The position numbers and the translations under genes are program-made. The notes below the pieces were generated by a model. That model was not told where the DNA came from. It did no database searches and worked only from the letters and a program-made list of their open reading frames with translations. A stretch of DNA of 58,918 bases, counting the filler, from a bacterium UBP13_UBA5359 (GTDB taxonomy: Bacteria > UBP13 > UBA5359): assembly GCA_002410925.1 (NCBI GenBank). It is 5 parts of 5 records of this genome, joined end to end, with 100 filler letters (N's around TTAATTAATTAA, not from the genome) between each part and the next. Parts side by side here need not be neighbours in the genome. Positions count along the whole stretch, not along the records: positions 1 to 23,760 come from DHPR01000038.1; 4 more parts are not named here. One strand, 5' to 3'. Positions 1-58,918 of the stretch are shown piece by piece. Numbering within the stretch: position 1 is the first letter of the stretch; each line of letters opens with the position of its first letter.

Positions 1-23
1 TTATCAGCGCTATTGAAGAATAA
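1..23 (+). CDS. tuf: probable 3' end of elongation factor Tu (partial)
   Basis: Reads (V)ISAIEE-stop immediately upstream of rpsJ, which matches the EF-Tu C-terminus and the usual tuf-rpsJ order; only 7 codons are visible. Confidence 0.5.
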
Positions 24-73
24 TGCCTCTGCCGGCTAAGCCGGAAAGGATACCTGAATCAAGGGAGTAAGAG

Positions 74-382
74 ATGGCAAAGCAGAAGATAAGAATACGT
101 CTTAAAGCGTATGATCACAAATTGCTCGATCAGTCGGCCAAAACTATAGTTGATACGGCAAAAAGAACGGGGGCGTCAGTGGCAGGGCCTGTGCCGCTGC
201 CGACAGAGAAGAACGTATACTGCGTTTTACGTTCGCCGCATGTCGATAAGGAATCCCGCGAGCACTTTGAAATGAGGATTCACAAGCGATTGATCGACAT
301 CTTGAGCCCGGCAGCTAAAACGGTTGATGCTTTGATGCGGTTGGATTTGCCGGCCGGTGTGGATATAGAGATTAAGCTCTGA
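74..382 (+). CDS. rpsJ: 30S ribosomal protein S10
   Basis: [11 protein letters not shown]...GPVPLPT...[15 protein letters not shown]. Confidence 0.99.
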
Positions 383-383
383 G

Positions 384-563
384 TCATTGCTTGGGCAGAG
401 AGGCGGTAGGGTTCAATGCCCGAAAGTTCAGGGTTCAAAGGTTGCCAGGCATGATGACCGGAGCGTTATCCTGAAAGGGTTAAGCTTTTCATCGACGTAG
501 CTTTTGAACTATGAGCGTTAATTCGGGACGTGGCCGATGTTATCCGCCTTCGGCCTGATATGA
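384..563 (+). ncRNA. rod-like structured intergenic RNA element (unassigned)
   Basis: Nested arms paired by eye: 391-396/553-558, 401-408/541-549, 419-424/522-527, 426-445/497-516, 453-457/489-493, 460-464/484-488; many G-U pairs. Confidence 0.6.
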
Positions 564-575
564 GAGGTTAAGATT

Positions 576-1199
576 ATGGCAATCGGAATTATAGGGAAAA
601 AATTGGGCATGACCCAGATTTTTAATAGTGACGGCAGGATTGTTCCGGTAACCGTTATTGAAGCGGGGCCATGTAAGGTGGTCCAGGTGAAAAACCGGGA
701 TAAGGACGGTTATTCGGCTATACAGCTTGGCTTTGGAGCAGCAAAGGAGCATAAAGTAATAAAGCCTTTGAAGGGGCATTATGCTAAGGTGAATCTGAAG
801 CCTATGCGTTATCTCAAAGAGTTCAGGCTGAAAGATGCATCATCCTATGAGAGTGGACAGGATATTACTCCATCCATTTTTAACGAGGGTGAGAAAGTCA
901 GTGTCACCGGTATCTCCAAAGGTAAAGGATTTGCCGGTAGCATAAAGCGCCATCACTTCAGGAGCGGGCCTACCAGCCATGGCTCCATGCACCATCGTAA
1001 GCCGGCCTCGGCTGGTGCTACAGACGCAGCGAGAGTCTTCAAGGGAAAGCGTAGTCCGGGACGTATGGGCGGCGATCAGGTAACGGTTAAAGGGCTGAAA
1101 GTAGTAAGAGCCGATGCAGAGCGTAATCTGTTACTGATAAAGGGTGCCGTCCCAGGACCGACGGGCGGATTGGTCGTAATCCGTAAAGCAAGTGAGTAG
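576..1199 (+). CDS. rplC: 50S ribosomal protein L3
   Basis: [26 protein letters not shown]. Confidence 0.99.
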
Positions 1200-1216
1200 T
1201 TTAGGAGGAAGCCGTT

Positions 1217-1843
1217 ATGCCTCAGGTTTCTGTATATGATATAAAAGGCGAAGTAGTCGGCACCAGAGATCTCAATGATGCGGTGTTTGGAGCGGAAGTG
1301 AATCGTAATGCTGTTCATAGCTCCGTTATCCGGCAGCTGGCAGGAAGACGCATCGGTAATGCCGATACCAAAACAAGAGGAGAAGTCAGTGGCGGCGGCA
1401 AGAAGCCGTGGCGCCAGAAAGGAACCGGAAGAGCGAGACATGGAAGCACCAGGTCTCCCATATGGACCGGTGGCGGTACTGTTTTTGGGCCACATCCTCG
1501 TTCCTATGCCAGGGGATTGCCCAAGAAAGTCCGGCGCTTGGCTTTGGTGTCAGCTCTCTCTGATAAGGCAAGCAAAGACGCTATAAAAATCATGGATGGG
1601 CTGGCTGTTGATAAGCCGAAGACAAGTACTATGGCGGCATTGATGGGTAAATTTGATGTAAGCGGCAATATACTGTTGGTGCTTGACGGGCGTGATGTCA
1701 ATATAGAGAAATCCGTTGCCAATATTCCTTGGGTAAAGTCCATTCTGGTTGATAATCTAAACGTCTTTGATATTCTGAACAGCGAATTATTGCTATTAAC
1801 CAAAGAGGCCGCCGACAGGCTGGAGGAGGCGTACGTATTATGA
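1217..1843 (+). CDS. rplD: 50S ribosomal protein L4
   Basis: [27 protein letters not shown]. Confidence 0.99.
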
Positions 1844-2127
1844 GGTCAGCCAGAGATATAATTATCAGGCCTATCGTGTCGGAAAAGAGTATGCGCGAGG
1901 CCGAAATTGGAAAATATATATTTGAAGTAGATAAAACGGCCAATAAAATAGAGATCAAGCAGGCCGTTGAAGAGATCTTTAAAGTCAAGGTTAAGAGCGT
2001 CAATACTATGACTATACCTGGCAAAATGAAGAGAGTCCGTTTTCAGGCCGGCAAGACGCCGGATTGGAAAAAGGCTGTTGTTACGCTGGTGAAAGGTCAT
2101 AAGATAGAGCTGTTTGAAGGCGCTTGA
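1840..2127 (+). CDS. rplW: 50S ribosomal protein L23
   Basis: [29 protein letters not shown]. Confidence 0.98.
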
Positions 2128-2141
2128 AAGGAGTTTAAGCG

Positions 2142-2966
2142 ATGGCCGTTAAGAAGTTCAAACCGACATCTCCCGGCAGAAGGTTCATGGTAGCGCCGGC
2201 TTATGATGATATTACGGTGGCCAATCCGGAGAAGTCGTTGACGGCTCCACTGAAGAAAACCGGCGGCAGAAATGCTCAAGGCAGGGTAACTGCAAGGCAC
2301 CGTGGGGGAGGCAATAAGCGCCTTTATCGTATAATTGATTTTAAGCGTGATAAGCAGGGCATACCTGCCAGGGTCGCTACGATTGAGTATGACCCGAACC
2401 GATCGGCTAGAATAGCGCTGCTCAATTATGCCGATGGTGAGAAGAGATATATCGTAGCGCCGCAGGGATTAAAGGTAGGAGCTACGGTTATTTCAGGCAC
2501 CGGCGTAGACATAAGCCCCGGAAACAGTATGCCGTTGAGATACATACCTTCCGGTAGCTTCATCCATAATATTGAGTTAAAGCCCGGACGCGGCGGGCAG
2601 ATAGTGCGTTCGGCCGGTGGATCAGCGCAGCTTCTGGCTAAAGAGGGGAATTATGCTCACCTTAGATTGCCGTCCGGTGAAGTACGCTTGGTACATCTTG
2701 ATTGTATGGCTACCGTAGGCCAGATAGGCAATATGGAGCATAGCCTGATATCGCACGGTAAAGCCGGTAAGAAGCGCTGGCTCGGGTCACGGCCTGCAGT
2801 GCGTGGCGTAGTGATGAATCCTAATGATCACCCGCATGGCGGCGGTGAAGGCAAGGCACCTATCGGGCGTAAAAGCCCTGTGTCGCCCTGGGGTAAGCCG
2901 ACACTGGGTTATAAAACCCGCAAAAGGAAGCCCAGTGACAGTATGATTGTCAGAAAGCGTAAATAA
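2142..2966 (+). CDS. rplB: 50S ribosomal protein L2
   Basis: [31 protein letters not shown]. Confidence 0.99.
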
Positions 2967-2978
2967 GGAGGCAGGGCT

Positions 2979-3263
2979 TTGAGTAGATCCTTGAAAAAGG
3001 GCCCTTATGTTGAAGAGAGCCTGATGAAAAAGATTGAAGAGATGAATACCAAGAATGAGAAGCGCCTTGTGAAGACCTGGTCGCGCCGTTCGACCGTATT
3101 CCCGCAGATGATTGGCCATACCATAGCCATTCATGATGGGCGAAAGCATGTGCCGATCTATATCTCCGATAATATGGTCGGTCATAAGCTGGGTGAATTT
3201 GTGCCGACACGCTTCTTCAGAGGTCATGGATCTCATACAGAGCGTTCAACGTCTTTGAAATAA
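2979..3263 (+). CDS. rpsS: 30S ribosomal protein S19 (TTG start)
   Basis: [30 protein letters not shown] upstream of the TTG. Confidence 0.99.
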
Positions 3264-3293
3264 CCGGCAGCATCTGCTTGCGAGCGGATGTCT

Positions 3294-3314
3294 GCTTGTA
3301 GCTTGCGGCTTGCG
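3294..3314 (+). repeat. heptamer tandem repeat GCTTGTA-GCTTGCG-GCTTGCG in the rpsS-rplV spacer
   Basis: Directly visible 7-nt periodicity. Confidence 0.6.
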
Positions 3315-3396
3315 ACTCACTCCGGATATGCGATCCGTGCTTAAGAGGGGTGATAAACGCTGACATCAAGTTTGAGTAAATGTGGAGGTAAGCGTT

Positions 3397-3729
3397 ATGG
3401 AGGCAAAGGCCAGCGCAAAATATGTGCGGATAGCTCCTAGAAAGGTCCGTTTTGTTATGGAACTTATCAGGGGGAAACGTGTTGATGATGCTATAAATAT
3501 TTTAAAATTCACGCCTAATATGGCTGCTAAGGCTATTGAAAAGGTAGTGCGATCGGCTGCTGCCAATGCCGAACATAATATGGCTGCTGATCGCGAACGT
3601 CTTTCGGTAAGTCGAGCCTTTGTCGATGAAGGTCCGACCATGAAGCGTTTCCTGCCCAGAGCGCACGGCAGAGCCAACAGAATAAGAAAGCGCACTAGCC
3701 ATATTACGGTGGTAGTGAGCGATAAATAA
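3397..3729 (+). CDS. rplV: 50S ribosomal protein L22
   Basis: [38 protein letters not shown] 3397 follows GGAGGT. Confidence 0.98.
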
Positions 3730-3848
3730 TCGGATAATGGCGGATGCGAATTGCAGCTATAGTATGAACTGAAGGCAAATAATGCAAATGTGGAGCATTA
3801 GTGAGAGACAAGCACCCGGGTTCCGCATTTGAAATGGAGGAAACGGAT

Positions 3849-4544
3849 TTGGGACAGAAGGTACACCCTTACGGGTTACGGCTGGGAATTATAAAGGGCT
3901 GGAAGAGCAAGTGGTTCGATAAGCGTAACTACACGGAGAATCTGCATGAGGATTTAAATCTGAGGAAATATATCAAGGAACGTCTCTATAATGCTGGTAT
4001 TGCTGATATATTGATCGAGCGCCCGGGTAATAAGCTTAGGATAACCATAATTGCGGCTAAGCCTGGTATGATAATCGGGCGTGGAGGCAAGGGTGTCGAT
4101 GATCTCAGGCTGGCGCTTGAGAAGCAGATAGGCAAGCCCGTTTCGCTTAATATTGAAGAGATAAAGAAGGCGGATCTCGATGCTCAATTGGTAGCTGAGA
4201 GCATTGCCGCACAGCTGGAAAAACGAACATCCTTCAGACGTGCTATGAAACAGGCTGTTTCAAGGGCCATGAAGATGGGAGCTAAGGGTGTAAAAGTGGG
4301 ATGTAGTGGTCGTTTGGGTGGTGCGGAAATGTCCCGCAGCGAGAGCTATAAAGAAGGTAAGATACCGCTGCATACTCTGCGCGCCGATATTGATTACGGT
4401 AACACAGAGGCAGTTACCACTTATGGTCAGATAGGAGTCAAGGTTTGGATATATAAGGGCGAGGTGCTGCCTGAATTGAAGAAGCCTGCAGGTCAGGTCG
4501 TCTCGGAACAGGTTCCGGCGGCTGTTTCTACCGGAAAGGAGTAA
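3849..4544 (+). CDS. rpsC: 30S ribosomal protein S3 (TTG start)
   Basis: [34 protein letters not shown] 3849 follows GGAGG, so the ORF-track upstream extension is not used. Confidence 0.98.
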
Positions 4545-4550
4545 GCGGTT

Positions 4551-4985
4551 ATGTTGATGCCCAAAAGAGTAAAGCATCGTAAGGTGCACCGCGGCAATAT
4601 GAGAGGCGATGCCAGGGGCGGGTTTGAAGTAGCCTTTGGTGATTATGGGATTAAGGCCCTTGAGCCTGGCTGGGTTACAAGCCAACAGATAGAGGCCGCA
4701 CGTATTGCAATCAACCGATATGTAAGGCGTGGTGGAAAGGTCTGGATAAGGATATTCCCAGATAAATCGGTAACGGCCAAGCCAGCTGAAACCCGTATGG
4801 GCAGCGGCAAGGGGGCGCCTGAATATTGGGTAGCCGTAGTAAGGCCCGGGCGCATACTCTTCGAAATATCCGGTGTGGAGCATGATACCGCCAAGGAAGC
4901 GATGCGCCTGGCATCGCACAAGCTTCCCATAAAGACGAAGTTTGTAGCCCGAGAAGAGATGGGTGGTGGTGTTAATGAAGCGTAG
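4551..4985 (+). CDS. rplP: 50S ribosomal protein L16
   Basis: [26 protein letters not shown]. Confidence 0.99.
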
Positions 4986-5169
4986 TCAATTTAAAAATCA
5001 GCTAAAGGATATGAATTTGCAGGAGTTGGCTCTTAAATTGGCTGAGGCCAAGGAAGAGCTCTTTAACCTCCGCTTCAAAAGAGCAACCGGTAATCTTGAG
5101 AATCCTTCACGTATGCGAATGGTGAAGAAGGAGATTGCCAGAATAATGACCGTAATGGCGGAAAAGTAA
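4975..5169 (+). CDS. rpmC: 50S ribosomal protein L29
   Basis: KEELFNLRF...LENP...[12 protein letters not shown] at 4975. Confidence 0.97.
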
Positions 5170-5242
5170 GATACCGGTTAGAATTAATGCTTGGAACATA
5201 CGGCAGTGACGGGTGTTCCGATACGATCAGGGGGATATTGGA

Positions 5243-5500
5243 ATGGAAAAGCGTGCGTTACGCAAAGTAAGAGAAGGTGTGGTAGTGAGTGATAAGATGG
5301 ATAAGACCATCACAGTAGCTGTTGAAACGCGCGTTCAGCACCCTCTCTACAAAAAATTCATTCGTAAAACTACGAAGTTTAAGGCGCATGATGAAGAGAA
5401 TCAGGCTCGCAATGGTGATGTTGTTCGCCTAATGGAAACCAGACCGTTAAGTAAGAACAAGAGATGGCGGTTGGTTCAGATTCTCAAGAAAGCAGAGTGA
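5243..5500 (+). CDS. rpsQ: 30S ribosomal protein S17
   Basis: [31 protein letters not shown]. Confidence 0.98.
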
Positions 5501-5512
5501 CGGAGGCAGGCA

Positions 5513-5884
5513 ATGATACAATCACAGAGCAGGTTAAAGGTTGCAGATAACTCTGGCGCACGAGTATTGATGTGTATACGGGTTCTAAAGGGTTCAGGCG
5601 CTCGTTATGCCGGAGTGGGCGATATAATTGTCGGAGTGGTAAAGCAAGCCATACCTAATGCCCCCGTAAAGAAGGGTGAAGTAGTCAAAGCTGTTGTGGT
5701 GCGTACCAATAAGGTTACCAAGCGTTCCGATGGTTCCTCCATACGATTTGATGATAATGCCGCGGTTATAATTAATGAGCAGAAGAACCCTCGTGGCACT
5801 CGTATCTTTGGGCCGGTAGCCAGAGAGCTCAGAGAAACGGGAGATTTCTCCAAGATTATATCTCTGGCACCTGAAGTTCTTTAA
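5513..5884 (+). CDS. rplN: 50S ribosomal protein L14
   Basis: [33 protein letters not shown]. Confidence 0.99.
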
Positions 5885-5886
5885 AA

Positions 5887-5977
5887 GGTGTAAGGGCAGT
5901 AGCTGTTTAGGCTGTTAGGAAAATAGTTTCGGTTCGATAATCCGTTAACGCCGCTAAACTGCTAAATGCCTACAGCC
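5887..5977 (+). ncRNA. rod-like hairpin with roughly 8-nt periodic arms in the rplN-rplX spacer
   Basis: TAGCTGTTTAG 5900-5910 pairs with CTAAACTGCTA 5954-5964; outer TGTA/TACA and GGCA/TGCC; inner GTTAG/TTAAC. Confidence 0.5.
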
Positions 5978-6005
5978 CGGAAAGCTGAAAAAAGAGGTGT
6001 AGAGA

Positions 6006-6338
6006 TTGGGCACAAATAACAAAGTGCATGTAAAGAAAGGCGACATGGTTGCAATCCTGGCAGGTAAAGATAAGGGTAAGCAGGGTAAAGTTACGCGTGT
6101 TCTGCCAAAGACCGGTAGAGTCATTGTCGAAGGTGTTAACCTGGTAAAGAAGCACCTCAAGGCCGGACCTAAAATACGCCAGGCCGGAATAGTTTCTCAG
6201 GAGGCGCCGTTGCATAGCAGCAATGTAATGCTGATATGCTCGAAATGCGGTGCTCCGTCAAGAGTCGGCTTTGCTGTAACCGATGACAAAAAAGCAAGAG
6301 TTTGCAGAAAGTGCGGCGAGATAGCCGATAAGGTCTGA
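6006..6338 (+). CDS. rplX: 50S ribosomal protein L24 (TTG start; CxxC..CxxC C-terminus)
   Basis: [20 protein letters not shown] motif, EAPLHSSNV. Confidence 0.98.
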
Positions 6339-6364
6339 GCAGGCGGATATGCGGGGAGGAAGAT

Positions 6365-6907
6365 ATGTCTAGATTAAAAGATAAGCATTCAAAGGAAATC
6401 ATACCTGCCATGATGGAACAATTCGGATTTAAAAATGTCATGCAGGTTCCAAAGGTAACAAAGATAGTTGTCAATATGGGTGTTGGTGACGCTATTCTGG
6501 ATCCCAAGCTTCTCGATGCGGCTGTGAATGATCTGGCGCTTATAACCGGGCAGCGGCCGTTGGTTACCAAAGCCAAGAAATCCATTGCCAGTTTTAAAAT
6601 TCGTGAGGGCATGTCTATTGGCTGTAAAGTGACGCTGCGCGGCGAAACCATGTATAGCTTTCTTGATAAATTAATAAACGCAGTTTTACCACGCGTGCGC
6701 GATTTTAGCGGGGTTTCTCCCAAGTCATTTGACGGCAGAGGGAATTATGCTCTCGGCCTGAAGGAGCAATTGATATTCCCTGAGATAGATTATGACAAGG
6801 TAGTCAAAATAAGGGGAATGGATATAATTATCGTTACCAGTAGTGATAATGATGACCAAGCTCGAGCATTGCTTGCAAAGATGGGTATGCCTTTCAAGGA
6901 AAGCTGA
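6365..6907 (+). CDS. rplE: 50S ribosomal protein L5
   Basis: [31 protein letters not shown]. Confidence 0.99.
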
Positions 6908-6920
6908 GGAGGGGATTACA

Positions 6921-8990
6921 ACGGAACGCTTTGATATCGATCATCTGAGAAATATTGCTGTTGTCGGCCATAGTGGATGCGGTAAAACAACTTTGGTGGA
7001 AGCGTTGTTATACAGCTTCGGAATGGTCGATAGATTAGGCAAGGTGGACGAGGGCAGTACAGCTTCCGATTATGATCCGGAAGAGGTAAAGCGTCGCATC
7101 TCGATTAATACCACGATAGAGCCTGTTATCTGGAATGGCCGGAAGGCCAATATTCTTGATACTCCGGGGTATGCAGATTTTATTGGTGAAGTAAAGAGTG
7201 CTCTTCGTGTAGTGGAAGGCGCGTTGGTTACAGTTTGTGCTGTTTCAGGCGTTGAGGTAGGCACTGAAAATGTCTGGTCGCTGTCAGCTGATAGAGGGAT
7301 GGCCAGAGCCTTCTTCGTTAATAAAATGGATCGTGAAAATGCGAATTTTACCGAAACCCTTTCCCAGCTCAAGGATGGATTTGGCAATAATGTCGTGCCG
7401 CTGCAGCTGCCGATTGGATCGGAGCAAGATTTTAAAGGTATTGTAGATCTGCTGCAGATGAAGGCAATTCTGTACACCGATGAAAAGAATTATACTATTA
7501 CGGATATTCCTTCTGAGCTGATGGAAGAGGCAACAGCCAATAGGGAGAAAGTGATAGAGCTGGCTACGGAAGGTGATGATGACCTTCTGATGAAGTATCT
7601 GGAGGGCGAGGCTCTAACCGCTGATGAAGTTATTTACGGGATGAAGCGTGCTATCAGCGCTGGAAATGTATTTCCGGTTTTCTGCGGGTCAGCTGCAACG
7701 GGTGTAGGTATTCGGTCACTGATGGAAGCGCTGATTGAGTGGATGCCCGCACCGCTGGCCGCGGTTACAGGGGCTGATCCTAAAACCGGCGATGCAGTTG
7801 AAATGAATGCTGATAAGCTGGCGGCGCTGGTATATAAAACTATGGCTGACCCTTATGTCGGTAAGCTCACATATTTTAGAGTCTTTACCGGTATATTGAA
7901 ATCCGATTCTCATGTTTATAATCCTCTTCATGAACATGCCGATGAGCGCGTAGGCCAGGTGTTTTACACCATCGGCAAGAAGCAAGAGGCTACAGATGGC
8001 GTGGGCGCCGGTGATTTCGGAGCGGTAGCAAAGCTGCAGGTAACGGCAACCGGTAATACACTATGTGATAAGGATAAGCAAATCGTAATTCCGGGCATAA
8101 GCTTTCCGAGTCCCATAATGTCTGCCGCTGTTTATCCCAAGACAAAAGGCGATGAAGATAAGCTCGGGGCAGCTCTGCAGCGTATGGTAGATGAAGATCC
8201 TACGCTACATGTTCGGCGAGATACGGAGACAGGGGAAACGTTGCTCTCCGGCATGGGTGAAACACATATTGATATAGCCGTTGATCGTTTAAAACGTAAG
8301 TTCGGCGTTGATGTGGCAGTAGCTGTGCCGAAGATACCGTATCGTGAAACGGTAACTGCACAGGCCAAATCGGAATATAAGCACAAGAAACAATCCGGTG
8401 GACGCGGACAATATGGACATTGTGTTATAGAGATCGAGCCTTTGCCGCGTGGCGAAGGGTTTGAGTTTGTTGATAAGATATTTGGCGGTGCTGTACCCAG
8501 GCAGTATATTCCTGCAGTGGAGAAGGGTGTGCGTGAGGCTATGCAGGAAGGCATACTGGCTGGATATAATGTTGTGGATGTCAGGGTGACGCTGGTCGAC
8601 GGATCCTTTCATCCGGTTGATTCATCGGAGATGGCTTTTAAGATTGCCGGTTCTATGGCCTTCAAAAAAGGGTTTGCCGATGCCGGGCCTGTTCTGCTGG
8701 AGCCGGTCATGAGTGTTGAAGTAAATGTGCCGGATGCCAATACCGGTGATACGATCAGCGATCTGAATACCAAGCGAGGCCGCATACTCGGTATGGAACC
8801 GCAAGGTAGCGGCCGTACTGTAGTAAAGGCTATAGTGCCTCTGGCTGAAATGCAAAGATATGGAATTGACTTGACCTCAATAACACAGGGACGCGGTGCT
8901 TTTACCATGAAGGAGTCGCATTTCGAAGAGGTACCGGCGCATACGGCCGAGCGAATCATTGCTGAAGCCGCAAAAGAGAAGAAGGAATAG
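6921..8990 (+). CDS. elongation factor G paralog (EF-G II type); probable non-canonical ACG start
   Basis: RNIAVVGHSGCGKTT (G1), RRISI (switch I), DTPGYADF (G3), NKMD (G4), YRETV, KKQSGGRGQYG, DGSFHPVDSSEMAF, LLEPVM; start placed at ACG 6921, 8 nt after GGAGG 6908-6912. Confidence 0.95.
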   Translation, partial: TERFDIDHLRNIAVVGHSGCGKTTLVEALLYSFGMVDRLGKVDEGSTASDYDPEEVKRRISINTTIEPVIWNGRKANILDTPGYADFIGEVKSALRVVEGALVTVCAVSGVEVGTENVWSLSADRGMARAFFVNKMDRENANFTETLSQLKDGFGNNVVPLQLPIGSEQDFKGIVDLLQMKAILYTDEKNYTITDIPSELMEEATANREKVIELATEGDDDLLMKYLEGEALTADEVIYGMKRAISAGNVFPVFCGSAATGVGIRSLMEALIEWMPAPLAAVTGADPKTGDAVEMNADKLAALVYKTMADPYVGKLTYFRVFTGILKSDSHVYNPLHEHADERVGQVFYTIGKKQEATDGVGAGDFGAVAKLQVTATGNTLCDKDKQIVIPGISFPSPIMSAAVYPKTKGDEDKLGAALQRMVDEDPTLHVRRDTETGETLLSGMGETHIDIAVDRLKRKFGVDVAVAVPKIPYRETVTAQAKSEYKHKKQSGGRGQYGHCVIEIEPLPRGEGFEFVDKIFGGAVPRQYIPAVEKGVREAMQEGILAGYNVVDVRVTLVDGSFHPVDSSEMAFKIAGSMAFKKGFADAGPVLLEPVMSVEVNVPDANTGDTISDLNTKRGRILGMEPQGSGRTVVKAIVPLAEMQRYGIDLTSITQGRGAFTMKESHFEEVPAHTAERIIAEAAKEKKE

Positions 8991-9022
8991 TTGTTTAGGG
9001 GAGGGGCGTTCAGAAGGTTGAT

Positions 9023-9043
9023 CCCCTAACTCCTGACTTCTGA
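9023..9043 (+). repeat. heptamer repeats CCCCTAA-CTCCTGA-CTTCTGA with complementary heptamers upstream
   Basis: TTAGGGG 8995-9001 and TCAGAAG 9010-9016 are exact reverse complements of two of the units. Confidence 0.6.
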
Positions 9044-9060
9044 TAAGATGGAGGTAAGAA

Positions 9061-9246
9061 GTGGCTAAGAAGAGTCTGATAAATAAGGCGAATATGCAGC
9101 CGAAGTTTTCTGTAAGGCAACACAGCCGCTGCCGCATATGCGGGCGACCGCGTGGTTTTATGCGTAGGTTCGGTATGTGCCGGATCTGTTTCAGAACGCT
9201 GTCACATCGCGGCATGATACCCGGTATTACCAAGTCAAGCTGGTAA
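9061..9246 (+). CDS. rpsN: 30S ribosomal protein S14, zinc-binding short form (GTG start)
   Basis: 61 aa, RCRICGRPR...MCRICFR...PGITKSSW. Confidence 0.98.
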
Positions 9247-9292
9247 CCGTAAGATTATGTAATAGTGCAAGTGTGAGTGGAGGGTGATAATT

Positions 9293-9685
9293 GTGACCGA
9301 TCCTATAGCTGATATGCTGACAAGGATACGTAATGCCAGCAGGGCCAATCATGATGTTGTAGAGGTTCCTGCATCAAAGATAAAGATGGCGCTTGCGGAT
9401 ATATTGAAGGAAGAGGGATTCATTAGTCGTTTTGAGGTCAGCAAGCGTAAGCCTCAAGATGTTATTAGAATTCACCTGAAATACGGACCCAAGCGTGAGG
9501 CCGTTATAACCGGTATTACCAGGGTTAGCAAGCCCGGTATAAGGGTATATGCCCGTCATACAGAGATACCTAAAGTTCTTAATGGACTTGGAGTGGCTGT
9601 TTTGTCTACCTCCAAGGGTATTCTTACCGACAAAGCTGCCAGAGCAGCCGGTGTCGGCGGCGAAGTTCTTTGTTATGTCTGGTAG
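9293..9685 (+). CDS. rpsH: 30S ribosomal protein S8 (GTG start; 9284 is an alternative)
   Basis: [31 protein letters not shown]. Confidence 0.98.
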
Positions 9686-9701
9686 AATGGAGGTATGACC
9701 G

Positions 9702-10247
9702 ATGTCAAGAATTGGAAGAATGCCTATCCCCATTCCGACAGGAGTCGGGATTAAGGTTGAGAATAGCACAGTGACCATTGAGGGGCCTAAGGGTAAATTG
9801 ACACAACGTTTGAACCCCGATATGGAGATTGTTGTGGAAGATGGTGCTGCCCGGGTAAAAAGGCCGACTGATAGTAAGCTGCACAGAGCCTTACATGGCT
9901 TAAGCAGGTCTTTGATTGCCAATATGGTCGAGGGTGTGACCAATGGTTATACCAAGCGGTTGGTTATTACCGGTGTGGGCTATCGTGTACAAAAGCAGGG
10001 TGATGACCTGATATTACAGGTGGGCTTTTCGCATCCTGTTGAGGTCGCGCCGATGGAAGGTATTGAGCTGAATGTAGAAGGAAATAACCGGATAATAATT
10101 CAAGGTATTGATAAGCAGCGAGTTGGAGAGATGGCTGCCAATATCAGGGCCATATTGCCGCCTGAGCCGTATAAGGGCAAGGGTATAGCTTACGAGGGCG
10201 AGCGTATCCGCAGGAAGGCCGGCAAAGCCGGCAAGATCGGTAAATAG
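9702..10247 (+). CDS. rplF: 50S ribosomal protein L6
   Basis: MSRIGRMPI, GVGYR, PEPYKGKGI. Confidence 0.99.
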   Translation: MSRIGRMPIPIPTGVGIKVENSTVTIEGPKGKLTQRLNPDMEIVVEDGAARVKRPTDSKLHRALHGLSRSLIANMVEGVTNGYTKRLVITGVGYRVQKQGDDLILQVGFSHPVEVAPMEGIELNVEGNNRIIIQGIDKQRVGEMAANIRAILPPEPYKGKGIAYEGERIRRKAGKAGKIGK

Positions 10248-10269
10248 GCTGATTTGAAGGAGTTAGGCG

Positions 10270-10638
10270 ATGGGTAATACAGCAAAAAAAGTGGTAGCCA
10301 GGCAAAAAAGGCATTTCCGGGTTAGAAACAAGGTATCCGGTACGCCACAGCGGCCAAGGCTTAATGTTTTTAGAAGTCTATGCCATATATATGCACAGGT
10401 TATAGATGATCAGGCGGGTAATACGTTGTGTGCAGCTTCTACGATAGATCCGGAAATCAAGGGCAGCATTACGAACGGCGGAAATATCCAGGCTGCCGCT
10501 GCGGTAGGCAATCTTATTGCCAAGCGTTGCCTTGATGCCGGAGTAAGTGAAGTAGTTTTTGATAGAGGCGGCTATATCTATCATGGCCGCGTGAAGGCTC
10601 TGGCTGAAGCTGCACGCGAAGCCGGATTGAAGTTCTAG
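10270..10638 (+). CDS. rplR: 50S ribosomal protein L18
   Basis: [32 protein letters not shown]. Confidence 0.99.
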
Positions 10639-10653
10639 CATGGAGGAGAAGTA

Positions 10654-11187
10654 ATGGCTAAGATAGATCCTAATACACTTGTGCTTACCGAAAAGGTAGT
10701 CAAGATCAACAGGGTTGCCAAAGTACTTAAAGGCGGCCGTAAGTTTAGCTTCAGCGCGCTGGTGGTTGTGGGTGACGGTCAGGGGCATGTGGGTGCAGGA
10801 CTGGGAAAGGCCGGTGAAGTACCGGAGGCGATTCGTAAGGGTATTGAAGATGCCAAAAAGAATCTTATAAAAATCCCGCTTGTGGAAACGACGATTCCTC
10901 ACGAAATCAGTTGGACGTTAGGAGCCGGCAAGGTTATATTGAAGCCTGCTGCTCCGGGAACAGGCGTTATTGCCGGCGGGCCTGTGCGTGCCGTTCTTGA
11001 GGCTGCCGGAGTCAAGGATATCCTGACTAAGTCTCTGGGAACAGCCAATGCTATCAATGTTGTAAGGACTGTTATGGATGCCTTGAAGCATATGCGTTCT
11101 GTAGAGGATGTTGCCAGGATACGCGGCAAGAAAGTCGAAGACTTGGCTGATCGGAGGAACGGAGGTAAATTAGAATGGCGAGGCTGA
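10654..11187 (+). CDS. rpsE: 30S ribosomal protein S5
   Basis: [36 protein letters not shown]. Confidence 0.99.
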
Positions 11188-11357
11188 AGGTTACTCTGAA
11201 AAAGAGCGCTATTGGAGCGCCTAAAGATCACAAAGCCACTGTAGCAGCGCTCGGCTTGCGTAAGTTGAATGCAGTAAGATACCATAATGATCTTCCACAG
11301 GTGATGGGGATGATCAACAAGGTACGCTATATGCTGGAAGTGGAAGAGGAAGGCTGA
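11175..11357 (+). CDS. rpmD: 50S ribosomal protein L30
   Basis: [11 protein letters not shown]...[10 protein letters not shown]. Confidence 0.97.
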
Positions 11358-11402
11358 GAATAGATTTAGCGGTTAATTGTATCTGGATATCGTAAATTAT
11401 TA

Positions 11403-11411
11403 TGGTAAAAT
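11403..11411 (+). promoter_or_regulatory. candidate extended -10 internal promoter upstream of rplO
   Basis: TG-g-TAAAAT in an AT-rich spacer; no clear -35 at 17 bp. Confidence 0.35.
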
Positions 11412-11477
11412 AGAAAGGCTGATAATTGCGATACAGCCTGAGGTTATTTAACGTTCAGTTGAAAGTGGGTGCAAGCA

Positions 11478-11915
11478 TTGGAATTACATGATCTGCGTCC
11501 GACAAAGGGCGCGAGACATAGTATAAAGCGTGTCGGGCGTGGCACAGGTTCCGGTCACGGGAAAACATCCTGTCGCGGGCAGAAGGGACAGAAAGCACGC
11601 GGCAGTGTGCGTCCGGGTTTTGAAGGTGGGCAGACGCCTCTCTACAGACGTCTTCCTAAATTAAGAGGATTTACTAATATATTTTCGGTCGATTATGCTG
11701 AGATAAATGTGGTGGATCTTAACCGCTTTGATAATGGTACGGAGATATCGCCGGAATTACTATTGAGCCTGGGAATGGTTAAAGATATGAAAGACGGGCT
11801 TAAAGTTCTGGGCGATGGTGCTTTGGAGCGTAACCTCACCGTAAAGGCAAATCGTTTTACAAAGTCCGCTGTGGCGAAGATTGAGTCTGCCGGCGGCAAG
11901 GCAGAGGTGATATAG
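11478..11915 (+). CDS. rplO: 50S ribosomal protein L15 (TTG 11478 or GTG 11469 start)
   Basis: [28 protein letters not shown]. Confidence 0.98.
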
Positions 11916-13193
11916 ATGCTGGCCTCTCTTTTGAGTGCCTTCAAGATTCCCGAGCTGCGTAAGCGCATATTATATGTTTTCGGGATGATAGGAATCTTTG
12001 TCCTGGGATTACATATAGCAGTTCCAGGAATTGACAGAGTAGCCATGGAGAAGCTCTTCTCCAGCGGTGGTCTTCTGGGTTTAATGGACGTATTTTCCGG
12101 CGGTGCCTTGCGCAAGTTTTCGATTTTTGCTATGGGTATAGCGCCGTACATTAACGCCTCAATTATTATGCAGCTTCTTACAATTGCTGTGCCCTCCCTG
12201 GAGGAGATGTCCAAAGAGGGCGAATCCGGCCGTAAGAAGATAACGCAATATACCCGCTATCTGGCGGTGGTGTTGGCCTTTTTCCAGGGCGGGGGCATAT
12301 GCCTGTGGCTCTCTAAATCTAATATCCTTTCTGTTTCGACAGTGACCTTCCCTATGATTGTGATTACTCTGGTAGCAGGAACAGCCTTTCTTATGTGGCT
12401 GGGTGAACAGATCACGGAGAAGGGGATTGGTAATGGTATTTCGCTCTTGATCTTCACCGGTATCCTGGCTAGAATGCCTAATGACATCAGTCAGGTTGCC
12501 CAAAGTATACGAGCGCATGCCGTGACCTTCTTTGATGTTCTGCTCTTTCTGGCAATTTTTGTTGCCATGGTAGTGGGTATAATATTTATTCAGCAGGGGC
12601 AACGCCGCATACCCGTTCAATATGCCAAGCGTGTGGTTGGTCGCAGAATGTACGGCGGCCAGAGCACTTTCATACCATTGAAGGTTAATCAATCGGGGGT
12701 TATTCCTATAATCTTTGCGGTCTCGGTGCTTCTCTTCCCTGCTACTGTCGCTCAGTTTGCGCCACAGGTTGGAACATTTGGCAGCGTAATGGCCTGGATC
12801 AAGAATATATTTTCACCCGGGTCCTTTTGGTACACCTTCTTTTATGCAGTATTGGTAGTGCTCTTTACTTTCTTTTACACTGCGGTTATCTTTAATCCGG
12901 TTGAGGTCGCTGATAACATGAAGAAATACGGCGGCTTTGTTCCCGGTATAAGACCCGGTCGACCGACGGCAGAGTATCTTAATAAAGTAATTACAAGAAT
13001 TACTATGGCTGGAGCGTTTTTTCTGGCTTTTATAGCCGTTGTGCCTACATATCTTATGAATCTGACGCATATACAGATATACTACATGTATGGGGGCACT
13101 TCGCTTCTGATTATGGTTGGTGTGGCATTAGAAACCATGCAGCAGATAGAGGCTCATCTGCTTATGCGTAACTATGAGGGCTTCATAAAATAG
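11916..13193 (+). CDS. secY: preprotein translocase subunit SecY
   Basis: SIFAMGIAPYINASIIMQLL, WLGEQIT.KGIGNGISL, GVIPIIFA, PGIRPG, GGTSLLI. Confidence 0.99.
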   Translation: MLASLLSAFKIPELRKRILYVFGMIGIFVLGLHIAVPGIDRVAMEKLFSSGGLLGLMDVFSGGALRKFSIFAMGIAPYINASIIMQLLTIAVPSLEEMSKEGESGRKKITQYTRYLAVVLAFFQGGGICLWLSKSNILSVSTVTFPMIVITLVAGTAFLMWLGEQITEKGIGNGISLLIFTGILARMPNDISQVAQSIRAHAVTFFDVLLFLAIFVAMVVGIIFIQQGQRRIPVQYAKRVVGRRMYGGQSTFIPLKVNQSGVIPIIFAVSVLLFPATVAQFAPQVGTFGSVMAWIKNIFSPGSFWYTFFYAVLVVLFTFFYTAVIFNPVEVADNMKKYGGFVPGIRPGRPTAEYLNKVITRITMAGAFFLAFIAVVPTYLMNLTHIQIYYMYGGTSLLIMVGVALETMQQIEAHLLMRNYEGFIK

Positions 13194-13227
13194 ATGCGTA
13201 ATTATATTCGCATTTGGCAGGAGTGCA

Positions 13228-13905
13228 ATGAGAATAATATTGTTAGGCGCACCCGGTTCCGGCAAAGGTACCGTGGCCAGGGTGCTGGTTGAGAGAACCG
13301 GCACGCCACACATCTCCACAGGGGATATGCTGCGTGCCGCCCAGGCCGCTAAAACTTCGCTGGGGGCCAGTGCCCGTGAGTATATGGAGAGCGGGCGGCT
13401 TGTGCCTGATGATATTGTAATCGGGCTGATACGTAATAGGCTCGGTCAATCCGATTGTCTGTCAAAGGGGTATATACTTGATGGATTTCCAAGAACTCTC
13501 TCACAGGCTGCAGAGCTGGGAGTGGTGCTGGCGGACTTGGAATCGGATGTTCAGGCTGTCTTCGACCTGCAAGTCAATCGGCAGCTGCTGATAAAACGGC
13601 TTTCCGGGCGGCGTATCTGCAAGAGTTGTGATGCTATATATCATGTGGTTAATATGCCGCCTAAAAAAGAAGGGATCTGCGATATTTGTGGCGGTGAGCT
13701 GTATCAGAGGGCTGATGACCAGCCGGCCACTGTCGAAAACAGACTGGATGTTTATGAGGTGCAGACAAAGCCTCTGATTGAATACTACAGAAACATGGGT
13801 CTGCTCTATCCCGTTGAAGGAGATAAAGGAGTGCAGGCGGTTTTTGAAATGATAATACATACCCTTGATAATATCCGGAAGCCGGCTCGTGACCAGGCAC
13901 AATGA
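13228..13905 (+). CDS. adk: adenylate kinase (zinc-lid type)
   Basis: GAPGSGKGT, HISTGDMLR, LDGFPR, CKSC..CDIC lid. Confidence 0.98.
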   Translation: MRIILLGAPGSGKGTVARVLVERTGTPHISTGDMLRAAQAAKTSLGASAREYMESGRLVPDDIVIGLIRNRLGQSDCLSKGYILDGFPRTLSQAAELGVVLADLESDVQAVFDLQVNRQLLIKRLSGRRICKSCDAIYHVVNMPPKKEGICDICGGELYQRADDQPATVENRLDVYEVQTKPLIEYYRNMGLLYPVEGDKGVQAVFEMIIHTLDNIRKPARDQAQ

Positions 13906-14648
13906 TTATACGGAAGAAGAAAGCCGAAATCGAAAAGATGCGCCGTGCAGGGCAAATTGTTGCCGCTACACTGCAAAAAATCAGTGCCGCCGTATACCCG
14001 GGTGTAATGACTATAGAGCTGGATACACTGGCTGAGTCCAGTCTTAGAGCGGCTGGAGCTATACCGGCATTTAAAGGATATCGCGGGTATCCCGCTACAT
14101 TATGTACGTCAGTAAACGATGAAGTTGTGCATGGTATACCTGGGAAGAGAGTTCTTTGTGAAGGTGATATCGTCAGCCTTGATCTGGGAGCAAAATTTGA
14201 CGGATTTTATGCTGATGCAACGGTGACCTGCCCTGTTGGAGTCATATCGGTAGAAGCAGAAAGGCTGATAAGGGTTACTCGTGAAGCCTTATATAAAGGG
14301 ATTGAAAAGGCAACTCCCGGCAGGCGGTTGGGTGATGTAGGAGCGGCCATACAGCAATATGCAGAGATGAATGGCTATGGAGTGGTAAGAGATCTTGTCG
14401 GTCACGGTATAGGGCGTTCTCTGCACGAAGACCCGCAGGTGCCTAATTACGGTATGCCCGGGCATGGAACGTTGCTTAAGGAAGGTATGACGCTGGCTAT
14501 AGAGCCGATGATTAATGCAGGCGGTTATGGTATACGCCAGCTTGCTGATGGCTGGACTATTGTAACTGCGGATCATAGCCTGTCGGCGCATTATGAACAT
14601 ACTGTTGCGATCATCGATGACGGCGCAACGATATTGACGGAATTGTGA
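13902..14648 (+). CDS. map: methionine aminopeptidase type I
   Basis: SVNDEVVHGIP, GHGIG..LHEDP, IEPM, SAHYEHT. Confidence 0.98.
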   Translation: MIIRKKKAEIEKMRRAGQIVAATLQKISAAVYPGVMTIELDTLAESSLRAAGAIPAFKGYRGYPATLCTSVNDEVVHGIPGKRVLCEGDIVSLDLGAKFDGFYADATVTCPVGVISVEAERLIRVTREALYKGIEKATPGRRLGDVGAAIQQYAEMNGYGVVRDLVGHGIGRSLHEDPQVPNYGMPGHGTLLKEGMTLAIEPMINAGGYGIRQLADGWTIVTADHSLSAHYEHTVAIIDDGATILTEL

Positions 14649-14678
14649 GCTTGAATAGAGTTTGGAGGTAGAGGCTTA

Positions 14679-14900
14679 ATGTCCAAAAAAGAGGGAGTTA
14701 TCGAGATGGAGGGCAAGATCATAGAAACATTGCCCAATGCCATGTTCCGGGTTATGCTGGATAATGGCCATAATATACTGGCACATGTCTCAGGCAAGAT
14801 CCGGATGCATTTCATCCGCATACTTCCGGGTGACAGGGTAAAGGTCGAGCTGTCACCGTACGATTTAAACCGCGGCAGGATTGTATATAGATTCAAGTAA
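14679..14900 (+). CDS. infA: translation initiation factor IF-1
   Basis: [30 protein letters not shown]. Confidence 0.99.
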
Positions 14901-15065
<165 letters not shown>

Positions 15066-15155
15066 GAATAGTGTGTCTGCTGTTACTCAAGAACAGACTT
15101 TACAAGGCCGTTGGAGCGGCAGATTGCTCCAAGCGAATACAGGGGGTGTAAGAAT

Positions 15156-15527
15156 TTGGCAAGAATAGCGGGCGTTGATCTGCCAAGAGATAAGAGGGTG
15201 GATGTTGCTTTAACCTATATTTATGGTGTAGGCAAGACCACAAGTAATGCTATTATTACAAAATCCGGTGTAGAGGCATCTACCCGGGTAAGGGATCTTA
15301 CTGAAGAAGAGATTGGCCGTTTGCGGGAGATTCTTGATAAGGAGTATACGGTTGAGGGTGATCTCAGGCGCGAAGTTACCATGAATATAAAGCGTCTGAT
15401 CGATATCGGTTCATATAGAGGATTGCGTCATCGTCGCGGTCTTCCCGTTCACGGGCAGCGAACAAGCACCAATGCCAGGACACGCAAAGGTCCGAGACGT
15501 ACGGTGGGAATCAGAAGAAAGAAATAA
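15156..15527 (+). CDS. rpsM: 30S ribosomal protein S13 (TTG start)
   Basis: [33 protein letters not shown]. Confidence 0.98.
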
Positions 15528-15621
15528 TTTTAGTGCACAGCTGGTTTCAACATCGGCTGTAACTTTGCGTGTCGGGGAATAGCTTAAAGCATGAACCCGT
15601 GTTAAGATAGGAGGTTTAAAG

Positions 15622-16017
15622 TTGGCGAGGAGAACAGGAACCCAAAAGGTAAAAAAGAGGGAACGTAAGAATATTCTGGAAGGTATGGCACATATCCATT
15701 CCACCTTTAATAACACACTGGTAACGATTACGGATACGCATGGCGCTGTAATTTCATGGGCCAGTGCAGGCGGTATGGGATTCAAAGGATCGCGAAAAGG
15801 CACTCCTTTTGCCGCCCAGACTGCTGCTGAATCCGTAGCTAAAAAAGCTATGGAGCACGGCATGCGCCAGGTAGAGGTCTACGTTAAGGGACCTGGTGCA
15901 GGGCGCGAAGCGGCTATTAGATCCCTTCAGGCTGCAGGTTTGAACGTCAGCCTTATTAAAGACGTTACGCCGATACCCCATAACGGTTGTCGGCCACCTA
16001 AAAGAAGAAGAGTTTGA
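15622..16017 (+). CDS. rpsK: 30S ribosomal protein S11 (TTG start)
   Basis: [26 protein letters not shown]. Confidence 0.99.
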
Positions 16018-16037
16018 AAAGCAGGGGGTGAAGAAAT

Positions 16038-16667
16038 ATGGCACGTTATTCAGGACCGGTATGTAGATTATGTCGCCGCGAGGGCAATAAGCTCTTTTTG
16101 AAGGGCGAGCGGTGTTATATGGCTAAGTGTACCGTCGAGCGTCGTGCAGGCGCTCCGGGAGATAAGAAGAGGGCGGTGCGTTCCAAGTTTACGGAATACG
16201 GTATTCAGCTGAGAGAGAAGCAAAAAGTACGCCGCATTTACGGGGTTTTGGAGCGTCAGTTTCGCAATTATTTTGAAGACGCTGAGCGTATGAAGGGAGT
16301 TGCAGGTGAGAATCTGCTTTTCCTTCTGGAGCGAAGATTTGACAACATTATCTTCCGAATGGGTTTTGCCTCTTCCAGGCGAGAGGCCAGGCAATTGGTG
16401 CGTCATGGTCATTTTGCTGTGAATGGCAGTAAGGTGGATATCCCTTCTTATATTGTAAAGCCCGGCGATACAATTGAAGTCCGTGAAGGCAGCAGGGATA
16501 TGGAAGAGATCAAGGCATCTGTTGAGTCGGCTGCGCAGAGACAGATTCCCACCTGGCTGGAGCTTAATGCTGAGGAGATGAAGGGCAAGGTTGTCAGAAA
16601 CCCTGTTCGCGAAGATATTGATGTTCCTATTCAGGAGCAGTTGATTGTTGAGTTCTACTCCAGATAA
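16038..16667 (+). CDS. rpsD: 30S ribosomal protein S4 (zinc-binding form)
   Basis: [32 protein letters not shown]. Confidence 0.99.
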
Positions 16668-16700
16668 AGCTCTGACTGGTTTGACAAAGGGGAGGTACAT

Positions 16701-17639
16701 ATGGCTGAAATAATGGCCAAGATAGAGTGTCTGATATCTGATGAAAGATATATGAAACTGATAATCGAGCCGCTGGAGCGCGGATTTGGTAACACTATAG
16801 GAAATGCCTTGCGTCGTACATTGATGTCTTCGCTTCCCGGAGCAGCAATCACGGCCATAAAAATAGAGGGTGTTTTACATGAGTTCTCAACCTTACCGGG
16901 TGTTGCCGAAGATGTAACCGAGATAGTTCTTAATATGAAGGAGCTGGCTGTCAAACTGAGTGGTGATGAGCCTAAATCCATGCGTATTGAGGCTGAAGGG
17001 GTAGGCGAAGTTAAAGCTTCCGATATAATTGTGCCGGCGGAAGTCGAGATATGTAATCCCGATTTACATATAGCTGAATTGACGGAGAAGAATGCTCGTC
17101 TCTTTATGGATATAATCGTTGAGCGCGGCGCCGGCTATGTTCCGGCTGAGAAACATCGTCGTTTCGGGCATCAGGTAGGCGTAATTCCTATTGACTCCAT
17201 CTTCACGCCGGTACAAAGGATGAATTACATAGTTGAGGATACCCGTGTAGGCCAGGTAACCGATTACGATAAGCTGATATTGGAAGTCTGGACAAATGGT
17301 TGCCTCAAGCCGGAAGAAGCAATGGGTTTTGCCGCCAGACTGTTGCATGATCACCTAAGGCTCTTCTTTGATTTCTCTGGTGTTACACTTGAGAGCACGG
17401 AATCGAAGGAGGTCGAAACTGAGAGCAATAAGATTAAGGAGCTTACTCTTGAGGAGCTCGGTCTCTCTGTCAGGCCTTATAATTGCCTTAAGAGAGCAGG
17501 CATAAATACTGTAGAAGAATTGCTGACCAAAACTGATAGCGAAATAACCGGCGTTAGAAATTTTGGCAAGAAATCGCTTGAAGAGATAAAAGAGAAGCTG
17601 GCCGAACACGGATTGGCGTTAAAGGAATCGGCTGAGTAG
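16701..17639 (+). CDS. rpoA: RNA polymerase alpha subunit
   Basis: EPLERGFG.TIGNALRR, HEFSTLPGV.ED, LSVRPYNCLKRAGI, NFGKKSLEEI. Confidence 0.99.
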   Translation: MAEIMAKIECLISDERYMKLIIEPLERGFGNTIGNALRRTLMSSLPGAAITAIKIEGVLHEFSTLPGVAEDVTEIVLNMKELAVKLSGDEPKSMRIEAEGVGEVKASDIIVPAEVEICNPDLHIAELTEKNARLFMDIIVERGAGYVPAEKHRRFGHQVGVIPIDSIFTPVQRMNYIVEDTRVGQVTDYDKLILEVWTNGCLKPEEAMGFAARLLHDHLRLFFDFSGVTLESTESKEVETESNKIKELTLEELGLSVRPYNCLKRAGINTVEELLTKTDSEITGVRNFGKKSLEEIKEKLAEHGLALKESAE

Positions 17640-17650
17640 GAGGTTGTTAA

Positions 17651-18001
17651 ATGAGACATAGAGTAGCCGGCAGAAAGCTGAACAGGCCGACAGATGAGCG
17701 CATTGCGCTATTCAGAAGCCTGGTAACCTCTCTGTTTAAATATGGAAAGATCAATACTACGGAGATGAAAGCCAAGGAGATAAGGCCAATCGCCGAGAAG
17801 CTGATAACTCTGGCCGGTAAAGATGATCTTCATGCCCGACGGCAGGTACTTGCTTACCTTTATGATAAAGAGATTGCCGGTAAGCTTTTCAGTGAGATTG
17901 GTCCGCGCTATAAGGATAGGCAGGGCGGATATACCCGTATTCTGAAAGTGGGATTCAGGCGCGGTGATGCTTCACCCATGGCGATAATAGAGCTGGTATA
18001 G
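17651..18001 (+). CDS. rplQ: 50S ribosomal protein L17
   Basis: [23 protein letters not shown]. Confidence 0.99.
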
Positions 18002-18042
18002 CAGCGCAACGATCTTTGATGAGATTATTATGCCAAAAGCAG

Positions 18043-18082
18043 GCAGAGGGGACACAGGTTTTTCCGGTGTCCTCTTGTTATT
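18043..18082 (+). terminator. probable hairpin terminator after rplQ
   Basis: AGAGGGGACAC / GTGTCCTCTT stem followed by GTTATT. Confidence 0.5.
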
Positions 18083-18155
18083 GCTAGGAATAGGATAGGT
18101 TTTAAAGCCGATTCAATGATGGAAAACATATGACATTGAAAACTTAGGGGCTTGC

Positions 18156-18983
18156 ATGGAGATCTTAAAACCGATAATGGATAGCAAACAAACGGCAGCC
18201 GATTCTGCAGGGCGTAATCTGGCGGTGTTGCTGGAATATGACGGCACAGATTTTTGTGGCTATCAGTATCAGCCGCGAGTGCGAACCATCCAGGGAGAGC
18301 TGGAGAAGGCATTGAAATGCTTATTCAGCCATTCTTTACGGGTAAGTGCTTCCGGCAGAACCGATGCCGGAGTACATGCGCTGGGTCAGGTAGCGGGCTT
18401 CATATTGGAGCATGATATCCGGTTGGAACGATTACCGTTTGCATTAAACAGCGTTCTTCCTCGAGATATTGTTGTTAAGTGTGCGGCAGAGGCGGAGAGC
18501 TCGTTTCATCCTCGTTACTCAGCCATTGGCAAGATTTATCGTTACTGCATAATAAACCGGGCGCAACCTTCGGCCTTGCTACGAAATTATGCAACATTTA
18601 TTCCCTATAAGCTTGATATCGATGCTATGAAAAGTGCTTGCGGTTATCTTGTCGGTGAGCGTAATTTTGCTTCTATGATGTCTTCCGGCAGCCCGGTCAA
18701 GAGTACTGTGCGTAATCTAAGACGCCTGGAGGTGAAACTTCAGAGCGATGGGCTGCTGATATTTACAGCCGAGGCAAATGGCTTTCTTTATCAGATGGTA
18801 AGAAATATTATCGGAACCTTGATAGATGTAGGACGAGGAAGGCTACTTCCAGAAGATATAGCGCATATTCTGGAGGCTGAAGACCGTAAGGCGGCGGGCC
18901 CGGCCGTACCACCGCAGGGGCTCTATCTGCAGCAGGTCATATATCCTGAAAAGATAATAAGGTGGTGCAAGGATAATGCGTAA
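18156..18983 (+). CDS. truA: tRNA pseudouridine(38-40) synthase TruA (start uncertain)
   Basis: EYDGTDF.G.Q.Q, SGRTDAGVHA.GQV, FLYQMVR. Confidence 0.96.
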   Translation: MEILKPIMDSKQTAADSAGRNLAVLLEYDGTDFCGYQYQPRVRTIQGELEKALKCLFSHSLRVSASGRTDAGVHALGQVAGFILEHDIRLERLPFALNSVLPRDIVVKCAAEAESSFHPRYSAIGKIYRYCIINRAQPSALLRNYATFIPYKLDIDAMKSACGYLVGERNFASMMSSGSPVKSTVRNLRRLEVKLQSDGLLIFTAEANGFLYQMVRNIIGTLIDVGRGRLLPEDIAHILEAEDRKAAGPAVPPQGLYLQQVIYPEKIIRWCKDNA

Positions 18984-20160
18984 AAGATTAATCCTGCTTA
19001 TCATAGTTAGTTGCTGTATTATGCTATGGATATTTCAGCCTAACATTTGTACCAGGCTACTTCCGGTCAAAGCCGGTGAATTATCCGCTTCAAAGCCGGA
19101 TGAGGCCATCAGGCTGCCACGGCATCTGCCACGTGGAATTATTCTGATGATTGGTGACGGCATGGGCTTTGAGCATATCAAGGCAACTAGTCTCAGCCTG
19201 AAGAAGGATAAGCTGGAAATGGAGAAAATGCCGGTCAGCGGCAGCTTGACAACATGTTCGTATGGCGGCACAGTTACCGATTCAGCTGCTGCTGCCACAG
19301 CTCTGGCTACCGGTGTGAAGACTCGTAATGGATATTTGGGAATCTCTTCCAAAGGAATATTACTGGAAAACGTATCTGAAGTAGCTTCTCGAACCGGCAG
19401 GCGTGTAGGTCTGATCACTACCGTAACCCTTACTCATGCCACCCCTGCGGCCTTTGCAGTTCATCTCCATGCACGTAAAGATGAGGCTTCCATTGCAACA
19501 GCCATGATACTTAAGCGGCTAGATCTGATATGGGGCGGAGGCTACGGCTTTTTTATTCCTGAATCTCTTTCCGGTAGTTTTCGCAAGGATAATACGGATG
19601 TAATTAAGCTGGCAAAGAATAATGGATATCAATTGATAAGAAACAGATCTGAAATGGCGCAGATTACGTCTCTGCCCTCGCTGGGGCTCTTCAACAGAGG
19701 CGCATTGAATGGCAACAAGAAGGAGCCGGATCTGGCTGAAATGACGGTTAAAGCTGCCGGCTTGCTTGCTAAAGATAACAGAGGCTTTTTTTTGATGGTG
19801 GAGGGAGGAAAGATAGATTGGGCTGCACATGCTCATGACTTGCCGGGAGTGATCAAGGAAACAGCATCCTTTGACAAAGCCGTATCTGAAGCAGTGCGCT
19901 TTGCAGAGGCACGGGGTGACGTTATGGTATTGGTCGTTGCCGATCATGAGACCGGAGGGTTGGAGCTTCTGGATAAGAATGGTGCAATATCGACTGTTTG
20001 GACTACTTTTGGCCACACGGACAGAGATGTTCCTCTTTATGGCTATGGCCCGGGTGCAGAAATGTTTGCTGGAAAGCATGATAACACATATATCGGCCGT
20101 ATGCTGATTCAGTATTTTACAACTGTCGAGAAGTATACTAAAATTCTACTGAGTGCTTGA
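18976..20160 (+). CDS. secreted alkaline phosphatase
   Basis: IILMIGDGMG, TDSAAAATA (catalytic Ser), HATPA, MVEGGKIDWAAH, ADHETG; N-terminal hydrophobic signal. Confidence 0.92.
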   Translation: MRKRLILLIIVSCCIMLWIFQPNICTRLLPVKAGELSASKPDEAIRLPRHLPRGIILMIGDGMGFEHIKATSLSLKKDKLEMEKMPVSGSLTTCSYGGTVTDSAAAATALATGVKTRNGYLGISSKGILLENVSEVASRTGRRVGLITTVTLTHATPAAFAVHLHARKDEASIATAMILKRLDLIWGGGYGFFIPESLSGSFRKDNTDVIKLAKNNGYQLIRNRSEMAQITSLPSLGLFNRGALNGNKKEPDLAEMTVKAAGLLAKDNRGFFLMVEGGKIDWAAHAHDLPGVIKETASFDKAVSEAVRFAEARGDVMVLVVADHETGGLELLDKNGAISTVWTTFGHTDRDVPLYGYGPGAEMFAGKHDNTYIGRMLIQYFTTVEKYTKILLSA

Positions 20161-20166
20161 TGAGTT

Positions 20167-21648
20167 ATGGAGGTAATGATGCGATATCTTGCTTTTGATC
20201 TTGGCGCTGAAAGCGGCAGGGCAATAGTTGGAACGGTGGAGAACGGCAGGCTCTTACTGGAAGAGGTATACCGTTTCCAAAACAGGCCATTGCTGGTACA
20301 AGGGCATCTTCACTGGGATGTATACCGCCTCTTTGAGGAGTTGAAATTTGGTCTTCAGGCAGCTACGGCAAAATACAAGGATATAGTGAGCCTGGCCATA
20401 GATACTTGGGGTGTGGATTTCGGCCTGCTTACGGAGGGCGGCGTTCTGATTGGGTTGCCCATGATGTATCGCGATCCCATAACCGAGGGTATTCCGGAAG
20501 AGGTCTACAATCTGATATCTCGTGAAGAGCTCTATCGCATATCGGGTTTACAGACCATGCGTTTTGATACGCTCTTTCAACTATATGCCCTGGAAAAGCG
20601 ATCTCCCGGGTATCTTAAAATTGCTCGCAGCCTATTATTTATGCCCAATCTTTTGGGTTATCTCTTTACCGGCCGGGGTGCAGCCGATCTTTCCATCGCC
20701 TCTACCAGTCATTTTTATAATCCGTCGCTTCATCGATGGGAGACCGATCTTTTGAAACGGTTGGGATTGCCGGCTGATATCCTTCCAGGCCTGGTCTATC
20801 CCGGGACTATTATCGGTCCTCTTCTTGAAGAGATTGCCAAGGAGTGCAATGCCTCCGGTATGGAGCTGATATGTGTTTGCTCTCATGATACCGCCAGCGC
20901 CGTGGTCTCTGTACCGGCGCAAGATGAGCGCTGGGCATATATCAGCAGCGGCACATGGTCATTAATGGGAGCTGAATTGGAGAGGCCCCTGATAAGTGAT
21001 GAGGGGATGAAAGAAGACTTTACCAACGAAGTAGGCTATGGAGGAAGTATACGTTATCTTAAGAATATAGTCGGATTGTGGTTGTTGCAAGGTATCAGGC
21101 GTTCGCTTGGGAGCAGAGGAATTCAGATATCCTACTCCGAGATGGTGGAAGCGGCTGAAAGGGCGGTTCCCTTACAAGCTCTTATCGATGTCGATGATCC
21201 CGATTTCATGAATGTGGGCGATATGATGGATAAGGTAGATGCCTTCTGCCGCAGAACGGGGCAGGCTCTTCCTGAGGGAGCGGGGGGGTATGCCAGATGC
21301 GTATTGGAGAGCCTGGCTCTCAGATATCGTGAGGTTATGTCCCTGTTGAAAAAGCTTACCGGAACGGATTATGATACTCTGCATATCGTAGGAGGCGGTT
21401 CCAAGAACGTCATGCTTGATTCCTTTACTGCTTCAGCCTGCGACGTACGGGTACTGGCAGGACCGGATGAGGCTACTGCAGCCGGCAATATACTGACCCA
21501 GGCAATAACCCGGGGAGAGATAGCTTCTCTGGCAAATGCGCGGGAGGTAGTCGGTAATTCCTTTGATCTGATAGAGTATCTGCCGCAGAATCCGAAAATC
21601 TGGGACAGAGCCTATGAGAAATACAGAATATTAAGGGAGAGGATTTAA
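20167..21648 (+). CDS. rhaB: rhamnulokinase-like FGGY carbohydrate kinase (start may be 20176/20179)
   Basis: YLAFDLGAESGR, IDTWGVDF, HDTASAV, ISSGTWSL.G.E, FTNE, KNIVGLW. Confidence 0.85.
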   Translation: MEVMMRYLAFDLGAESGRAIVGTVENGRLLLEEVYRFQNRPLLVQGHLHWDVYRLFEELKFGLQAATAKYKDIVSLAIDTWGVDFGLLTEGGVLIGLPMMYRDPITEGIPEEVYNLISREELYRISGLQTMRFDTLFQLYALEKRSPGYLKIARSLLFMPNLLGYLFTGRGAADLSIASTSHFYNPSLHRWETDLLKRLGLPADILPGLVYPGTIIGPLLEEIAKECNASGMELICVCSHDTASAVVSVPAQDERWAYISSGTWSLMGAELERPLISDEGMKEDFTNEVGYGGSIRYLKNIVGLWLLQGIRRSLGSRGIQISYSEMVEAAERAVPLQALIDVDDPDFMNVGDMMDKVDAFCRRTGQALPEGAGGYARCVLESLALRYREVMSLLKKLTGTDYDTLHIVGGGSKNVMLDSFTASACDVRVLAGPDEATAAGNILTQAITRGEIASLANAREVVGNSFDLIEYLPQNPKIWDRAYEKYRILRERI

Positions 21649-21649
21649 A

Positions 21650-22411
21650 TTGAAGAGGGAGCAAATAGCAGCGCAGCTGTACACCATTAGGGATTATCTT
21701 AAGACACCATCGGATATTGCTGCCAGCCTGAAAAGAGTCAGAGATATCGGATATCAGGCGGTGCAGATATCGGGAATGGGGCCGATAGAGCCGGCGGAAT
21801 TGAAAAAAATAACCGATGACCTGGGATTAAAGATCTGTAACACCCATATAGGTTACCAGAGAATGGAAGAGGATCTGGCCGGCGTTATTGAAGAGCATCG
21901 AATTTACGGGTGTCGTTATATAGGTATCGGCGGTTTGCCGGTTGAATATCGTAATGCAGACGGCTATCACCGCTTTGCCGTAGCCGCTTCAAAGATTGCC
22001 GCTGCTTTAGCGGCCGAGGGGTTTATCTTTATTTATCATAACCACAGCTTTGAACTGGAGCGATATGGAGAGAGAACGGGATTGCAGATACTCTATGAAG
22101 ATAGCGATCCGACCGTCTTTATGGCCGAAATAGATGTTCACTGGATACAACGTGGCGGTGCCGATCCGGCCGCTTGGATTCGATATCTGTCCGGCAGGGT
22201 CCCGACCGTTCACCTTAAAGATATGGCGATTCTGGATAACGCCCCGATCATGGCGGAAGTCGGAGAAGGCAACCTCAACTGGGAGGCTATTCTTTCTGCT
22301 TGCGAAGATGCAGGGGTGGAATGGTATATCGTGGAGCAGGATGAGGATTTTAAGGAAGATCCCTTTGCAAGCTTAAAAACCAGCTACCAGAATCTTCTGC
22401 GTATGAGCTGA
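21650..22411 (+). CDS. sugar phosphate isomerase/epimerase (xylose-isomerase-like TIM barrel)
   Basis: QLYTIRD, YHNHSFE, EIDVHW, HLKD, VEQD. Confidence 0.9.
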   Translation: MKREQIAAQLYTIRDYLKTPSDIAASLKRVRDIGYQAVQISGMGPIEPAELKKITDDLGLKICNTHIGYQRMEEDLAGVIEEHRIYGCRYIGIGGLPVEYRNADGYHRFAVAASKIAAALAAEGFIFIYHNHSFELERYGERTGLQILYEDSDPTVFMAEIDVHWIQRGGADPAAWIRYLSGRVPTVHLKDMAILDNAPIMAEVGEGNLNWEAILSACEDAGVEWYIVEQDEDFKEDPFASLKTSYQNLLRMS

Positions 22412-22433
22412 AAGATAGAATAGTAAAAGCCAT

Positions 22434-22472
22434 GAAAGGGCTGTCCTCCCTGCCAGGGAGGACAGCCCTTTC
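22434..22472. terminator. bidirectional hairpin terminator between convergent genes
   Basis: Perfect inverted repeat GAAAGGGCTGTCCTCCCT-gcc-AGGGAGGACAGCCCTTTC. Confidence 0.85.
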
Positions 22473-22498
22473 CAGTTAAAGGTTATCGAGCAGAGCAT

Positions 22499-22780
22499 TT
22501 ATCTGATAGCCAGGACATCACACTCACGCATAATGAGGTACTCTTCTTCCTCCACTTTAACTTCAGTGCCGCTGTATTTGGCGTAGATAACGATATCGCC
22601 GATCTCTATTTCCATTGGACCCCGCTTCCCGTTCTCCAGTAGCTGACCGCTGCCTACAGCAACAACTTCACCCTCCTGCGGCCTCTCTCTGGCTGTATCG
22701 GGCAGGACAATGCCGCTGACGGTCATCGCCTTCGCCTTCGCCGGTTTAACTACGATGTGATCTCCCAAAGGTTGAATCAT
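22499..22780 (-). CDS. groES: co-chaperonin GroES (stand-alone)
   Basis: MIQPLGDHIVV, SGIVLPDTA.E.PQEGEVVAVG.G, KYSGTEVK; SD GGAGGTG. Confidence 0.95.
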   Translation of the reverse strand: MIQPLGDHIVVKPAKAKAMTVSGIVLPDTARERPQEGEVVAVGSGQLLENGKRGPMEIEIGDIVIYAKYSGTEVKVEEEEYLIMRECDVLAIR

Positions 22781-22912
22781 TGAGCTTACACCTCCCAGGA
22801 TTCCAAACCTACAAATGCAGCTTAATATTGAATTATCAGCATTAAGCTTGCCAAGTTTAAAAAAACGCTTGCTAGGGAATAAGGCTATAGCATGGCTATG
22901 CGTTAACGACAT

Positions 22913-23755
22913 ATGGTGGAGCGTTTTGTGGTTTATTTTCTTTTCATATTAGTCATCATCAGTCGCATAGCGACCTTCGGAAGATTACATGGCGTCAGCT
23001 CCGATGAGTATTTTTATACTCTTGTAGGAAGAGAGATCCTGGCATCAATTACCGGTGACCAAATAGATCTCAAAATCATCGATGCTCTGCATCCGCCTTT
23101 ATTTCCATATATACTGGCCTGGATATATAGATTGGCAGGAGAGAATACTATCGAAACAGGAAGAATTCTGGGGATAGCTCTCAGTCTTGGTGCCGTAATA
23201 TTTTTCTACAAAATAACGCTGCTCCATTTCAAATCTTCCCGGCAGGCATTGTGGGCTACAGCGCTATTTGCTTTCATTCCAGCTCTTTGGCGCGATGCCG
23301 ACAGGGTATGGGCGGATAATTTGGCGCTCTTTCTGATAACGGTTGCTATCTATGCGGTTTGCTTGAGCTTCCGTTTTAATAAGGGGCGATACTGGTTGTT
23401 TGCATGGCTGCTTCTGGCTGCAGCTACACTGACCAAGGAATATCTTGGAATCGTATTGCTGCCGGCATTTCTAGTTGCAATAATCTTATGGGCTTGTAAG
23501 AGCAGCAATAGGAGCTACGGCTTTATGCTGGCTGGTGCTATGCTCTTTATGCCGGTAATAGCGGTGGTTTGGCAATTAAAGCTCTCTGGATGGCCTAGAG
23601 CAGGCTATCTGGAGCAGATGCTCTCACCTGCACTGCTTGCACAAAGAGGCTCTTATCTTGGCATAGGAGGACCGAATTTACGTAAACTGTATGTTCAGAA
23701 TCTTAATCAGCGTGATTTTCCCTGGTCATATATTCTTCTAGGAGCCCAGTGCTAA
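22913..23755 (+). CDS. GT-C (ArnT/PMT-like) membrane glycosyltransferase, possibly truncated
   Basis: DE motif after TM1, HPPL, multiple TM helices, LTK; short for the family and ends 5 nt from the contig end. Confidence 0.7.
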   Translation: MVERFVVYFLFILVIISRIATFGRLHGVSSDEYFYTLVGREILASITGDQIDLKIIDALHPPLFPYILAWIYRLAGENTIETGRILGIALSLGAVIFFYKITLLHFKSSRQALWATALFAFIPALWRDADRVWADNLALFLITVAIYAVCLSFRFNKGRYWLFAWLLLAAATLTKEYLGIVLLPAFLVAIILWACKSSNRSYGFMLAGAMLFMPVIAVVWQLKLSGWPRAGYLEQMLSPALLAQRGSYLGIGGPNLRKLYVQNLNQRDFPWSYILLGAQC

Positions 23756-23760
23756 AGGCG

Positions 23761-23860
23761 NNNNNNNNNNNNNNNNNNNNNNNNNNNNNNNNNNNNNNNN
23801 NNNNTTAATTAATTAANNNNNNNNNNNNNNNNNNNNNNNNNNNNNNNNNNNNNNNNNNNN
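23761..23860. other. artificial contig linker
   Basis: N-run with TTAATTAATTAA (six-frame stops) at 23805-23816. Confidence 0.98.
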
Positions 23861-24290
23861 TATAGAGGACAGCATGAGCGTCAATGTGAAGTACAGCAGG
23901 GGAGCCCTGCTCAGCTACTCTCTGATAGCTCACAGCCCCTATGAAGGATACAAGGCCAGTATCAGCGGCACTAAAGGCAGGCTGGAGGTGGCTGAATACC
24001 ACAGCGGAACACAGGCCGGCGAGCCGGCCTACTATTTTAACCTGTATGACAGGCAGGGTAGAAAGATAGAATATACTGTGCCCAAGGCGGCCGGCGGCCA
24101 TGGCGGCGGTGATGAAAAGCTCAGGCGGATGATCTTTGAAGGCGGCATTCCCGATCCTTTGGGGCATCAAGCGGGGTCCTTTGCCGGAGCTGTATCTATT
24201 TTAATAGGCATAGCTGCCAATAAGTCCATCAGGGAGGGGCGGAATATCCGCATCAATGATCTTCTTCCTCTGGATAAATATCGCGGATAG
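23861..24290 (+). CDS. Gfo/Idh/MocA-family oxidoreductase, C-terminal fragment
   Basis: YSL.AHSPYEGY...GTKGRLE...GGHGGGD...GIAANKSI; 5' end cut by the linker. Confidence 0.75.
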
Positions 24291-24365
24291 CAAAGGGGCA
24301 ACAGCCGTTAAATTTTGAATTATCATAAATATCTCAAGCTACTTGATTGAACAGAGAAGAGCTTG

Positions 24366-24420
24366 ATAAAGGCCGGATCAACAGCTTTTGCAATAAGAGC
24401 TGATGATTCGGCCTTTGTTT
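24366..24420 (+). terminator. long hairpin, probable terminator
   Basis: AAAGGCCGGATCA.CAGCTTTT / AAGAGCTG.TGATTCGGCCTTT followed by GTTT. Confidence 0.65.
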
Positions 24421-24442
24421 ATCTCCTTATGCTTTCGTTGTA

Positions 24443-24471
24443 TTGACAACAGAGGCAGCCGGTTATATAAT
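24443..24471 (+). promoter_or_regulatory. sigma70/sigmaA promoter
   Basis: Exact TTGACA-17bp-TATAAT. Confidence 0.85.
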
Positions 24472-24490
24472 TAAACTACAATGAATAGAG

Positions 24491-24505
24491 TTCAATAATA
24501 TTGAA
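24491..24505. promoter_or_regulatory. candidate IclR operator
   Basis: Perfect palindrome TTCAATA-A-TATTGAA between the promoter and the iclR start. Confidence 0.6.
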
Positions 24506-24518
24506 ATGGTGGCTGAAA

Positions 24519-25265
24519 ATGCAGATTATCAATCGCATATTTAATATACTGGAGTTTGTTGCTGAAGATCCCGATAATCCCAGGTCTCTGAGTGAGATTG
24601 CGGCCCGGGCAGGCCTTAACCCGCCTACCTGCGCCAACATAACCAAAGGGTTGGTAAAACGAGGGTATCTGGAGCAGATTGCACCTAAAAAGGGATATAT
24701 CCTCGGCCCTATGCCATATTATCTGGCTAGAAATGGTCAATATCGCAAGGACCTGGTCTCTTTGGCATATCCTTTTATGAGCGAACTGGCCGATTCTTTA
24801 CAGGAAACAGTTCAGATAGCGGTTATGAGAGATACAAATATATTTATACTTCATCAGATACAGGGTAACCAGTCGCTGCAGGTCAGAAGCGACTTATTAA
24901 TGCATCGTAATATCTACCAGACTGCCACCGGCAGGCTGCTGCTGGCCTTCTCTTCTAAAAAACAGATAGAAAAGTATATTTTGGAACATAGCTTGCCCGG
25001 CAATGCCTGGCCGGAAGCTGAAACGGCAGAGAAGCTCCATGCGGCTTTACAAGAGATAAAGTCATCCGGATGCAGCTATGTTATCAAAGATTCTCAGGTA
25101 GCCGGTGTGGCCTGTCCTATTCGAGAAAAGGAGAGAGTAATTGCGGCAATAGGCGTTTATTTACCGGCTTTTCGTTTTGAAGGAAAGCAAAAAACCTTCA
25201 TAATAGAGAAGCTTTGTGAAACGGCTGCAGCTATCGGCAGACAGCCGCAAAAGCGAGATAATTAA
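24519..25265 (+). CDS. IclR-family transcriptional regulator
   Basis: N-terminal HTH (LSEIA..AGL..PTC), TATGRLLLAF, GVACPI. Confidence 0.92.
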   Translation: MQIINRIFNILEFVAEDPDNPRSLSEIAARAGLNPPTCANITKGLVKRGYLEQIAPKKGYILGPMPYYLARNGQYRKDLVSLAYPFMSELADSLQETVQIAVMRDTNIFILHQIQGNQSLQVRSDLLMHRNIYQTATGRLLLAFSSKKQIEKYILEHSLPGNAWPEAETAEKLHAALQEIKSSGCSYVIKDSQVAGVACPIREKERVIAAIGVYLPAFRFEGKQKTFIIEKLCETAAAIGRQPQKRDN

Positions 25266-25299
25266 ATAAAGGTTCGTTTATCGGAAAGGAGTGTCGAAT

Positions 25300-26217
25300 A
25301 TGAAAGATTTTACTTTAACTATCAAGGAGTATGCCCGCAGTCAGGGAGCAGATCTGATCGGTGTAGCACCGATAGAGCGCTTTTCGGAGGTTCCGCCGGC
25401 GCACAATCCCATCTCCATCTTCCCTGAGGCAAAATCAGTTTTAATGCTGGGACGGCGTATCCTGAGGGGCGCCCTGAGGGGGATGGAGGAAGGCACTAAT
25501 CTACATGATTACGACGCTTACGGTTATACCTGGCTTGAGAGAGAGTTCATTCCCCTGCTTGTTTACCGGATGACACAATTTTTGGAGGACAGAGGCTGGG
25601 AAGCAGTGCCTCTTTATCCCTACCCTGTGGAAGTTATGCCGGAGGGCATACCCGTGGCTACAGACAGGCCGGCACCCAACGTCACGGTCGATTTTAATCT
25701 GGCAGCGGTGGCGGCGGGGCTGGGCGAGATAGGTTACGCCGATCTCTTTCTGTCGCCGCAATATGGACCCAGGCAGCGTTTCGGTATGATTATCACCGAT
25801 GCCGATTTGGAAGCTGATCCGCTCTTTGAAGGAACTATCTGCGGCCAATGCGGCCAATGTGCTAATGATTGTCCGCTGGGGGCCTTGGCTGGAGAGAAGA
25901 TCGTTGGTATTGCCGGCAGAAGCTTTACCGTCGCCAGGGTAGATTATGAAATGTGCGCGCGCTGTAAGAACGGCGCCTTGCCGAATACCTTTCATCCGGA
26001 AGGTCATGCGGACCGTCTGGGAGCTCTCTGTATGAGGACATGCATTCATCAGTTGGAAGCAGCCGGCAAGGTAAAGGACAATTTCGGGCAACCTTTTCGC
26101 AAGCGTACTCCCTGGAAGAGAGACAGCCTGAGCAGAGTAACCGTGCAGGGTGAACCTTTGCCGCAAAGGGGCTGTTTCGATGCTGGAAAGTCGGTGGCCG
26201 GAGGTGAAAAAAAATGA
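25300..26217 (+). CDS. QueG/reductive-dehalogenase-like Fe-S (probably cobalamin) protein 1
   Basis: GADLIGVA, P..IFPEAKSV, AAVAAGLGEIG, P.YGPRQRF..IITDA.LE.D, CGQCGQCANDCP, CARC, CMRTC. Confidence 0.75.
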   Translation: MKDFTLTIKEYARSQGADLIGVAPIERFSEVPPAHNPISIFPEAKSVLMLGRRILRGALRGMEEGTNLHDYDAYGYTWLEREFIPLLVYRMTQFLEDRGWEAVPLYPYPVEVMPEGIPVATDRPAPNVTVDFNLAAVAAGLGEIGYADLFLSPQYGPRQRFGMIITDADLEADPLFEGTICGQCGQCANDCPLGALAGEKIVGIAGRSFTVARVDYEMCARCKNGALPNTFHPEGHADRLGALCMRTCIHQLEAAGKVKDNFGQPFRKRTPWKRDSLSRVTVQGEPLPQRGCFDAGKSVAGGEKK

Positions 26218-27422
26218 AAACGGCAATGGCCGAAAAGCTTAACTCGGCAAAAATAAAGGAGTGGGCGGCTGCATATGGCCTGGACGGATGCGCCATCGGG
26301 CCGATGAGCCGCTGGGAGGGTGCGCCGCGGCAGATGGATCCACGTTTCATATTTCCGGAAGCCAGGTCGTTTATCGTGGTCATGGGGCGTATCCCTCGAG
26401 GCGTCTATCGCGGAATCGAAGAGGGCACCCATTGGCCCAATTACACTTTTTATGGCTATAACCGTCTTAACACACTCTTCGTACAGAACGCTCTCTATGA
26501 TCTGGCCTGCCGTATAGAGGATGCGGGGTATGAGGCTGTACCTCATTACCCTGGCGTTGCGGAGGTACAGCCGGTAGAGCCGCAGTTACGGCAGGGTGCT
26601 CCGGCTCCTCAGGTAACGGCTCAGNNNNNNNNNNNNNNNNNNNNNNNNNNNNNNNNNNNNNNNNNNNNNNNNNNNNNNNNNNNNNNNNNNNNNNNNNNNN
26701 NNNNNNNNNNNNNNNNNNNNNNNNNNNNNNNNNNNNNNNNNNNNCCGGCTCCTCAGGTAACGGCTCAGGTCCGTATTGCCGGAATTGCAGCCGGCCTGGG
26801 GCAGGCAGGGCATTCCAAGGTCTTTCTGACTAAACGGTTAGGTCCCAGGCAGCGGTTGGCCATGATTTTGACGGATGCAGAATTGGAATACGATCCGATT
26901 CAGGCTCAGGATCTTTGCGATGAATGTATGCTTTGCCATGCTCAATGTCCCGGGGCCGTTCCCGGCAAAGAGAAGAAGATCCATATAAATATAGAGGGGC
27001 ACGATATTTCCTGGGGCGATGTCCATATGGGCAAATGTACTCTGACTCACCATGGCCTCAACAAAGAGATAGATCCATTTCTACATCGGGATTTCCCCGG
27101 TCTGGATATAAAAGTGCGGGAGGCCGATGGAGTCAGCGAAGAAGAGGCCTATCGTTTGACACATATACTGGCAGCCGGAAAGTTTCGCAAAAGCAAACAG
27201 TTCCCGTGCGAACGGGCTATGGGCTTTACCGGAGCCGTAGGCTCAACTCTTGGTTATCGGGCGGTGTGCGGTGCCAGAGGCTGTATTCGCGCTTGCATGA
27301 TGCATCTGGAGAAGAAGAAGAAAATTGAAAACCTTTTCCATAATACGTTTCGTAAGCGGCCGATGTGGCATCTGCCCGGGCCATTGAAAAGCGCTCCCAG
27401 GCCGGAAGATCAGGTGGAATAG
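26214..27422 (+). CDS. QueG/reductive-dehalogenase-like Fe-S protein 2 (contains a spurious N gap; about 354 aa once closed)
   Basis: P.FIFPEARS, AAGLGQ.G, GPRQRL..ILTDAELEYD, CDECMLCHAQCP, CGARGCIRAC; paralogous to protein 1; ATGA overlap. Confidence 0.75.
   Translation: MKTAMAEKLNSAKIKEWAAAYGLDGCAIGPMSRWEGAPRQMDPRFIFPEARSFIVVMGRIPRGVYRGIEEGTHWPNYTFYGYNRLNTLFVQNALYDLACRIEDAGYEAVPHYPGVAEVQPVEPQLRQGAPAPQVTAQXXXXXXXXXXXXXXXXXXXXXXXXXXXXXXXXXXXXXXXXPAPQVTAQVRIAGIAAGLGQAGHSKVFLTKRLGPRQRLAMILTDAELEYDPIQAQDLCDECMLCHAQCPGAVPGKEKKIHINIEGHDISWGDVHMGKCTLTHHGLNKEIDPFLHRDFPGLDIKVREADGVSEEEAYRLTHILAAGKFRKSKQFPCERAMGFTGAVGSTLGYRAVCGARGCIRACMMHLEKKKKIENLFHNTFRKRPMWHLPGPLKSAPRPEDQVE
26625..26744. other. spurious scaffold gap
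   Basis: 24 bp at 26601-26624 are repeated exactly at 26745-26768; collapsing them keeps the frame. Confidence 0.9.
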
Positions 27423-27476
27423 AGGGAGGGGCAGTCCAAAGGCGCCGAAAGAGGTCATGTTTGGCCGCCATTGCCC

Positions 27477-27513
27477 GGGGGTATCATCGATAAGGGTGAT
27501 ACCCCTTTTATTT
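27477..27513 (+). terminator. intrinsic terminator immediately upstream of the gap RBS
   Basis: GGGGTATCATC-gataag-GGTGATACCCC followed by TTTTATTT. Confidence 0.7.
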
Positions 27514-27531
27514 GCAAAGGAGGAGAACAGT

Positions 27532-28542
27532 ATGGCGCTGAAAGTAGGAATTAACGGATTCGGCCGCATAGGACGCCTGGTATTCAGGGCAGGTTTGGAT
27601 GAGGAAGAGCTGGAATTTGTAGCCATAAACGATCTGGCAGATGCTGAAACTCTGGCTTATTTGCTGCAATTCGATTCCGTTCATGGTGGATTCATGGGAG
27701 AAATTGAAGCAAAAGACGGTTCCATCATGGTGGACGGTAAGGAAATAGAGGTGCTGAGCGAAAGAGAACCGGGCAAATTGCCCTGGAGTGAGATGGGGGT
27801 GGATTTGGTAATAGAGGCCACCGGGTTTTTTGAATCGCGAGAAAAGAGTCTGCCGCATATCGAGAGTGGTGGTGCTAAAAAGGTTATCATTACCTCCCCG
27901 GCCAAGAATGCTGATTTGACCTGTGTGATAGGGGTCAACGAGAACCTCTACGATTCACAGAAGCATATGGTCGTCTCCACTGCTTCCTGTACTACCAATG
28001 CTCTGGCTGTGCCGTTAAAAGTTATCAATGATCGATTAGGGGTAGTCAAAGGCTTTATTAATACGACCCATTCTTATACTAACAGCCAGGCTCTGCTGGA
28101 TTCGCCCAAGGGCAAGCTGCGCCGCAGCCGAGCGGCGGCTGTTAACCTGGTCCCCACCAGCACGGGAGCAGCCCGTACTATCGGTCTGGTTATCCCGGAG
28201 CTGGAAGGCAAGATGGATGGCCTGGCTGTCAGGACTCCCACGCCGGCCGGCTCGATTATCGATATCACCTGTCAGGTCAGCCGGGAAAGCAGCGTCGATG
28301 AGATCAACGATATACTTATGGAGGCCTCCTCGCAGGAAGGTATGGAGGATGTGCTTTTTGTTGCTAACCAGGAGCTGGTATCCAGTGATATCGTGGGCTC
28401 GTATTACAGCAGTATCATTGATGCTTCATCTACTATGGTCCTGGGAGATATGGTCAAGGTAATGGCCTGGTATGATAACGAATGGGGATACTCCTGTCGT
28501 GTAGTGGATATGGCTCTGGTTATGGAAGAGAAGGGTATCTGA
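27532..28542 (+). CDS. gap: type I glyceraldehyde-3-phosphate dehydrogenase
   Basis: GINGFGRIGR, ASCTTN, PTSTGAA, WYDNEWGYS; SD AAGGAGG. Confidence 0.95.
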   Translation: MALKVGINGFGRIGRLVFRAGLDEEELEFVAINDLADAETLAYLLQFDSVHGGFMGEIEAKDGSIMVDGKEIEVLSEREPGKLPWSEMGVDLVIEATGFFESREKSLPHIESGGAKKVIITSPAKNADLTCVIGVNENLYDSQKHMVVSTASCTTNALAVPLKVINDRLGVVKGFINTTHSYTNSQALLDSPKGKLRRSRAAAVNLVPTSTGAARTIGLVIPELEGKMDGLAVRTPTPAGSIIDITCQVSRESSVDEINDILMEASSQEGMEDVLFVANQELVSSDIVGSYYSSIIDASSTMVLGDMVKVMAWYDNEWGYSCRVVDMALVMEEKGI

Positions 28543-28543
28543 T

Positions 28544-29107
28544 ATGCTGGAAATAAGGTGGCACGGGCGCGGCGGGCAGGGGGTAGTGACGGCAGCTAAA
28601 ATGCTGGCTGCTGCTTCCCTTCGTGAAAAGAAGTATTTCCAGGCTTTCCCCGAGTTCGGCCCTGAGCGTCGGGGAGCGCCGTTACAGGCCTTTACCCGAA
28701 TTGATACGATTCCTATAAGAATATATTCACATGTAACCATGCCTGATGCTGTAGTGGTAATGGATGATACACTGATCGGCCATACTCCGTTGACGGAGGG
28801 GCTGTCGGAGGAGAGCCTGCTGATAGTTAATTATAATCGCTCTCCCGGCGAATTGAGAAGCAGATTGAAAATGCAGACGGGACGCCTTTTTACTGTCAGG
28901 GCTACAGGGATCAGCCTGGCCAATATCGGGCGTCCGGTTACCAATACCGCCATGCTCGGCGCTCTGCTCAGTGTATGCCCGGCTGTTTCCTGCCGGGCGG
29001 CGGAAGAGGAGATACGCCATACATTGGCCGGCAAAATAAAGGCTGAATTGGTGGAGGCCAATATCCTTTCTTTCAAAGAGGCCTTCCGGGAGGTGAAGGG
29101 AGAATGA
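28544..29107 (+). CDS. porC: pyruvate/2-oxoacid:ferredoxin oxidoreductase gamma subunit
   Basis: EIRWHGRGGQG.VTAA, FPEFGPERRGAP, NTAMLGA. Confidence 0.92.
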   Translation: MLEIRWHGRGGQGVVTAAKMLAAASLREKKYFQAFPEFGPERRGAPLQAFTRIDTIPIRIYSHVTMPDAVVVMDDTLIGHTPLTEGLSEESLLIVNYNRSPGELRSRLKMQTGRLFTVRATGISLANIGRPVTNTAMLGALLSVCPAVSCRAAEEEIRHTLAGKIKAELVEANILSFKEAFREVKGE

Positions 29108-29541
29108 AAGAACGGGACGATATGTGTCATATCTACGAGGCCGATTGTCGCCAGGAATATGGCGGCGAAAAGGTCGGTTGGAGAAATTTACCCATGGGCG
29201 CCGTCATCACTGAACCCGGTAGCGCTCAGCGTTATACTACCGGCAATTGGCGGGCAGAGAGAGCCGTATGGCTGGAGGATAAATGCATCCAATGCTTTCT
29301 TTGCTGGGTACACTGTCCTGATAATGCCATTATAGCCGTAGATGGGCAGGTTAGAGGTATAGATTATTTTTTCTGCAAGGGCTGTGGTATCTGCGACCAG
29401 GTGTGCCCGGTAGATGCCATATATATGGTACCTGAAAGCGATATTGAAGCTACAGAGCGGACGGAGGTGGCTCCCGGCGATAGTATCAGGAGCCTGGAAC
29501 CTGATGGCGTGGATGCCGCTAGAAAGGAGGGTGGTCAATGA
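29104..29541 (+). CDS. porD: pyruvate/2-oxoacid:ferredoxin oxidoreductase delta subunit
   Basis: [30 protein letters not shown]. Confidence 0.92.
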
Positions 29542-30836
29542 GCGTTGTTGCTGAAACCGCCAATGGAGCTGTAGCTGAGGCCATACGCCAGATAGAGCCG
29601 CATGTAGTGGCAGCTTACCCCATAACACCGCAAACGGAGGTGGTGGAGGAATTTGCCGGGTATGTCAGTGACGGCCGGGTTCGTACCATGTTCATTCCGG
29701 TGGAGAGCGAACACTCCGCCATGAGCGTCTGTGTCGGGGCTTCAGCTGCCGGTGCCAGGGTGATCACCGCCACTTCCTCCCAGGGGCTGGCCTATATGTG
29801 GGAGATGCTCTATATCGCTTCCGGCAATCGCCTGCCCATCGTTATGGCCCTGGTGAATAGAGCTCTGAGCGCTCCTATAAATATTCACTGTGACCACAGC
29901 GATAGTATGGGTGCCAGAGACNNNNNNNNNNNNNNNNNNNNNNNNNNNNNNNNNNNNNNNNNNNNNNNNNNNNNNNNNNNNNNNNNNNNNNNNNNNNNNN
30001 NNNNNNNNNNNNNNAGCGATAGTATGGGTGCCAGAGACTCCGGCTGGATACAGATTTATTGCCGTGATGCTCAGGAGGCCTACGATACTTTCATACAAGC
30101 TTTACCAATCGCCGAGCATGAAGATGTCCGCTTGCCGATTATGGTCTGTTACGATGGCTTTATTGTCAGTCACTCTCTGGCCAGGATAGAGATGATGACG
30201 GATGAAACGGTCAGAGATTTTATCGGCCCTTACAAGGCTGTACATCCGTTGCTTGATCGTGACCACCCTGTCATCTATGGCCCGCTGGTGCTGTATGATT
30301 ACTATATGGAGTTCAAACGGCAGCAGGCGGAGGCTATGAACCGGGCTTTGGAGGTAGTCTTTGAGATAGGAAAACGTTTTGGTGAGGCCAGCGGCAGAAG
30401 CTATGGTCTGATAGACAGCTACCGCATGGAAGATGCTGATATAGCTTTGGCGGCGCTCTCCTCCACAGCCCGTACAGCCGAAGTTATAGCCGATGAACTT
30501 CGCGATCAGGGTATTCGCGCCGGAGTGATCACTCCTCGGGTTTTCCGGCCATTTCCGGCTAAGGCTTTGCTTCAGGCATTGGGTGGCATAAAGGCGCTTG
30601 GAGTGCTTGATCGGGCTGATTCCATCGGAGCCGGCATGGCGCCACTGGCAGCCGACATAGGGGCGGCTCTTCAATCGGCCGGGAGCGATATCAGGCTCTA
30701 TAACCGTGTCTACGGGCTGGGCGGCAGAGATTTGACCCTGAGCGATTTCAAGAGCTTTTTTCTATCCCTGGAGCGTGCCGGACGAGGGGAGGAAATGCCG
30801 GCTCATTTTGGTTATCTTGGTGTAAGGGGGAATTAA
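29538..30836 (+). CDS. porA: pyruvate/2-oxoacid:ferredoxin oxidoreductase alpha subunit (contains a spurious N gap)
   Basis: [48 protein letters not shown]. Confidence 0.93.
29922..30014. other. spurious scaffold gap
   Basis: 24 bp at 29898-29921 are repeated at 30015-30038; collapsing them keeps the frame. Confidence 0.9.
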
Positions 30837-30839
30837 TCT

Positions 30840-31763
30840 ATGGCGATCAAACTGAAAGAGATATCCAAGAAGAAGCCGCTCTTTACCGGTGGCCATCGTC
30901 TGTGTGCGGGCTGCGGAGCGGCCGTTATCGCACGCCAGGTCATGAATATGGTGGATGAGCCGGTGATCATAGGTAACGGCACTGGATGCCTGGAGGTTAC
31001 TACGTCTATCTATCCTTTCAGCAGTTGGAATGTTTCTTGGATACATAGCGCCTTTCCCAATACTGCCTCTACCATAGCCGGAGTGGAATCTGCCTGGAGG
31101 GCACTTCGTGATTTTGAAGAGATGAAAGATAATTATCGTTTTATTGCTTTTGCCGGTGATGGGGGTACTTACGATATTGGGCTACAGGCTCTATCCGGGG
31201 CGATAGAGCGAGGCCATAGATTTCTATACATATGCTATAACAACCAGGCATATATGAACACCGGCTATCAGCGCTCCGGCGCTACTCCGGTATCCAGCTG
31301 GAGCAGCACTACTCCCGTAGGTGCGAAGCAGAAGGGGAAACCGGGGCGTAGCAAGGACCTGACCGCTATTATGGCTGCTCACAAAATACCGTATGTCGCT
31401 CAGGCATCACCTGGATTCTGGCACGATCTTATGCTTAAAGTGGAGCGGGCGCTGCAGATAGACGGACCGTCATTCATAAATGTCATCCAGCCCTGTGTTC
31501 CGGGGTGGGGCATTCTTCCTCGGGATTCCATGAGGCTGGCCAGGCTGGCTGTAGATACTTGCTACTGGCCTTTATACGAAATAACCGATGGGCAGGAGTG
31601 TACTATTAATTATCATCCCAAAGAGAGGTTGCCGCTGACGGAATTTCTCTCTCCCCAAAAGAGGTTCAAGCATTTGCTCAAGGATGAGAACAGGACGCTG
31701 TTGGAGCAGCTTCAGGCCGAAGTGGATACCGATTGGGAGATGCTTAGGGGCAGTCTCAGATGA
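30840..31763 (+). CDS. porB: pyruvate/2-oxoacid:ferredoxin oxidoreductase beta subunit
   Basis: GHRLCAGCG, TGCLEV, GDGGTYDIG TPP motif, YMNTG.QRS. Confidence 0.93.
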   Translation: MAIKLKEISKKKPLFTGGHRLCAGCGAAVIARQVMNMVDEPVIIGNGTGCLEVTTSIYPFSSWNVSWIHSAFPNTASTIAGVESAWRALRDFEEMKDNYRFIAFAGDGGTYDIGLQALSGAIERGHRFLYICYNNQAYMNTGYQRSGATPVSSWSSTTPVGAKQKGKPGRSKDLTAIMAAHKIPYVAQASPGFWHDLMLKVERALQIDGPSFINVIQPCVPGWGILPRDSMRLARLAVDTCYWPLYEITDGQECTINYHPKERLPLTEFLSPQKRFKHLLKDENRTLLEQLQAEVDTDWEMLRGSLR

Positions 31764-31929
31764 AGCCGGCGCTTCATTTATGGATGCTCAAGCGCTCGGA
31801 GTAGGATATAGCGGTGCCATGGCGAATATTATATTATAGGCCTGATACCTTAACATATTAATAGCGGCTGAATTAAAATGTAGGAATCTGGCTGGTGGAT
31901 TCCGCATTCGTGGCGGGAGAAAGCGGATA

Positions 31930-33981
31930 GTGTTTTCTTACTGTTTTTCAGACCTGGTGGATTTGGAGCGTCTGAAAGAGTTACTGGAGAGTTTTAGCGT
32001 TATTGCCGGTGTGGCGGTAGCAATCTTTGATCCCGATGACAAGACACTGATTGCAGCTGGTTGGCAGGAGATATGTACCCGGTTTCATAGAGCCTCTCCT
32101 CTAACCGCTGTTCGTTGCCAGGAGAGCGATGCTCGAATCAAGGAAAAATCGTACACCGATATCGGCACGGGCTACCGATGTTCGAATGGTCTCTTTGACT
32201 ATGCCTGTCCTATTATTATTGAGGGCACCCATCTGGCTACTCTTTTTATCGGTCAGTTTTTTTTGGAACCTCCGGATGAAGACTTTTTCAGGCAGCAAGC
32301 CAGGGAATGCGGTTTTAATGAGCAGGAATATATAAAGGCATTGCATAAAGTACCGGTTCTATCTGAAGATAATATAACAACCGTTCTTCGCTTTATCACC
32401 GGATTATCCAATATTTTGGTTCATATGGGGCTTGAGCGCCTAAAAAATCTCAAGGTTGCCGAAGAGGCTATTGTGACTGAAAAAGCTTTGCAGAAGAGCC
32501 GGGAGAGGTATCGTGCTTTTGTAGAATCTACTGTAGATATGGTCTTTCTCAAGGATGAAAACTTCAGATACACAATGGTTAATAAGAGTTTGGCGAATTT
32601 TTTCGATAGAAGAGAGGAGGAGATACTCGGCAGGGAGGATTATGATTTTATGCCGGCAGATGTTGCCGAGCTCTACCGTAAATCCGATTTGCGGGCTATC
32701 AGTGCAGGCTGTGTAGTTGTTGAGGAAGGAAATATAGGCAATAGATTTTTTGAAGCGAGAAAGTACCCGGTAATACTTGACAACGGGTGTATAGGCGTTG
32801 GCGGATATATTAGGGATGTGACGAAAAAAAGGCAGCTGGAAGAGCAGATGCTTCAGACTTCCAAGCTGGAATCTCTGGGTAAGCTGGCCGGCGGCGTTGC
32901 TCATGAATTCAACAATCTGCTTACCGGAATAATCGGTTATACTCAGTTGATAATGCAGAGTCGGGTGGTAGATGATTCGGCTCTGGCAGACCTTGATCAG
33001 GTTCTACAATTGGGCAATCGTGCTACAGAGCTGACCGGGCAACTTCTGGCTTTTGGTCGGAGCCAGGCGGTGTTGCCGAGGATAATCAACATCAACGATG
33101 CGGTGGAAAAGACGCTAAAGATGATAAAACATCTTATCGGTGAGGATATTACGCTGCAATTCAAACCGGATCCCGATCTTCACAGCGTTAAGATCGACCC
33201 CGGGCAGATAGAGCAGGTGCTGATGAATCTAGCCCTTAACTCGCGTGATGCCATGCCTGAAGGCGGTATTTTATCTATGGAAACAATGAATGTGATTTTG
33301 AATCAGGAGTTTGTGGTCAGGCATGCCGGCAGCCGGGAGGGCGAATATGTTATGTTGGCAGTGGCTGATAACGGCAGTGGTATGGACAGAGAAACGTTGG
33401 AGCATATATTTGATCCGTTTTTTACCACCAAAGAAGTGGGACGCGGAACCGGCCTGGGCTTGGCTATGGTTTACGGCATCGTCAAGCAGCATAACGGTTG
33501 CATTTACGCTAATAGTGTTTCAGGAAAGGGCACTCTTTTTCGGATATATCTCCCACAGGCCGATCAAGATGCCGAGATTATTGAAACGAATATCGTTAAA
33601 GCAGAATCACTTGCCGGTAACGAGACTATACTCTTGGTAGAGGATGAGGAGCATTTGCGCGTTCTGATAGAGCGTATACTGAGAGAGAAGGGATATAGCG
33701 TATATGCTGCAGCCTCTCCATCTGAGGCAGAGTCTTTATTTGTGAAGTACGCGGGTAGAATGGATCTTTTACTTACCGATATGATCATGCCGGAATGTGA
33801 CGGCCGTACTCTGTATAACAGGTTATCAGAGAAAATGGCTAGCCTTAAAGTACTCTTTATGTCCGGTTACGTGGCGGCAATTCCTGGCGGAACAGGGGAT
33901 AATTATATCCAGAAGCCCTTCATGCCGGAGGAATTATACCGCAAAATGAGAAATGTTCTGGATGGCTATCAGCAGGCTTGA
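31930..33981 (+). CDS. hybrid sensor histidine kinase (PocR - PAS - HisKA - HATPase - REC)
   Basis: PocR motifs [50 protein letters not shown]...DMIMP...KPF. Confidence 0.92.
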
Positions 33982-34071
33982 CACCCTTTTCATATCAGGA
34001 ATGCTTTGTGCAGCCATATCCGCAAAGGCTGTTATGATATTGCCTGCAACGGCAAATAGAGGTGGCTGCCA

Positions 34072-35475
34072 ATGCTTTTTCAACGTATCGAATCCGAGGG
34101 GCTGGCACATTATTCATATATTGTGGGCGATCATAACGAAGCATTCGTTATTGATCCGCGACGCGATGTCGACGTTTATTTGGAAACGGCATCTCATAAC
34201 GGATACAGAATAAGATATGTGCTTGAAACTCACAGACATGAAGATTTCGTAACCGGCTCACTTGAATTGGCAGTACAGGCAGAAGCCGAATTATGGCATG
34301 CGGACACTCAATGGGATTACCGTTTTGGCCAAGGTGTTCGTGATGGGCAAACTTGGGAAGTGGGCAGGCTCAGGCTGCAGGCTATACATGCGCCGGGGCA
34401 TACTCCGGGATTGATGTGTTACCTGCTTTATGATTCAGAGGGGGTTCCATGGATTCTCTTTAGCGGTGATGTGCTCTTTGCCGGTGATGTCGGACGCATG
34501 GATCTGATGGGGCTTGAACGATTACCGGAAATGGCGGGGCTGATGTATGATACGCTCTTTAACCGTATCCTGCAATTGGATGATGGTACTATCATCTGCC
34601 CTGCTCACGGATTCGGTTCTATCTGTGGTGCATCTATTGTCGATCGGCCATGGACCACTATAGGTCTGGAGCGTAAATATAACCCTCGCTTGCATTATAC
34701 CGATAGGTCTGCCTTTATTGCTGCCGCTCAATTGTTGGAACGGCCGCCTTATTTTAATCGGATGGAGAGCCTCAATACGGAGGGCCCTCCGCTGCTGGGA
34801 ACGCTGCCGGCGCCTGTGCCGCTCATGCCGGATAGTTTTGCTGCCAGAAGAGATCACGGTTTTCTACTGGATACCAGAATGGAGCTGGGGTTTGGTGCAG
34901 CTCACATTCCCGGAGCACTATCAATATGGCTTAAGGGGCTGCCGGTTTTCGCCGGGTGGTTTGTTCCATATGAGAGGCCTATTCTGATGATTAATGAAAG
35001 AGATGATGATGCTGAGAGAGCAGTAAGGTATCTTATCAGGCTCGGTTACGATAATATAGAGGCTCGGCTTGCAGGCGATATGCTTGCCTGGCATAAATCC
35101 GGTCGTGAAAGTCAGACCGTGGCGATGGTAAAAGTTCAGGATCTTTGTCGACGTCTTGATGCCGATGAGCATATCTGGATACTGGATGTGCGCAGTCAGG
35201 AGGAGCTGGATGAGGAGGGCAGTATTCCCGGTGCGCATCATATCCCCATCACACATATTCTCGATCATATAGATGAAATACCGAAGGATAGAAGCGCCTA
35301 TGTCATCTGTAGCAGCGGGTTATGTTCAATGATTATTATCAGTTTATTGCAGGACAAAGGGTGGAATAATTTAGTTGAGGTCCTTGGCGGCGTAGCCGGA
35401 TGGCGCTCCAAGTCTTGCGATATGGGGGCCAACTCTTTACACTTGGCAAAACATTCAATGAAACAAACGAAATAG
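34072..35475 (+). CDS. MBL-fold hydrolase/persulfide dioxygenase with tandem rhodanese domains
   Basis: ETHRHEDF, PGHTP, GDVLFAGDVGR, PAHG.GSICG, LDVR..EE, CSSG. Confidence 0.88.
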   Translation: MLFQRIESEGLAHYSYIVGDHNEAFVIDPRRDVDVYLETASHNGYRIRYVLETHRHEDFVTGSLELAVQAEAELWHADTQWDYRFGQGVRDGQTWEVGRLRLQAIHAPGHTPGLMCYLLYDSEGVPWILFSGDVLFAGDVGRMDLMGLERLPEMAGLMYDTLFNRILQLDDGTIICPAHGFGSICGASIVDRPWTTIGLERKYNPRLHYTDRSAFIAAAQLLERPPYFNRMESLNTEGPPLLGTLPAPVPLMPDSFAARRDHGFLLDTRMELGFGAAHIPGALSIWLKGLPVFAGWFVPYERPILMINERDDDAERAVRYLIRLGYDNIEARLAGDMLAWHKSGRESQTVAMVKVQDLCRRLDADEHIWILDVRSQEELDEEGSIPGAHHIPITHILDHIDEIPKDRSAYVICSSGLCSMIIISLLQDKGWNNLVEVLGGVAGWRSKSCDMGANSLHLAKHSMKQTK

Positions 35476-35586
35476 GATCAGAAGGTTACATTAAACATTT
35501 TTCCCGGTTATGTCGCCGCATCCGCTCCCGGATTTGGAAGGCTTCTTCTGATTGACCGGATTCTTTTTCCGTGATAGCCTAAATAT

Positions 35587-36795
35587 GTGAAGACTATTTT
35601 AAGGCATATACCATCGTTGCCCGTGCTCAAAAAATGGACCCGGCTTCTTTGCATTTCCATTTCTTTATATCTCTCTGTTTTGCTCATCTTTCTCCGTCCG
35701 GCAACTCTCTTTTCGTTTCCGTATGTTCAGAGTGTTGCCGCTTCGGCAGCGGCTGGAACGCAGCGGCCGGAAGCTGCCGGTAGAGGAACTGCCGAAGATA
35801 CTCAGGTGGGAAAACGTGCTGCCGAAGAAGTAGAAAAGGCTTTCAAGATAGTCAAAGACCCTGATATGCAATCACGCCTTGAAGAGATAGGTAACCGTCT
35901 GGTAAAGGCTACAGGAGATAAACGCTTTGAATTTCATTTCAAAATCCTTGAAGAGAGAGCTGGAGCCAATGCCTTTGCTCTTCCCGGAGGCTTTATCTAT
36001 GTCGGTGTTTCTCTCATGCATCGGCTGCGTACAGACCATGAGTTAGCCGGAGTATTAGGTCATGAGATTGCCCACGTAGTTCTAAGGCACGGAAGGAAGC
36101 AACAGGAGCAGGGAGCCAAATATAGTTGGTATGCTCTGGCGGCGCTTATTCTGACCCAGGATACACGGGTAGCTGCTATGAGCACTCTTCTGCTGATGGA
36201 TAAATTAAGCACCTACAGCGTTGAAATGGAAAAGGAAGCTGATCGAGCAGCAATAGGATATGTAATATCTGCCGGTTATGATCCCGTTGGGTTGTTGACC
36301 TTTCTTGAACATCTCTCCAAAAGCGCTACAGGTCTGGTGGATAATATGGGTGTTTACCAGACCCATCCCTATTCTGATGAACGCATAGCCCTTGTCAGGC
36401 AGGAATTGGAGGCGCGTTCAATTCCTCTTACCTGGCGGCAGGCCAGCGGTAGATTCATTGTTAGCTGCAGAGCCTCTGCAGTTGGCGGAGCTGAGGTGCT
36501 GGTAGACGATAAAGCGGTCTTTCATCTGGCCGATATCGATGGCCAAGCCGCTATGCAACGGGCTGGCAGGATTGCTGCGCGCCTTAATGAGGAGCTGGAT
36601 AGATCCCCTCAGATACGCGATGTGGCAGTAGAAATGCAAGGTCTGAAAGCAATCATCTTGTTGAGAGGGCGGGAGTTGGCTATACTCAGCCAGCAAGATG
36701 CTATCCTGGCAGGCAAGGACCTGAAAGCTATAGTTGATACCGCAACCACATCACTGAAGGATATTATCTGGCGGATGATTCTGGACCGCTGGTAA
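35587..36795 (+). CDS. M48-family zinc metallopeptidase, exported (start uncertain)
   Basis: NAFALPGG, HEIAH, EKEAD, THP...RI; N-terminal hydrophobic segment. Confidence 0.88.
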   Translation: MKTILRHIPSLPVLKKWTRLLCISISLYLSVLLIFLRPATLFSFPYVQSVAASAAAGTQRPEAAGRGTAEDTQVGKRAAEEVEKAFKIVKDPDMQSRLEEIGNRLVKATGDKRFEFHFKILEERAGANAFALPGGFIYVGVSLMHRLRTDHELAGVLGHEIAHVVLRHGRKQQEQGAKYSWYALAALILTQDTRVAAMSTLLLMDKLSTYSVEMEKEADRAAIGYVISAGYDPVGLLTFLEHLSKSATGLVDNMGVYQTHPYSDERIALVRQELEARSIPLTWRQASGRFIVSCRASAVGGAEVLVDDKAVFHLADIDGQAAMQRAGRIAARLNEELDRSPQIRDVAVEMQGLKAIILLRGRELAILSQQDAILAGKDLKAIVDTATTSLKDIIWRMILDRW

Positions 36796-37891
36796 TGCTC
36801 TCCTCACCACTCCTTTTCAATGCCAGCAATGTCATATCGTCATAAAGCTTACCCCCGGAGAAGCTGAACAATTCATCTTTGATAGCCTCTACTATCATCT
36901 GTGCCGGGAGGTGAGCATTGGCTGCCAAAGAGGCGTAAAGGCGCTTGTTGCCGTATATCTCTCCGGCGTGGTTGCGGGCCTCAATGGCTCCATCCGTAAA
37001 CATAAGCAGGACATCTCCCGGTGCAAGGTAAAGTTCCTGCTTTATCGGGCTTATATCTCGTGTGACTCCCAGCACTATACCGCCTGCTGCAGGGGTACGA
37101 TAAACATTACCTGAAGCCGCTTTCCAGAGCAATGGCAGTTCATGCCCGCTGTTGGCATAGACCAATCTGCCCTCAAGAGGAAAAAGTATGCTATAAATGG
37201 CTGAGACAAACATCGATGGTGTTGTTGCCGACAGGATGACATCGTTGACAGCACGAAAGACTTCCTCAGGCATTACTCTGGCAACGGCACTGCCTCGTAT
37301 GGTATATTTGGTGAGAGCTACCAGCAGTGCTGCCGGCATGCCTTTGCCGGAAACATCGGCGATGCTGAGAGCCATGACATCCTCTCCGAGCGGAAAAACA
37401 TCGTAATAATCGCCTCCAACTGTTCGCGCATAAGCAATAAAGGCGCCTATATCATAACCTGGAGCAATCTCTATACGTTTTGGCAGCAGGCTCTGCTGTA
37501 CCTTGCGAGCCACCTGTAGCTCGCGTTCCAGAGCTGAAGCTTCCAGCATTCTCACCTCAGCCCGATTACGTTGATCGATAACTCTGCCAACGATCAAACC
37601 TAGAAGATTGAGCTCCAGAACCCCTAGATATTGCTCCACACGAAGGCTAAGTGTTTCTTGAACCAGAAGAGCGTACGGCAGGTAAAGCAGCGTTATGGTG
37701 AGAGAAGTCAGCAGGCCTCCGCTAAGGCCAAAAATGACGGCTGCCAGCACGACCGGTATAAAATACAGAGTGCGTATTATCTCCAGGCGCAGCTGTAATC
37801 CCAGGGCAAAGTAGTAATGTGCGAGGGTGACAAGGATTATCATCGCCACAATCAGGGTAAGCCAATTTTTTTTAGTTCGCGATATATTCAT
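36764..37891 (-). CDS. membrane-bound PP2C/SpoIIE-family (RsbU-like) phosphatase
   Basis: N-terminal TM helices; VGGDYYD, ADVSGKG, NSGH, TDG, DDMT. Confidence 0.9.
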   Translation of the reverse strand: MNISRTKKNWLTLIVAMIILVTLAHYYFALGLQLRLEIIRTLYFIPVVLAAVIFGLSGGLLTSLTITLLYLPYALLVQETLSLRVEQYLGVLELNLLGLIVGRVIDQRNRAEVRMLEASALERELQVARKVQQSLLPKRIEIAPGYDIGAFIAYARTVGGDYYDVFPLGEDVMALSIADVSGKGMPAALLVALTKYTIRGSAVARVMPEEVFRAVNDVILSATTPSMFVSAIYSILFPLEGRLVYANSGHELPLLWKAASGNVYRTPAAGGIVLGVTRDISPIKQELYLAPGDVLLMFTDGAIEARNHAGEIYGNKRLYASLAANAHLPAQMIVEAIKDELFSFSGGKLYDDMTLLALKRSGEESITSGPESSAR

Positions 37892-38262
37892 AGCAGGTTC
37901 GCTTTCTGGTTATCTATAAAGATATCTGAAGATGAGCAGCTTCATCCCCGTGTCGCCAGAAGGCCAGTGCTTCGCTCTCTTCAATAATTATCCGGCCTAT
38001 AAATGCATCGACCAAGGGACATATCAACCCTCCGAAGATTATGGTAATATGTACACTGCTTTCTAGTATTATGTTCTCCTGGCTCGAGCCTTAAACATTT
38101 TGCAAATTTAGGCGCTTCTCACATCAAATAACCGCCGCAGGCAATCGAAGCAATCGGCAGACTTTATGCAGTCAAGCCCGAATATAAGCAGCAAAGAAAA
38201 CGCCGCTGCCAAGTAAGCTTTATATGCAACCTTAATTGAACAAAGATTCGAGAGGAGCTCAA

Positions 38263-38805
38263 ATGTCGTTGACGGACAGGATGCGCTTGTGTGCAGGTAT
38301 TGCTGCAGGCAAGGGTGCCGCTGGATTGTGTCGCCTTCTGAAAGCCGGCGGTGGCACAAACTGGCCGGGAAAGATTTCTCTGGCTATTTATCCGGAGATA
38401 CTATCCTGGCTGAGCCGGGAATTTCGTCTGGGAAGTATAATGGTAACAGGCACCAACGGCAAGACTACGGCCGCAAAAATGCTGGTACATATTCTCTCCG
38501 GATTGGGTTGGAAGATCAGCAGTAACTTTACCGGTGCAAATCTGTTAGCCGGCGTAACTGCGGCCGTTGTCAGAGATGCCGGTCTAACCGGCCGAATAAG
38601 ATCTGATCTGGCTCTGCTGGAAGCGGATGAAGCCAGTGTTCCCAGATTGTCATCAGATATCAGGCCTCATGCGATAATTGTTACTAATATTTTCAGTGAC
38701 CAACTTGATCGCTACGGAGAGCTGAATAATACGGCCGCTCTCATAGGCAGAGGACTGGCGCAACTGGAAAGAGATGATTATGCCTTTCTCAACGCTGATG
38801 ATCCT
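38263..38805 (+). CDS. murT: MurT-type Mur ligase (lipid II amidation), 3' partial
   Basis: GGTNWPG, VTGTNGKTT, N.TGANL..G, EADE, NIFSDQLDRYGE, NADDP. Confidence 0.8.
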
Positions 38806-38905
38806 NNNNNNNNNNNNNNNNNNNNNNNNNNNNNNNNNNNNNNNNNNNNTTAATTAATTAANNNNNNNNNNNNNNNNNNNNNNNNNNNNNNNNNNNNNNN
38901 NNNNN
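38806..38905. other. artificial contig linker
   Basis: N-run with TTAATTAATTAA at 38850-38861. Confidence 0.98.
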
Positions 38906-38906
38906 T

Positions 38907-39005
38907 GAAGACCTTCTTTGCCATCCGGGCCTGCTGAAGCAGACTGAGAAGGTTATCGGCCACAGGATAGAGAATATTCTTCGTAAGGCTTTCGGATATA
39001 TTTAG
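38907..39005 (+). CDS. possible 3' end of an unidentified gene
   Basis: Open frame from the contig start: EDLLCHPGLLKQTEKVIGHRIENILRKAFGYI-stop. Confidence 0.35.
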   Translation, partial: EDLLCHPGLLKQTEKVIGHRIENILRKAFGYI

Positions 39006-39023
39006 TATACATAATGTATACTA
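39003..39023. promoter_or_regulatory. candidate operator palindrome upstream of the araC-like gene
   Basis: TAGTATACAT-A-ATGTATACTA, perfect 10-bp arms. Confidence 0.5.
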
Positions 39024-39039
39024 TTTCTAGGATGTTACT

Positions 39040-39879
39040 ATGTCTGAAGGGTATACTGCGCCAATCCACGAATCTATCGATATGCTGCCCGGTGAACCTC
39101 CTGTAATCGTTTCGAAAACAAAGTGGGTACACAAGAGTTCCTCTCTGAAATACCACCGGGAAGTGGAATTGCAATTTATAAGACAAGGGCAGGGCTCTTA
39201 CTTTATTCAAGACAGGAATTATGTCTTTAAAAAGAACTCGTTGATTATGATTTGGCCTTATGAAGTGCATTGTTTGGTATCGCATCTCGATTTATGGATC
39301 GATAAATGGCTTGTTCTTCTGCCGGAGACCTTACTTAACGAGGAAGGGTTGAAAGATTTTCCCCGTCATATCTGTCTGGCGGAGCGTGATGCTGTAGATC
39401 TGGAAGTGATTCTCAAAAGTATTGACGATGAAGGAAAAGATCGCCGGCCATTCTGGCAAGATATAGTAAAAGCAGATCTCAAAAAACTCACTTGTTTTTT
39501 GAGAAGGTGTAATGTTCAAGCTGCTGATGAGTTGCCTGAACCGGGGAATCAGTTAATAAAAGAAATTGTGGAATATATCGAAGCGAACTTTGCTCAGGAC
39601 CTTACTCTTAAAGCTTTATCCAACAAGTTCTCTCTGTCTCCTACGTATCTGTCATATCTTTTCAAAAAAAACATCGGCTTGAATTTTAAGCGTTATCTAA
39701 TCCAAAGACGTATTATTGAAGCCAAACAGTTGCTGGAGAACGATCCCTTGCTTAAGATAGCCTCGATACCGGAGATCGTAGGATTTCGCGATTTTCCCAT
39801 TTTTTATCGGAATTTCAAATTGATTGCCGGACTTACCCCTTCCGCTTATCGTAAGATTATGTATAGACATGATAAGTAA
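39040..39879 (+). CDS. AraC-family transcriptional regulator (cupin sensor)
   Basis: YH.EVEL.FI..G.G, P.EVH; C-terminal YLSYLFKK..G..F..YL...RI..AK.LL, VGF, G.TPSAYR. Confidence 0.92.
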   Translation: MSEGYTAPIHESIDMLPGEPPVIVSKTKWVHKSSSLKYHREVELQFIRQGQGSYFIQDRNYVFKKNSLIMIWPYEVHCLVSHLDLWIDKWLVLLPETLLNEEGLKDFPRHICLAERDAVDLEVILKSIDDEGKDRRPFWQDIVKADLKKLTCFLRRCNVQAADELPEPGNQLIKEIVEYIEANFAQDLTLKALSNKFSLSPTYLSYLFKKNIGLNFKRYLIQRRIIEAKQLLENDPLLKIASIPEIVGFRDFPIFYRNFKLIAGLTPSAYRKIMYRHDK

Positions 39880-39918
39880 TAGTATTGTTTGCTGCCGGCG
39901 ACCACGGTAATATTAAGC

Positions 39919-39941
39919 AAGCGAATATGGTATATTCGCTT
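39919..39941. promoter_or_regulatory. inverted repeat upstream of the pilin-like gene (operator or hairpin)
   Basis: AAGCGAATAT-ggt-ATATTCGCTT. Confidence 0.4.
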
Positions 39942-40040
39942 ATGCATTCTTTCAGCCGGTATTTTAAATAGGTGATTATAATAGCAAATTAAACTTATAG
40001 TGCCTTTATTCGACAGTATTAGACAGGAGGTAATACCAAG

Positions 40041-40298
40041 ATGTTGAATTTGCGAAAATATTCACGGGAGTTAAATGGGTTTACGCTTATTGAACTTTTG
40101 GTTACCATTGCTATAATAGCTTTGCTTGCATCTATATTGTTCCCTGTTTTCGGTAAGGCCAGGGAAAAGGCCAGACAGACCACATGTACCAATAACCTGA
40201 AACAGATATCAACGGCATTGATGCTCTATGCCCAGGACTGTGTACGGAGCCGGAATGAGTGCGGTTGCGGGGGATGTGAACGGAGACGGCAGGAATGA
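40041..40298 (+). pseudogene. truncated type IV prepilin-like (DUF1559-type) gene
   Basis: [44 protein letters not shown]...YAQD, then an off-frame tail; no H-X9-DG C-terminus. Confidence 0.8.
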
Positions 40299-41046
40299 GG
40301 TCATCGCCTGGACAGCAGGAGGGAGACTTTACGGCTGGGATACCGTCGGCAAAGCACTCTGGCCTGTAAAGGCATTTAGTGGTGAGAGCATAACCAATTG
40401 TGTTCTGGCAGATGTCGACGATAATAAGAAATGGGAGATCATAGCCGGCACCGACAAGGGGCGAATATATATCTGGGATGCACTGACGCTGGAACCGGTT
40501 CCCGGCTGGGAGAAGCCGCAGGAGCTGGGGGAAGGCTCCGTCAAAATATCTCTGGCCGATATGGACCGGGACGGCAAGCCGGAGATCATAGGCAGTTTTA
40601 TCTCTATGAAGGGAGGGAAATATGCTGGAAATGGTGCAGTCCATGTCCTTAAAAGCGATGGTGCAGTTTTCTCCGGCTGGCCGAGAGAACTGCCGACGAC
40701 ATGGTCAGATGCTCCAATGGTTATAGCTGATGTGGATGGCGATAACAGGCCGGAATTATTATGCGGCACCAGAGATGGAGCAATCCACTTGTGGAACAGT
40801 CAAGGCGAATATATGGAAGGATACCCGAAGAACATAAACGGCAAGAACCCTTTGATTGCCGGCCCCGCATTGGGAGATGCGGATGGCGACGAAATTATGG
40901 ATGCTGTAGTGGCGTATGCCGGTTCATACGGCAACAAGGCCTTTCTGATAAAGTTTACAGGAGTATGCGAAAAGAAGGCTCTTCTCTGGCCGCGAGATAC
41001 CTACAATAATACCAATAACAGGTGCCTGCCCGGCAGCAGGAAATAA
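40228..41046 (+). pseudogene. FG-GAP/VCBS repeat protein, C-terminal remnant
   Basis: Repeats [50 protein letters not shown]; starts mid-repeat with no SD or signal peptide. Confidence 0.7.
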
Positions 41047-41199
41047 TAAATAATGAATTACAGCCTGGTGGCATGTTCCAATGCCGAATTCATTAGCCGG
41101 GAAGGTTGTTGGATACCGCCTTTCTGGCCGAAGAGCAGGATATAAAGAATATTGCCGCCGTCGTTCGAGAAATATAGAAATGTAAGGAGGAGTTGGACG

Positions 41200-42486
41200 A
41201 TGTTCGATATGCAAGTGGGATACGGTGAAGAGATAATCACTCCATCACTGGGTACAGAACTCACCGGATACGGTTACTACCTGGAACGTAAAGCGGAAGA
41301 AGTGGCCGATGACCTCAAAGTCAGAGCTGTTTATATTCGCCGGGAGAGGGAGGTTGTTATCCTCATAAGTTGTGATCTGTTGAGCCTTAGTCTGGAGTTT
41401 GCCGACAATATGAGACGGGAGCTCTCCATCCGGCATAATTTGCCGATATGCAATATTCTCCTGGCCTGCACTCATACCCATGCTGGACCGGCTGCACACG
41501 ATTTGCCCGGTCTGGGAGAGGTGGATCAGGCATACCCGGCAAGAGTCGGTCAGGCCATAATTAAAGCATCTGAGACTGCCCAAAAGGATTGCCGTCCGGC
41601 GGAGATGTCATATAGCAGCGAGACGGTAACTCCTATCGGCTACAACCGTAAGAACGGAAGCTTTGCACCCATAGATCCGGTATTGAAGACGGTTATCTTT
41701 ACCAGGCGGGGAGGGAAAACGATATACCTTTTAAGCTATGCCTGCCATCCGGTAGTATTGAGACAGGCCAATATAGTCTCGGCTGATTGGCCCGGTGCAC
41801 TGATAGCCAGAATAGAGCGGGATGGGCAGCGGGGCATGTTTCTGCAGGGCTTCTGTGGCGATGTCAATCCGGTCAGCAGGAAGAGAGGCTTAAGAGGTAC
41901 AACAGCAGATTCACAGCTTTACGGGGATATACTCTATCGTTATATAGAAGCCGCTCAGAGCAGGGCTATTGCCGTAGCTGCATCGGAAATGCTGGCTGTT
42001 GAGAACAGAATCCGGCTGCCGCTGGCTATTCCGCCTTACGAAGAGATAATGAAACAGAAAGAGAATTTACCGGAGTACTTGAAGAAAGTTCCCTTGTATG
42101 ACAGATTTATCGATAACTGGATAGAAAGAGTAAAAGAGAGATATGAGGAGATAAGGCGAGAGCCATTCCTATCTAATGTTCCTGTTCAATTGATTATCCT
42201 GGGCGAGGTAAGGATACTGGGGCTGCCGGGAGAAGTCTTTTCCGCCTACAGCCTAAAGCTGGCGGAGAGGCTGCGGCTGCCATTGATGACAGTCGGCTAT
42301 TCAGGCGGAAATATAGGATATCTGCCCACTGCCGATGCTTATGATAATGCCACCGACTATGCCTGCTACCAGGCGCCGAAATTTTATGGTCTCTTTCCTT
42401 TTGATCGAGAGCTTGAGACCGTATTGCTTGAAGAGTGTGATAGAATATTTGCTTGTCTTGGCGGAGAACAGAATGAGCAGAGCTAA
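41200..42486 (+). CDS. neutral/alkaline ceramidase-like amidohydrolase
   Basis: ITP..G..L.GY, CTHTHAGP, YACHP, SADWPG, QGFCGDVNP, PGEVF, GYLPT; SD AAGGAGG. Confidence 0.8.
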   Translation: MFDMQVGYGEEIITPSLGTELTGYGYYLERKAEEVADDLKVRAVYIRREREVVILISCDLLSLSLEFADNMRRELSIRHNLPICNILLACTHTHAGPAAHDLPGLGEVDQAYPARVGQAIIKASETAQKDCRPAEMSYSSETVTPIGYNRKNGSFAPIDPVLKTVIFTRRGGKTIYLLSYACHPVVLRQANIVSADWPGALIARIERDGQRGMFLQGFCGDVNPVSRKRGLRGTTADSQLYGDILYRYIEAAQSRAIAVAASEMLAVENRIRLPLAIPPYEEIMKQKENLPEYLKKVPLYDRFIDNWIERVKERYEEIRREPFLSNVPVQLIILGEVRILGLPGEVFSAYSLKLAERLRLPLMTVGYSGGNIGYLPTADAYDNATDYACYQAPKFYGLFPFDRELETVLLEECDRIFACLGGEQNEQS

Positions 42487-44644
42487 GAGATGGTGGGAAC
42501 GCCCGGTACGTATGCTGCGGATGGATTACGCCCCGGATTTTTCCGTCATCAGGAATGAAGATCTGGAAGAAGTGGCCAGGAACCGCAAGGAAGATTGGTG
42601 TATCAATTGTGAATGGATAGTGGGTACACCCGGTTTCAGTAATATGACTCATCAAACCACGTTTGATGCGGATGGTTACGAGAAATATCCGGGATTGGAA
42701 AACTTCGATTATCTGAGAAGCTATGCACCCATAGCTCATAAGCATGGGATAAAGGTCATTGCCTACCTAAACATGCACTGGTTCTCTTACGAGTTTGCCG
42801 CTGATCATCCTGATTGGGAACAGATTACCTCCAGCGGGGAGCGCTATGGCATTGCCAGACCACTTTACGGCAATGGTACTACTTTTTGCGTCAACAGCGG
42901 CTGGCGAGAGTGGGCCTTCTCCCTGATGGCCGAAGCTATGAAGACCGGCATCGACGGAATCTTCCTGGATGGTCCCGTTGTCTTCCATGACTGCTGTTAC
43001 TGTCCAACTTGCCAGATGGAGTTCATCGCTACTTACGGCAGAGTGCTACCGCGTGAGAACTGGCATGATCCCCTCTGGAAGGGATTCCTCTGCTTTAGGG
43101 AGAACTCTCTGGCCAGGTTCCTGGCCGATGCCCGGCAAACGGTGAGAAAAATCAATCCCGAGGGAGTAATATTTCTCAACGGTGGTGGCTGGGAACCGTC
43201 AGGCTGGAGAGTGGCCCGTGATATCCAGCAACTGGGTCCATTTCAAAATTTCAATGGGGCAGAGGCCTTCTTCTCTTATGGGATAACTCCCAATCCATAT
43301 GCCTGTATGATGACGGGTAAGTATCTGAGGGCAGGAGATAAGCCTGCCGTAGTATTTGTGCACTATATGAACGATACCTGGCACTATCTGAATCTGCCGC
43401 GAGAGGAGATCGGACTGTCTCTGGCCCAGATAGCCTCATGCGGTGCCAATCCCTGGCTGGCTTTAATTCGCTCCTCTCTGGATTCTCAGCCTAGCAGCCA
43501 TGAGCCGGCCAAGAGCATGTGCGGATTTTTAGAGCAAAGAAAGGACTACTTCATGGATTGTGAAAGCATGGCCGAAGTAGGTCTTCTCTTCTCTGCTTAT
43601 ACCAACCGTAATTATCTTTCACGTTATGAAGCCGTATACGAAACGACAGCTTTCTCCAAGGAGGAGAACCTTGGGGTAGATTATAAGGTTAAAAGGAACG
43701 AAGCCTGGACACAAAGGAAGAAAGAGTGTGAGAAGATGCTTCAGCATTCATATACCGGTTATTTCCAGGCATTGACCAGAGCGCATATACTATTTGATAT
43801 CCTTTTGGATAAAGATCTGAATAAAAAGAATCTGGTTAGATATAAGACGATCATACTATCTGATGCCGCCTGCCTGGATGACGAAGCTGTCGAGGCACTT
43901 AAGCATTTCGTCAGTGAAGGCGGCAATATGGTGTGTTCGTTTGAGGCAGGCTTTTACGATGCCGAGGGCGATCCTTTATTCGAGTTTTTTGAAGTTCTGG
44001 GAATAAAACAGGTGGAAGGGCTTTTCCCGGCATTTAAAGGCGAAAACTACCAGAAGGTGATCAGCGATTGCCTTGGTTTTAAAGAAGGCGTTTTGGTAGA
44101 GCGTGCTATATATGCATTAAAGGTGATAGCTGCTGAGGGAGCGGTAATGCCGATGCTCTTTATGAATCATGTCAAAGGGTCGTATGTTCCCCTGGAAGGA
44201 GTTTCAACCTACCCGTCTTTGATTATTAATAGCTACGGCAAGGGCAAGGTGCTCTATTTCCCTGAGGCGCTGGGCTATTTCTACGGCAGCAAGGGAATGC
44301 CAAGTGCCGAAGACAGGATTGCCCGCAGTGTACAATATCTTGTCGGAACTCCCCTGCTGGAGATCGATGCCCCTAGAACGGTCAGCGCGGAGGTATACCG
44401 GCAGAAGAAGAATAAAAGAGATAGGGTTATAATTCATCTTGTCAACAACACTACGGGCTCTTACCCGGCCAGAGAATGCTTGCCGGTAATTAATATTGAT
44501 TTGCGTCTGAATGTTGGCCGTAAGCCCCGGGCGGTAACTCCTTTACGTGAGCTGAAGAGTATCGATTATCAAGCAAACGGAAATGGGTTGGAAATGCACA
44601 TCCCCGTTCTCAATCTTTATGAAGTGATAAGTATCGATTTTTAG
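42473..44644 (+). CDS. putative glycoside hydrolase (GHL6/GH42-like TIM barrel plus beta-galactosidase trimerization-like domain)
   Basis: WWERPVRM, HPDWEQ, CVNS.WRE, IDGIFLDG, CYCPTC, YKTIILSD, YGKGKV.Y, IHLVN. Confidence 0.7.
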   Translation: MSRAKRWWERPVRMLRMDYAPDFSVIRNEDLEEVARNRKEDWCINCEWIVGTPGFSNMTHQTTFDADGYEKYPGLENFDYLRSYAPIAHKHGIKVIAYLNMHWFSYEFAADHPDWEQITSSGERYGIARPLYGNGTTFCVNSGWREWAFSLMAEAMKTGIDGIFLDGPVVFHDCCYCPTCQMEFIATYGRVLPRENWHDPLWKGFLCFRENSLARFLADARQTVRKINPEGVIFLNGGGWEPSGWRVARDIQQLGPFQNFNGAEAFFSYGITPNPYACMMTGKYLRAGDKPAVVFVHYMNDTWHYLNLPREEIGLSLAQIASCGANPWLALIRSSLDSQPSSHEPAKSMCGFLEQRKDYFMDCESMAEVGLLFSAYTNRNYLSRYEAVYETTAFSKEENLGVDYKVKRNEAWTQRKKECEKMLQHSYTGYFQALTRAHILFDILLDKDLNKKNLVRYKTIILSDAACLDDEAVEALKHFVSEGGNMVCSFEAGFYDAEGDPLFEFFEVLGIKQVEGLFPAFKGENYQKVISDCLGFKEGVLVERAIYALKVIAAEGAVMPMLFMNHVKGSYVPLEGVSTYPSLIINSYGKGKVLYFPEALGYFYGSKGMPSAEDRIARSVQYLVGTPLLEIDAPRTVSAEVYRQKKNKRDRVIIHLVNNTTGSYPARECLPVINIDLRLNVGRKPRAVTPLRELKSIDYQANGNGLEMHIPVLNLYEVISIDF

Positions 44645-44650
44645 AGGTGG

Positions 44651-45457
44651 ATGATCATGAAGATGTACATTATTACCGATATGGAAGGTGCAGCGGGCAT
44701 TGCTGTGTGGGGTTCACAGCCCGGGATACCTTACGAGGTGAAGAAGGCAGAGTGGATGACGGCTGAAGTACAGGCCGCCGTCACGGGTATGAAAGAGTGC
44801 GGAGCCGATGAAATAATCGTGGCTGAGAGCCACCGCCTTATTCTGGACCAACTGGACCAAGCTGTGAAAGTGGTTCTGACTGGTGGGACTATGGTTAACT
44901 ATCTGCCGGGCCTGGATGCCAGCGTAGATGGAGTTTTCATCATAGGCCAGCATGCCATGGCAGGCACAGGCAACGGGGTTCTTAATCATACTGGCAACAG
45001 CGCTATCAGGAGGGTGATGATCAACGGTATTACCCTAGGAGAGCTTGGATTTGAGATGGCTTATGCCGGCAGTTTGGATGTACCAGTGCTTTTTGTTTCC
45101 GGTGATAACGCAACTGTGAATGAAGCCCAAGCGCTGGTGAAAAACATGGAAACGGTTGCCGTCAAAGAGGGTATAAATAAGTATCAGACTATCAGCCTTC
45201 ATCCTGCACAGGCGTGCGAGTATATTCGCCAGGGAGCTGCAAAAGCGGTTAAACGTATCCAGGAAATAAAGCCGTTTGTTATCGAACCTCCATATACCTA
45301 CGAGGTGGAGTTTACCACCACTCATACCGTATCGAAAATGTGCCTGATACCCGGCGTAACCAAGGTAAACGATACCACCGTTTCCTTTACCAGCGATAAC
45401 TTCCAGGAAATAGCCAATATCTATATCTTGCAGGGGCATCTTTATGATGCGGAATAA
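44651..45457 (+). CDS. M55-family D-aminopeptidase (DppA-like)
   Basis: YIITDMEG, ESH, GQHAMAG, LNHT, GE, VSGD, VAVKEG. Confidence 0.88.
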   Translation: MIMKMYIITDMEGAAGIAVWGSQPGIPYEVKKAEWMTAEVQAAVTGMKECGADEIIVAESHRLILDQLDQAVKVVLTGGTMVNYLPGLDASVDGVFIIGQHAMAGTGNGVLNHTGNSAIRRVMINGITLGELGFEMAYAGSLDVPVLFVSGDNATVNEAQALVKNMETVAVKEGINKYQTISLHPAQACEYIRQGAAKAVKRIQEIKPFVIEPPYTYEVEFTTTHTVSKMCLIPGVTKVNDTTVSFTSDNFQEIANIYILQGHLYDAE

Positions 45458-45637
45458 AGAACGATGGATACCATACATTATGAAGCAATTATAGACATAC
45501 GAGCAATGTCAGAGCGCTGTTGAGACTCTCAAATTACCAGAGTTGGGCAAGATGCGGCACAGAAGGGAACAATAACTATCTGGCTTAGTCAGTTAAGATA
45601 AAAAGGTTGACAAAAATAAACCAGGAGGAATAACAGA

Positions 45638-45673
45638 TGAGTGTGGAAAAGAGATTAAGCCAAGGGATACGAG
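45638..45673 (+). CDS. 5' end of an unidentified gene (partial)
   Basis: AGGAGG SD, then ATG open to the contig end. Confidence 0.4.
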
Positions 45674-45773
45674 NNNNNNNNNNNNNNNNNNNNNNNNNNN
45701 NNNNNNNNNNNNNNNNNTTAATTAATTAANNNNNNNNNNNNNNNNNNNNNNNNNNNNNNNNNNNNNNNNNNNN
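45674..45773. other. artificial contig linker
   Basis: N-run with TTAATTAATTAA at 45718-45729. Confidence 0.98.
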
Positions 45774-46400
45774 AATATTCCATTTGTTCTGCTTTATGCT
45801 CATGAGCAAACTTACGGTCGGCCTTACCCTGCAGTTGTTATCGATGAAGAAGACGCAATATTTCAAGAAACTGAATATCTTTTAAAATTGGGACACAGGA
45901 GAATCGCCTTGTTTACAGGAATTTTGAACGGTTATCTCAGAGGTGAAGGAAATAGAAACCGCTTGAAGGGATATCAGCATGCATTAGAAAAATATGATGT
46001 AGAATTTGATAATGCTCTAGTCAAAGAGAGCGATTATGATCAAGATAAGACGATTTTGATGATGGAGCAGCTTATATCATCTGTAAACCCACCTACGGCT
46101 CTTATTGCCTGCGACGATATAGGGGCAGGGTTTATTATCAATACCTTGAGAGAGAATGGTTTAGATGTTCCTGGTGATATGGCTGTAGCCGGTGTGGGTG
46201 ATCTTCAAATCAATTCTCTCGTTCATCCTCCACTCACTACGGTCAAGTATCCTATAGTCGAGATGGGAGAGAAGGCTATCATGCTATTGGCCAAGATGGT
46301 TAAAAGGGAGAGTGTTCAATCGCCAGTTTATCTCAAAGGAAGCTTATTGGTGCGTCAATCCTGCGGTTGGCATCTACGTGGAACTGCCAAAGTGATATAA
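45774..46400 (+). CDS. LacI-type sugar-binding regulator, C-terminal fragment
   Basis: IPFVL, LGHRRIA, R..GY..AL, PTALIACDD, VPGDMAV.G, PPLTTV, L.VRQSC. Confidence 0.88.
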   Translation, partial: NIPFVLLYAHEQTYGRPYPAVVIDEEDAIFQETEYLLKLGHRRIALFTGILNGYLRGEGNRNRLKGYQHALEKYDVEFDNALVKESDYDQDKTILMMEQLISSVNPPTALIACDDIGAGFIINTLRENGLDVPGDMAVAGVGDLQINSLVHPPLTTVKYPIVEMGEKAIMLLAKMVKRESVQSPVYLKGSLLVRQSCGWHLRGTAKVI

Positions 46401-46460
46401 TATCGTATGCGAATGAAAGCTGTATCGATGTATTGCCGGGAAAGCGATGAATAAAAAGAA

Positions 46461-47210
46461 ATGCTGATAATGAAAAATTTTGATAGTCATGTACATACGC
46501 CTTACTCTGCTTGCTGTGAGGATATTACATTAGAGAAGTTGAGAAGGAAAGCTGATAGGAAAAACATAACCTATGCTATAACGGATCACAGCACGCATAT
46601 GTATTTCCCCAGAGATCTTGCTTGGAGCATTACCAGGGAAGATTTTAAAGAGCTTTTGGAAAGGTACCATGAAGAGGGCCGGCGGCGCATAGAAAAATAT
46701 ATAAAAGAAATCCGAAAAAGTGGAGCTCTTGTAGGTATAGAGTTGGATATTTATTCTGATGAAACACTGATCTTCGAAGATGAATTCTGGAAAGAACTTG
46801 ATCTTGTTATCGGTGCTGTTCATTTTTTATCATCTATACAAAAAAAGCGACCGCGAATTGAAATAATCAATGAATTTAAGAGGCTTACCTTGGCATTGTT
46901 TTCCAGCGGCAGGATTGACGTGCTTGCCCATCCATTCAGATGTCTCATGCATTGGAATGAAAAAGTGGTAGATACTGCATTGATAGAATGGTTGGTAGAT
47001 AATGCTGAATATTTTAATGTTGCTCTGGAGATAAATTCGCATTACCCATTTATGGAAGCGGATATCTTTATGTCAAAATTGGCTTTGAGCAAGGGAGTAT
47101 GCTTATTTAAGGCATCGGATGCACACCGAATGAGTGAATTCGGAGAGTTCTCATATCATGAAACGGTAATACAAAAAGCCAGGGAAATTATAGCGGGGGA
47201 TCAGGAGTAG
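46461..47210 (+). CDS. PHP-domain phosphoesterase
   Basis: HVHT, ITDH, GIELD, GAVH, LAHP, LEIN, SDAH. Confidence 0.88.
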   Translation: MLIMKNFDSHVHTPYSACCEDITLEKLRRKADRKNITYAITDHSTHMYFPRDLAWSITREDFKELLERYHEEGRRRIEKYIKEIRKSGALVGIELDIYSDETLIFEDEFWKELDLVIGAVHFLSSIQKKRPRIEIINEFKRLTLALFSSGRIDVLAHPFRCLMHWNEKVVDTALIEWLVDNAEYFNVALEINSHYPFMEADIFMSKLALSKGVCLFKASDAHRMSEFGEFSYHETVIQKAREIIAGDQE

Positions 47211-47275
47211 CGTTTTCGGCCTTGCATTCAAGGTGAACGCTATAGGTGGAAGTGACCGATACTTGAGGTGGATAA

Positions 47276-48169
47276 ATGAGGTTCGGCATAGTTACGGATT
47301 GTTACGGCATAGGATTGCCTTTGGAGCAGGCACTGACGCGTCTTTCCCGGATCGGCTTCAGGGATGTTGAAATTGTCGGAGGACATCTTGCTGAGGATAT
47401 TACCGCACCACCGTCGGTGTACGAAGCAAAGGCCAGAATACGGTATTTGAAAAAACTGATTTCGAACTTGGGTATAGCGGTTTGCCAATTGCACGGTCCG
47501 TATGGTGTTTGTGACTTAGTGGCCGAAACTGAGACGCAAAGGAAAAGGAATATTGATATCTACAAAAGATGGATAGATTGGAGTTTAGCTTTGGAGGCAG
47601 GTGCTTTGATCATCCATATAGGAGGGCGAAACGATCTATGTCCGGTAAAAGATATTGAATTTATCATATGTAGGAATGTGGATTCTCTTTGTCGGCTTGC
47701 AGAGCATGTGGAAGGGACAGTGCTAAAGTTAGCTATTGAGAATCTTCCAAGCCGGTGTGCAGACAATCCGAATACTTTCAATTTATATGGTAATACAGTT
47801 TCTGAGCTAAAAGAGATAGTAAGTGCTGTTGGATCAGATAACTTGGGCATTTGCTTGGATGTCGGCCATGCTAATATAGAAGGCTTGGATGTGCCTTCAG
47901 CCGTTATAGATGCTGACAATAGCCTTGTGGCAACGCATATACAAGAAAATAACGGTGTCTATGATATGCATATGCTTCCTTTTAGTTTACGGCGGTTATA
48001 TAGCAAGATGGATTGGTTTGCTATATTTAAAGCTTTTAAAAAAATTGAATATCCATATCCGTTGATAGGCGAGTGCGCCAATACATCAGGTGAATTGCCC
48101 TTTGAAATTGTAGATATTTATCTTAAGCATCAAAAAGAGCTCTTGGATACAGTAATGAAGCATCTATAG
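47276..48169 (+). CDS. sugar phosphate isomerase/epimerase (TIM barrel)
   Basis: GF.DVEI, QLHGP, AIENL, CLDVGHA, THIQEN.G..D.H.LP. Confidence 0.85.
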   Translation: MRFGIVTDCYGIGLPLEQALTRLSRIGFRDVEIVGGHLAEDITAPPSVYEAKARIRYLKKLISNLGIAVCQLHGPYGVCDLVAETETQRKRNIDIYKRWIDWSLALEAGALIIHIGGRNDLCPVKDIEFIICRNVDSLCRLAEHVEGTVLKLAIENLPSRCADNPNTFNLYGNTVSELKEIVSAVGSDNLGICLDVGHANIEGLDVPSAVIDADNSLVATHIQENNGVYDMHMLPFSLRRLYSKMDWFAIFKAFKKIEYPYPLIGECANTSGELPFEIVDIYLKHQKELLDTVMKHL

Positions 48170-48244
48170 AAAACTGAACATTTGAGATGCCGTAATTTTA
48201 ACGGCTAATATTATTATGAATTATCTTATATTTGATAATGTTAC

Positions 48245-48264
48245 AGATTAAATCGATTTAATCT
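48245..48264. promoter_or_regulatory. perfect 20-bp palindrome, LacI-family-like operator
   Basis: AGATTAAATCGATTTAATCT with a central CG; abuts the -35. Confidence 0.55.
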
Positions 48265-48292
48265 TGCATCCCTGTAGATTTCCCTTTATAAT
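48264..48292 (+). promoter_or_regulatory. sigma70/sigmaA promoter of the fur-ccdA-feoB operon
   Basis: TTGCAT-17bp-TATAAT. Confidence 0.75.
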
Positions 48293-48318
48293 CCAATTGA
48301 GACTTGATCTCAATTGGA
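48292..48318. promoter_or_regulatory. Fur-box-like operator over the transcription start
   Basis: TCCAATTGAGA-cttga-TCTCAATTGGA, perfect 11-bp arms. Confidence 0.7.
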
Positions 48319-48319
48319 C

Positions 48320-48364
48320 TGCTCGGGCGATATATTGGCTAGGTTGCTCGGGTGATATATTAGC
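48320..48364 (+). repeat. 20-bp direct repeat (two copies, 2 mismatches)
   Basis: TGCTCGGGCGATATATTGGC 48320-48339 and TGCTCGGGTGATATATTAGC 48345-48364. Confidence 0.7.
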
Positions 48365-48373
48365 GAGGGCATC

Positions 48374-48826
48374 ATGCCTAACTTACCGAAAAAATTCAAT
48401 GACTGTCTCAGGGAAAAGGGGTTGCGCCTGACCACTCAACGGGCCGTTATTGCTCGTTTGGCGTTGAGCCGGGCGAGCCATTTTACTGCTGACGATCTCC
48501 TGCTCTGGGCCCGGGAAAAGGATAAGGGCATATCCAGGGCTACGGTTTACCGCACGCTTTCACTGCTGACCGATCTGGAACTGCTGGAGGGCCTGGATTT
48601 TGGGGATGGTCATCTCTGCTACGAACCTGCCGAAGGGCGCAACCACCATGATCACCTTGTCTGTCGGCAATGTGGCAGTATAACGGAATTCCATTGCGAG
48701 GCGATAGAGGAACTGCAGTGCGAGGTGGCGAATAAGCTTGATTTCAAGGTAGAACACCACTCTCTGAAAATATACGGGATATGCAAAGATTGCAGCAGGA
48801 GGACTGAAGATGATGAACGGCGATAA
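48374..48826 (+). CDS. fur: Fur-family transcriptional regulator
   Basis: GLRLT.QR, HFTADDL, SRATVYRTL, HHDHLVCRQCG, GICKDC. Confidence 0.9.
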   Translation: MPNLPKKFNDCLREKGLRLTTQRAVIARLALSRASHFTADDLLLWAREKDKGISRATVYRTLSLLTDLELLEGLDFGDGHLCYEPAEGRNHHDHLVCRQCGSITEFHCEAIEELQCEVANKLDFKVEHHSLKIYGICKDCSRRTEDDERR

Positions 48827-49529
48827 TCTGACTCTGATGTTGGCGTTTGTAGGCGGGGTAATGTCTTTTCTCTCTCCATGTGTTCTGCCCCTCATACCTG
48901 GCTATCTCTCCTTTGTAACCGGGCTCTCTACGGCTGAATTGGAGCAAGGGGGAGGCACGGCCTGGCGGGCGGCACTGCTGCCGTCAATCCTCTTTGTGCT
49001 GGGATTTTCAGCCGTATTTGTCGCTCTGGGCGTCTCCGTTTCCGCCATCGGCAAGTGGCTTCTGGATAATCAGCCGCTGCTGACCAGAGCCGGCGGCATA
49101 CTGGTAATCCTGCTGGGTTTCTTTGTCATCGGCTGGTTGCATCTGGCTCCGCTCTACCGGGAGAGGCGATTCCATCTGAACAGAATGCCCCTGGGCGTCT
49201 GGGGAGCACCATTGGCGGGAGCTGCCTTTGCCTTTGGTTGGACACCTTGTGTAGGTCCCATCCTTTCCGCCATTTTGCTTAAGGCCGGTACGGTGGAAAC
49301 GGCCGGGCAGGGGATGTTGATGCTGGCGGCTTATTCACTGGGACTGGGAATACCGTTTGTAGCGTCAGCTCTTCTCTTTTCGGTTTTTATGGGCTTTTCC
49401 GGCTGGATAAAGAAACGATATGTCCTGGTGACTTATATCAGCGGCAGCTTGTTGATCTTGATGGGCCTATTGATGCTGGCGGATAAAATGACCCGCTTTT
49501 CCGGGTTTATACAGGGATTATGGGGCTAA
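48810..49529 (+). CDS. ccdA: CcdA/DsbD-family transmembrane thiol-disulfide electron transporter
   Basis: SFLSPCVLPLIPGY, FAFGWTPCVGPIL, YSLGLGIPF. Confidence 0.92.
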   Translation: MMNGDNLTLMLAFVGGVMSFLSPCVLPLIPGYLSFVTGLSTAELEQGGGTAWRAALLPSILFVLGFSAVFVALGVSVSAIGKWLLDNQPLLTRAGGILVILLGFFVIGWLHLAPLYRERRFHLNRMPLGVWGAPLAGAAFAFGWTPCVGPILSAILLKAGTVETAGQGMLMLAAYSLGLGIPFVASALLFSVFMGFSGWIKKRYVLVTYISGSLLILMGLLMLADKMTRFSGFIQGLWG

Positions 49530-51664
49530 AGATTATGCGAATGCGTTTTAGAAATAGAGAGAATAAAGAAACGATAAATGGGCATTGCGGCTTAGCTTGC
49601 CGGAAATGCGGTGGCAAAGGCGCTCGTCTTCGTTTTGCGGGCTTTGGCGCCAGGAGCCAGCCTTCTTTCACCAGCGCCGACGCGGCAAGCCGGTGCTCCG
49701 CCGGGCTGCGGCGACTGGCTTTGGTGGGTAATCCCAATGTAGGTAAGAGTGTTATCTTTGGAGAATTGACAGGGCGTTATGCTGTCGTCTCCAATTACCC
49801 CGGCACTACAGTGGAGGTCAGCCGTGGCCAGGGACTTATAGGTGGCCGTCTGTACGATATCACGGATACACCGGGGATCAACAGCCTGACGCCTCTGTCC
49901 GAGGATGAGAGAGTTACCAGGGACTGGTTGCTGCATAATCGTCCTGAGGCTGTTCTTCAGGTAGCAGATGCTAAGAACATGCGCCGTAATATCATACTTT
50001 CTCTACAATTAGCGGAAATGGGCTTGCCCATGGTTATGGCGCTCAACATGCAGGATGAGGCGCACAGCCGTGGCATTGATGTGGATGCTTCTGCGCTTCA
50101 AAATGCACTCGGTATCCGGGTGGTGCCTACGGTGGCTGTAGAAGGGAGCGGATTGCAGGAGCTAAAGAGGGCGCTTGTCGCGCCATCAAAATCCAGCCTG
50201 ATTGTTGATTACGATCAGCGTATAGAGGATGCTCTGTCTGAATTCGAGAGTATTCTTGGCCGGTCCGATGGCGCCATGCTTGAAGATAAATGTGGCGTTA
50301 CTCTACGCAGTTTGGGCTTGATGTATCTGTGTGGTGATCCCTGGCTGACGGAATGGCTGGGGAGTAATTATGGGACCGGCAAAATGGAGCAGCTGGAAGC
50401 GTTGGCTCAGGAAGTGAGAACGGCGTATAACCGCTCGTTGGATTATATTATCGCCGAACAACGCCTGAAGGTTGCCGATGGCATTATCAACAGTGTGGTT
50501 TCCCGGGGAACGGCAACACAGAGCCTGGGAGAGCGGCTGGGAGATTTAACCACCAGGCCCTTGACGGGAATACCCATATTTTTGGCAGTGGTTTACCTTA
50601 TCTTCAAGCTGGTTGGGCAGTTCGGTGCCGGTACATTGGTGAATTTGATTGAAACCGATCTCTTCGGCAATCATATTCTTCCCTGGCTATCAGCCATAAT
50701 AAAAGATCATGTGCCCTGGCCTTTGCTACAGGATGCCCTTATGGGCAAATATGGTCTGATCAGTATGGGGCTTACCTATGCTATTGCCATAGTTATGCCT
50801 ATTGTGGGCACCTTCTTTCTGGCTTTCGGCCTGCTGGAGGATTCCGGGTATCTGCCTCGATTGACGGTTATGGCTAATAGAATATTCCGGCTTATCGGTC
50901 TTAACGGCAAAGCTGTGCTGCCTATGGTGCTGGGCCTGGGCTGTGCCACCATGGCTACCTTGACTACTCGCATACTGGACAGCAAAAAGGAACGGCTGAT
51001 CGCTACCATATTGCTGGCTCTGGGCATTCCATGTTCGGCCCAGCTGGGAGTGATGCTGGGCATGATATCCTGGCTTTCTGCAGGCGCTTTGGTCTTTGTC
51101 ATGACCGTGGTGGCTTTTCAACTCTTTTTGGTCGGATGGCTGGCATCGATAATCCTGCCCGGAGAGAGAGCGGATTTCATTCAGGAGCTGTCGCCCATTC
51201 GCTGGCCGCAGATATCCAACATTGTCTGGAAGACACTGTTGCGAGTAAAATGGTTTCTGGCTGAGGCCGTACCGTATTTTCTGGCGGGAACCTTCTTGCT
51301 CTTTATACTTGATGCTACCGGCGGTCTTGCTTCAATCATACGTCTGTCGGCACCGGTAATCTCCGGTTTGCTGGGGCTGCCGGACAGGGCTGTGGAGTTT
51401 TTTATTTTGGGCTTTATGAGAAGAGATTACGGTGCGGCCGGGCTGTACGCTCTGGCTCGGCAGGGAATTCTGACGCGCCATCAAATGATAGTCAGTCTGG
51501 TTACTATTACTCTTTTCGTTCCCTGCATAGCCAATTTCTTTATTATCATCAAGGAACGCGGTCTGACCACGGCTCTGGCTATAGTGGCTTTTATCCTGCC
51601 GTATGCCGTTCTTAACGGCTGGCTGGTAAGATTGATACTATCTATAGGAGTGATACCACTGTGA
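49520..51664 (+). CDS. feoB: ferrous iron transporter FeoB with an N-terminal extension (start uncertain: 49520/49535/49541)
   Basis: GNPNVGKS, SNYPGTTV, DTPG, NMQD, LEDSGYLPR, LGC, PCSAQ, LFVPCIA. Confidence 0.95.
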   Translation: MGLKIMRMRFRNRENKETINGHCGLACRKCGGKGARLRFAGFGARSQPSFTSADAASRCSAGLRRLALVGNPNVGKSVIFGELTGRYAVVSNYPGTTVEVSRGQGLIGGRLYDITDTPGINSLTPLSEDERVTRDWLLHNRPEAVLQVADAKNMRRNIILSLQLAEMGLPMVMALNMQDEAHSRGIDVDASALQNALGIRVVPTVAVEGSGLQELKRALVAPSKSSLIVDYDQRIEDALSEFESILGRSDGAMLEDKCGVTLRSLGLMYLCGDPWLTEWLGSNYGTGKMEQLEALAQEVRTAYNRSLDYIIAEQRLKVADGIINSVVSRGTATQSLGERLGDLTTRPLTGIPIFLAVVYLIFKLVGQFGAGTLVNLIETDLFGNHILPWLSAIIKDHVPWPLLQDALMGKYGLISMGLTYAIAIVMPIVGTFFLAFGLLEDSGYLPRLTVMANRIFRLIGLNGKAVLPMVLGLGCATMATLTTRILDSKKERLIATILLALGIPCSAQLGVMLGMISWLSAGALVFVMTVVAFQLFLVGWLASIILPGERADFIQELSPIRWPQISNIVWKTLLRVKWFLAEAVPYFLAGTFLLFILDATGGLASIIRLSAPVISGLLGLPDRAVEFFILGFMRRDYGAAGLYALARQGILTRHQMIVSLVTITLFVPCIANFFIIIKERGLTTALAIVAFILPYAVLNGWLVRLILSIGVIPL

Positions 51665-51959
51665 AGCATTATTATGACGAAGCGCTGGAAGAGATATGGA
51701 TGCTGCTGGAGCGAGAAGAGAATACCATCGACCGGGTGCAGGCTTGCCTTGAAAGAACCGGTGGAGCGGCTTCATTGCAAGATCTGCTGACGGCTAAATA
51801 TATTACCCTGGATAAGGAGAAGGTCCGTTTTACCGGCTTGGGTGAAGAGCATGCCCGCAATATTATCAGACGTCATCGATTGGCGGAGCGTCTGCTGGCC
51901 GATGTCCTGGGAATGACCGAGGTTGAGGGGCAGGCTTGTAAAATGGAGCACATCCTCTC
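51661..51959 (+). CDS. DtxR/MntR-like metal-dependent regulator, 3' partial
   Basis: DEALEEIW, T..G...A..IIRRHRLAERLL.DVL, AC.MEH. Confidence 0.85.
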
Positions 51960-52059
51960 NNNNNNNNNNNNNNNNNNNNNNNNNNNNNNNNNNNNNNNNN
52001 NNNTTAATTAATTAANNNNNNNNNNNNNNNNNNNNNNNNNNNNNNNNNNNNNNNNNNNN
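51960..52059. other. artificial contig linker
   Basis: N-run with TTAATTAATTAA at 52004-52015. Confidence 0.98.
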
Positions 52060-52061
52060 AT

Positions 52062-52889
52062 TTCATAGATGAATGGCATGCCAACAATTATCCCCAAATG
52101 ATCCGAGAGAGCACCCTGAAGGACAGGTTTGATGTATCACTTGCCTGGGAGGAGATAACCCCTGAGGGGAAGAAAAACCTGGATCAATGGTGTCAGGAGC
52201 AGCAGGTTGGCAAGGCTGCAAGCATTGAGCAGATAGTGGAGGAATGTGATTGTATAATAGTGCTGTCTCCCGACAATGCCGAGCGTCATGAAGACCTGGC
52301 TGATCTGCCGCTGAGAAGCGGCAAGCCGGTTTATATTGACAAGCCGATAGCGCCATCTCTGGCAGCCGCCTCAAGATTGTTCGCCAAGGCGGAAAGATAT
52401 GGCACTCCCATGATGTCATCTTCAGCTCTACGCTTCGGTTCAGCTCTGCAGAAAGCTTTGGATGAAGAGTTAAAGGAACAAAGAGTCAATTTTGTCTCCG
52501 TCAGAGGCGGCGGAGTATTTCATATATATGCCATTCATCAGTTGGAGATGCTGGTGATGGCGATGGGAACTGGGGCACGGAGAGTGATGCAATGTGGAAC
52601 AACGGAAGTGCCGCTGATGGTCGTGGACTATGAAGATGGGCGCAGAGGCAGTATCAATCTCCTGCGCGGATATGCATTTCAACTCAGCGCTCAATACGGA
52701 GAGAATAAAGCACTGGCGATAGACACTATGGACGATTTCTTTCCCCTCTTTATAGAAGCTATGCTGACTTTCTTTGATAGTGGGAAATCCGTAATACCAC
52801 AGGAGCAGACGCTGGAGATAGCTGCTTTGATAGAAGCAGGCAACGCCGCCCTGCTTCAGCCGGATACCTGGGTGAAGGTACCGGGGTAA
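52062..52889 (+). CDS. Gfo/Idh/MocA-like NAD(P)-dependent oxidoreductase, 5' partial
   Basis: Frame open from the contig start (FIDEWHANNYP), GKPVYIDKP, SSSALRF, YAIHQLE. Confidence 0.78.
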   Translation, partial: FIDEWHANNYPQMIRESTLKDRFDVSLAWEEITPEGKKNLDQWCQEQQVGKAASIEQIVEECDCIIVLSPDNAERHEDLADLPLRSGKPVYIDKPIAPSLAAASRLFAKAERYGTPMMSSSALRFGSALQKALDEELKEQRVNFVSVRGGGVFHIYAIHQLEMLVMAMGTGARRVMQCGTTEVPLMVVDYEDGRRGSINLLRGYAFQLSAQYGENKALAIDTMDDFFPLFIEAMLTFFDSGKSVIPQEQTLEIAALIEAGNAALLQPDTWVKVPG

Positions 52890-52906
52890 TGTGAGAACCG
52901 ATAATC

Positions 52907-54043
52907 ATGCCCGGAGAGATCTGCAAACGGAGTGTGCAAAGGAGCTTGAAACCAATAATTAACAAAGAGCAACCGAGAACCGCCGTTGCAGGCGGTTCTC
53001 CCGAGCCCTTATATGCTGCTTTAATCAATGATATCAGACGGCGGATAGAGATAGGAGAACTCCAGCCTGGAGATAAGCTTCCGGCCACCCTAAAGATGGC
53101 TGCACAATATGGTGTTTGCCACAAGACGGTGCAACTGGCCATGAAAGCGCTTGCCCGGGAAGGTCTGCTGATACGCCGCAAATATTTCGGAACTTTTGTA
53201 GCCTCCGGAGATGTCGGCAGCGCGAAAAAACCGGCAGAGCCGCATGTAGCTCTGCTGATGAAGTATATTAAAGAGAGAACTGCTTCCGATATCTTTGATA
53301 CAGATATCGTTGATGGAGTTATGGAAGCTGCCGCAGCTTACGGCTGTCGGGTTGATGTTAATCTCTATTCCAGGTTGGACACTCTGGCCATGGATAGATC
53401 CCTGACAGGATTTCTGTTGGTTCGCCCCGGCCGGGAAGAGGCTTTGCAGATTAAACGTCTGGGATTGCCTACCGTATTGCTGGATATTGCTCATGCCAGA
53501 TTAGGGCTGGGTTTTGCTCGCAGCGACAACGCCAGAGGGATACGGACTGCTTTGCAGCACCTTATCCGGCAGGGACATCGAAAGATTCTCTATTTACATA
53601 GCGATTGCAGCAATCCGTATAACTTCTCCGGCATAGAGCGGTATAAGACCTTCATGGCGGCAGCCGATGAATATAAGCTGCCGATGGAGAATTCTTCTCT
53701 GCTCTTTGCCGATTTCTCCGGCTTGCCGGAAGGTTCCGAATATACTGCATTGCTTACTGATGGGGTAATGTCTACCAGGCATACCCTTAACATATTGCTG
53801 CGGCAGGGCATACGGTGTCCGCAGGATATTTCCTTTATCGGGTTTGATGATGTGGATCCCGTCGATTTCCAGGCGCTGCCGCTTACCGTCATCAGACAGC
53901 GCCTGGACGAAGTCGGCCGGGCCGGGCTGAAGCTTCTTCTGGACCAGGATCGCGACTGGCGCAGAGCAAAAATTCTGGTATCTCCCGAGCTTATAATCCG
54001 GGGCTCTACCGCTTCACATCAGAGCCTTTCATCCTCCCGTTAA
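52907..54043 (+). CDS. GntR-HTH/LacI-sensor hybrid (AraR-type) regulator
   Basis: PLY..L...I..GEL.PGDKLP, GTFV; GHRKI, P.DISFIGFDD, LTVIRQ, PELIIRGS. Confidence 0.88.
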   Translation: MPGEICKRSVQRSLKPIINKEQPRTAVAGGSPEPLYAALINDIRRRIEIGELQPGDKLPATLKMAAQYGVCHKTVQLAMKALAREGLLIRRKYFGTFVASGDVGSAKKPAEPHVALLMKYIKERTASDIFDTDIVDGVMEAAAAYGCRVDVNLYSRLDTLAMDRSLTGFLLVRPGREEALQIKRLGLPTVLLDIAHARLGLGFARSDNARGIRTALQHLIRQGHRKILYLHSDCSNPYNFSGIERYKTFMAAADEYKLPMENSSLLFADFSGLPEGSEYTALLTDGVMSTRHTLNILLRQGIRCPQDISFIGFDDVDPVDFQALPLTVIRQRLDEVGRAGLKLLLDQDRDWRRAKILVSPELIIRGSTASHQSLSSSR

Positions 54044-54116
54044 ACCTCCTGGTCTCTCTAACAACCGGCTTCTGTTCCCTGATTTGTAATCGTACTCAAG
54101 GTTGTAAAATTACCTA

Positions 54117-54145
54117 TTGACAGAGGGGCGGCCATGTAGTAAAAT
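54117..54145 (+). promoter_or_regulatory. sigma70/sigmaA promoter
   Basis: TTGACA-17bp-TAAAAT. Confidence 0.8.
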
Positions 54146-54165
54146 TTATACAGGTTTAAACAGGT
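54146..54165 (+). promoter_or_regulatory. tandem 10-bp direct repeat over the TSS, candidate operator
   Basis: TTATACAGGT TTAAACAGGT. Confidence 0.45.
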
Positions 54166-54194
54166 TAATAATACGGGCGGCAAAGAGAGAGGCC

Positions 54195-55322
54195 ATGATC
54201 GGCAAAGGAAAGAGACGAAACAAGGGTCCCCAGCCCATATACAGGTGTTTGCAGGAGAGCATCGTTGCCAAGGTGAGCAGAGGCGAATTCCAGCCTGATG
54301 ATGCACTCCCTTCCGAAAATCATCTGGCTGAAGAATACGGCATCAGCCGTGGCTCCGTTCGTACTGCCCTAAAAGAGCTGCAAAACAAAGGCATAATCTA
54401 TTCTGTAGTCGGCAAGGGTAGTTTTATCAATAGGCAGATATCCGATCAACCATCAATTAAACAGGATAGAATCGCCTTTATTGTACCCAGTCTCGATGGT
54501 TCGGATTTACAGATATACCGGGGTATTGAAGATACCCTAAACAAAGCCGGCTATATGCTCTCCATCTTCAATTCGCAAAGAAGTATTGAACAGGAAAATA
54601 AGAACCTGAAGCTGTTGCTGGAAGGCAAAGAAAAGGGAGCCATTATCTTTCCCAACTGGGGCAGGACTAATGCTGAAGCCCTGTTTGAATTGAAGATGGC
54701 CGGCTATCCCTTTGTGTTGATTGACAGGTACTTCCGGGAGCTGGAAACGGATTACGTTGTTACCGATAATAAGAAAGGCGGATTTCTGGCCACTGAGCAT
54801 TTGATAAAGCTGGGACATAAGAGGATAGGGATTATTCCGGGCTTGAAGTGCACGGCTATCGAGGATCGCCTTGAGGGATATCGCGAAGCTCTGGCCCGAT
54901 ATGGCCTTGTCCACGATCCGGCTCTGGCTAGACATCTGGAGAGAGCCGATGCAGAAAAGAGCGAGCCGTCGGCGGAGATAGGATATAATGAGGCTGTGAA
55001 CCTGCTTAAAGAGAGGCCAACGGCTATCTTTGCCACCAACGACTTTTTGGCGCAGGGAGCTATCAGGGCAATACAGGATGCCGGTATGAATATTCCCGAG
55101 GATATATCGGTTGTTGGCTTTGACAACCAGGGGTTTACCGAGCTGCTTGATCCATCCCTGACTACGGTAGCTCAGCCATGCTATAACATGGGGCAAAGAG
55201 CAGCCGAAATAGTTCTTAGAAAATTGAATAACGATCAGAGAAGTAAGGAAATTAAACGTATCACTCTGAAGCCGGAACTAATAATGCGGCGAAGTTGCTT
55301 GAGTCCGGCGACAAGAGAATAG
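54195..55322 (+). CDS. GntR-HTH/LacI-sensor hybrid (AraR-type) regulator
   Basis: LPSE..LAE.YGISR.SVR.AL, GKGSF; PFVLIDR, LGHKRIG, IPEDISVVGFD, LTTVAQP. Confidence 0.92.
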   Translation: MIGKGKRRNKGPQPIYRCLQESIVAKVSRGEFQPDDALPSENHLAEEYGISRGSVRTALKELQNKGIIYSVVGKGSFINRQISDQPSIKQDRIAFIVPSLDGSDLQIYRGIEDTLNKAGYMLSIFNSQRSIEQENKNLKLLLEGKEKGAIIFPNWGRTNAEALFELKMAGYPFVLIDRYFRELETDYVVTDNKKGGFLATEHLIKLGHKRIGIIPGLKCTAIEDRLEGYREALARYGLVHDPALARHLERADAEKSEPSAEIGYNEAVNLLKERPTAIFATNDFLAQGAIRAIQDAGMNIPEDISVVGFDNQGFTELLDPSLTTVAQPCYNMGQRAAEIVLRKLNNDQRSKEIKRITLKPELIMRRSCLSPATRE

Positions 55323-55343
55323 AATATAGGGAGGTGTCTGGTA

Positions 55344-56072
55344 ATGAGTATAAGAATGAAACGAGGGAGAGGTTTCACACTTATAGAACTATTAGTTGTT
55401 ATAGCAATCATCTCTCTGCTCGCAGCTATCTTATTCCCAGTCTTCGGCAAGGCCAGAGAAAAGGCGCGTCAGGCAACTTGCACCAATAATCTGAAGCAGA
55501 TTGGGATGGCGGTGATGCAGTATTCGCAGGATTGGGATGAGTTTCTTCCCCATGCAGGTAATGCACATGGGTTTGCCTCTGGAATTTTAAACTGGAAACA
55601 GTTAGTGGCTCCGTATCTGTCCGTTGTTTCCCCCGTCACAACTCATACGGTTGAAACAGGTGTCTTTAGGTGCCCCAGCCAACCAAACAAGACTTGTGGG
55701 AATGCAGCTTATGGTGATAATGGCGGATACGGTGGATACGGCTGGAATATACAATATATGGGATGGCGTAACGAAATCGTGGGTGATTGTCAGCCTTGGA
55801 TTAATCTTGCAGATATAGCAAGTCCTTCCAACACCATTCTTGTAGGAGAGACGAGTGATTATTATGCCTATGATGGAAGTGGTACGGATCGCTCATATCG
55901 CTGCTTTGCAATTTATTATCAACCTGCTTGGGGTGAAGGTGCTGATTTTGCATGCAAGCGGCATAACAATGGCGGCAACTATGCTTGGTGTGACGGACAT
56001 GTGTCATGGATATCGGCGGATGCTATGCTCAGCAAGGCTCAACAATGGTTCAACCCCAACCGGTACCGGTAA
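55344..56072 (+). CDS. type IV prepilin-like protein (N-methylation motif, DUF1559, H-X9-DG)
   Basis: [63 protein letters not shown]. Confidence 0.92.
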
Positions 56073-56167
56073 AGAACTCACAAATATATTTTACTGTATG
56101 GCGACAACTACGACAACTGAATAAGGTCTGATGAAAACCACAAACAAAAATATGGAGGTTGAACATT

Positions 56168-58819
56168 ATGAAACCGGCAAGCATTGGTATTTCGGTTATG
56201 CTGGCAGTAGCATTGTTGTTTTGGGGAATGCCCGGCGCACGTGCGTCGTCGGATGGTCTTGTGGCTTACTGGCCTATGGATGAGGGACAGGGTAACGTCA
56301 TCAAGGATAAAAGCGGCAATGGTAATGATGGCACTATACGCGGCGGCGTAAAATGGATTGATGGAAAACATGGTAAGGCGCTGGAGTTTAATGGGATTGA
56401 TAGCTATGTTGACTGCGGAAACAAGGACAGCCTGAATATTTCTGAGGAGATAACTATAGCAGCCTGGGTTAAATTGTATTCGCTGAAAGGCGGCGGTATA
56501 GTTAGCAAGTATGGAGGCAAAACCGGGGGGTATTTCCTGGCGCCTTGCTGGCGGGATGACGGCCTTCCGTATTTTTTTATAAGAGAAACAAAAACAGGGG
56601 CTACGGTATCAATAATTGGAAATCGACACAAATTAGAGCTGAATAAATGGTATCATCTTGTGGCTACTGCTAAAAAAGGCGACAAGATTAAACTATATAT
56701 AGATGGTGTTCTTGTCGGAGAAAACAAGGCCATGGATAAGTCTTTTAGCAATGATATCGATAGCCTGGTTATAGGAAGGTACAGCGAATCACTTAATGGC
56801 GCCATTGAAGATATAAAGATATATAACAGGGTACTCTCTGGAGAAGAGATCAAGAGGAATGAGGCACAGGCATTCCCTGTGGAGAAGCTGAACCAGATGA
56901 AGCAAAAAATTCAGGGTTTGATGAGCCAGGTTGATGCTTTGCTTGGAAAGCATTCTGCAAACGGATATCTGATTAATGTAAAGAACCACACCCTGGCCTT
57001 GAAGACCAGGGTGGATGGCTATGCCGACCACACAGAAGCTTTAACCTTGGGGCAAATTAATGCCTTAAATATAAGTATACCACAAGAGATATTTATGCTC
57101 GGCAAAGCAATTAATGCCTTTAAAAGCAGCAGAATACAGGGCCGAGATGCATATGTTTTTGCTAAACAACCCATTTCGAATAATCGGATAAAACCGGATG
57201 CAGTGTTTATAGCGGATGAAACCGTTAAGAAAATAAAGATTCGCGCCTGTCCCGGAGAATATGAAGCTGCGAGTTTAATAATATGTGCTGTGCATGATTT
57301 AAATAATTTGCTGCTTACTCCTACAGTTCTAAAAAATACATCTGGCGGTGTCATTTCTCAGAATAATATAGATGTTAGAATAGTGAAATGGTGGTATCAG
57401 GCTGGCGATGGAATTATTAAAACGTGCGGAAAACATTTCATTCCTGAACTAATCCTGCATGACGACTTGCTGGTGAAAGTGGATGAAACGGCCAGCGACA
57501 ATTTTGTCAGATTGGCTTACCCCGAGGGTGATAAGTATGTGCGTATAAGCAGTGATAAACCGCTGCCGGGTATTGGCTCACGTCCAAGCTTAAGCACATT
57601 TCCTGTCAAAGATGAACCTAGTCTTATGCCTGCAAGTATTAGCAAAGGCAGAAACAAGCAGTACTGGTTGACTATCAATGTCCCCCAGAATGCAACTGCG
57701 GGTACATACAAGGGTAAAATAGCTTTAACTGCTAACAAAAAAGCAATTGAGCCGGACACCATAGATTTGGAAGTAGAGGTGCTGCCTATAAAGCTATTGA
57801 AGCCATACTATACATCAAGCATTTATTACCGAGGTTATCTTAGCAATAATGGCGGTACAATCTCTTCCGAGGAAAAAACCAAACAGCAACTGGAGGCAGA
57901 ACTTAAGAATATGTACCAGCATGGCGTAACCAATCCAACGTGTTATCAACCATTCGATAAAGCCCTGTTAGGCGAGTATCTGTCAATCCGGCAGAAGATA
58001 GGCATGAAGGGGCCGTTGTACTATCTGGGATTCATATCCGATCGCGATATTTATCCTGCTGCATTTTCTACTGGTTTGCAGCAAAATAAAAATGCTCAGC
58101 AAATGCTGATAAAGCGTACGAAAGAACTCTCTGATTTTGCCAGAGCCTATGGCATAGATGATGTGTATATATACGGTATAGATGAGGCTGAGGGAAGCCG
58201 TCTGGCAAGTCAAAGAGAGGGCTGGCAGACAATACATGATGCCGGAGCCAAAATTTTTGTTGCCGGAAGTAAAAACGAGAATATATCTCGGATGGGCGAT
58301 ATACAAGATTTGTTGGTATGCTTTGGTGATCTTGCTGCCAATGAGTCTAAAGCCTGGCATGATAAGGGGCATAAAATATGGTCGTATGGAAATCCTCAAG
58401 GCGGGATAGAAGAGCCTGAAACTTATAGAAGAAACTACGGACTTCTGCTCTGGCAGAACGACTATGATGGCGGTTGCACTTATGCTTATCAAAACGGTAG
58501 CGTTAGTACAATGACATGGAACGATTTTGAATCAAATAATGGATACCGCCACCATAACATGACTTATCCAACGGTTGACGGCGTGATAGATACCATTCAG
58601 TGGGAGGGCTATCGTGAAGGCGTGGACGATGTTAGGTACCTTACCACTCTGATTAACGCCGTTGAGAGCGCCAAGGTATCAAAAGATGAGAGACGGGTAA
58701 AGGCTGCACGGGAAGCAGAGAAGTACTTGGCAGAGTTAAAAACGGTCGATCTAAGCACCCGTGATTTGAGCACAGTCCGGTCGGAGATTATCCGCAGCAT
58801 AATCAGTCTTGGCAAATGA
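56168..58819 (+). CDS. secreted LamG/ConA-like lectin domain plus GH123-like glycoside hydrolase
   Basis: Signal peptide; LVAYWPMDEG.G....D.SGNG, W..GK.GKAL.F.G, W.HLVAT, LYIDG; GEYE.AS, YGIDEA, WEGYREGVDDVRY. Confidence 0.75.
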   Translation: MKPASIGISVMLAVALLFWGMPGARASSDGLVAYWPMDEGQGNVIKDKSGNGNDGTIRGGVKWIDGKHGKALEFNGIDSYVDCGNKDSLNISEEITIAAWVKLYSLKGGGIVSKYGGKTGGYFLAPCWRDDGLPYFFIRETKTGATVSIIGNRHKLELNKWYHLVATAKKGDKIKLYIDGVLVGENKAMDKSFSNDIDSLVIGRYSESLNGAIEDIKIYNRVLSGEEIKRNEAQAFPVEKLNQMKQKIQGLMSQVDALLGKHSANGYLINVKNHTLALKTRVDGYADHTEALTLGQINALNISIPQEIFMLGKAINAFKSSRIQGRDAYVFAKQPISNNRIKPDAVFIADETVKKIKIRACPGEYEAASLIICAVHDLNNLLLTPTVLKNTSGGVISQNNIDVRIVKWWYQAGDGIIKTCGKHFIPELILHDDLLVKVDETASDNFVRLAYPEGDKYVRISSDKPLPGIGSRPSLSTFPVKDEPSLMPASISKGRNKQYWLTINVPQNATAGTYKGKIALTANKKAIEPDTIDLEVEVLPIKLLKPYYTSSIYYRGYLSNNGGTISSEEKTKQQLEAELKNMYQHGVTNPTCYQPFDKALLGEYLSIRQKIGMKGPLYYLGFISDRDIYPAAFSTGLQQNKNAQQMLIKRTKELSDFARAYGIDDVYIYGIDEAEGSRLASQREGWQTIHDAGAKIFVAGSKNENISRMGDIQDLLVCFGDLAANESKAWHDKGHKIWSYGNPQGGIEEPETYRRNYGLLLWQNDYDGGCTYAYQNGSVSTMTWNDFESNNGYRHHNMTYPTVDGVIDTIQWEGYREGVDDVRYLTTLINAVESAKVSKDERRVKAAREAEKYLAELKTVDLSTRDLSTVRSEIIRSIISLGK

Positions 58820-58882
58820 AGCAATCTATTAACTGCAACATATAATCCAACTATGTGTTATCAGGAAGGAAGGAAGGAAAGT

Positions 58883-58918
58883 ATGAAACTGCACATTCAA
58901 TACCAGCCGGATGCTCTG
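58883..58918 (+). CDS. 5' end of an unidentified gene (partial)
   Basis: ATG after a purine-rich (AGGA)n RBS, open to the window end. Confidence 0.4.
   Translation, partial: MKLHIQYQPDAL

Follow-up and report, generated by a model that had tools for sequence, protein, structure and literature searches.

The question raised by this locus is why a second gene for an elongation factor G (EF-G)-like protein should stand inside the spc ribosomal-protein operon, between rplE and rpsN, and what its product may do there. In the window, that is, the whole stretch of 58,918 nucleotides analyzed from the bacterium UBP13_UBA5359, the S10-spc cluster occupies positions 74..14900, plus strand throughout, with an NCBIfam equivalog match for each gene, and runs in the order rpsJ-rplC-rplD-rplW-rplB-rpsS-rplV-rpsC-rplP-rpmC-rpsQ-rplN-rplX-rplE, followed by the EF-G paralog of EFG II type and then by rpsN-rpsH-rplF-rplR-rpsE-rpmD-rplO-secY-adk-map-infA. 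The proposed coding sequence of the paralog (6921..8990, plus strand) has 690 codons including an ACG at its start position, plus the stop, and lies in a single open frame that extends from 6843 to the stop codon at 8988-8990. Directly upstream is rplE, encoding ribosomal protein L5 (6365..6907; NF000585, 296.6 bits vs. a cut-off of 186), and directly downstream is rpsN, encoding a type-Z ribosomal protein S14 (9061..9246; NF005974, 106.8 bits vs. a cut-off of 77), both on the same strand and separated from the paralog by only 13 and 70 nt, respectively. Five Pfam domains, GTP_EFTU, EF-G_D2, EFG_III, EFG_IV, and EFG_C (PF00009, PF22042/PF03144, PF14492, PF03764, and PF00679), cover residues 11-680, with 172.8 bits for EFG_IV, and the first-pass annotation was therefore right that a full-length EF-G-like gene splits the rplE-rpsN pair. 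Since the protein matches solved EF-G structures over its full length (E 7e-194), its fold is fixed.

Integrity, conservation, and transcription of the locus

The rplE stop codon TGA (6905-6907) is followed immediately by GGAGGGG, and the Shine-Dalgarno-like AGGAGG at 6907..6912 (plus strand) shares the last base of this stop and lies 8 nt upstream of ACG 6921, so that the ribosome-binding site claimed to follow rplE directly does adjoin, and even overlaps, its stop; this AGGAGG is unchanged across three species of the genus. The closest run of N begins only at 23761, in agreement with the claim that no assembly gap is nearby. The rplE-EFG II-rpsN layout is found in three out of three species of this small phylum, where the gene is intact with 84-93% protein identity, and two contigs assembled from other runs match the window with no differences and bridge both the rplE and the rpsN junctions, namely, contig X4 of another study (6827-7005 and 8204-9199) and contig X3 of another run (6608-7328 and 8882-9220). 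The layout shared by three species, together with these contigs, rules out a misassembly. The gene is under purifying selection, with dN/dS values of 0.063-0.088 among the three species as compared with 0.029-0.039 for fusA, and the 690-codon frame is intact among these species, which differ by a dS of 0.4-1.3. In codon usage it is as well adapted as fusA: its CAI is 0.788 (0.787 for fusA), which places it at the 98.8th percentile among the 1086 ORFs of 300 aa or more.

As for transcription signals, the scan gave 24 promoter-like sites where 22.0 were expected and 13 terminator-like sites where 12.8 were expected, neither being above chance. A promoter-like TAGTCA-16-TATAAT at 6801-6828 could provide the EFG II gene with a transcript of its own. 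The 70-nt spacer towards rpsN (8991..9060, plus strand) has its own GGAGG at 9052-9056 and contains no terminator-like site in the scan. A possible spacer hairpin (8996-9028) was discarded, since its fold z-score of -0.99 is not significant and the region is missing in species G002, and no Rfam family matched within positions 1-23760, with E values of up to 1 allowed.

Family membership and the spc-operon slot

By its motifs, the gene belongs to the EFG II subfamily, and it exists next to a canonical EF-G encoded in the str operon. According to Margus 2011 (PMC3150367), the EFG II signature comprises a Gly before the His of the P-loop and a Leu after GKTT, together with the G2 consensus xxxSx, which becomes RxxSI in Clostridia and r/kxxSI in Chloroflexi; EFG II is there described as present only in genomes that also carry an EFG I in their str operon. 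On the plus strand of the window, the paralog has the five domains and a G1 or P-loop of the GhxxxGKT form, GHSGCGKTT followed by Leu (6966..6992), so that within the same genome, VGHSGCGKTTL of the paralog compares with AAHIDAGKTTT of fusA. In G2, within switch I, it reads RRISI (7092..7106), with Ser instead of the Thr of RGITI, in keeping with xxxSx, and in G3, within switch II, DTPGY (7158..7172), with Tyr instead of the catalytic His. The G4 motif NKMD (7320..7331), which retains guanine specificity, and the CGSA motif are also kept. The domain IV loops KQSGGRGQYG (8388..8417) and HPVDSSEMAF (8610..8639) are retained as had been proposed, and the three altered GTPase motifs likewise read as the first-pass annotation had given them; its description of them as divergent stands insofar as they differ from canonical EF-G, but they are published EFG II hallmarks and ordinary for this family. 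In contrast to canonical EFG I, the paralog has neither AHIDAGKTT, RGITI, or DTPGH nor a place in the str operon, being located in the spc operon instead. The canonical fusA, carrying these three motifs, follows rpsL-rpsG on another contig (C8) of this genome (G000), and in the sister species G001 a single contig reads rpsL-rpsG-fusA-tuf-rpsJ...rplE-EFGII-rpsN. These EFG II motifs and the separation from the str-operon EF-G bear out the earlier assignment as an EF-G II paralog.

In phylogenetic trees including Clostridia-class species such as Carboxydothermus among the non-str rows, and built without author-labelled EFG II sequences or 1wdt, the paralog and 125 other non-str paralogs split with a support of 100 in two trees from a 12-row clade made up of 11 str-operon EF-Gs and L018. 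At the switch-II position, His is present in only 2 of the 126 non-str EF-G rows (L018 and L028), the others having Y, F, D, E, S, or Q. The profile NF009381 matches the paralog with 947 bits. The canonical EF-G profile TIGR00484 gives it 730.3 bits, over the cut-off of 659.4, vs. 1154.7 bits for the fusA of the genome, and pipelines therefore label the paralog “elongation factor G”. It remains under the cut-offs of NF009377, the “EF-G-like protein EF-G2” equivalog (677.8 bits vs. 890), and of NF058620 for Bacteroidota EF-G2 (606 bits in two stretches vs. 1000), and a tetracycline ribosomal protection protein was rejected, given that NF012153 reaches only 352.2 bits vs. a cut-off of 775. Against proteins of solved structure, it obtains 649 bits with T. 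thermophilus EF-G, 492 with 1wdt, and 500 with 9k0z. Its closest relatives, from Armatimonadota, Bacillota, and Chloroflexota, share 55-60% protein identity with it.

Among the EFG II of Margus, Remm and Tenson 2011 (PMC3150367), the paralog is nearest to the Clostridia and Chloroflexi sub-subgroups, sharing G1 GhxxxGKT, G2 RxxSI, G3 DxPG without His, NKxD, and GSA, and it likewise coexists with a str-operon EFG I. It differs from them in having an ACG at the start position in this genus and in its spc location. In the accessible text of that work, EFG I, with its place in the str operon, is the only subfamily for which a conserved gene context is reported. It is unlikely that the 2011 genome set held Armatimonadota genomes.

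It is in the Armatimonadota where this location recurs. Among 29 evenly drawn species of that phylum, an EF-G gene stands right after rplE in 14 and between rpsQ and rplN in 7, and the best 30 Armatimonadota loci show the rplE-EF-G layout in 29 cases. An EF-G gene at the rplE slot was absent from 105 of 107 loci drawn for other lineages (0/27 plus 2/80 with the slot, with 16 of the 80 having less than 4 kb of upstream DNA and 7 of these less than 600 bases), and the two exceptions are Armatimonadota. The AU test did not reject the grouping of every spc-located copy into one clade (p 0.44). The earlier statement that EF-G II paralogs normally lie outside ribosomal-protein operons accordingly applies to other lineages, but fails in Armatimonadota, where a place inside is common; the rplE-X-rpsN position is therefore not unique to this genome. 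Our literature searches found no published account of an EF-G gene within the S10 or spc operons, nor do the accessible portions of Margus 2011 and Atkinson 2015 mention one. We conclude that the EFG II gene has long resided in the spc operon of ribosomal-protein genes and is kept there under selection.

The start codon

Three candidate starts were considered on the plus strand, namely, ACG 6921, ATT 6915, and ATG 6849, and we propose from the sequence comparison that ACG is the start of the EFG II gene in this genus. ACG 6921 aligns with the ATG, GTG, or TTG start of 107 out of 121 relatives, and in 11 other exceptions a canonical start is found no more than three codons away, with none only in this genus; the same ACG is seen in three assemblies as well as in contigs X3 and X4. 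The start given by the first-pass annotation at 6921 is thus the position homologous to the start of the relatives, but its codon is a non-canonical ACG, which went unremarked there. ATT 6915 was ranked below ACG, since ACG holds the homologous position and ATT lies just 2 nt past AGGAGG. ATG 6849 is the start in the public annotations (P0002 and P0003; 713 aa); it overlaps rplE and has no Shine-Dalgarno sequence, and of the 9 substitutions in the overlap, 6 fall on third codon positions of rplE and hence on second positions when read in the EF-G frame, so this codon appears unlikely as the start. Probably, both the pipeline name and the extension of the protein to an ATG within rplE are wrong. 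An L5-EFG fusion produced by a +1 frameshift was also rejected, because the EF-G frame is open for just 24 codons upstream, compatible with chance, and in the relatives the two genes are separate, lying some 4-170 nt apart.

Initiation at ACG should be roughly 100 times weaker than at AUG, which fits poorly with the top-percentile codon adaptation, and a start as weak as this argues against a simple stoichiometric co-production with the ribosomal proteins. In E. coli, infC, which encodes the translation factor IF3, is autoregulated via start-codon discrimination. This gene is a similar case, in that it too codes for a translation factor and has a conserved start codon, AUU, outside the canonical set, and according to 10.1101/063800, infC and pcnB are the only confirmed non-canonical-start cases in that bacterium, ACG being there an even weaker class than AUU.

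Proposed function and its alternatives

We propose that the paralog is a slow or GTP-sparing EFG II made from the spc mRNA and started at ACG, and as an explanation of the whole locus, this seems to us evenly poised between right and wrong. Because its nucleotide-binding elements (P-loop GK[TS], NKMD, and GSA) and both domain IV tip loops are kept, the protein would be expected to bind GTP and to dock on the ribosome at the factor site and the A site in the manner of EF-G, while its GTP hydrolysis would be slow or absent, given the change of the switch-II His to Tyr and the altered P-loop and switch I. In support, M. smegmatis EF-G2 has Tyr98 in place of His88, and H88Y in EF-G1 nearly abolishes the GTPase (bioRxiv 10.64898/2026.05.25.727771); translocation by an EF-G paralog that hydrolyzes no GTP is also cited (PMC12775393). 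The protein may then act as a low-cost, slow translocase or as a ribosome-occupying factor. Its gene would, as the first-pass annotation had inferred, be transcribed as part of the polycistronic spc mRNA, and it would be translated from ACG 6921, 14 nt after the rplE stop, with an initiation probably aided by coupling to rplE termination, and the weak start codon would keep its output well under that of the neighboring ribosomal proteins.

The characterized EF-G2 proteins differ among themselves, so that none of their functions can be safely transferred to the paralog, from which they are also distant in sequence (492-500 bits). B. thetaiotaomicron EF-G2 is starvation-induced and is not known to be encoded in a ribosomal-protein operon. 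With the profile of this Bacteroides thetaiotaomicron protein, NF058620, the paralog stays below the cut-off, as given above. In PMC12775393, the Bacteroides protein (Han et al. 2023) is cited as a paralog of EF-G whose translocation needs no hydrolysis of GTP, and bioRxiv 10.64898/2026.05.25.727771 ascribes slow translocation to it, both GTPase and translocation to T. thermophilus EF-G2, and neither to M. smegmatis EF-G2. The T. thermophilus EF-G-2 (PDB 1wdt/2dy1), which is the EFG II structural prototype and the source of the residue numbering in Margus 2011, likewise has the five-domain fold, but it scores well below EF-G-1 of the same species against the paralog.

A stress or hibernation-type ribosome binder like M. 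smegmatis EF-G2 (PDB 9k0z/9k10), which binds the non-rotated 70S without translocation or recycling and modulates translation at low resources, is an unlikely description of the paralog. Both proteins are second EF-Gs beside a canonical one and have Tyr for the switch-II His, and a weak ACG start would hold the basal level low; but M. smegmatis EF-G2, which is not reported in a ribosomal-protein operon, has lost the P-loop His, residues of switch I, and both Asn and Met from NKMD (bioRxiv 10.64898/2026.05.25.727771), whereas the paralog keeps or only mildly changes these and retains both domain IV loops. Moreover, the paralog is much nearer to canonical EF-G than to 9k0z by bit score, and a growth-rate-linked ribosomal-protein operon with 99th-percentile codon adaptation does not suggest a stress-only gene.

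Quite unlikely, in our opinion, is a fully active second EF-G with His-independent GTP hydrolysis that shares translocation and RRF-dependent recycling with fusA, even though the active T. thermophilus EF-G2 is a precedent, its GTPase being ribosome-dependent, elongation and recycling are divided between two EF-Gs in B. burgdorferi and P. aeruginosa (bioRxiv 10.64898/2026.05.25.727771), and the nucleotide-binding motifs, the domain III-V surfaces, and the codon adaptation of the paralog are all well preserved or high. The H88Y effect stands against it, and the named division-of-labor pairs belong to other subfamilies, spdEFG and EFG I duplicates, according to the available text of Margus 2011 (PMC3150367). 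A GTPase for ribosome assembly or quality control, made alongside new subunits, is suggested by gene position alone (L5|S14 here and S17|L14 in other Armatimonadota), and we hold it for very unlikely, since our literature search found no EF-G family member in such a role and the conserved tip loops of domain IV point towards the decoding center of mature ribosomes. A decaying gene with a lost start codon, or an assembly artefact, would account for the lack of any ATG, GTG, or TTG between the rplE stop and the P-loop, but is extremely improbable given the intact frame and low dN/dS at the divergences described, the recurrence of the ACG and both junctions in contigs of another study, and the identical layout in dozens of Armatimonadota.

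Returning to the slow or GTP-sparing EFG II, its boldest extension is that EFG II, both in the Armatimonadota and in the small, sister-like phylum of this genus, is a hard-wired part of translation rather than a stress accessory, made from ribosomal-protein mRNA and moving or parking ribosomes without spending GTP, with its dose set in this genus by the conserved ACG through termination-reinitiation after rplE; we consider this extension doubtful. If true, it would mean that the choice of start codon is a new means of setting how much of a translation factor is made per ribosome. The conserved ACG at the start position would itself represent a rare bacterial non-canonical initiation codon in a translation-factor gene. 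The three studied EFG II proteins differ in behavior, and the literature, as far as its accessible text goes, ties them to slow translocation or stress. That a phylum-level lineage keeps EFG II in the S10-spc cluster, in one or the other of two fixed slots, and with a codon adaptation like that of fusA, suggests a constitutive task linked to the ribosome. These organisms would be a natural system for asking whether translation can routinely use a non-hydrolyzing factor.

An EF-G paralog in the spc operon

The source genome (2.25 Mb, 98% complete) carries two full-length EF-G genes, one on contig C8 and the paralog described here on contig C11, the single contig that makes up window positions 1-23760. 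C11 starts at rpsJ and holds a standard S10-spc cluster, all of it on the + strand, in which the open frame of the paralog, ending at 8990, stands between rplE (6365-6907) and the type-Z rpsN gene (9061-9246), with gaps of 13 nt on the rplE side and 70 nt on the rpsN side. The rest of the window (23761-58918) consists of contigs C16, C17, C18 and C21 with N runs between them, C16 having N runs internally as well, and is not contiguous with the EF-G locus. The product contains all five EF-G domains, and the motifs listed in the first-pass annotation (GHSGCGKTT, RRISI, DTPGY, KQSGGRGQYG and HPVDSSEMAF) were all read back exactly, together with NKMD, as was its SD sequence right behind the rplE stop, where TGA (6905-6907) runs directly into GGAGGGG.

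Misassembly was checked with contigs assembled from other public runs, which showed zero differences over both junctions. A separate study supplied X4, which spans 6827-7005 and 8204-9199; X3 spans 6608-7328 and 8882-9220, and X6 spans 8976-9126. The L24-L5-EFG-S14-S8 layout was found in all three species of this phylum in the searched collection, which belong to one genus; at the protein level, EF-G is 93% and 84% identical among them. The canonical fusA was also located, on C8 after rpsL and rpsG, with AHIDAGKTT, RGITI and DTPGH, a TIGR00484 score of 1155 bits and 46% identity to the paralog; it shares 68-70% identity with the canonical EF-Gs of Bacillota (e.g., Moorella) and some Armatimonadota. 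C8 stops just past fusA (end at G000:C8:1-92) and C11 opens at rpsJ, and tuf is absent from the assembly because the break falls between them; in a second species of the genus (G001), a single contig reads rpsL-rpsG-fusA-tuf-rpsJ...rplE-EFG-rpsN-rpsH, with a tuf of 400 aa.

Family assignment

According to the available text of Margus 2011 (PMC3150367), the EFG II subfamily has GhxxxGKT as G1, with Gly for Ala before His and Leu for Thr after GKTT, xxxSx as G2 (RxxSI in Clostridia, r/kxxSI in Chloroflexi) and DxPG as G3, G4 and G5 being conserved; the window's protein shows every one of these features, G1 to G5, as the work describes them there. Trees of 138 and 52 EF-G sequences, built without partial proteins below 640 aa and without L118 (same place as L072), set the str-operon genes apart from all other copies with a support of 100, a split between str-operon and other copies among rows that include no author-labelled EFG II reference. 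Therefore, the GTPase motifs that had been called divergent do differ from canonical EF-G, but they are family traits and not peculiar to this gene. The closest relatives, at 55-60% identity, are MAG proteins of Armatimonadota, Bacillota, Chloroflexota and Actinomycetota with the same motifs.

The top NCBIfam model was NF009381 (947 bits), and the paralog passed the EF-G equivalog TIGR00484 (730 bits, cut-off 659), while falling below the cut-offs of the EF-G2 models NF009377 (678 vs. 890 bits) and NF058620 (606 vs. 1000 bits); a Tet-protection protein was rejected (352 bits, cut-off 775). Among solved structures, canonical EF-G scored 649 bits, ahead of M. smegmatis EF-G2 (500) and T. thermophilus EF-G-2 (492). 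Within EFG II, this sub-group has diverged least, and the characterised EF-G2 proteins offer no more than remote guidance on what it does. Tyr in place of the catalytic His is likewise published for M. smegmatis EF-G2 (available text of bioRxiv 10.64898/2026.05.25.727771).

Placement in Armatimonadota

That EF-G paralogs normally lie outside ribosomal-protein operons, as had been assumed, holds in other lineages: L5 or S14 stood beside the EF-G match in 0/27 loci from scattered bacterial genomes outside the genus, and the arrangement appeared in only 2 of the 80 best loci of a one-genome-per-species scan, both of them from Armatimonadota, 16 of the 80, whose upstream DNA is shorter than 4 kb (in 7 cases shorter than 600 bases), being weak evidence. 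In Armatimonadota, by contrast, the position is common. At E up to 1e-225, a close homolog was identified in 41 of 151 sampled species, and 29 of the best 30 loci read L24-L5-EFG-S14-S8. A less biased sample of rplE loci from evenly drawn species (n=29, leaving out G042, the centre, picked for having the trait, and G044, with no locus obtained) had an EF-G gene immediately behind rplE in 14, plain rplE-rpsN in four, and one in a second slot, where S10 meets spc between rpsQ (S17) and rplN (L14), in seven (L184-L190, from G050, G066, G060, G057, G055, G071 and G069). With G042 counted, the genes behind rplE number 15, and all but one of them matched the EFG II motif set in a simple pattern search. 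In the remaining four (L191-L194, from G068, G054, G051 and G067), the cluster ends after rplE, without rpsN, rpsH or EF-G for ~6 kb downstream, suggesting a breakpoint that recurs in Armatimonadota at the rplE|rpsN junction. Although these counts are samples of the phylum, set against the other lineages they make the placement a lineage trait of Armatimonadota, common to the window's phylum.

The copies in the rpsQ/rplN slot have DxPGY in 5/7 and DTPGG with a P-loop Gln in 2/7. The latter, L184 (3919-5949) and L185 (2826-4856), read IGQGGSGKTTL, in which Gln replaces the P-loop His, and have DTPGG as switch II; compared with other EFG II genes, their GTPase centre is the more degenerate.

The spc-located Armatimonadota genes form one clade (support 99), one member of which, L126 (G092:C67:8895-13967), lacks L5 or S14 flanks, suggesting a secondary relocation out of the spc position. 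The window's genus groups with this clade, with a non-spc clade of Armatimonadota and Sysuimicrobiota, and with Chloroflexota, in an order that the trees leave unresolved. Constraining all spc-located genes to a single clade cost 4.1 log-likelihood units and was not rejected (AU p 0.44), which is compatible with a single insertion event.

Start codon, expression and proposed role

None of the three species has an in-frame ATG, GTG or TTG in the interval from the rplE stop to the P-loop. Scored over 121 EFG II relatives, the position 20 codons upstream of GKT is ATG, GTG or TTG in 107 and ACG (here 6921-6923) in the three species of the genus, the other 11 having a canonical start <=3 codons away. 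AGGAGG (6907-6912) ends 8 nt upstream of this ACG, which was confirmed in X3 and X4. An ATT start at 6915, merely 2 nt past AGGAGG, was placed below it, and the publicly annotated ATG 6849 within rplE (713 aa) is disfavoured, having no SD and an overlap whose substitutions follow the rplE frame. In E. coli reporters, initiation from non-canonical codons of this kind, such as ACG, reaches 0.1-1% of the AUG level (available text of 10.1101/063800).

Measured against 21 ribosomal-protein genes over 1086 long ORFs, the CAI of the paralog is 0.788 (98.8th percentile) and that of fusA 0.787, with SecY, Adk and Map of the same cluster between the 33rd and 61st percentiles, in a genome whose spread is narrow (median 0.74, 99th percentile 0.79). 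This high codon adaptation sits uneasily with so weak a start codon. Promoter-like and terminator-like sites were no more numerous than chance; the best promoter-like match in the first 16 kb (10/12) is TAGTCA-16-TATAAT at 6801-6828, in the rplE 3' end ~90 nt upstream of the EF-G start. No Rfam element was found in 1-23760. A G/C-rich hairpin (8996-9028) in the EF-G-rpsN spacer, common to this genome and G001 and missing from the shorter spacer of the third species (G002), folds no better than shuffled sequence.

The paralog would bind GTP and the ribosome as EF-G does, with hydrolysis predicted to be poor or absent, given the Tyr at the position of the catalytic His and the changes in both P-loop and switch I; H88Y in mycobacterial EF-G1 nearly abolished GTPase activity (available text of bioRxiv 10.64898/2026.05.25.727771). 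Rival readings would make it a stress factor of the mycobacterial type, a second EF-G with full activity, or an assembly factor. A dying gene is contradicted by selection, with a dN/dS among the three species of 0.063-0.088 (fusA 0.029-0.039), and by conservation.

In the main texts searched, mostly outside subscription journals and including Margus 2011 and Atkinson 2015, we found no description of an EF-G gene within S10 or spc operons or of an ACG start. The paralog is an EFG II-type gene under selection that has long resided among the ribosomal-protein genes, in a genome that also has a normal fusA. Its product would come from the spc mRNA, at a dose that the putative ACG start, and perhaps coupling to rplE termination as well, would lower, and may serve as a slow, cheap translocase or a ribosome-occupying factor.
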